DNA from: Candidatus Altarchaeum sp.
Lineage (GTDB): Archaea > Altiarchaeota > Altiarchaeia > Altiarchaeales > Altiarchaeaceae
Assembly: GCA_018260615.1 (NCBI GenBank)
Contig: JAGWDQ010000088.1
Coordinates: 18,307 to 44,675, forward strand
Direction: 5' to 3'
Length of the DNA stretch: 26,369 nt
Shown: in pieces, positions 1 to 26,369 of the stretch
Layout: each line of letters starts with the position of its first letter
Position numbering within the stretch: the first letter of the stretch is position 1
Made by a program: the position numbers and the translations under genes
The notes under the pieces: generated by a model
Told to the model about the DNA's origin: nothing
Seen by the model: the letters and a program-made list of their open reading frames with translations, nothing else
The model's database searches: none

Positions 1-18
1 TTTAAAAATTTAACTATT

Positions 19-102
19 GCGGGGGTTTCCAAGCGGTCAAAGGAGCAAGGCTTAGGACCTTGTGTGCGCAAGCCTTCATGGGTTCGAATCCCATCTCCCG
101 CA
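19..102 (+). tRNA. tRNA-Leu (anticodon UAG)
   Basis: Acceptor stem GCGGGGG/CTCCCGC with discriminator A, anticodon arm CAAGG-CT-TAG-GA-CCTTG, long variable arm, T arm ATGGG-TTCGAAT-CCCAT. No encoded CCA. Confidence 0.97.
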
Positions 103-127
103 TTTTCAAAATGAAATTTTGAAATAC

Positions 128-247
128 TGAAAATCTGCAAGATTTTCAATCTTACAAAATGTTTGAAACATTTTGTAAATCTCCGAACGAAGTGAGGTGA
201 TTTTAAAATCTCAAAGATTTTAAAATCTCCAAGCGTAAGCGAGGTGA
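128..247. repeat. Cluster of AT-rich hairpins with two copies of a REP-like motif aaatctcc(g/a)a..c..ag(t/c)gaggtga
   Basis: Perfect stems at 128-148, 154-176 (11 bp) and 201-225 (11 bp). Motif copies at 177-200 (aaatctccgaacgaagtgaggtga) and 223-247 (aaatctccaagcgtaagcgaggtga). Lies between the 3' ends of two convergent tRNAs. Confidence 0.75.
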
Positions 248-264
248 TAAATAAAGAGAAAATT

Positions 265-337
265 TGGGCTCGCCCGGATTCGGACCGGGGATATTCTGCA
301 CGTCAAGCAGACATCATAACCACTAGATCACGAGCCC
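265..337 (-). tRNA. tRNA-Val (anticodon GAC)
   Basis: Reverse complement GGGCTCG...CGAGCCC-A, anticodon arm TCTGC-TT-GAC-GT-GCAGA, T arm CCCGG-TCCGAAT-CCGGG (C at position 55). Confidence 0.95.
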
Positions 338-360
338 ATAAAAGTTAAAATTTAAAATGG

Positions 361-393
361 TTAAGGTATAATTAATTAAGGTATAATTAATTA
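361..393. repeat. 15-bp tandem duplication (ttaaggtataattaa x2) in the divergent tRNA-Val/aroA' promoter region
   Basis: Read directly: 361-375 and 376-390 are identical, followed by tta. Confidence 0.7.
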
Positions 394-458
394 CACAAAG
401 ATATAAAAATTTTAAATAATTTTAAATAAATTTCAAAATATACTAAATTTAAGCCAAA

Positions 459-1217
459 ATGGAGATGGGAAAAAAGGTACGACTGGAAAGAATTATGGAC
501 AGACATACAAAGAAAATGGTAATTGTGCCGATGGATCACGGCGTAAGTTCGGGACCACTAAAAGGTATTGTAAACATTGCAGAAACAATAGACAAGGTTG
601 CAGAAGGAGGTGCAAATGCCGTCTTACTTCATAAAGGCATCGTGAAAAACGGACACAGGGGCTACGGCAAAGATATTGGTCTGATAATCCACTTATCCGG
701 AGGAACTCCTTATAATGATCCGACAAGTAAAATTTTGGTTTGCTCAGTTAAGGAAGCAATTGCACTGGGAGCGGACGCGGTTTCAATCCATGTAAATATT
801 GGCGGCGGGAATGAGAGCGAAATGTTAAGCGATTTGGGAAAAATTTCTGCCGAATGTGAAGAATACGGCATGCCTTTATTAGCAATGATGTATGCAAGAG
901 GAAAAAATATAACTGATGAATATGATGTCAAATTTATAAAACATGCCGCGAGAATCGGAGCGGAATTGGGAGCGGATATAATAAAAACAAATTATACCGG
1001 AAGCAAGGAAACATTTAAAGATGTTATTGGGGGTTGTCCGATTCCCGTTGTTGTTGCAGGAGGTCCGAAATTAGACAGTGAAGAGAAATTTTTAAATATG
1101 ATTATAGATGCAATTGACTGCGGGGCAGCGGGAGTTGCGATTGGCAGAAATATATTTCAGGCGGAGGATATAGCAGAAGCAACGAGGAAGATATGTAAGG
1201 TCGTGAATGGAAAATAA
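459..1217 (+). CDS. aroA': 2-amino-3,7-dideoxy-D-threo-hept-6-ulosonate synthase (DhnA-type class I aldolase family)
   Basis: Motifs [38 protein letters not shown], Schiff-base DIIKT, AGGPK and GRNIFQ, typical of the MJ0400 subfamily. Confidence 0.88.
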
Positions 1218-1323
1218 ATTTTGCTTTTGGCATTTTCTTTCACTACTTTCACTGTTTATTTTATTTTGTAATGTTAATTTAATTATCAAATACATTGATA
1301 AAAAATTAAATTTTTAAATTTTT

Positions 1324-1394
1324 AGCCCTATAGGATAGCGGCAGTCCGGCGGGCTTTGGACCCGTGTGCGCAGGTTCGAATCCTGCTAGGGCTA
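1324..1394 (+). tRNA. tRNA-Gln (anticodon UUG)
   Basis: Acceptor stem AGCCCTA/TAGGGCT-A, anticodon arm GCGGG-CT-TTG-GA-CCCGT, T arm GCAGG-TTCGAAT-CCTGC. Confidence 0.95.
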
Positions 1395-1529
1395 TTCTAC
1401 ACTTTTTCTTGTATATTGCGTTATATTGTTAAAGTTATTGGATTATTTAAAATCCAAATCCTTATTGCTTATTGATTTTTAAAAATCAATATATTATCAC
1501 CAAATCCAAATTTATAATGCAAATTTACA

Positions 1530-2891
1530 ATGGAAAAAGAAATACTATTACAAAATCCCTGGTGGAAGGATAAGAATGCCATAGAGAACGATGAGAAATT
1601 AAAAATTGCATTAAGCAAAAAACCACCGTTCGGTTATGATTGCCAATTGGAGAATTCCATAATTTTAGGTCCAAGACAGGTCGGTAAGACAACTTTTTTA
1701 AAATTTATGATACACAACCTCATCAAAAAAAATTTCAATCCGAGAAATCTGATTTATTTTTCCTGCGAACCGTTAAAGAATACAGGTGATTTGATTGAAT
1801 TGTTCAGGACGATAGACCAGATGGTAACGGGCAAAGCGTATATTTTTCTTGATGAAATAACTTATGTTGATAACTGGGAAAGAACCATCAAATACTTTTT
1901 AGAAACGGACTTGCATAAGGATAAAACAATCATAACTACGGGAAGCAATGCAATGATATTAAAACATGGCAGTGAGCGACTTCCGGGAAGAGATATTGCA
2001 ACAAAGATATTTTCTCCGTTATCTTTTAAGGAATTTACAGATACATTTTACAGGAAATTTGAAATTAAATTAAGCGATATGAGTATTGAGGAGATATATA
2101 AAATTTCTCTTGAATTTATCCCTTACCTTGATGATTTTAATAAATTTTTACGCCTTTATCTGCAGTGCGGCGGTTATCTTAAGGTAATTTATGAATTTTT
2201 GGAAAATGGCTTTATATCCGAAGAGACATACGAAATTTATGTTAAATGGATTTTAGGGGATTTAAGCAAACTTGGAAAAAATGAGAATATATTCAGGAGT
2301 ATAATTAATGGAGTAATAAGGATGTATTCTTCAAGTTATTCTTTAAACGCATTGGCAAAAGAAATGGAAATTCCCGCACATTCTACATTATCTGACTATT
2401 TGGGTGTTCTTGAAGAACTTATGTTAATTAACAATCTTTACTTTTTTGATGTTAACAAAAAAGTTCCTGTCTTAAGAAAGCAAAGAAAGACATATTTTAC
2501 CGACCCTTTTCTGTATAGTGTTTTTAGAGGATATGTTCATGGGAAGTATGAAAATTATGCGATTGACGATGAAGATAAAATTATTGAAGGAATTGTTTTG
2601 GAGCATTTGGCAAGGACAGACAAATATAAAAATTACAATGGATTTATCGGATATTACTCTAAAGATAAGGAAACCGACTTTGTATTTTGTAAGGATAAGA
2701 AAACAGGGATTGAAGTTAAATGGAGAAATAAAGTTGATTTTAATGATTTCAATAACGGAAATTTATTTGATGAGAAAATTTTGCTCTCAAAAACAACATT
2801 TAAGATAGATAAAAATGAAAAAACATTGATAGTTCCTTTAAGTATATTTTTGGTGCTGATGGGAGGTATGGAATATAAATTTAGAGTATAA
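1530..2891 (+). CDS. ATP-binding protein, AAA_14 + DUF4143 family, with C-terminal PD-(D/E)xK-like tail
   Basis: QNPWW N-terminus, Walker A GPRQVGKTT, Walker B IFLDEI, TGS and LPGR motifs, YFTDPFL, C-terminal ETDFV...GIEVKW. Confidence 0.85.
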   Translation: MEKEILLQNPWWKDKNAIENDEKLKIALSKKPPFGYDCQLENSIILGPRQVGKTTFLKFMIHNLIKKNFNPRNLIYFSCEPLKNTGDLIELFRTIDQMVTGKAYIFLDEITYVDNWERTIKYFLETDLHKDKTIITTGSNAMILKHGSERLPGRDIATKIFSPLSFKEFTDTFYRKFEIKLSDMSIEEIYKISLEFIPYLDDFNKFLRLYLQCGGYLKVIYEFLENGFISEETYEIYVKWILGDLSKLGKNENIFRSIINGVIRMYSSSYSLNALAKEMEIPAHSTLSDYLGVLEELMLINNLYFFDVNKKVPVLRKQRKTYFTDPFLYSVFRGYVHGKYENYAIDDEDKIIEGIVLEHLARTDKYKNYNGFIGYYSKDKETDFVFCKDKKTGIEVKWRNKVDFNDFNNGNLFDEKILLSKTTFKIDKNEKTLIVPLSIFLVLMGGMEYKFRV

Positions 2892-3235
2892 TCTTTTAAA
2901 TTTTTCGCTTATGTTGATTTTTGTTGTTGATGGAAATTTTACGTTCTACAAGTTGTAAGAGAATTACCAAAAATAAATCTTCGCTATTTATTTTTAAAAT
3001 CACAAGGATTTGAAAATGTATGATTTACGAGTTATATGAGTAAAGACACGAAGAGGGTGGGTGGAACGAAGGGGATAGAACAAAGTGAGCGTATTATAAT
3101 GATATGCCCCAAGGTAAATTTTTACAATTCAGAAAGGAAATAAGTAAATGCACACCAAAGGGAGCATATAAGCAGGGTTGCCTGCGAAAGTAGGTTAAAA
3201 TTAAAAGATTAACCAAGTTTTGCGTTTTACTATTT

Positions 3236-3326
3236 TCACCTCACTATACACTCGCTTCGTTCGTGTATTTTCAGGGCAAGCCCAAAAATCGTTCGGATAT
3301 TTTCAAAACTCTATGCTTTGAAAATA
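3236..3326 (-). repeat. REP-like motif copy, split by a 44-nt insert and preceded by a hairpin
   Basis: Minus strand reads aaatatccgaac (3302-3291), 44 nt, then tagtgaggtga (3246-3236). A 10-bp stem tattttcaaa/tttgaaaata spans 3298-3326. Confidence 0.65.
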
Positions 3327-3632
3327 ATCTTAAATTTTGCCATAGATTCATCTTGATAAAATATCAAAAAATTGATTTTATGGGAGCAAATTTTTCAAAA
3401 CTCAAAACTTCAGAAGATTAATTTATTTAAAAGATTAATTTATTTAAAAGTATTTAAAAACAATTATTAATTTGCCTTTAAAAATTTAGCACATTGTATA
3501 AATCATAGTTTAAAAACTCAAAAAATACAATGAAAAATAAAATTTAATTTGAAAGTTTGGAGAATATAAGTTATTATATTCAGCCAAATAATTAACACAA
3601 ATAATTAACAAAATAAGTCAAAGAGAAAAAAC

Positions 3633-4493
3633 ATGGATCTATTTGATATATCCAATCAAAATTCAGAGAATCTAAAAATCGCTTATGAACAGATGGAAAA
3701 AAGGTGGAGTAGTAACAAGAGTTTACATGTGCTAAGCGACTTCGCCACATTTGTGAAAGATAACTGGATGATTTCAATAAATATGCGGCAACATGTATTA
3801 AATGGCTTTTTAATTGCTGGAAAATATAAAAACATATATGAAGTAAAAAAGGAGCAGAGAGAAGAAATAAGAAAAGTGAGGGCATTAGAAATACCTGAAG
3901 AACAAGCTGTAAAGGAGCATCTGAAGGTTTATTTCAAATCAAGAGTGACTTTTGACCGCACCTTTAAAGATGGTGAAAAATTCAAGTACGGCGCATTAAA
4001 TATTGGAGGAATGGGTCCAAAAAAATATGGGGAATATTGTGTTATATTTGAACGAAAACATTCAGAAAAATACTCATCTTTAGCATTTATTAAAGAAGAT
4101 AGCATTAACTATGTTGATGACTGTAAAGTCAATATTGAAAAATTGAAACAAGACCTCTCAAATGAGGAAGGTGTGCATTTTTTGGTAACTCTTAAACATG
4201 AAGGAGAGTTGGGGAAAATTCCTACCAATGAGTGGGCAAGTATTATTTGTTCTGATGAATGTTATGTTGAGGCAGTAACAAAAGATGATGTGGTAAATGA
4301 CCCTATAGAGGGTGTAAGGATGAGCAAAAAGGATTACCTATACTACTATGGTGATTTGTTATTTAAAGATTACGTTTCTGATGCTGATATGTCTGATTTT
4401 GAAAGATGTCAATTAGGGGCTTTTATGAATATGCAGGAGATTTTAACTAAACGAAAAATTAAACTGGATGTGATTGATGAAAATGAAAACTAA
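3633..4493 (+). CDS. Hypothetical protein, DUF3626-like
   Basis: Ordered motifs ISINM, GKYKNIYE, FKYGALN, KYGEYCVIF and YVEA resemble my recollection of DUF3626 (xTxNFH, GxYxSQFE, RPKYGALN, RFGSxxL, YIEAQ). No HMM search was run. Confidence 0.5.
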   Translation: MDLFDISNQNSENLKIAYEQMEKRWSSNKSLHVLSDFATFVKDNWMISINMRQHVLNGFLIAGKYKNIYEVKKEQREEIRKVRALEIPEEQAVKEHLKVYFKSRVTFDRTFKDGEKFKYGALNIGGMGPKKYGEYCVIFERKHSEKYSSLAFIKEDSINYVDDCKVNIEKLKQDLSNEEGVHFLVTLKHEGELGKIPTNEWASIICSDECYVEAVTKDDVVNDPIEGVRMSKKDYLYYYGDLLFKDYVSDADMSDFERCQLGAFMNMQEILTKRKIKLDVIDENEN

Positions 4494-5106
4494 AATTATG
4501 GCTATCGCTCCAAGCGATGGATGGGCATTTATTGTAAAGGAAGACGAGATATTTTTATTGCGACCACCTTATATCTCTTCAAATCAAATTGAAGTATCAG
4601 AAAAGGATGTAGAGAATGCTATTCACTTACACGGGTTTGAGGAGTGTGACACTATTTGTGACAGCATAAGCGAAGTCGTTAAATTTCTCAAAGAAAAGTA
4701 TGTTGAATCAATGAAAAAACAGAGTGCTGGTCTGCCGTCTTCAGAAGAATTACGCGAACTATTAAAATATGCTAATGATGAGGTGTTGCTACAATATTTG
4801 AAAAAAGCTGATGAAGAATTAATTCCTGATGGAAAGCTCAATGCTGCCAAATCTATTGCTTTAGACATAATGAAAATAGAAAAAGTAAGAACAAACCGTG
4901 AAATGTATGATCTTGCAGTAAATATCCTTCAAAAATGCAAGCATGAAGAGGAAAAAACAAAAGAATTAGCAATTGGAATATCAAAATCAAAAGAATCTTT
5001 GAGGGATAGATTCACTTATGCGGTGAATAAATATGCAGAAGAACCTATAAATCACATCATAAACTCAATTTATAAAAAAGGACAATTATTCCCCCTAGGA
5101 TATTAA
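4483..5106 (+). CDS. Hypothetical protein (mainly helical C-terminal half)
   Basis: Track ORF 4474..5106 (210 aa) overlapping the upstream stop. ATG at 4477 or 4483 is the likely start. No recognised family. Confidence 0.75.
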   Translation: MKTKIMAIAPSDGWAFIVKEDEIFLLRPPYISSNQIEVSEKDVENAIHLHGFEECDTICDSISEVVKFLKEKYVESMKKQSAGLPSSEELRELLKYANDEVLLQYLKKADEELIPDGKLNAAKSIALDIMKIEKVRTNREMYDLAVNILQKCKHEEEKTKELAIGISKSKESLRDRFTYAVNKYAEEPINHIINSIYKKGQLFPLGY

Positions 5107-5115
5107 AATATAATT

Positions 5116-6933
5116 ATGGAAACAATAACTTTTTATTCATATAAAGGCGGCGTCGGTCGTACATTGGCATTGGCAAATGTAGCCATTTATCTTTCCAGAT
5201 TTGGAAAGGATGTTTGTATTATGGACTTTGATTTAGAGGCGCCAGGTCTTCATTATAAATTTCCAAAATTTTTAAAAACAACTGATATTAAAGCAGGTTT
5301 GGTGGATTGTATATATAAATTTTCCCATGATAAAACCATTCCTGAATCACTAAATAAATTTTCATTGGAAGTTATTCCTCGCTCAAAATCACAGGGTAAA
5401 ATCCAATTAATTCCTGCGGGCAATGTAATTTCCTCACATTACTGGAAAAGATTGGCGTTAATAGATTGGCATAGTTTGTTTTATGAAGAGCATAGTGAAG
5501 GTGTTCCTTTCTTTATTGAACTAAAGGAAAGAATAGAAAAAGAATTTAAGCCGGATTTTCTGCTGATAGATTCCAGAACAGGTGTAACAGAAATGGGGGG
5601 CTTATGCACATCTCTTTTACCTGATAAAGTAGTATTTTTAATTACTAACAACAGAGAAAATATTGAAGGAGCCCGGCAAATACTCCGCGGCATCGGGAAA
5701 GTTGAACGGCTCCCGGGGCAAAAGCCGATAGAAGTGACATTTGCACTCACTCGTATCCCTTTTCCCTCGGATGATGACGAGAACGAAAGCGAAAAAGAAA
5801 GAGAAAAGGAAATTGTAAAAAATATGCAAGATTTTTTAAACGAACCTGTGGGAGATTTAGGAGGTCAATTAGATGTTCGGGATATTTGTGTGCTTCACTC
5901 CAATAGGGACCTGGAACTTTCCGAATCCGTTAGAATGGATCAAGAGGGAGTTACCGAAGAAACACCTTTATTGCATGATTATTTAAAACTTTTTTCAAAA
6001 ATCATTCCAGAAGAAATCATTACGCCAAAGATAGATGCCCTCCTGGATGGAATTACTGCAAACATATTAAATGATCCGGACAAAACACAAAAGGAATTAG
6101 AAGATCTTGTGAGGGTATATCCACATCACAGAACTCTTGAAAAACTTATAAACTTTTATATTCTTCGTAATGAAGGAAGGGAAAAAATATTAAATGCATT
6201 TCATAAATTGTGGAAGATATTTGAAATTGAAGATCCAGATATGTTATCAAAATATGTTTCGCTTTTTATGAAAAGGGATGTTTATCCTAGGAGTATAGAA
6301 GAACCAAATTTTGAGTTAGAAATAATAAAAAAATATCTTGAATTGAACCCCAAAAATAGAGACAAAATTGAGATGAAGTTAGCTGATGCTTATGAGGAAT
6401 ATGGTGATGCTAAAACAGCTTTAAAACATTATCTTCAACTTCTTGAGAGAATTAAAGAAAAAAACAAAGTCATTAATAAAATATTGAATATTTACCTATG
6501 CGAAGAACTTTATGAAGATGCTTTGAAGTTAATAACAAAATATCATGATATTATTGATAGCAATGCATCCCTAATATTAAAAAAAGTTGAAATTTTATTC
6601 AAAGCAGGCAATATATTGGAGGTGGGAAAAATACTTGAAAATGAAACTATAAAAAGTAATCTTTTTGATGAAGATCCTCGTTTGTATATCGGCGTGATGA
6701 ATAAATTAAGAAAATCAGACGAAGTGGATAAGAAACTAAATGAGATGGTGGCGAACGCTTTAAAGAAAGATTCACTTGAAACATTATACAGAGTGGGAAC
6801 AATTTTTTATAGTTTGAATAGAGCGGACGAGTTTAAAAATAAAATATCCGGATATCATAAAGCCGATGAAATACTTTATAAACTCAAACTCAACACAGAA
6901 TACAGGGAAAGACGATTATTCAATCCCTTTTAG
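5116..6933 (+). CDS. ParA/MinD-like ATPase of the KGGVGR-motif variant, with C-terminal TPR-like helical region
   Basis: TFYSYKGGVGRTLALANVA, DFDLEAPGLH and LIDSRTG motifs. C-terminal half has TPR-like helices (LADAYEEYGDAKTALKHY). Confidence 0.85.
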   Translation: METITFYSYKGGVGRTLALANVAIYLSRFGKDVCIMDFDLEAPGLHYKFPKFLKTTDIKAGLVDCIYKFSHDKTIPESLNKFSLEVIPRSKSQGKIQLIPAGNVISSHYWKRLALIDWHSLFYEEHSEGVPFFIELKERIEKEFKPDFLLIDSRTGVTEMGGLCTSLLPDKVVFLITNNRENIEGARQILRGIGKVERLPGQKPIEVTFALTRIPFPSDDDENESEKEREKEIVKNMQDFLNEPVGDLGGQLDVRDICVLHSNRDLELSESVRMDQEGVTEETPLLHDYLKLFSKIIPEEIITPKIDALLDGITANILNDPDKTQKELEDLVRVYPHHRTLEKLINFYILRNEGREKILNAFHKLWKIFEIEDPDMLSKYVSLFMKRDVYPRSIEEPNFELEIIKKYLELNPKNRDKIEMKLADAYEEYGDAKTALKHYLQLLERIKEKNKVINKILNIYLCEELYEDALKLITKYHDIIDSNASLILKKVEILFKAGNILEVGKILENETIKSNLFDEDPRLYIGVMNKLRKSDEVDKKLNEMVANALKKDSLETLYRVGTIFYSLNRADEFKNKISGYHKADEILYKLKLNTEYRERRLFNPF

Positions 6934-7042
6934 AAGATATTGATGAAGTAGTGTAAAATGCAACAAAGTAAAGGATGAAAACAGAAGGAAAGACAATAAT
7001 TGGCAATTATCAAAAATTTTTCCAGAACACAATATAAGAATT

Positions 7043-8173
7043 TTAAATTTTAAACATAAATTTCTCAATCAATTCACCCGCCCTTTCCCTTCTCTCCTGA
7101 TGAGCCCTTAAATATCCGTTCAGTTTATCCGTCAAAATTTCCTTTAATTCCCCCGTAAGCAACGCCCCGCTTCTGTAATCCTCATAAATTTTATGCAATT
7201 TCTCATCATCTTCTTCAAAAAACACCAACCACTGATAAGAAACATCAATATCCGGATTTCCGCCTTTTTTGCGATGTTCTTCAATCGTTGCCTGTCCTCC
7301 TGAAAATGCGTATTTCATAATTTTCTTCCTTACTGTCTTTTCATTGTCTGTTGTAAAAATTGCCGTCTGTTCTTCCGAAGACGACATCTTTCCCTGTTCT
7401 TCCATTCCTTTAAGCCCGGGCAAAAATATGCTGTGAATGACAGCCGGCTTGTAAAAATTTAACTTCGGCAGAACATCCCTTGCTAAACGAAAATGCGGGT
7501 CCTGGTCAATTGCACATGGAATCAGACAGGGAATCTTCCTGTTGTAAATAACAGACGGCAAAAATGCGGGAACCGCCTGCATCGCCGTATAAAAAATTTC
7601 CCCGGTATTATTCTCATCCGTAAATCCGAATGTCGCCTTTGCTGTTGATAAAGTTATTTTTTTCGCAACCTTACACGCCTCTTTATACATTAAATTTGCG
7701 TGCTTCGTGTCAATTAAAAAATGTGTCTTTTCAGGATTGAAACCAACTGCGATGACATCCAGCATGTTGTCATATAAGGCATTTTCCGTATGCTCAAAAC
7801 TCATATTTTCCTTAAACAAAAATTTCTCCTCGTCGGGAAACTGAAACCACAACTCAACATCAAATTTATCCTGCAGCCATTTTGTGAACATCCACGGAAT
7901 TAAATGACCAAGATGAACCTTTCCCGAAGGTGCCCTTCCGGTATAAAGAAAAAATTTATTTCCTTTCTCATACTCATCCAGCAAAAAATTAAGGTCTCTG
8001 TGCGAGAAAAAAATTTTCCTTCTCAAAAAACGATGCAACTCTCCCGTGTGCTTTTTGATTCGGTCTGATAAATTTTCATCAATCTTCTGTGTTCCGAATT
8101 TTTCAGTTAATGCATTATAATCAACATTTCCTTTTACTGTCCAGGGGGTTACTTCAAAATTTTCTTTAGTCAT
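7043..8173 (-). CDS. trpS: Tryptophanyl-tRNA synthetase (archaeal/eukaryotic type)
   Basis: VTPW, YTGRAPS, HLGH (HIGH), IDQDPHFR, KMSSS (KMSKS) and AFSGGQ motifs. Confidence 0.97.
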   Translation of the reverse strand: MTKENFEVTPWTVKGNVDYNALTEKFGTQKIDENLSDRIKKHTGELHRFLRRKIFFSHRDLNFLLDEYEKGNKFFLYTGRAPSGKVHLGHLIPWMFTKWLQDKFDVELWFQFPDEEKFLFKENMSFEHTENALYDNMLDVIAVGFNPEKTHFLIDTKHANLMYKEACKVAKKITLSTAKATFGFTDENNTGEIFYTAMQAVPAFLPSVIYNRKIPCLIPCAIDQDPHFRLARDVLPKLNFYKPAVIHSIFLPGLKGMEEQGKMSSSEEQTAIFTTDNEKTVRKKIMKYAFSGGQATIEEHRKKGGNPDIDVSYQWLVFFEEDDEKLHKIYEDYRSGALLTGELKEILTDKLNGYLRAHQERRERAGELIEKFMFKI

Positions 8174-8277
8174 TTTAATCGTAAAATTTTCTTAAATTTT
8201 ATAAATTCTTATTAAATTTTTTTAATTATTTAATTGCATTTTAATTAAAAACAAAAAACAAAATTAAAAAATTTAAA

Positions 8278-8802
8278 ATGGCTGAAAAAGAAAACAAAAA
8301 AAATAAGGGCGAAAATAAGGGCGAAATCGTACCTGCCGGACAGGGGTTTGAAAGAATGTTTGGCAATATGCTGAAGGAAATGAATGAATTTGACAGGCCT
8401 TTTGGTTTGGGACACTGGCCAATGCGGAGAATGTTCCCGGAATTTCCCGAGGAGTTCAGGAAATTTGAAATTGCCGAGCCGGCAGTAGATGTTGTTGATA
8501 AAGGAAACAGATTTGAAGTTACAGCAGATATTCCAGGAATTCCAAAGGAAAATTTAGAGGTGAATGTGACAGACAACGAAATTGAAATAAAGGGAAAATT
8601 TGAAGAAAGGAAAAAAGAAGAAGGAAAAAACTATCTAAGAAGAGAAAGAAGGGCGACAAGCGTTTACAGGCGTGTCTCATTGCCTGCAGAGGTAATTTCT
8701 GACAAAGCAAATGCAAAGATAGAGAATGGAATATTAAAAATTTCATTGCCAAAGAAAAAGCCGACAGAGGAACAAAAAGCAAAGAAAATAAAGATAGAAT
8801 AA
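8278..8802 (+). CDS. hsp20: Small heat shock protein (Hsp20/alpha-crystallin)
   Basis: PAVDVVD, ADIPGIPKENLEV, RER...YRRVSLP and AKIENGILKISLPK motifs. Confidence 0.95.
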   Translation: MAEKENKKNKGENKGEIVPAGQGFERMFGNMLKEMNEFDRPFGLGHWPMRRMFPEFPEEFRKFEIAEPAVDVVDKGNRFEVTADIPGIPKENLEVNVTDNEIEIKGKFEERKKEEGKNYLRRERRATSVYRRVSLPAEVISDKANAKIENGILKISLPKKKPTEEQKAKKIKIE

Positions 8803-8819
8803 ATGCAATAGAAAATAAG

Positions 8820-8942
8820 GTGGATGAAGACATTAGAATAAAAAGCTGGAGAAAAGATAGAGTTTTGGCAATAATGAGTGAAACCTCTCTTAAAAAGGAC
8901 TGGCTGAGACCAGAAGAAGATGAAGCGTGGAAGGATTTATAG
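8820..8942 (+). pseudogene. Short ORF or remnant ending ...SETSLKKDWLRPEEDEAWKDL, resembling the C-terminus of small type II antitoxins (DUF2281-like)
   Basis: Hand translation from GTG 8820 (or ATG 8874) to TAG 8940-8942. The W...EEDEAWKDL ending is familiar from short antitoxin genes. Confidence 0.45.
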
Positions 8943-8962
8943 GGAGATTAAGAAATAATAAA

Positions 8963-9000
8963 TTTTTTTTATTTCTTTTTATTTTTCTTTTTTTAATTTT
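8963..9000 (+). terminator. Oligo-T tract, probable archaeal intrinsic terminator (may overlap the modE promoter)
   Basis: Successive T runs (T8, T5, T5, T7) downstream of the hsp20 unit. Confidence 0.45.
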
Positions 9001-9017
9001 ATTCTTAAATTTAATAT

Positions 9018-9539
9018 ATGGAACCAAAAATAAAAATCCTGCTCAATGACGGGAAAATAAATGAGAAAAGGATTAAAATCCTTAAATTTATTGAGAAATC
9101 CGGCTCGCTGAATAAGGCCTCAAAAGAGCTGGGAATAACCTATAAGCACGCATGGGATGAAATAAAAGACATGGAAAATTGTCTGAATGAAAAACTGCTG
9201 CGGACAATTTCAAAAGGAAGGAAAGGCGGGGGAACAACCCTGACAGAAAAAGCAAAGGAAATTTTAAACGATTATGAAATTTACGAAAAAGGTATAAATT
9301 TAGAAATTTCCGATAAATTTTGGGAGAGTTTAAGCATAATGAGTGCAAGAAATAAAATAAACGGGATAATTGAGGAAATTGAAATTGAAGGCGTTGCCGC
9401 TGAAATAAAGATAAAAGTCAATGAACCGGTTGAAATTGTTGCCTTAATAACAAGAACATCCGCAGAGCGTTTGAAATTAAAGAAAGGAGATGCGGTTTTT
9501 GCAATCATAAAGGCAACGGATGTTATGTTGGGAAAGTGA
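9018..9539 (+). CDS. modE: ModE-family molybdate-responsive regulator (wHTH + TOBE)
   Basis: GSLNKASKELGITYKHAW HTH, GGGTTLT, then SARNKINGII and AIIKATDVML TOBE signature. Confidence 0.85.
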   Translation: MEPKIKILLNDGKINEKRIKILKFIEKSGSLNKASKELGITYKHAWDEIKDMENCLNEKLLRTISKGRKGGGTTLTEKAKEILNDYEIYEKGINLEISDKFWESLSIMSARNKINGIIEEIEIEGVAAEIKIKVNEPVEIVALITRTSAERLKLKKGDAVFAIIKATDVMLGK

Positions 9540-9579
9540 AATTTCTTATGTTTCGGTAAATTTATGGGTCTTGAGTAAA

Positions 9580-11949
9580 TTATTCTGTTGAAATTTTTGT
9601 CATTATATCTAAGGCATCAAATAAATTTACATCTTTGTCATCGTTTAAATCGCCGCAAAAATTTAATTCATATTTTTCTTTATCTCCGCTTAAATATTCC
9701 AGAATTTCAACAGCATCAAAAACATCAATGTTGTTGTCTTTATTTACATCTCCGACTTTGTTGCATGTTAAATTTTCAAATATTGAAATGTAACTCACAC
9801 ACCTATAATCTTGTGGCTCATAAGCAATATCCTTAATCAAATTCAGATATACATTCTTAAATGAAAATTTTGTTTCGTTAAATTTACAATTATTTGCTAA
9901 TCCTTTGTTAAAATAAATAAACACATTTTGGTTTCCTTCCGTTAAATTTTTCTCATAACTTATGGATTCAACTTTGCTTCTGTTACAATGAACATCCCCT
10001 GCAATCGTATAAGTTCCGTTTTTTGTTATGTCAAGTGTTATATTTGTGCCGTATTCGTAAATATCCGAAAATTCTATAAAAGAAGATGACGAGGATTCAA
10101 ATTGCGTATATTTGTAATAAGGCGAACAACATTTTGTACCTTTATTCTGAAAATTACCGTCTTTATAAATTTCAACATTGACATTAAAATATCCATCCTT
10201 TTTACTATTTCTTATTGCCGTTCCGTCAAAATTTAATGTGATCTCGTTAATGCCCTTTATAAGATTGATTGTTTTTGAAGTGCTTGTAATACCTGCTCCC
10301 ACAACATCTATTTTTCCATCAATTCTGTATGTTCCGTTTTCAGATATGTTAACTCTAACGACAATATTAAACGAATCATAAAGCGAATTGTTATTGTTGT
10401 CCGGAGTATAATAACTGGCCATAGTGTTAATAATTGACGCATAAGTTACATTACTTTCAACCTTAAAGTAGAACCTCTTTTCGTTCCTGTTTATACATTT
10501 AATCAAATATAAACCCTTTGTATTTGGCGAGAAATTTAATAAATTTATTCCGCCTGCGATTGTGTTTGAATTATCTACATAAATAACCTTGATGGAAGTA
10601 TTCTCATTTAATGAAGATGAACAGCTTATATTGATTGTATCATTGATATAAAATACAGGCAATGTCCCGTAAATTCCGTAATAGTTTGAATTTATTGTTT
10701 TTCTTGCATTCCCGCTAATGTTGACGGTTAAATTTTCCTTTGTCCAATTTACCTCGTTTTTTTCAAATTTCAGCAAAGGACTTCCCAGCAATACAAATTC
10801 CATAATTGTCCTTAATCTATATGCATCTAATCCGTCATTTTTCATTCTTTCAAACGCATCTATATATGCTTCCCCGGTTGTATTTTTATCCGATGTCATG
10901 AAATATTCTAAAATTTCAGTTATATCTCCAACTCCATAATCGTCCCCGGAGCCGTTATTTAAAAATATCCCCGCACTGCCGTAATTTACCCTGCTTCCCC
11001 CGACATAAGTTATGCTGTCGTTCTTCAATAAGTCCTCTGCAAAACTCTTTGCATTTCCACACCTCCCCGGAACTATTGCAGAATCATAAGCGCCGTTCAT
11101 ACACGCAACAGATACAAATATCGCACTGCTGTTTGTGCCCGGATTTCCATATACACACTCATTAGAAAAACACGCGTAGCATCCGCTTCCATGTCCAAAG
11201 TGAAAAACAACATCATAGTTTTTTAATGCATCTGCTAATTTGGCTGATGTAAAATTTCCGTCCGTTTGAAAAAATTTCGTATAATTTAAATTTAAATTTT
11301 GCAGAGCATGCAGCGCAGAAATTTCGCCCATATATTCATCATCGCCAGAAAAAATTTTTCCCCCGAACAGAGCAATTTTTGAAATCGTTTTATTATAGTT
11401 CTTTATCTTTTCAACCATCGCCGCACCTTCATTCTCATTATTTATGGGAATCCTTCCGACGGTGTGTCTCACAGTTAAATTTTCCTCATCAAATACCGCA
11501 TAAAATAAATCAGCAGGTATCCATGAATTGTACTCATCATTCGGGTCATAATAATATTTGTCAAAATAATAATAACCCGGCGGAATTGCTGTTGCATTAC
11601 CGAACAAAATAACATAAGATGAATTCTGCTGACTTAAAAATTTTCGTATCTTCTTTGCCAGAGTATAGTTAAATTTTCCCATATCTTCAAAATTTTTTAT
11701 CCCTTCCCACGCACACAGTGAATCATCATTATAGCCGATAAAATTTACCTCCAAGTCCGAAAAATTTTCAAAATCGCTGGTTTTATAAATTTCCGCTGGA
11801 ATGGTTTGCTCATAAAAATTGGCAAGCTCGTTTGCCTGCCCGTATAATTCATCGGATGTTATAATTATTACATTTGAAAAATTTTCCCCGTAAACAACAG
11901 GAAAAAGACAAAAGGTGAGCCCAAAAATGAGCAAAATGTTTACATTCAT
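9580..11949 (-). CDS. Secreted peptidase C25 (gingipain-like, clan CD) with C-terminal dockerin-like double EF-hand
   Basis: Signal peptide, VILFGNATAIP, ADLFYA, VGRIP, HFGHGS (His) and VACMNG (Cys). Ends GDVNKDNNIDVFDAVEIL...GDLNDDKDVNLFDALDI. Confidence 0.75.
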   Translation of the reverse strand: MNVNILLIFGLTFCLFPVVYGENFSNVIIITSDELYGQANELANFYEQTIPAEIYKTSDFENFSDLEVNFIGYNDDSLCAWEGIKNFEDMGKFNYTLAKKIRKFLSQQNSSYVILFGNATAIPPGYYYFDKYYYDPNDEYNSWIPADLFYAVFDEENLTVRHTVGRIPINNENEGAAMVEKIKNYNKTISKIALFGGKIFSGDDEYMGEISALHALQNLNLNYTKFFQTDGNFTSAKLADALKNYDVVFHFGHGSGCYACFSNECVYGNPGTNSSAIFVSVACMNGAYDSAIVPGRCGNAKSFAEDLLKNDSITYVGGSRVNYGSAGIFLNNGSGDDYGVGDITEILEYFMTSDKNTTGEAYIDAFERMKNDGLDAYRLRTIMEFVLLGSPLLKFEKNEVNWTKENLTVNISGNARKTINSNYYGIYGTLPVFYINDTINISCSSSLNENTSIKVIYVDNSNTIAGGINLLNFSPNTKGLYLIKCINRNEKRFYFKVESNVTYASIINTMASYYTPDNNNNSLYDSFNIVVRVNISENGTYRIDGKIDVVGAGITSTSKTINLIKGINEITLNFDGTAIRNSKKDGYFNVNVEIYKDGNFQNKGTKCCSPYYKYTQFESSSSSFIEFSDIYEYGTNITLDITKNGTYTIAGDVHCNRSKVESISYEKNLTEGNQNVFIYFNKGLANNCKFNETKFSFKNVYLNLIKDIAYEPQDYRCVSYISIFENLTCNKVGDVNKDNNIDVFDAVEILEYLSGDKEKYELNFCGDLNDDKDVNLFDALDIMTKISTE

Positions 11950-12034
11950 TGTTTTTTATTTTTAGTCCTGTTTCTAATTATATTTCCATAAAAATTAACA
12001 AATTCAAATAAAGTAAAATAAAGTAAAATAAAAA

Positions 12035-12520
12035 ATGTTGCCAATATGTAATATATGTGCAAAGACGAGGGTTTTGTGTGCATCTTGTGAAACAAAGTTA
12101 AAGAATGAGGAAATTTCGGAAATGGATGTGAAAATTGCCGAAATGATGTATGATTTTGGAAAAGGAGAGTTTGGCTTTGAAAAAGCGGTTGATGTAGGTG
12201 ATTTTGTCGTTGTATTGACGCGAAAAGAAGATATAGGTAAAATCATCGGGCCCGGAGGAGACAATTTAAGAAAAATAGAGGAGTCAATCGGAAAACTAAT
12301 AAAAGTTATGGGGGCAAGTTCAGCAGAAGAAATGATATATACTTTAATCTCTCCGGCAAATATTGTATCCACCAGCAAGTTATACAGGGCAGACGGAAGC
12401 ATTATGAGAAAGATTGCCATAAATAAGAATGATGCAGACAAGTTAAAGATGGATATATATTCTATAAAAAAGATTGTTTCAAATTTATTGCATGCCGATG
12501 TTGAGATTATTATCGGGTAA
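12035..12520 (+). CDS. Archaeal NusA-like KH-domain protein with N-terminal Cys-rich zinc motif
   Basis: CNIC...LCASC at the N-terminus, KH signature IGKIIGPGGDNLRKI. Confidence 0.75.
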   Translation: MLPICNICAKTRVLCASCETKLKNEEISEMDVKIAEMMYDFGKGEFGFEKAVDVGDFVVVLTRKEDIGKIIGPGGDNLRKIEESIGKLIKVMGASSAEEMIYTLISPANIVSTSKLYRADGSIMRKIAINKNDADKLKMDIYSIKKIVSNLLHADVEIIIG

Positions 12521-12540
12521 AATTTTGCATACCTTTTCAA

Positions 12541-12579
12541 ATGTTGAAACAAGTAATTATTGTCCGAAACGATTCAAAA
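12541..12579 (+). pseudogene. Truncated copy 1 of the pth2 5' end (MLKQVIIVRNDSK), part of a 23-aa ORF ending at 12612
   Basis: 34/39 nt identical to pth2 12790-12828 by manual alignment. Confidence 0.8.
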
Positions 12580-12581
12580 GA

Positions 12582-12610
12582 ACTTTTTTCTTTTAAAAAA
12601 AGAAAAAAGT
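12582..12610. other. Perfect 13-bp inverted repeat (hairpin)
   Basis: acttttttctttt (12582-12594), aaa loop, aaaagaaaaaagt (12598-12610). Confidence 0.7.
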
Positions 12611-12654
12611 AAACATCAGAATAAATTTTTAGAATATTTGGAATAAATTTTCAA

Positions 12655-12683
12655 ATGTTAAAACAGATAATCGTTGTCCGAAG
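12655..12683 (+). pseudogene. Truncated copy 2 of the pth2 5' end (MLKQIIVVR), abutting CRISPR repeat 1
   Basis: 24/29 nt identical to pth2 12790-12818, with conservative I/V swaps. Confidence 0.8.
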
Positions 12684-12779
12684 GTTTAAATCGCACTATA
12701 TAGTATGGAAACAAATTAGGTAAAGGTAAGTTGGCTGCACAAGTGGCCCAGTTTAAATCGCACTATGTAGTATGAAAAC
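12684..12779 (+). CRISPR. Orphan CRISPR mini-array: two 29-nt repeats and one 38-nt spacer
   Basis: R1 GTTTAAATCGCACTATATAGTATGGAAAC (12684-12712) and R2 GTTTAAATCGCACTATGTAGTATGAAAAC (12751-12779) are 27/29 identical. GTTT...GAAAC ends and internal ACTA/TAGT palindrome are typical of type I-B-like repeats. Spacer is 12713-12750. No cas genes in this window. Confidence 0.85.
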
Positions 12780-12789
12780 ATATATAAAA

Positions 12790-13125
12790 ATGCTGAAACA
12801 GGTAATTATTGTCCGAAGTGATTTAAAACTGAGCAAAGGGAAGTTATCTGCACAGGTGGCACATGCGGCAATATCTGCGGCAGAAATTTCAAAATTTAAA
12901 AAGCAATGGCTCGCAGAAGGACAGAAAAAAGTTGTTGTAAAGTGCGAATGTCTTGATGATTTGCTTGAAATTTATGAAAGAAGCAAGACATTATCCATAG
13001 CGACATCATTAATTCAGGATGCCGGCCTGACAGAAATTCCGCCGGGGACAATTACCTGTGTAGGAATAGGTCCCGATGAAGAACAAAAAATAGATAAAAT
13101 CACTAAAAATTTAAAACTTTTATAG
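12790..13125 (+). CDS. pth2: Peptidyl-tRNA hydrolase Pth2
   Basis: KQVIIVRSDLKLSKGKLSAQVAHA, W..EGQKKVVVK, IQDAGLTEIPPGTITCVGIGP and IDKITKNLKLL motifs. ATG 12790 matches the family start. The track start at 12772 lies inside repeat 2 and is in frame. Confidence 0.96.
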   Translation: MLKQVIIVRSDLKLSKGKLSAQVAHAAISAAEISKFKKQWLAEGQKKVVVKCECLDDLLEIYERSKTLSIATSLIQDAGLTEIPPGTITCVGIGPDEEQKIDKITKNLKLL

Positions 13126-13139
13126 CCATAAATCAGATT

Positions 13140-13652
13140 TTATATCAATTCTGCAAATTTGTTGTTGATCAAAATTTTTGCCAGCGGTTCTGTAATCAGA
13201 ACAACATCATCATCTTTAAACGGGCCATATCTTCGCAAATCATCTCCTACAATTCCCGGGCAGGAATTCAGAAATCGGACCTTTACTTCTAATAGTTTTT
13301 TCTCCTGTTCCTTATCAGTATTGTTTTTTTCCTTTTCAAATAAAAGCTCGCTCTTGTAGGTCTTTATGAGTTCTAAAATTTTATTATATATTTCTTTCTC
13401 TTCTCTGGCCATATTCGGCGGTTCTTTTATGTTCCCTATGCTTGCGCGGAGAGCGTGAATTAAAATTTTTTGCACCCTTTCGGTGTATATGCCATCCCCT
13501 AATTTCCCGAGATAGTCCTTATGCTCTTCGGATGAATTATATATTCTGGTAAAATCTGAATAGAAATTTTCATCTATTTTTTGCAATGTTCCGATATTTT
13601 TTCTGTTTTTTTCCTGTGAATAAATTTCTTCAATATCTGCGTAAGTGAGCAT
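13140..13652 (-). CDS. GINS complex subunit (Gins51/Gins15 type)
   Basis: N-terminal A domain (EK...LQKIDENFY, ER..KI) and C-terminal B domain VRFL...PGIVG.DLRRYGPFK.DDVV......AKILI. Confidence 0.8.
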   Translation of the reverse strand: MLTYADIEEIYSQEKNRKNIGTLQKIDENFYSDFTRIYNSSEEHKDYLGKLGDGIYTERVQKILIHALRASIGNIKEPPNMAREEKEIYNKILELIKTYKSELLFEKEKNNTDKEQEKKLLEVKVRFLNSCPGIVGDDLRRYGPFKDDDVVLITEPLAKILINNKFAELI

Positions 13653-13680
13653 TTTGTGTTATTATTTTATATTTGTGCTG

Positions 13681-14691
13681 CTAAATTTTCTTAAATTTTG
13701 CGGTTTTTAAAAATTTTACAATATTATTCTTATTTGCGTATGCCGCCGTCGGATTTGATATATAATTCGCTGCAACAGCATTTGCGAGGATTAATTTTTC
13801 GTTTTCTTCAAAATTTCCGGTTTCTCCGAATATAAAGCCGGAATTGAATGTATCTCCCGCACCCGTCAATCGCTTAACCCCAACATCAAAGGCGGTTGCT
13901 TTTGCAATTGTTCTGCCATTCTCAATTACCGATGAAAATTTTGCCGTATGATATATTATTTTGGTTTTTCCTTTAAAATTGTCTAATTTGTAATATTTAA
14001 ATTCATCTTCATTCACACTTAAAAAGTCAGTAAAATTTAAAATTTCCTTCATTTCTTCGGCAACATCGCTTACCTTATTTATTTTTGGTGTCGGGTCTCC
14101 GGGGTCAAAGAATGTCCGGATACTGTTGCGTTTTGCGAATTTGAAAATTTCTACTGCGAGTTCGGTTCCTTTTTCGTTTAATGCCCAGTCGGAGATTGCC
14201 ACAATTTCCGAATGTTTGAGCAGTTCAAAATCGTCTTCGGTTAAATTTTTTGTGCCGAAATTTTTTAGTGAGCCGGCATCGCTCAGCATTATGTTTTTGT
14301 CTGCTGTTTCAATTGCACAGGTGGTTGCTAAATTTCCGTCTGTTTTTATGTGCGAAATGTCTAAATTTTTAAGTAAATTTTTTGATTTGAAATTTTTAAG
14401 CAAAGCAAATCCAATTTCATTTGTTTTTGCAATTATTGCCGAACTGATTCCGAGTGATGCAAGAGCAAACGCAGAATTCGTCGCCTTTCCGCCTTCTTTG
14501 AGGGTGTTTTTGGTTTCTAAATGTGTTGATGTGGCTGTATTTAAATTTCCTTCAAATTTTGCGAGTATGTCTATGCAAAAATGGGGCATGAAGACAGTGT
14601 ATTTTTTCCCGTCAAAATTTTTGTTGAAATTTTCTGTTTTTTTGATTAAATTTTCAACCTCAGCACTCATAAGTTTCGTCATTTTAAACAC
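13681..14691 (-). CDS. PfkB/ribokinase-family carbohydrate kinase
   Basis: GGKATNSAFALASLG, FFDPG, LSVNEDE and TGAGDTFNSGF signatures. Confidence 0.9.
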   Translation of the reverse strand: MFKMTKLMSAEVENLIKKTENFNKNFDGKKYTVFMPHFCIDILAKFEGNLNTATSTHLETKNTLKEGGKATNSAFALASLGISSAIIAKTNEIGFALLKNFKSKNLLKNLDISHIKTDGNLATTCAIETADKNIMLSDAGSLKNFGTKNLTEDDFELLKHSEIVAISDWALNEKGTELAVEIFKFAKRNSIRTFFDPGDPTPKINKVSDVAEEMKEILNFTDFLSVNEDEFKYYKLDNFKGKTKIIYHTAKFSSVIENGRTIAKATAFDVGVKRLTGAGDTFNSGFIFGETGNFEENEKLILANAVAANYISNPTAAYANKNNIVKFLKTAKFKKI

Positions 14692-14749
14692 ATTGAAATC
14701 ATTTTCAGATAATTCTGTATCATCACGGGTTGTTAATTAAGGTAAAATA

Positions 14750-15337
14750 TTATGAATTAACTTTAAGCTCAAACTCTAATTCTTTTTTGTAAATTTCAAA
14801 CAAAACATAAGGAATTTTTTGAAATTGAATTTTTTCATTTTTGCAGATATTCGGTATTTTTTCAATTATTTTTTTATCATCCGTAAATGTTTCTTCGGTA
14901 ATCAAAACCGGATTTTTTCCACAGCCCTTTAAAAAGTTGCAATAAGCCGCTAAATATAAGTCAGCAATCTTTTCTTCATAGTCCCTTAGACATTTTTCAA
15001 CTTCATCACCGGAAAAATTTAACATATCAATAATCTCCCGCCTTGTGTATTTGGTGATTAACTCCTGAACTTTTTCAAACAAAAACAATGTGTCCGTACA
15101 TAAATTCCTGATTCTTTTCTTTAAATCATAGGTATATTTATTGTCCGAAATTTCATTATAAACCTTATCCAAAATTATTATTTCTCCTGATTTTATTTTT
15201 TCAATCAGGAAATTTATTAATTTTGAATAGACCTCTGAACTATTGTTTTTATCAAAGATGTAAAATTTGTTAAAATCAAGTATGCTTGAAGTATCCATAA
15301 CAAGAATATCTGTCATTTTAATATATTTCATTATCAA
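14750..15337 (-). CDS. PIN-domain protein, DUF4411-like
   Basis: VMDTSSIL, VYNEI, ADLYLAA, LITEE and KIPNIC motifs. Directly follows an HTH-metallopeptidase gene. Confidence 0.75.
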   Translation of the reverse strand: MIMKYIKMTDILVMDTSSILDFNKFYIFDKNNSSEVYSKLINFLIEKIKSGEIIILDKVYNEISDNKYTYDLKKRIRNLCTDTLFLFEKVQELITKYTRREIIDMLNFSGDEVEKCLRDYEEKIADLYLAAYCNFLKGCGKNPVLITEETFTDDKKIIEKIPNICKNEKIQFQKIPYVLFEIYKKELEFELKVNS

Positions 15338-16577
15338 TATCCTGTTCCGGTTTTATCCCAAGATATTGTCTTAATTGGTTTTCGTCCATATTTCCTTTGA
15401 AAAAATTAATTTTTATGATCTCTTCAAATAATTTAGACCTTATTTCCTTAGGGCCTGCAATAAAAACATCCTTTCCCAACTGCATAGATGATGATTTTTT
15501 CTCTTCTGGTTTTATTTTCTCTTTCTCTCTCGTTTTAATTTTCTCTTTCTCTTCCTTTTTTCTTATATTTTCCGTAATCTCTTCTTTGATTTGGTTATAG
15601 TCACTTTCCGAAATTTTATTTTCTGTTTTTAACCGTGTGTATAATGCAAATTCACTCAGGTGTGTCTTTTTATATAATTCGCCAATCTCAGATTTATAAT
15701 AATTATTTCCTTTGGAAGCATAAATTAAACCGGAAAATTCCCGCTCAAATCCGTTTATTAAAAACGAATATGTGAAATGATTACACCACTTTTCAACATG
15801 AGCTCCGGAATTAGTTATTTCTGTATTTTCGTCTATTTCTTCAATTTTTAATAAGTAATGTGCAAATTCATGTAATAATGTCCAAATTTCCCGCCTGATG
15901 TATTTTTGTTGTCTCTTTAAAACAATGATATGTGGCAACATAAAAAAACCATCAAATTTAATTATTTTTTCGGGTTTCCTGTTCCGGTCTGTGAATTCAA
16001 AAACAAACAGATTAAAATGCTCAAGCACTCTGATCAGGTTTATAAGATAATCTCTGTCCGAATTTGCTTTGCTGATGTACTTTTTATTGAACAGTTGTTT
16101 TTCGGCATCATCAAATTTTTTTCTGAGATCCTTTGCAGCATTTTCGGGATTATCGGATAATTTATAATCTCCAAAAACCATTTTGGGCTTAAAATCAATT
16201 TGCTTGCAGAGAATTTCCAGTTCGGATTTTAATTCTTCGTAATAAGCAATTCTTTTTTTTGATTCTAAATTTAAATAACTGTTAAAAGAATCTTTTCTAA
16301 AAAATATGCTGCTCGTTTTTCTTTCCGGCAGTTCTCTTTTGGATAGCAGCCATGTTAAGCCCGTACCAAAAATCCGGGCAAACTTGTTTAAAAAGGATTT
16401 ATTTACGGACTCCTCCCGATTCAATATTTTATTAAGTTTTTCTAAGGTTAATACATTTCGCTTTCTGTCAGAGTTTAAAAGTTTGATTAAGTCGTTTTTT
16501 GATAATTTATAGAGGTCCAAACTATAATTAAGTCGCGAAGGATTTACAAAAAATTCCGTATGTGTTTTAGGATTCAT
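15318..16577 (-). CDS. ImmA/IrrE-family Zn metallopeptidase with degenerate N-terminal XRE-like HTH
   Basis: FDGF, REIWTLLHEFAHYLL (HExxH) and VEKWCNHF motifs. N-terminal VNPSRL...KFARIFG HTH-like region. Confidence 0.85.
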   Translation of the reverse strand: MNPKTHTEFFVNPSRLNYSLDLYKLSKNDLIKLLNSDRKRNVLTLEKLNKILNREESVNKSFLNKFARIFGTGLTWLLSKRELPERKTSSIFFRKDSFNSYLNLESKKRIAYYEELKSELEILCKQIDFKPKMVFGDYKLSDNPENAAKDLRKKFDDAEKQLFNKKYISKANSDRDYLINLIRVLEHFNLFVFEFTDRNRKPEKIIKFDGFFMLPHIIVLKRQQKYIRREIWTLLHEFAHYLLKIEEIDENTEITNSGAHVEKWCNHFTYSFLINGFEREFSGLIYASKGNNYYKSEIGELYKKTHLSEFALYTRLKTENKISESDYNQIKEEITENIRKKEEKEKIKTREKEKIKPEEKKSSSMQLGKDVFIAGPKEIRSKLFEEIIKINFFKGNMDENQLRQYLGIKPEQDIDNEIY

Positions 16578-16662
16578 TTTACTTATTTTATTAATTATTT
16601 TTCTTTAGCATATCTTTTTAATATTTTGACAGGATATGAAATTTCAGAAATTTTTGGAGTCA

Positions 16663-16704
16663 TTTTTAAACTTGTTTAAAAATCTCCGAACTTTAGTGAG
16701 GTGA
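16663..16704 (+). repeat. REP-like motif copy with hairpin
   Basis: Stem tttttaaac-tt-gtttaaaaa (16663-16682) overlapping aaatctccgaactttagtgaggtga (16680-16704). Confidence 0.7.
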
Positions 16705-16763
16705 AAAAGTTTCTTTTACCTGTAAATTTTGTATCTTTGAATACTTACAAATAAATAAATTTA

Positions 16764-16837
16764 CGAGCCCGCCGGGATTCGAACCCGAGTCGTTCGCTCC
16801 GAAGGCGAACAGTATATCCAAGCTAGCCCACGGGCCC
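16764..16837 (-). tRNA. tRNA-Arg (anticodon UCG)
   Basis: Reverse complement GGGCCCG...CGGGCTC-G, anticodon arm TTCGC-CT-TCG-GA-GCGAA, T loop TTCGAAT. Confidence 0.96.
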
Positions 16838-16879
16838 AAAAATTAAAGTGAAGATTTTTACACCTTATATCTGACATAC

Positions 16880-16984
16880 TTATTCTTTTTTCAAGTATAT
16901 TTCCTTGTATTTTTCAAACTCTTCTTCTAAGTGTTTTGCCTCTAATTTATCCAAACTCAAGAGTTCTATAGTCAAATCATCCAT
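16880..16984 (-). pseudogene. Short acidic ORF MDDLTIELLSLDKLEAKHLEEEFEKYKEIYLKKE, possible gene remnant
   Basis: Hand translation, 34 aa, protein-like composition. No family can be assigned. Confidence 0.25.
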
Positions 16985-17179
16985 TTTCTTTTTAAATTTT
17001 CTATATAAAAATCCATTATAAAATTTAGTTTTGTTATAATTTAAATCATGCAAACAATCATAAAAATAAAAGATGGCAACGCAGAAATTTCAGTTCCTGA
17101 AAATGAAAAAATTTTGGGCAAAATTCCCTTATTCAATCCCTCAATGAAATTTAACCCGGACTATTCAAATATATTTTTT

Positions 17180-18886
17180 TTAACTTAAATTTTTCACCAT
17201 CCAAAACCCATCCCTTTTATAATTAAATTTCCTGTAATATTCCCTGGCACCGATTCCGCTCATCACCGAAATTTTCTTTGCACCAAACTCCTCTTTTGCG
17301 ATTATTTCTGCTTCCTTCAGCAAATTTCTTCCAAATCCCCTGTGTTGCACTTCATCCATCCTTGCCTCCTTTCCTATTTCAACTTCTTTTCCGTAAACAT
17401 GCAGTTCCCTGACCAGCGCATTTTTTGTTTTGTTAAAATTTGAAGGTATTCTCAATCGCAGGAATCCGATAAGTAACTCGTTCTTAACATCTTCATAACT
17501 TATAAAAATTTCCGTTCCTTTTGATGCATCATAGTCCTCCCGCAGCAATTTCACATTGTCAAAATCAATGCTCTTATCTCTAATCTCTCTGTGCCTTATT
17601 TCCACACATTTTAAATTTTGCCCCTTTAACTCTGTATCAACTAACTGCTCCAGATTGCTCGCCTTAATTCCCGCCTCAATCATATAAGCAGGAATGTCCC
17701 GCATTACCCTCATTACTCTAACCCATTTTGGAAGTGAAGACATAACCTTTGCTATCAGCTTTACTGCATTTTCAGTTGTTAACGGTTCAAAATTTCCTGC
17801 AGCATACTCATCATAAAATTTTGTTCCTTTAATTATCAAAGTAGGATAAATTTTTAACATATCCGGCATGAAATTTTCATCCCCATAAATTTTTTTAAAT
17901 CCCCTCAAGTCCAATTCCATGCTGTATTCGGAATTTCCAAGTAATCCCGGCATCATATGATAACAGACCTTTAACCCATAGTCCTTCAATAGTTGTGTTG
18001 ATTCAATAACATCCCGGACACTATGCCCGCGATGGACAGCAGAATAAACAAAATCGTACGGGTTTTGAACTCCTATTTCAACCCTTGTTGCACCGCATTT
18101 CAGCATTCTTAAAATTTCTTCCTTTTTTGCATAATCGGGTCGTGATTCAAATGTCAGTCCGACACATCTTATCTTTGCCCGCTCATTCTTTCTCTGAATT
18201 TCTTCCGAATAATGAAATTTGTGAAATTTTCCTCCGTCGGGCATATTCTTGTCCTCATCATAAATTTCAGTAAATTTTTCCTCCCCGGATTTTTCAATAA
18301 TTTTTAAATTTTCGTAAAAATCGTTCATTGCCTGAATGCATCTTTTTGAAAAATATTCCATGTAGTCAATGTCCTGGGCAGGCAAAGTCCCTCCCATAAT
18401 TATTAACTCAATTTTATCAACAGCGTGCCCGAGTTTGTGATACTGATATAACCGGGAAGTCGTTTCAAGATAGGAATCAAAGTGACACTGAATGCCCCGC
18501 ATCGTTGACGGCTCTTTTCCGGTATAACTCTGGGGAACATCAATTTCCACACCGCCGGGACAATACGCACATTTTCCGTGAGGACATTTAGATGGCATTG
18601 TCATACAGGCAATTACCGTAACTCCTGCATAAGTCCGTGATGGTTTTTTCTGCAAAATTTTTAAAATTTCACCCTTTTCATCGGGCTCAGCACACTGCAA
18701 AATTTCAGGATTATTCAGATATTCTGCAATACCAAATTTCTCACAATAATCGGACTTTTCTCTTTCAAGTGCGTCCTTGCTTATAATTCTGCCACTCAAA
18801 ATTTTTTCAATTATTTCCCTGCTTATGTTTTTTCTGATATCCGTATTTGTTTCATTGGCCATATTATCTGTTTTAAATTTCCTCAA
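17180..18886 (-). CDS. elp3: Elongator protein 3 (radical SAM + GNAT tRNA U34 modification enzyme)
   Basis: CPHGKCAYCPGG, QSYTGKEP, MGGT, ESRPD, PDMLKIYP, RVMRVMRDIP, VRELHVYG and QHRGFG motifs. Alternative start ATG at 18862. Confidence 0.96.
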   Translation of the reverse strand: MRKFKTDNMANETNTDIRKNISREIIEKILSGRIISKDALEREKSDYCEKFGIAEYLNNPEILQCAEPDEKGEILKILQKKPSRTYAGVTVIACMTMPSKCPHGKCAYCPGGVEIDVPQSYTGKEPSTMRGIQCHFDSYLETTSRLYQYHKLGHAVDKIELIIMGGTLPAQDIDYMEYFSKRCIQAMNDFYENLKIIEKSGEEKFTEIYDEDKNMPDGGKFHKFHYSEEIQRKNERAKIRCVGLTFESRPDYAKKEEILRMLKCGATRVEIGVQNPYDFVYSAVHRGHSVRDVIESTQLLKDYGLKVCYHMMPGLLGNSEYSMELDLRGFKKIYGDENFMPDMLKIYPTLIIKGTKFYDEYAAGNFEPLTTENAVKLIAKVMSSLPKWVRVMRVMRDIPAYMIEAGIKASNLEQLVDTELKGQNLKCVEIRHREIRDKSIDFDNVKLLREDYDASKGTEIFISYEDVKNELLIGFLRLRIPSNFNKTKNALVRELHVYGKEVEIGKEARMDEVQHRGFGRNLLKEAEIIAKEEFGAKKISVMSGIGAREYYRKFNYKRDGFWMVKNLS

Positions 18887-18889
18887 ATT

Positions 18890-19381
18890 TCAATCCCTTC
18901 TTTTTTTCAGTTTTTTCGCTGTTTCCCTTTTCTCCCAGGGATAAATTATCCATGTATCCGCATCTGTTTCCCCGGCAAAAAAATCCGGTCTTATTTTTGA
19001 TGTTACTTTGTAATGCAGGGTTGCAGTCATTAAATTTTTCGGAAATTTTTTAAGCAAATAACTTTTGGCAAGCATTAAACTATCCCCTGTATCTGCAATA
19101 TCATCAACAAGTAAAACATTCTTACTCTTAACATCAATAGAAACATCCTGCGTAATTCTTGCTTCACCTTTATGGAAGACATCATAACTTTCAACCCGTA
19201 AATTTCCGACATTTCTTACACCGGACAAATCAGAAATTATTCTCGCAGGTATCCAGCCACCCCTGCAAATTGCAACGATGCAGTCAAACTTAAAATTTTT
19301 CTGTATTTTGTCATACAATATTATGCAATCTTTTTCAATATTATCCCAGCTTACTTTCATGAATTTCGTTGGCGCTTTCAT
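18890..19381 (-). CDS. Type I phosphoribosyltransferase (purine salvage, Gpt/Hpt-like)
   Basis: VAICRGGWIPAR, PRPP-binding VLLVDDIADTGDSL, WIIYPWE. Confidence 0.9.
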   Translation of the reverse strand: MKAPTKFMKVSWDNIEKDCIILYDKIQKNFKFDCIVAICRGGWIPARIISDLSGVRNVGNLRVESYDVFHKGEARITQDVSIDVKSKNVLLVDDIADTGDSLMLAKSYLLKKFPKNLMTATLHYKVTSKIRPDFFAGETDADTWIIYPWEKRETAKKLKKRRD

Positions 19382-21443
19382 GTCCTTTGTTTAACCTTTT
19401 CTTCTTTAACATCAAATATATGAGTGTAATGACTAACAAAACAATTACAATGATTGCAATCATCCAAATCCATTCAAAATTTTGCCTCTTTACTTCAACA
19501 ATTTGTTGTTTTGTTTCGTAATGAATTTTTTCAACGGTAACTGTGTAATTTCCTTCTTCGCATATTGCGCCAAAAATTGCCTCTCCGGTTGCATTAGTTA
19601 TATATTGCCCGAGCAGATTTTTCGGTGTTTTAACTGATATTGTTGCATTTTCAAGACCGTTTCCATCACTTGTAACAGTTATTAAAATTTTGTTGTTTTT
19701 CTCATCATACTTTGCATTCATTTCCATTGTCATGTGCCGGACACTAAATTTTTTATTCGCATCCCCAAAACCCGTTGCGGTTGCAGTTATTTCATAATTT
19801 CCCGGACTTAAAAGCAGCACAGTATAATTTTTTGCTGATGTTGATGTGTTTGTTGTTGTTAAATTTGTATCCAAATTTTTTATTTCAATTTGTGCATTGT
19901 TTAAATCATCCCCCTCTAATACAATGTTCAAGTCCTCTCCGACAGAAAATTCCTCGTTTTCTGCCTTATTTATATCTATGGCTAAAATTTTTAACGGCTT
20001 TAAATTTACTTCGACATCTGCAAAATTTTGTGCCTTTCCGACAATTTTATAATTCACAAACTTTGTAAAATTATAAGTTATGTAACCTGCCTGTGTTGAA
20101 TGAAGTATATTATTGATTGTAATTGTTCCGTCAACAGGTGAATCACTTTCATCAAGAAGTTTTATTTTTACATTGTCAAAAATTCTCGGTTTTTCCGGCT
20201 CATAAGCGATTTTAAGCTTTTTCAGGGCGGTAAATGTCTTCTGTCCTGTTTTATAATTTGTCTTTGCTGCGGTTATTTCATAACTTCCCGGATTTGTAAT
20301 TGTCCATTTAACTACTCCATTATAATCACTTGTTTTGTACGTGTCTAAATTTTCTCCCTTTAATGTAACTTTGACATCCTTTATTCTGACATCATTTGCA
20401 TCTAAAACAACAAATTCATTTTCTTTGCCAAGCACAATGTCGCCGAATGAAATTTTTAATTCGGGATTTTCTTCAATAACAATTGTTCTTTCATCGCTCC
20501 AGTAATCGCTGCCTTTTGAAACACTGATTTTGTATGTTCCGATTGTATCAAGAGTAAAATAAAAGGTCTTATCTGTTAATGTATGATACTGTGGTTTAGG
20601 TCCTTCAATTGTCAGCCATATTCCTGCATAATAGTCATCTGTGTCAAGTGTTAGGGTAACTCTTTCATTTACTTTCGGATTTGCAGGGCTTATGCCTGAA
20701 ATGTTTAACTTTTTCTTAACCTGAAATTCCTTTTCATAATTACAGTAATAATACCCCCTAACTACTTCATTTTTTGAAATTTTTAAAGTATATGTTCCTG
20801 CTGATGCCGGAGAAAACAAGTCGGAAATTTTGAAGTCGGTTCTTCCGTTACTATCCGTTGTTCTTTCTTTTTTTGTGTCTCCGTCAGTAATTATAACTTT
20901 TGCATAATTTATTCCTTTTCCGTCAGTCCCTTTTACAGTTACATATATTCTGGTTGTCGGAGAAATTTTACCTGTTTCTATATCAGGAGAAAATGTTAAA
21001 CTAAAGGTATCTGCGGATAAATCAATATCTTCTGTTTTGGGATACGGTGATGAGCCGGCAATTGTAATTTTCGCCTGAATCGTATGCTTTTCGCATCTGA
21101 AATTTTCCCAATAACTATTTAAAGTATCACCACTATATTTCCCAAATATATAGGGCTGTGTTCTGTTCCCGTCTATTGTCAGTTGTCCCGAATAAATTAC
21201 TTCTTTGTCTCCATCATCATTACTTGTATCTTTAAGTGTAAGATTAAATGTAACGCTGTTTGTATCAGTATTTTTTATTGTGACATTTATCTTTAAGTCG
21301 GCATTTGAACCAATAAAATTTATACTTTCTATATTCAAAGATGCACTTACTTCATACATACATATAAACAACACAGATATGGCTATTATGGCAGTCACTC
21401 CTAATGTCAAAAATTTGCCCCGAAAAATTTTCCTTTCGTCCAT
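19341..21443 (-). CDS. Membrane-anchored extracellular protein with repeated Ig-like/carboxypeptidase-regulatory-like beta domains
   Basis: N-terminal hydrophobic signal, repeated motifs (TTDSNG, SDYNGVV, TNATGEA; Y.ITA.K..Y), C-terminal TM helix followed by KKKR. Confidence 0.7.
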   Translation of the reverse strand: MDERKIFRGKFLTLGVTAIIAISVLFICMYEVSASLNIESINFIGSNADLKINVTIKNTDTNSVTFNLTLKDTSNDDGDKEVIYSGQLTIDGNRTQPYIFGKYSGDTLNSYWENFRCEKHTIQAKITIAGSSPYPKTEDIDLSADTFSLTFSPDIETGKISPTTRIYVTVKGTDGKGINYAKVIITDGDTKKERTTDSNGRTDFKISDLFSPASAGTYTLKISKNEVVRGYYYCNYEKEFQVKKKLNISGISPANPKVNERVTLTLDTDDYYAGIWLTIEGPKPQYHTLTDKTFYFTLDTIGTYKISVSKGSDYWSDERTIVIEENPELKISFGDIVLGKENEFVVLDANDVRIKDVKVTLKGENLDTYKTSDYNGVVKWTITNPGSYEITAAKTNYKTGQKTFTALKKLKIAYEPEKPRIFDNVKIKLLDESDSPVDGTITINNILHSTQAGYITYNFTKFVNYKIVGKAQNFADVEVNLKPLKILAIDINKAENEEFSVGEDLNIVLEGDDLNNAQIEIKNLDTNLTTTNTSTSAKNYTVLLLSPGNYEITATATGFGDANKKFSVRHMTMEMNAKYDEKNNKILITVTSDGNGLENATISVKTPKNLLGQYITNATGEAIFGAICEEGNYTVTVEKIHYETKQQIVEVKRQNFEWIWMIAIIVIVLLVITLIYLMLKKKRLNKGHESANEIHESKLG

Positions 21444-21520
21444 TTTCTTTTTAAAATTTTAAAATTTTTAATTTATTGGAATTATTAATAAGATTATATA
21501 TAAAATTTAACATTCAAAAT

Positions 21521-22210
21521 TTAACATTCAGCATCAACAACTATAAATTTCTTATCGCTGTTATATCCTAAAAATTTATGCTCATGGTTCATAATACCCT
21601 TTATAATTTCTTTCTCATTCTCCGATTCCTTATCTTTTGTCCTCTTTGCCTTTAAGTCCTCCGTCTTTCTGTTTGTAATTTTTTCGGCAACCTGCTCATC
21701 GTTCGTCGTCCATAATATATCTGCGGTTGAGTCGGAAAATATTCCTGCGATTCTTAAAATTTTTTCGGAAAAGTTTCCGCAGGAGCATACCTCTTCGCTA
21801 AATTTCCTGCACCGCTTACAATAATAGTCATAAATACCGAAAGTTCTTGAAATGAAGCCCTCAATATATACATATCCGAATGCCGGAATTTCGTCAATAA
21901 ATTTCACGGAATAAATTTTTTCATCAGGAATGTCTGTATTTATTACACTGACTTCTGTTTTTTTTGTGAATACAAAGAGGGGGGACTTTTCAGAAACAAC
22001 CACATTCACGACTTCAATTACATCTTCTTTTTTAAATTTCATTTTTTCCTTTTCGTTCCCCCATGCCATTATTTCCGCAATGGCACTTTCATCGCCAACC
22101 CTGCATTTTAAAATATCCCTGTCGGTAAATCGGACATCGCTAATTACCTTAACCCTTACTGAAATTTCCTCTTTGGGCTTTGCATCTGCAACTGAAATAA
22201 ATGTGGCCAT
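21521..22210 (-). CDS. OB-fold ssDNA-binding protein, RPA-like, with zinc finger
   Basis: First OB fold (VRVKV...VGDESA...MAWG), then YYCKRC...CSCG inside a second OB fold (GIFSDSTA). Confidence 0.7.
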   Translation of the reverse strand: MATFISVADAKPKEEISVRVKVISDVRFTDRDILKCRVGDESAIAEIMAWGNEKEKMKFKKEDVIEVVNVVVSEKSPLFVFTKKTEVSVINTDIPDEKIYSVKFIDEIPAFGYVYIEGFISRTFGIYDYYCKRCRKFSEEVCSCGNFSEKILRIAGIFSDSTADILWTTNDEQVAEKITNRKTEDLKAKRTKDKESENEKEIIKGIMNHEHKFLGYNSDKKFIVVDAEC

Positions 22211-22302
22211 AATAAAAATTTAAAATATCAAAAGTGTTTATTCAATTACAATCAAAATGAAAAATATCAAAAATGTCTTTTACTTTCAATTTATACACTC
22301 AC

Positions 22303-22623
22303 TTATACAATCACAATAATTTTATAAGCAATTATAGATAAAAACACATAAATTAAAGGAATTATAAATGCTACTGAAGAATTAACATAAGATAAAATAA
22401 AAGAATGTTCCTCATTATTTATTTTTCCTCCAAATTCAACCATCAAAATATCTCTGCTTATCAATAACACAAGTAAGCCAATAATTGCAAAAATTCCCAT
22501 TGACGGGATATTTGCTTCAACATTGGTAGTTACATTCAGAGTAGATGACGTGGATATCGCACTTGTAAATGTTGAAATCATCGTAATGAATTTATAATTT
22601 TTTATGCTGTATTTTACAATCAC
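22303..22623 (-). CDS. Small membrane protein (two TM helices, Ser/Thr-rich N-terminus)
   Basis: Hydrophobic segments GIFAIIGLLVLLIS and FIIPLIYVFLSIIAY. Probable start at ATG 22581 (MISTFTS). Confidence 0.65.
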   Translation of the reverse strand: MIVKYSIKNYKFITMISTFTSAISTSSTLNVTTNVEANIPSMGIFAIIGLLVLLISRDILMVEFGGKINNEEHSFILSYVNSSVAFIIPLIYVFLSIIAYKIIVIV

Positions 22624-22760
22624 CCGAATAAAAATATTCGAATAATATTACAATAGCCATTAACAAATTAAATTTTTATAAATAAAAGAATTAAATAATC
22701 AGGAGTAAAAATAATCGGCATATTAAATTTCAAATTTTAATTTCTTTCAAAAAAAATTAA

Positions 22761-23126
22761 TTGATTAAAATGCAGATTTCAGAATTACAATCGCTTATTC
22801 ATTCGGGAAAATTTTGTAAGAATGATGTTATGAAATGTATCTTTGGTTTGAACGATGTTGAGGTTAAAATTTTCTGCAATATTGTGGAAAAGGACTCGGA
22901 TGTGATGGAATTAGCCAGAAAGATAAAAAGAGACAGGGCAACTGTTCAGCGGGTTATAAGAAATTTAATTGCTCTTGGAATAGCGGGCAGAAAAGGTCTG
23001 AATATGAAAAGGGGAAGAAAGTATGTATATTTTGCAGTTACTAGTGAGGCATTAAAGGAAATACTTACGGCGAGGATTGATGAATATTGTAAGTCGTTGA
23101 AGAATATGGTGAATTTGATAAAATAA
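22761..23126 (+). CDS. Winged-HTH transcriptional regulator (TrmB-like)
   Basis: MKCIFGLNDVEVKIF, ELARKIKRDRATVQRVIRNLIALG HTH, GRKYVY wing. Probable start at ATG 22770. Confidence 0.85.
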   Translation: MIKMQISELQSLIHSGKFCKNDVMKCIFGLNDVEVKIFCNIVEKDSDVMELARKIKRDRATVQRVIRNLIALGIAGRKGLNMKRGRKYVYFAVTSEALKEILTARIDEYCKSLKNMVNLIK

Positions 23127-23208
23127 GATGAAGATACACCAAAATTTTAGAAAATTTTAATAAAAATTTAACACTATCGGATTTATTTTTTTGACAAGAA
23201 AGCAAATT

Positions 23209-23676
23209 TAATTATGAAAAATTTGGAGTTAGGAAATAAATTTACAAATTTTGGAGTAAAACAAAACTGTTATATAACAGAATTGTTTAAAACAAAACTG
23301 TTTCAAAACAAAACTGTTTCAAAAAAGCAATAAAATTTTAGAAATTTTTGACAAGAAAGTAAATTTATAGTGAATTCACTAACTTTTGATACCTTTGAAG
23401 TGAATTCACGAGTATAGTAAATTTAAGCAATTTCAAATTCGCAGAGAATTTGAAATATGAGAGCGAAGCGAACTTAAAGTTGACAAATTTACTATAATTA
23501 TAAAAAATTCGGAGTTAGAAAATAAATTTACAAATTTTGGAGTAAAACAAAACTGTTTAAAACAAAACTGTTTAAAACAAAACTGTTTAAAACAAAATTG
23601 TTTCAAAAAGGGTTTTTAAATATTATTTAATTAAAATGTAATTAATGAAACAAAATTGTTTAAAACAAAATTGTTT
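23209..23676. repeat. Array of ten 15-bp boxes (consensus AAAACAAAA(C/T)TGTTT) in three clusters, plus an approximately 60-bp direct duplication
   Basis: Boxes start at 23258, 23274, 23289, 23305; 23544, 23559, 23574, 23589; 23647, 23662. Segment 23225-23271 equals 23511-23557 with one mismatch, and the similarity extends a little further upstream. Confidence 0.85.
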
Positions 23677-23690
23677 CAAATTTTTAAAAA

Positions 23691-25154
23691 ATGGAAAAGA
23701 TAAAATTATCCCACAATTCGCTTGATGTTAAAAATCCATTCGGAAGAGAGAAAGAACTACGAGAGATAGAAAAATACATCTCTACCCATAACAATTTGAT
23801 AATGTTAGGTGCAAGGAGGGTTGGAAAGACAACACTGCTAAATGCCATAGCCAAAAGGAAAGAAAAGGGATATAAAATAATTAGGTATGATTGTGAAGAA
23901 AACAGGAAAATAAGTGCATTCTTTGCAAAGCTGCTTGTATATACAGGAATTCCAAAAATTTTTGTCAGTTCCATCGGAAAGAAAAATAAAGGAGAGCTTG
24001 CAAATGAAAGAAAATCTGCTGAAGAAATTATAAAAAACCAAGTATGTGAACCGTTTCTTATTGAAAATATTGTTGATTCTGATAGCGGAACCGAAGTTGA
24101 GGAGAAAAATATTAATGATTCAACGGCATTTCTTTTGATATTAGGAAATGAAGAAAGTGATGAAGTAAAAAAAGAATATGAAATTGCAATAAAATACAAC
24201 ATTCCTATATTTTGTTTTATAAAAGGATTAGAGGATAAAGAAAAAAAGCCAAATGTAAAACATATAATAGAGGATATTCGTGAAAACAAGAGAGGAATTT
24301 ATAAAAGATATGAAAGCATAGAGGAATTTAAAAATGTCTTAAGCAACAGCATAAAAGAAAAAATAAATGAATGGAACCAAAGGAGTATTATAAGATATGC
24401 AGGCAGTCCCTTTAGAAGTGTCGGGGAGGTATTTTTTACAAATATTAAAAACCAGGATAATAGAAAGTTTTTAATACTTATTGATGAATTTGGGGAATTA
24501 AAAAGAGGAGATAGTAAAGAATTTAATGATTTTTTACCATATTTTAGAACAAAGATTAATGAATTAACGGAAGTAAAAAATTGCATATTTGTTCTTACAG
24601 GGTCCGAAAATGTATTTACAACATCTCCTGCTAAACCTTTTGGGGGATTTAAGCGCATAAAAATAGAGAAATTTGACATTGAGACCGCAAAAAAGCTGAT
24701 AATAAATGCGATGGGATGGAATACGCAAAATTCATCTTTGGATAAGATTATTGAAATAATTGGAACACTCCCTAAAGATTTGGTATATTTTATCGGTGAA
24801 TTAAGAAATCGGAGCAAACAATATTTTAATAATAAGGAAATAAAAAATATTCTGGTAAAGATAATTGATACTGATTCGGAGTTTAAAATAGATAAACAAT
24901 ATCCTTACCTTGAGAAGGGCGGCATAAATTTTCTTAAACATATTTCTGAAATTCTTCCCGCATCAAAAAGAGAGATTTTAAGATGGGATAATAAAGAGGA
25001 AATTTTTGAAAAGATGTGTAACGAATATTTCATTTTGGAAGAAAAAAACGGAAAATATGAATTTGTATCAAAGTTGATAGGGTGGAAGACAATTTATAAC
25101 GATGATAGGGAAAAATTCAACAAAAAATTAGACAAGCTCTTAAAAAATGACTGA
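23691..25154 (+). CDS. Archaeal/STAND-like AAA+ ATPase with an internal DUF4062-like domain
   Basis: FGREKE, Walker A GARRVGKT (aa 40-47), Walker B FLILIDEF (aa 260-267), FVLTGS. Residues about 88-228 carry KIFVSS, ELANER, FLLILG and KEYEIA...IPIFCFIK. Confidence 0.8.
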   Translation: MEKIKLSHNSLDVKNPFGREKELREIEKYISTHNNLIMLGARRVGKTTLLNAIAKRKEKGYKIIRYDCEENRKISAFFAKLLVYTGIPKIFVSSIGKKNKGELANERKSAEEIIKNQVCEPFLIENIVDSDSGTEVEEKNINDSTAFLLILGNEESDEVKKEYEIAIKYNIPIFCFIKGLEDKEKKPNVKHIIEDIRENKRGIYKRYESIEEFKNVLSNSIKEKINEWNQRSIIRYAGSPFRSVGEVFFTNIKNQDNRKFLILIDEFGELKRGDSKEFNDFLPYFRTKINELTEVKNCIFVLTGSENVFTTSPAKPFGGFKRIKIEKFDIETAKKLIINAMGWNTQNSSLDKIIEIIGTLPKDLVYFIGELRNRSKQYFNNKEIKNILVKIIDTDSEFKIDKQYPYLEKGGINFLKHISEILPASKREILRWDNKEEIFEKMCNEYFILEEKNGKYEFVSKLIGWKTIYNDDREKFNKKLDKLLKND

Positions 25155-26369
25155 AGAATCAGGAAGTGAAAATAAGTTTGGAAGAATAATTAGAGGAGAT
25201 AAAAAATCAACTGTTTCATACGAAATATTTAAAAAGCAACATGGAAATTTAATAGAAGAAATAAAAAAAATCTCTACTCTTTATTTATTGAAGGGAATGC
25301 AATATTCAGGAAAAACAACTATTTTGAGGAATATTTATTATGATTTGATTATTCATAAGAAATGCGAGTTTATAGAAGGTAGCGAGCCATTTACTCCGAT
25401 AGAATTTTTTGATAAAATTGGGATAGAAATAAAGCAAAATGAGAACTATAAAACCGCAGGAACAATATACTTTATGAATTTTGATAAAGTTCTGTTTATT
25501 GATGATTTTGATAAACTGCTTGCTAATTTAGGGGAGGATTTTGCTGCGTATTTAAGAGCAATGATTCAGGAATTTAAGATCAACGTTATATGCACTGCAA
25601 CTTTGGATAGCAAAGAAATGGATAAATATTTGCTGAGATATGATACTCCTTTTTATAGATTTTTTAGATCTGTTCTGATTACTTATCATACTGAAGATAT
25701 AAAAGAAATCGGAAATTTTTACAAAAAAGAAATAAAGGACGAAGACGCTAATTTAATTAGTGAAATTTTTAGAGATAATATTTCTGCTATAGAATATGTG
25801 GTAAAGAACTATAACGGAGATGTGAACATTGCAATTTATAATACTGTTAAGAACAATCCTTCAATTATTAATGAAATTGCTCCGGATATATCCCCCCAAC
25901 AGAGACAAATATTGGATAATGTATGCAGATATATTGTCGAAAACAGCAAAGATATAGTAACATTAGATGAAATTGAAAAACACTTATTTTTGGATGAAAC
26001 TATTTTGCGAACACAACTAAACAGGATGAGAACAAAGGGATTAATCATATATGAGAAAAAGAAAGGTTATCTTCCTAACAGAGTTTTTATTGAAAAAAAG
26101 AGAATAGAAATAAGTGAAAATCATTTATATAAAGGAAATACATTGATGAATAAAAGAAATTTTGAGGAAGCAGAGAAGGAATACGGAGAAGCAATACGAA
26201 TAAATCCAAATGATGCTGAAGCACATAATAATTTAGGAAATTTATTACAAAATTTAAACCTCTATGAAGAAGCAGAGAAAGAATACGGAGAAGCAATACG
26301 AATAAATCCAAATTATGCTGAAGCACATAATAATTTAGGAAATTTATTACAAAATTTAAACCTCTATGA
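25147..26369 (+). CDS. STAND-like ATPase + wHTH + TPR repeats (3' end truncated by the window; absent from the ORF track)
   Basis: Hand translation from ATG 25147 stays open to the window end (407 codons). Walker A GMQYSGKT, Walker B VLFIDDFD, PFYRFF, wHTH (SPQQRQIL...QLNRMRTKGLI), TPRs EEAEKEYGEAIRINPNDAEAHNNLGNLL. Confidence 0.88.
   Translation, partial: MTEESGSENKFGRIIRGDKKSTVSYEIFKKQHGNLIEEIKKISTLYLLKGMQYSGKTTILRNIYYDLIIHKKCEFIEGSEPFTPIEFFDKIGIEIKQNENYKTAGTIYFMNFDKVLFIDDFDKLLANLGEDFAAYLRAMIQEFKINVICTATLDSKEMDKYLLRYDTPFYRFFRSVLITYHTEDIKEIGNFYKKEIKDEDANLISEIFRDNISAIEYVVKNYNGDVNIAIYNTVKNNPSIINEIAPDISPQQRQILDNVCRYIVENSKDIVTLDEIEKHLFLDETILRTQLNRMRTKGLIIYEKKKGYLPNRVFIEKKRIEISENHLYKGNTLMNKRNFEEAEKEYGEAIRINPNDAEAHNNLGNLLQNLNLYEEAEKEYGEAIRINPNYAEAHNNLGNLLQNLNLY
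26167..26369 (+). repeat. 102-nt tandem repeat encoding 34-aa TPR units
   Basis: 26167-26268 versus 26269-26369 differ at 2 of 101 comparable positions. Runs off the window. Confidence 0.92.

Follow-up and report, generated by a model that had tools for sequence, protein, structure and literature searches.

Cre-type elements (CreA/CreR) keep a PAM and seed complementarity to a promoter, and they lie beside cas or toxin genes. Recombination between spacers and protospacers has been documented for staphylococcal CRISPR loci and phages (Varble 2019, Nat Microbiol 4:956; cited in PMC10434264); as far as the citing article describes that work, recombination there involves a phage genome and leads to transduction of the CRISPR locus. 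Self-targeting by the type I-B system of Haloferax volcanii is repaired by homologous recombination or by microhomology joining, with acquisition centred on the target (PMC7521656), and CRISPR targeting stimulates homologous recombination in Haloferax (10.1101/2025.06.18.660351). Pyrococcus furiosus samples its own chromosome heavily, including the DNA at its arrays (PMC5737086). For Altiarchaeum, CRISPR systems of types I-B and III have been described, along with two conserved repeat families (PMC8324899).

We analyzed a window of 26,369 nucleotides, the whole stretch of DNA under study, on contig C88 of a Candidatus Altiarchaeum MAG (G000; 2.2 Mb, 148 contigs). The congeners compared were G001 (isolate GA_1_1), G002 (A3), G003 (Crystal Geyser) and A. 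hamiconexum. Between a gene for a KH-domain protein and pth2, with a GINS51 gene as a further neighbor, the window carries a small CRISPR cassette. It consists of a 39-nt unit "a", the repeat R1, the 38-nt spacer "b", the repeat R2 and a second 39-nt unit "a" that leads into the rest of pth2 (Table 1). Judging from sequence comparison, we give a probability of about 0.5 to the reading that this cassette is a recombination scar of spacers copied from pth2, left when an array segment was inserted via homology. The pattern seen at four or more other housekeeping genes of G000 is best read as a recurrence of the same kind of scar.

Table 1. Features between the KH-domain protein gene and pth2 of G000, in window coordinates.
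Feature	Position	Strand	Remarks
KH-domain protein gene	12035..12520	+	Pfam KH_1/KH_5; synteny with pth2 in 4/4 Altiarchaeum genomes
i1, 20 nt intergenic, 3' end ttttcaa	12521..12540	+	Native position, as the G001 stretch ending in ttttcag
Copy 1, truncated pth2 start (nt 1-39)	12541..12579	+	34/39 vs resident gene; open for 23 codons; syntenic gene-start position
Multi-copy hairpin element (GAACTTTTTTCTTTTAAAAAAAGAAAAAAGTAAACAT...) cutting off copy 1	12580..12630	.	3' boundary uncertain
a2, left 39-nt unit "a" (pth2 -10..+29)	12645..12683	+	36/39 vs G001 allele
Copy 2, pth2-start part of a2	12655..12683	+	24/29 vs resident pth2
R1, CRISPR repeat DR-A	12684..12712	+	1 mismatch vs genome consensus
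b, 38-nt spacer = pth2 nt 37-74, sense	12713..12750	+	29/38 vs resident gene; 32/38 vs G001/hamiconexum alleles
R2, CRISPR repeat DR-A	12751..12779	+	1 mismatch; GAAAAC end
a3, right 39-nt unit "a" (10 nt + pth2 nt 1-29)	12780..12818	+	First 28 nt = G002 allele
Resident intact pth2, 111 aa	12790..13125	+	Pfam PTH2, E 2e-38, full-length match
TTA (12823-12825) and protospacer of b in resident gene	12823..12863	+	9 mismatches vs spacer

The R-b-R-a cassette measures 135 nt, comprises two units and has each of its junctions at a repeat end. On the left, a2 runs up to the first base of R1, and the intergenic DNA before it looks native; because an AT-rich hairpin element overlaps the left edge of this native context, the edge has no firm position. 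On the right, a3 follows R2 directly, with atatataaaa as the 10 nt upstream of the pth2 ATG, and the last 8 nt of R2, ATGAAAAC, are in frame with pth2 (ORF from 12772). An earlier, sequence-only reading of this DNA had described three tandem pth2 5' ends with mostly synonymous or conservative differences, a shared ttttcaa before copies 1 and 2 (12534-12540 and 12648-12654), and a copy 2 that abuts R1 and continues colinearly in the spacer with 7 nt of the gene missing. All of this we find in the window, at the identities given in Table 1. The missing nucleotides, TGATTTA, are the PAM-containing interval between the neighboring protospacers of "a" and "b". Repeat analysis groups the three pth2 starts into one family within the window, and a blast of the pth2 start against the whole genome returned copy 1 as its sole other match (30 nt, 93%, E 4e-6). 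More than 20 copies of the hairpin element behind copy 1 lie on other contigs, often 3' of tRNA genes. Upstream of copy 2 we found no convincing decayed repeat or canonical leader. The same reading pointed to microhomology between GATTTAAA in the gene and GTTTAAA in the repeat. The microhomology was not used for the junction between copy 2 and R1, because that junction is the first base of the repeat. Microhomology joining at TTTAAA would keep TGA before TTTAAA, whereas a complete repeat starts at the junction, and we rejected it for this junction.

Like staphylococcal spacer-phage recombination, the cassette has a spacer as the short homology arm that joins repeat-spacer units to target DNA. 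Unlike that case, as far as it is described in the citing article, the partner here is the cell's own chromosome and the genes concerned are essential; the product is fixed, the gene stays intact through a spacer-length duplication and several loci are involved, all of which we infer from sequence only. The likeness to Haloferax is a type I-B system in a (probably polyploid) archaeon with spacers from related species. Repair in Haloferax, in contrast, restores the wild type or deletes the target, and in an incomplete literature search we found no report of repeat-spacer insertion at the target there. The hot spots of P. furiosus account for chromosomal and array-adjacent DNA as spacers in archaea, but acquisition there is transient, in cultures, with no fixed cassettes or target duplications. 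Two repeats and one spacer away from cas genes, partly complementary to a nearby gene, also resemble orphan mini-arrays, solitary repeats and CRISPR-derived regulatory RNAs of the Cre type (Shmakov et al. 2023; cited in PMC12612501). Here, however, the seed is broken (mismatches at 4, 6, 7 and 9, with TTA present) and the target lies within housekeeping coding sequence; the neighbors are the KH gene, pth2 and GINS51 rather than cas or toxin genes, and the repeats are not conserved in the congeners. Because of the broken seed, the lack of a cas or toxin partner and the lack of conservation, we do not class the locus as Cre-type. The same incomplete search turned up no account of repeat-spacer cassettes that had become fixed at the chromosomal protospacers of housekeeping genes.

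A metagenomic MAG could in principle hold strain variants of the pth2 start stitched together with CRISPR reads, and the sequence-only reading had named such a chimera as a threat to its interpretation. As an independent check we used the Logan contigs of two public groundwater runs from one study; a third run contributed no sequence. In sample X1 a single 4.1-kb contig covers 12579-13000 with 0 differences and at the depth of its flanks. Sample X2 holds a variant strain with 13 SNPs of its own, one of them in the spacer, on contigs covering 12580-12713 and 12686-13000. Since independent contigs from two samples carry it in one piece, the order copy 2-R1-spacer-R2-pth2 is not a chimera. R1 and R2 each have a private variant, making the path through them unique, and the order R-spacer-R-pth2 is also found in independently assembled congeners. 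The link between copy 1 and copy 2 is of a different kind. The contigs with copy 1 and with copy 2 share only a 30-nt multi-copy hairpin (12579-12608), in a region where depth rises 5-13x, and the link across it rests on the MAG assembly. Overall, an assembly artefact is largely excluded at this locus and we consider it extremely unlikely; the other four loci with the same signature, described below, are taken from the MAG assembly.

Both Altiarchaeum repeat families are present in G000. R1 and R2 are of the DR-A repeat, which had 0 matches in shuffled sequence and has arrays on C73, C139 and C130; each differs by 1 nt from the consensus of these arrays and of the G001 C44 array. The cas1 gene lies on C131, adjoining a large array of the second repeat family. 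DR-A spacers (n=66) are 33-42 nt long, mostly 35-38 with a mode of 36-37, and "b" with 38 nt and "a" with 39 nt fit this range. The leader motif shared by G001 C44 and the G000 arrays on C139 and C130 is absent before R1, where the gene-start copies occupy the site. TTA stands 5' of 4/8 self-derived spacers against a background of 3.2%, in a post hoc count with some freedom in the choice of allele. The 5' flank of "a" is AAT or AAG, with no TTA, in any allele seen. When the 174 array spacers of G000, G001 and G003 were blasted, one extra off-array match appeared (5' AAA, 3' TAA), too few for deriving a PAM. Among the assembled contigs, in which DR-A arrays are short or cut by contig ends, no donor array had "a" and "b" as neighbors.

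The flanks of the cassette are syntenic housekeeping genes in four Altiarchaeum genomes, which argues against a mini-array carried by a mobile element. What spacer-protospacer recombination predicts is present: the same spacer-length sequence lies on both sides of a repeat, with the junctions at the repeat ends. This holds at a2-R1 and at R2-a3, and also on C79, C98, C130 and C139.

We compared the same interval in the congeners. G001 and A. hamiconexum have no repeats there; about 22 nt with ttttcag at the 3' end separate the KH stop from pth2. In G002, 4 nt separate the KH stop from an R1 that is split by a hairpin insert of about 45 nt, followed by a 32-nt spacer, a half-decayed R2 that has lost its 3' half, and pth2. 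The spacers of G002 and G000 derive from one region of pth2 and share their 3' end; extra gene starts are absent from the G002 locus. G003 has three variant repeats followed by an antisense spacer, which corresponds to pth2 nt -2..+34 in reverse complement; a decayed repeat then leads to pth2. Four identical metagenome contigs show this arrangement. G002 and G003 carry pth2-derived spacers other than that of G000, and both of these abut one and the same TTTAAA. This palindrome has the sense spacer of G000 against one side and the antisense spacer of G003 against the other, and each of the two has TTA 5' of it on its own strand. The earlier proposal that events were focused on this PAM site is supported. 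Between the G000 and G002 spacers, 6/8 differences fall at third codon positions (p about 0.02, confounded by base composition). We discarded this codon-position bias as a test of one versus two acquisition events because it is too weak.

Each of the three pth2 spacers matches the allele of another lineage more closely than the gene of its own genome: 32/38 versus 29/38 in G000, 28/32 versus 21/32 in G002, and 32/36 versus 27/36 in G003. The idea that copy 2 and the spacer together look like a second pth2 allele is supported in G000, where the two match the G001/hamiconexum alleles at 27/29 and 32/38, compared with 24/29 and 29/38 for the resident gene. A huberiarchaeal or viral source for this allele was dismissed, as its 84-93% DNA identity to Altiarchaeum alleles makes it clearly congeneric. 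The KH gene of G000 is closest to that of G001/hamiconexum (88% aa). Within a3 the first 28 nt are identical to G002, against a locus average of 82% to that genome; after a3 ordinary divergence resumes, and the body of pth2 is slightly closer to G001 (85%). These allele assignments rest on stretches of 29-39 nt.

The better fit to foreign alleles in 3/3 genomes would also be expected of a functional cis element. In one form, a crRNA from "b" would cut the pth2 of congeners and spare the resident gene; in another, R2 would serve as a promoter or a Cas6 processing site. Type I complexes leave every sixth position unpaired. Outside these positions "b" mismatches the G001 allele only at 19 and 32, and the resident gene at six positions, including 4 and 7 in the seed. 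As to the repeat, its first bases are TTTAAAT, roughly 27 nt from its end, and at several loci an ATG lies 1-10 nt downstream of it; within R2, an ATG is in frame with pth2. Yet the PAM of the G001 allele is TTG and not TTA, the repeats decay in the congeners (split R1 and R2 without its 3' half in G002, degenerate repeats in G003), and the distance from repeat to ATG varies (10, about 17 and about 24 nt). The repeat ATG is in frame at 6-7/12 loci, not clearly above the one-third expected. From these sequence features we regard a functional element of either form as unlikely. Quite doubtful, too, is a reading of such cassettes as "linked guards" beside essential genes, whose crRNA would fit the alleles of competing congeners but not the resident allele. 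If it were true, cleavage of incoming homologous DNA would keep or even spread the resident allele together with its guard, as an allele-specific drive or exclusion device, and spacer-guided recombination would in addition scatter repeats that become gene 5' ends or promoters.

Against its own gene the cassette is probably inert as a guide today, although "b" retains a repeat on each side and a TTA-flanked target in pth2. The protospacer in resident pth2 (12826-12863) has nine mismatches to "b", at spacer positions 4, 6, 7, 9, 15, 21, 22, 30 and 36; in type I systems seed mismatches prevent target binding, and positions 4 and 7 lie in the seed. The pth2 transcript may, incidentally, take some of its 5' sequence from R2.

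To determine how common the arrangement is in G000, we examined the approximately 16 orphan DR-A loci, solitary repeats or mini-arrays outside the longer arrays. The order spacer, repeat, same sequence is found at 5/16 orphan loci, the pth2 locus on C88 and four further ones on C79, C98, C130 and C139. Comparable similarity of the flanks occurs at 2.8% of 3000 random sites, giving a binomial probability of about 6e-5 for 5/16. The periods of the signature are 62-68 nt, which is the CRISPR period, and the copies start and stop exactly at repeat ends. C139 has two 39-nt spacers with exactly the sequence of the opening 39 nt of a traB-like gene; on C130 the match is 35/37 to the 3' end of aroA; on C79 a phosphoglycerate-mutase-like gene is matched at its start, with about 29/33; and on C98 a yjeF-like gene is involved. 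The C139 and C130 loci have a leader motif like that of the large G001 C44 array. C139 also sits at a synteny break between gltX and traB, the two sides of which are on different contigs, without repeats there, in 3/3 congeners.

C98 provides an allelic precedent. In pairwise alignment G003 has the empty site, and G000 has the same sequence plus one insertion of 65 nt, made up of a repeat (29) and 36 nt. Compared with the 36 nt that precede the insertion point, the inserted 36 nt represent a different version, that of G002 (35/36). Only the last 17 nt of the insert match the resident sequence, which ends at gene position +7 before the repeat. As the inserted allele differs from the resident one, it was brought in and not carved out. 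At this locus a single repeat-spacer unit, with a spacer derived from the allele of another lineage, occupies precisely the site of its protospacer, and the product is exactly what a single crossover between spacer and chromosome gives, whether the unit came from an excised circle or from an array.

Other rearrangements are found in G000 as well. On C87 the homology to relatives sets in 2 nt downstream of a repeat that is read in frame as part of a new N-terminus, and on C109 a repeat lies within coding sequence. At truD on C13 a copy of the gene start is followed by hairpin elements and then by the gene. G000 has many tandem duplications of 50-200 nt, among them repeat-free duplications of gene starts.

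The sequence-only reading had left two routes open, repeated break-and-repair or gene replacement at the PAM, and insertion of repeats directly into a gene copy, turning it into a guide in situ with no capture of a prespacer by Cas1-Cas2. Recombination or break-and-repair was the right class of explanation. In the second route repeats would have entered resident pth2 at spacer-length intervals, and in its favor colinearity is kept from copy 2 through the 7-nt gap into the spacer, all with one G001-like allele type, and repeats do occur inside coding sequence elsewhere, in frame on C87 and on C109. We know of no activity that inserts bare repeats. The route demands a 7-nt deletion at R1 plus a second gene copy, and it cannot yield the antisense spacer of G003; moreover, the G002 spacer exists without a copy 2, and the 36 nt inserted at C98 are of a different allele from the resident. 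The units are of spacer length (39 and 38 nt) with junctions at repeat ends, as Cas1-Cas2 makes them, and the TTA enrichment at self-derived spacers likewise argues against formation without Cas1-Cas2. We therefore consider guide formation in situ very unlikely, and the earlier interpretation is partly supported, in that recombination at the PAM site holds and a guide made without Cas1-Cas2 does not.

A more serious alternative, which we consider possible though rather improbable, dispenses with spacer-protospacer recombination. An old array between the KH gene and pth2 would have taken up adjacent DNA, with integration nicks creating free ends nearby, and the extra gene starts would be unrelated duplications or hairpin insertions. 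CRISPR arrays are hot spots of self-derived spacers in P. furiosus (PMC5737086), and arrays with pth2-derived spacers stand at this position in three species. The frequent tandem duplications of G000, and the C13 gene start duplicated with hairpin elements between the copies, would supply the rest. However, the mini-arrays at the locus are leaderless, a distance of 4 nt separates R1 from the KH stop in G002, and spacers sampled near one array would be expected across all arrays. Acquisition in cis also leaves unexplained why copy 2 ends at R1 and why the stretch from R2 to +29 is one spacer length; nor does it explain the allelic 65-nt insertion at C98 or the better fit of the spacers to other lineages' alleles in 3/3 genomes.

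We favor the recombination scar, which could have arisen as follows. Spacer length, repeat junctions and the PAM suggest that type I-B machinery took "a" (-10..+29, 39 nt) and "b" (+37..+74, 38 nt, beside TTA) into a DR-A array, from the cell's own allele or, more likely, from that of a related Altiarchaeum lineage. An R-b-R-a segment, most simply a circle formed by recombination between repeats, would then have recombined via "a" with the chromosomal start of pth2. A single crossover near the 3' end of "a" would give native upstream DNA with "a", then R1-b-R2, then "a" with the rest of pth2, which is the anatomy observed. The gene would survive because the right-hand "a" rebuilds the pth2 start. 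Copy 2 and the spacer would be colinear because "a" and "b" are neighboring protospacers, 7 nt apart, stored as neighboring spacers. Under the model the left copy should be native, and a2 is G001-like (36/39), as is the KH gene; the left part of the right copy should come from the donor, and the first 28 nt of a3 are those of G002. With a repeat in place of the PAM beside the rebuilt start, the cell would escape self-targeting through "a". Copy 1 and its hairpin would be a separate, further duplication of the gene start, as at truD on C13. Several points count against the scar model. Copy 1 calls for an additional event, and the state of G002, which has no left copy, requires either a deletion or another kind of crossover. 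TTA is absent 5' of "a" in the alleles seen, and the assembled contigs yielded no donor array. The post hoc PAM, the short stretches behind the allele assignments, the unfixed left edge before copy 2 and the repeat-free duplications of gene starts weigh against it as well.

If this reading holds, the CRISPR memory of a chromosome does more than kill by accident or restrict gene flow; spacers would be portable homology arms that write repeat-spacer units back at their source genes. This would explain orphan repeats and mini-arrays at gene ends, the movement of arrays and the breaks in gene order at arrays, such as that between gltX and traB. It would also explain defused self-targeting, because the repeat replaces the PAM. 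The order spacer, repeat, same sequence would be a simple, countable signature that can be searched for in any genome, and the mechanism, a variant of known processes, would be testable with standard genetics in Haloferax.

The second of the two 29-nt CRISPR repeats at the pth2 start (R2) carries an ATG within its last 8 nt (ATGAAAAC, from window position 12772; the stretch up to the pth2 start is 12772-12792). As this ATG is in frame with pth2, the longest pth2 ORF begins within R2. This in-frame relation recurs at contigs C139, C2, C129, and C92; it is absent at C79, C98, C136, and C44. A solitary repeat with three mismatches is found in the Crystal Geyser congener (G003 C220:1973-2001, locus L111), where 4 nt lie between the repeat end and a cas1-like start codon.

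Within the Candidatus Altarchaeum MAG (G000), a glycogen-debranching-like gene contains an in-frame repeat near its start (C87:24626-24654; L050:427-455). The predicted N-terminus across it reads MSESPVM-FKSDYVVWK-A-EYLITNGLGG, and homology to the three congeners begins 2 nt 3' of the repeat. A SAM-methyltransferase-like frame is broken by three repeats at C109:21582-21888, two of the three being split by hairpin inserts. There, an 85-nt 'spacer' codes for the methyltransferase region as far as motif I (..ILDLG), and the frame picks up again past the last repeat, from the ATG of that repeat.

Entire genes are also flanked by two repeats, resembling giant spacers. At G000 C53:41430-42240 the enclosed ORF is of about 250 aa and its start ATG is the one in the last 8 nt of the repeat. 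In isolate GA_1_1 (G001 C44:14115-14650, L112) the enclosed gene is RNase H-like and lies within a large array. In the MAG, the family of the pth2-cassette repeat (DR-A) is present only in short or truncated arrays. A second repeat family (GTTTGAATAGAACCAGTGTGGTATTGAAAT) has a large array, which follows cas1 at C131:13136-22100.

The multi-copy GAACTTTTTTCTTTTAAAAAAAGAAAAAA(cactccgAAAAAAGAAAAAA)GTAAACATTAGAAAAATTT element is present at window 12580-12630 and in more than 20 other places, often directly 3' of tRNA genes or gene ends. Possible identities are a MITE and a terminator-like hairpin. A hairpin element with core ...aaaatctccgagcgNNagcgaggtgat, about 45 nt in length and reaching 220 nt at most, is found within CRISPR repeats of the MAG and congener A3 (G002), with the insertion point always at nt 16/17 of the repeat (CACTAT|GTAGTA). 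This hairpin resembles either a small mobile element targeting the repeat centre or an element with repeat halves at its ends.

Locations of the repeat-splitting hairpin and examples of other copies of the multi-copy element
Element	Genome	Location
Repeat-splitting hairpin	G000	C13:12453-12580
Repeat-splitting hairpin	G000	C44:58014-58264
Repeat-splitting hairpin	G000	C109:21696-21888
Repeat-splitting hairpin	G000	C136:19471-19544
Repeat-splitting hairpin	G000	C73:5863
Repeat-splitting hairpin	G002	L041, about 1990-2065
Multi-copy element		C114:7165-7237
Multi-copy element		C70:22217-22533
Multi-copy element		C139:6375-6519

Follow-up and report, generated by a model that had tools for sequence, protein, structure and literature searches.

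Self-targeting spacers usually come to notice as isolated matches, and whether they are accidents, regulators or weapons is debated. DNA close to an array is a known source of self-spacers, mating Haloferax species acquire spacers from one another, and CRISPR-associated transposons make use of homing spacers. Stern et al. are said to have described self-targeting CRISPR spacers in 2010 in terms of autoimmunity, and neo-CRISPR loci reportedly arose by off-target Cas1-Cas2 integration in work by Nivala, Shipman and Church in 2018. Acquisition of a self-spacer can be followed by a mutation in, or the deletion of, its target (summarised in PMC12612501). Mini-CRISPR arrays are also carried by viruses (Medvedeva et al. 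2019, PMC6858448), and regulatory mini-arrays such as CreA/CreR keep at least 10 nt of uninterrupted PAM-proximal match to a promoter (Shmakov et al. 2023, PMC10120712). The locus considered here lies ahead of pth2 in a metagenome-assembled genome (MAG) of Altiarchaeum (G000; 2.2 Mb, 148 contigs, completeness 87%), in a window of 26,369 nt, that is, the whole stretch of DNA analysed. It was compared with other Altiarchaeum genomes (G001, G002 and G003) and with two assemblies of the same species as G000 (L093 and L094).

On the forward strand, two 29-nt CRISPR repeats, R1 (12684-12712) and R2 (12751-12779), enclose a 38-nt spacer (12713-12750), exactly as the initial annotation had placed and counted them. 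Each repeat is one nucleotide away (G17A in R1, G25A in R2) from the consensus of the arrays on contigs C73, C139 and C130 and on G001:C44. The ...CGTACT... variant that the initial annotation gave as the repeat of this lineage is exact in the G003 array, but the G000 consensus has C there, with R1 and R2 one base off. The family, GTTTAAATCG..GGAAAC, is of type I-B and genus-wide, and in G001 and G003 it is found after cas4-cas1b-cas2 plus a leader. The spacer length falls inside the 33-42 nt range of 82 ordinary-array spacers examined. On folding, the repeat is essentially unstructured, and an Rfam search returned only a sub-threshold CRISPR-DR42 match. Repeat and spacer length place the mini-array with the ordinary arrays of this family. 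Adaptation genes cognate to the repeat were not found in the 87%-complete MAG. The cas genes there comprise cas6-fic-(cas8-like) at the end of C100 and a full I-B operon, which goes with another repeat. Upstream of R1, the leader common to G001:C44, G001:C60, G003:C220, C139 and C130 is missing, and fossil pth2 sequence takes its place. L093 (JGI metagenome; contig of 92.6 kb) and L094 (ENA) have a layout identical to that of G000, from which they differ by one SNP in the spacer and a 3-nt deletion in R2; the homologous last repeat of G002 is truncated. The locus is a true type I-B mini-array at an ectopic site, and this Altiarchaeum species is fixed for it.

Of two candidate extensions of the array, the first was discarded and the second is doubtful. 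A 39-nt "spacer-sized" unit past R2 would include the short AT-rich linker at 12780-12789 (+), and this 10-nt linker arose by a lineage-specific deletion within the homologous 23-24-nt linker between last repeat and pth2 in G002 and G003 (the repeat-to-ATG distances in the three species are 10, 23 and 24 nt). A degenerate repeat R0 at about 12618-12646 has only some 11 of 29 matches in AT-rich sequence, and a fossil of the KH gene end plus intergenic DNA seems to fit better.

The mini-array sits between two genes whose adjacency is conserved among relatives. Upstream is an ORF for a KH-like protein of 161 aa (12035-12520, +), with faint KH_1 Pfam matches on its orthologues, and downstream is the resident, single-copy pth2 (12790-13125, +; PF01981), encoding peptidyl-tRNA hydrolase. 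The pth2 start was corrected to the ATG at 12790; an in-frame ATG at 12772, within R2, is missing from L093 and L094. KH, gins and pfkB are the neighbours of pth2, in a conserved chromosomal order peptidase C25-KH-pth2-gins, and about 7.7 kb around the locus is collinear with G001:C65, with housekeeping genes on either side. Transposase and integrase genes are absent nearby, and neither a virus nor a plasmid nor an integrated element carries the mini-array. Judging from the 11-28 nt that separate the KH stop from the pth2 ATG in array-less relatives, the array is probably part of the pth2 transcript.

The spacer corresponds to nt 37-74 of pth2 in sense orientation. It aligns without gaps, at 29 of 38 positions, to codons 13-25 of the resident gene (12826-12863, +), 76 nt beyond the spacer end, and a TTA (12823-12825, +) within the palindrome TTTAAA lies 5' of this protospacer-like site. 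This match, noted in the initial annotation, was confirmed: among 2000 spacer shuffles the best match within 2 kb on both strands never exceeded 25/38, and in the 2.2-Mb genome matches of at least 27/38 were limited, apart from the spacer itself, to the pth2 site. Mismatches fall at spacer positions 4, 6, 7, 9, 15, 21, 22, 30 and 36, with 4, 7 and 9 PAM-proximal and six outside the every-sixth positions. A score of 29/38 is also reached by pth2 of unrelated archaea, because the KLGKGKLAAQVAH motif is highly conserved. The spacer is clearly a pth2 fragment, but the resident gene is no specially close match to it. No exact source allele was found among the pth2 loci scored, the best reaching 33/38, and among the metagenomic pth2 loci scored (L013-L109), none from outside the genus exceeded 29/38. 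Viral contigs gave no match to the repeat or to a degenerate form of the 3' 32 nt of the spacer. The earlier proposal of a guide against a foreign pth2 holds insofar as better targets exist, at 32-33/38, but these are alleles of other Altiarchaeum and not of a symbiont or virus.

Two fossil 5' ends of pth2 precede the array. The first (12541-12574, +; gene nt 1-34) is identical to pth2 alleles at 30 of 34 positions and begins 20 nt past the KH stop, which is the position of the true gene start in array-less relatives; its homology stops at the TTA/TTTAAA site. The second (12655-12683, +; gene nt 1-29) directly abuts R1 and is colinear with the spacer, the repeat substituting just 7 nt that contain the PAM. 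It matches the array-less alleles of G001 and P0006 at 27 of 29 positions and resident pth2 at 24 of 29. The filler between the fossils includes a perfect 13+13 palindrome (12582-12610) of a multicopy G000 hairpin family, with near-identical copies on C114, C70 (three), C139, C111 and C53. Directly ahead of the second fossil, GAATAA and a second intergenic-like stretch (12619-12654, +), compared by eye with L009 and L095, seem to resemble the KH 3' end and the start of the intergenic region of G003.

Homologous arrays occupy the same site in two further Altiarchaeum species, G002 and G003, with other pth2-derived spacers. Conservation among relatives extends to the position of the array, kept in three species, but not to its content: the spacers differ (38-nt forward in G000, 32-nt forward and the inverted X1 elsewhere) and are not conserved between species, and ten lineages have no array. 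In these ten the KH-pth2 gap is empty and 11-28 nt long (83 nt in one). Besides its pth2-derived spacers, the G003 array holds one ordinary spacer against a multicopy element, so such arrays were live adaptation sites. The last repeat and the linker are common to G000, G002 and G003. Downstream synteny (gins versus cbf5) places G000 with array-less G001, and by KH and pth2 distances G000 is roughly equidistant from both clades. These distances point to no donor or direction, and the idea that the 5' end was simply imported from a lineage like G001 or like G002 was set aside.

The fit of these spacers to the various pth2 alleles is uneven. Array-less alleles match the G000 spacer at 32-33 of 38 positions, and few Altiarchaeum alleles match it as badly as the resident gene does. 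In the array-less L140 and L142 the first 14-18 nt are free of mismatches and the flank is TTG or TTA, and against P0007 and G001 only two mismatches fall outside the every-sixth positions. Within the first 14 nt, the three array-bearing lineages have 4, 4 and 2 mismatches, versus 0-2 in the ten array-less ones. Against its own gene the G002 spacer scores 21/32, compared with 28/32 for the G003 allele, and the inverted G003 spacer scores 25/34 against its own gene but 30/34 against the G000 and G002 alleles. In both species no allele fits worse than the own gene, and nearly all own-gene changes are synonymous. In clade B (G002 and G003) an added AAA codon sets the TTA apart from the protospacer. 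The inverted G003 spacer, whose TTA is supplied by the opposite strand of the TTTAAA palindrome, has PAM-proximal mismatches to all alleles examined. Among the three array-bearing lineages, identity to one another is 78-84% for the pth2 5' ends and 86-90% for the flanking genes. Lineage-specific changes in the first 80 nt number 9-12 in array-bearing lineages versus 2-7 in the others, with no single comparison significant in a relative-rate test.

Repeats of this family also lie at about 11 further ectopic loci in G000, as solo repeats or as arrays of two or three repeats, some of which (C130, C139) carry a copy of the main leader. On three contigs, C139, C130 and C79, the spacer duplicates the sequence lying immediately beside the last repeat; further ectopic repeats are on C2, C87, C98, C109, C92 and C129. 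The C130 element, a cassette of about 340 nt with leader and three repeats, is inserted exactly at TTA|protospacer, as defined against contiguous empty sites in three congeners. Units of mini-arrays are also duplicated, as in the three identical units of C139 and spacers 1 and 2 of G003. Only one of the 82 ordinary-array spacers examined matches the G000 chromosome, and matching to neighbouring genes is therefore peculiar to the ectopic arrays. That one match (flank AAA) is too little to infer a PAM from ordinary arrays. A TTA flanks three of five informative protospacers, versus a background of 3.2% (P ~3e-4), and two in-register cases are flanked by ATA and by AAA or CAC. To our knowledge, ectopic repeats that abut the sequence copied by their own spacer, in register with a TTA of the empty site, have not been described.

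The ectopic loci, about a dozen with that at pth2, had escaped the initial annotation. Several solo repeats stand 1-4 nt ahead of an ATG, and the repeat has TTTAAAT about 27 nt upstream. That the repeat might be a portable promoter is nevertheless no more than speculation: 1184 long ORFs are without a TATA-like upstream peak near -27, and the repeat-to-ATG distance varies.

The anatomy of the locus, its recovery in independent assemblies, the homologous arrays of G002 and G003, the comparison of alleles and the repetition of the pattern across the genome suggest, with a probability that we put at a little over one half, that the mini-array is what remains of an attack by CRISPR on pth2, with recombinational repair and escape in its wake, and not a regulator. 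A recombination scar of autoimmunity was one of the options first raised for this locus, and it is the one favoured by the allele fits, the fossils at the PAM and the recurrence elsewhere. A spacer would have been captured from the 5' end of some pth2 allele at a TTA or TTG PAM. CRISPR attack on pth2 would then have been repaired by recombination with repeat-spacer DNA as template, leaving the fossils as scars, one stopping at the PAM and the other fused to R1 at the former PAM spot, and restoring an intact escape-variant pth2 downstream. The resident gene is respelled, mostly synonymously and also at PAM-proximal positions, so that the guide no longer fits it and may now be inert towards its own gene. 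The same process could have produced the other repeat and mini-array insertions of G000 that abut their own protospacers. What is seen at pth2 agrees with self-targeting, the spacer being homologous to a single-copy gene of its own chromosome. It also agrees with escape, as the targets of G000 and G002 differ from their spacers near the PAM, an added codon displaces the PAM itself in G002 and G003, and the terminal repeat is eroded in L093, L094 and G002. Against this reading, one would not expect three species to keep a mere relic at the same position, and spacers derived from neighbouring DNA could also come from a hot spot of adaptation beside an array already in place. Moreover, Cas3 cutting is presumed, the route of repair is conjectural in its details, and the PAM is putative, two in-register flanks not being TTA.

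It is possible, if doubtful, that the mini-array is instead an active guide against the array-less pth2 allele, linked to a recoded and immune pth2. In polyploid heterozygotes, or following an exchange of DNA, the rival allele would be cut by the Cascade-Cas3 of the host. Repair would then copy the array, which would spread like a drive, or the cut would simply keep the rival from being imported again. The array-less alleles would be suitable targets, with matches of 32-33/38, a full PAM-proximal 14-18 nt beside TTG or TTA and, in P0007 and G001, only two mismatches outside the every-sixth positions. The guide is located at its own target locus, where insertion replaces the PAM in the fossil, and the joint of the second fossil with R1 is what might be expected from a broken native 5' end invading a donor spacer of the X1 type. 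G000, G002 and G003 have their last repeat and linker in common, in conflict with the gins/cbf5 synteny, and horizontal movement of the locus is therefore suggested. However, the 5' ends are more diverged than their flanks, which fits repeated escape better than one recent drive allele, and an identical pattern of alleles would arise if the spacer merely preserved the ancestral spelling of its lineage. The inverted G003 spacer is mismatched PAM-proximally to every allele examined, no sample was found with filled and empty alleles together, and G000 is about equidistant from both clades. The idea that the mini-array is a minimal selfish element without proteins of its own, acting as a CRISPR gene drive in nature or as an allele-exclusion system, is accordingly a tentative one.

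An adaptation hot spot free of autoimmunity appears unlikely. An array would have landed here for unrelated reasons, Cas1-Cas2 would have sampled the adjacent DNA, and with interference weak or absent the spacer and the gene would have drifted apart. The ordinary anti-element spacer of G003 points to an active integration site, pth2-derived spacers in both orientations at TTA are expected for PAM-guided acquisition, and mini-arrays grow by unit duplication (C139, G003). Yet drift leaves unexplained why the own gene fits poorly in three species while distant lineages fit perfectly in the PAM-proximal part. Nor does it account for fossils that stop at the PAM site, or for the in-register abutment of repeat and protospacer elsewhere, including the cassette at TTA|protospacer. 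In addition, no conserved leader stands ahead of R1.

The initial annotation had also proposed a cis-encoded guide of the CreA/CreR kind, by which Cascade would bind the 5' coding region of pth2 without cleavage and tune its expression. A variant considered in addition is that the Cas6 cut of R2 sets the 5' end of the pth2 mRNA. Such a guide would agree with the pair of repeats, with a spacer that matches in part next to a PAM-like TTA and lies 76 nt from its target, with the retention of an array at this site in three species and with the probable place of the array within the pth2 transcript. This proposal did not survive well and is now very improbable: mismatches fall at positions 4, 7 and 9, the target is coding sequence and not a promoter, and in G002 the own gene matches at 21/32 with a displaced PAM. 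The spacer is unconserved between species, ten lineages do without an array, and the decay of R2 in the sister strains has removed its 3' end together with its in-frame ATG. Finally, CRISPR regions are easily misassembled and the MAG is in 148 contigs, but an assembly artefact or chance repeat has next to no probability, as the same structure recurs in three independent assemblies, two of them from different samples with private SNPs and indels, two further species have homologous arrays, and the 9 differences in 38 positions between spacer and gene make it impossible to join them through shared k-mers.

As a relic of autoimmunity, the pth2 locus would be a natural record of rare completeness for an essential gene, with guide, PAM, fossils and respelled gene, ten empty-site lineages and independent versions in two species. 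Altiarchaeum repeats and leader-array cassettes abut their own protospacers at several loci, which suggests that ectopic arrays and genome rearrangement can arise when spacers recombine with their chromosomal targets. If the reading as a weapon against rival alleles were true, the locus would be a natural counterpart to synthetic gene drives, and the in-register ectopic arrays (aroA, C139, C79) would be further examples. On either reading, the consequences of CRISPR autoimmunity become directly testable in an abundant subsurface archaeon.

Compared with known systems, the locus shares with CreA/CreR the repeat-spacer-repeat layout and a partially matching spacer near its target and beside a PAM. 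It differs in that the PAM-proximal match is not contiguous (4, 6, 7 and 9 are mismatched) and that the target is the coding sequence of a non-cas housekeeping gene far from any cas operon, whereas CreA/CreR act on a cas or toxin promoter in or beside the cas locus; the pth2 spacer, moreover, is unconserved across species. With neo-CRISPR loci it has in common an array-like unit in or beside an ordinary gene, and the duplicated pth2 segment ATG..CGAAG, at 29 nt, is of repeat length. That duplication encloses a 106-nt insert and not a spacer, however, and where neo-CRISPR loci combine a local "repeat" with a foreign spacer, canonical repeats at pth2 flank a local one. The likeness to mini-arrays of inter-genome conflict lies in the single spacer, the reliance on host Cas in trans, the better fit of relatives' alleles and a guide placed beside its target, but the pth2 array stands in conserved chromosomal synteny, with no virus or plasmid and no transposase or integrase. 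In self-targeting followed by escape, as here, the spacer comes from the host's own kind of gene and the target is changed PAM-proximally or, as in clade B, its PAM is displaced; the decaying terminal repeat of the pth2 mini-array is a further likeness. Unlike such cases, the pth2 spacer lies in a mini-array beside its target and not in a main array, the target is an essential translation gene that has been respelled largely synonymously, and the arrangement persists in three species, with turnover of its spacers and with the fossil ends of the gene still in place.

The mini-array consists of two 29-nt direct CRISPR repeats, R1 (12684-12712) and R2 (12751-12779), that enclose a 38-nt spacer and are flanked by a KH-like gene (12035-12520) on the 5' side and by pth2 (ATG 12790, stop 13125) on the 3' side. 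As the initial annotation had proposed, an ungapped alignment places the spacer on pth2 12826-12863 with 29/38 nt identical, with mismatches at exactly the positions it had listed and with a TTA immediately 5' of the match. None of 2000 shuffled spacers exceeded 25/38 within 2 kb, and this site is the sole match of at least 27/38 in the 2.2-Mb genome, in which pth2 is a single-copy gene. The names carried by homologous Pth2 proteins assign the organism to Candidatus Altiarchaeum. The repeat given in the initial annotation proved to be that of the array in G003, another Altiarchaeum lineage; the consensus of the genome studied here (G000, a MAG) differs from it at one base, and both R1 and R2 deviate from this consensus by a single mismatch. 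Because the same layout is present in two other assemblies of the species from different samples (L093 and L094), with a single SNP in the spacer and 3 nt deleted from the 3' end of R2, misassembly of the mini-array can be ruled out. This deletion abolishes an in-frame ATG inside R2 (12772-12774), which is unlikely to matter. Between L093 and the window, the KH gene and array region are 99-100% identical whereas the 3' three-quarters of pth2 (12870-13125) differ by 6%, a contrast that hints at recombination inside the gene.

The 5' end of pth2 is found three times at the locus. Upstream of R1, copy 1 (12541-12574) matches the gene up to nt 34, i.e. as far as the TTA/TTTAAA site, and occupies the position of the gene start in array-less relatives. 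It is followed by filler with a multicopy palindrome, then by a second intergenic-like stretch, after which copy 2 (12655-12683, pth2 nt 1-29) is directly continuous with R1. The spacer continues copy 2 colinearly, as parts of a single pth2 5' end in which the repeat replaces only the 7 nt that hold the PAM. Copy 2 has its best matches in the alleles of array-less lineages (27/29, vs 24/29 to the resident gene downstream of R2).

Comparison of the KH-pth2 junction across 13 Altiarchaeum lineages revealed no array in ten of them. Nine of these ten have a gap of 11-28 nt between the KH gene and pth2; in the tenth (L144), the upstream gene is a different one and the gap after it is 83 nt. The three array-bearing lineages, namely the window species, G002 ('Altiarchaeales archaeon A3') and G003, have the last repeat and an AT-rich linker before the ATG in common and differ in their spacers. 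The G002 spacer (32 nt) covers the same pth2 segment as the window spacer, with the same 3' junction. The G003 array contains three variant repeats. Two near-identical spacers in it match a multicopy element, so they are regarded as ordinary defence spacers, and the third corresponds to pth2 nt -2 to 34 in reverse complement. Forward and inverted protospacers begin on opposite sides of the palindrome TTTAAA, which makes TTA the 5' flank of each; among the five sites from which the PAM was inferred, TTA flanks 3/5 informative protospacers (an aroA case included) vs a 3.2% background. TTTAAA also stands immediately before the first ATG (TTTAAAATG) in 130 of 1184 long G000 ORFs, with a very sharp peak at -6 and no TATA-like peak near -27; as TTA looks like the PAM, many gene starts would lie next to a PAM. 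At the G002 pth2 locus (L010/L107), and in G000 at C109:~21700-21890 (two copies) and C136:19471, an insert of 42-45 nt splits the repeat between ..CACTAT and GTAGTAT... The insert contains a short hairpin and has ..ATCTCC..GAGGTGA.. as its conserved core; it looks like a tiny element whose insertion site is the CRISPR repeat itself. Contig C73 terminates in the 5' half of a repeat followed by TTTTAA.

For none of the pth2-derived spacers in these three lineages is the linked gene the best-fitting allele. The match of the window spacer to the resident gene is the joint lowest among Altiarchaeum alleles, and unrelated archaeal pth2 genes score the same 29/38; array-less lineages reach 32-33/38, the first 18 nt being perfect in L140 and the first 14 nt in L142, with TTG or TTA flanks. 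Type I complexes leave every sixth position unpaired, and against the P0007/G001 allele only the mismatches at positions 19 and 32 fall outside these positions. The G002 spacer scores 21/32 with its own gene and 28/32 with the G003 allele, and the inverted G003 spacer 25/34 with its own gene, where the changes are nearly all synonymous, and 30/34 with G000/G002. Over the 14 nt nearest the PAM, the array-bearing lineages show 4, 4 and 2 mismatches, vs 0-2 in the ten without an array; in clade B, an extra AAA codon separates TTA from the protospacer. In a relative-rate count, array-bearing genes had roughly double the number of lineage-specific changes over their first 80 nt, with equal rates in the rest of the gene; the excess is significant in no single comparison. 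Because it has no PAM-proximal match there, the guide is considered inert towards the resident gene.

The repeat of the mini-array occurs at ~11 further G000 loci as solo copies or arrays of 2-3 repeats. At C139, C130 and C79, the sequence immediately next to the last repeat is duplicated in the spacer. The C139 array comprises three identical units and part of a leader, and the sequences flanking it on either side are found on different contigs in all three congeners. The C130 element, a ~340-nt cassette of ~165 nt of main-array leader and three repeats, is located at the 3' end of aroA, at a site that is empty and contiguous in three congeners and where TTA precedes the protospacer. Of the ordinary-array spacers, in contrast, only 1 of 82 examined matches the G000 chromosome. 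Repeats lying beside their own protospacers, in place of the PAM, thus recur in the genus. Solo repeats were also observed between cas4 and cas1 of G003, 4 nt upstream of the cas1 start (C220:1973-2001, L125), and in G000 1-4 nt before ATGs (C139, C79, C2, C129) and, in degenerate form, directly or 15 nt after tRNA gene 3' ends (C92:705-733, C129:1734-1762). By eye, one G000 repeat continues the reading frame of a glycogen-debranching-like gene after its codon 7, with no stop (C87:24626-24654), and another takes the place of the stretch of a methyltransferase gene that would link the SAM-binding motif to the later part (C109:21582-21610).

In G001 and G003, the repeat family of the mini-array directly follows cas4, type I-B cas1 and cas2, together with a conserved leader. 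On C131, the G000 MAG (87% complete) carries all genes of an I-B operon (cas6, cas8b1, cas7, cas5, cas3, cas4, cas1, cas2). The array of this operon, with >100 units, is built on a different repeat, and the operon's Cas1 shares only 53% identity with that adjoining the mini-array family; a second locus, cas6-fic-(cas8-like), breaks off at the end of contig C100. The cognate system is probably present in G000, incompletely assembled. The Fic-domain protein is encoded between cas6 and the cas8-like gene (C100:11458-12372 in locus coordinates, L139), and an unannotated 442-aa P-loop-like protein with ~12 genome paralogues between cas3 and cas4 (C131:11277-12605, L138). Stretches of ~60-210 aa, 40-68% identical to an internal part of the C131 Cas3, recur in many unrelated loci (C121, C60, C44, C109, C53, C129, C96, C125), which suggests a mobile module inserted in Cas3. 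In G001 (C60:6100-6740, L122), a second main-array leader copy leads into a repeat that breaks off after its first 8 nt; next come a ~55-aa ORF with four CxxC pairs and then two 5'-truncated and three normal repeats, so that a protein gene lies within the first repeat of an array. One spacer of the G001 C44 main array (L123, from locus position 2034) is the reverse complement of the repeat plus ~10 nt, showing that the adaptation machinery samples CRISPR-array DNA.

Escape from self-attack is the most likely origin of the pth2 mini-array. A pth2 spacer would have been taken up at a TTA/TTG PAM and the gene attacked by Cascade-Cas3, survivors having repaired the break by recombination with repeat-spacer DNA as template and the spacer as the only available homology. 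Repair would have joined the native 5' end to a repeat (copy 2-R1) and trapped the old protospacer between two repeats, with a respelled complete gene downstream; a separate second event may have produced copy 1, ending at the PAM. A live ectopic array drawing spacers from neighbouring DNA would also give such spacers, and probably contributes in G003, but this leaves the fossils and the in-register junctions without explanation. The same data fit, less probably, an element made of array and recoded gene that would cut the rival allele and spare its own; however, identity among the three array-bearing lineages is 78-84% at the pth2 5' end vs 86-90% for flanking genes, and G000 is roughly equidistant from both clades of the genus.

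Compared with known systems, the unit has the look of a CreA/CreR regulatory mini-array, and a cis-encoded guide tuning pth2 had been put forward on this basis. The defining features of such arrays are missing: the spacer has no contiguous PAM-proximal match and is not conserved, and the target is neither a promoter nor a cas or toxin gene (PMC10120712). Neo-CRISPR is ruled out by the canonical repeats, and location on a mobile element by conserved synteny over ~7.7 kb and by the absence of matches to spacer or repeat in the viral contigs searched. The most fitting category for the locus is that of a self-targeting spacer with escape. Its form is unusual: the ectopic array sits at the very site its spacer targets, within an essential gene's locus, and is accompanied by fossils and by parallel versions in three species.
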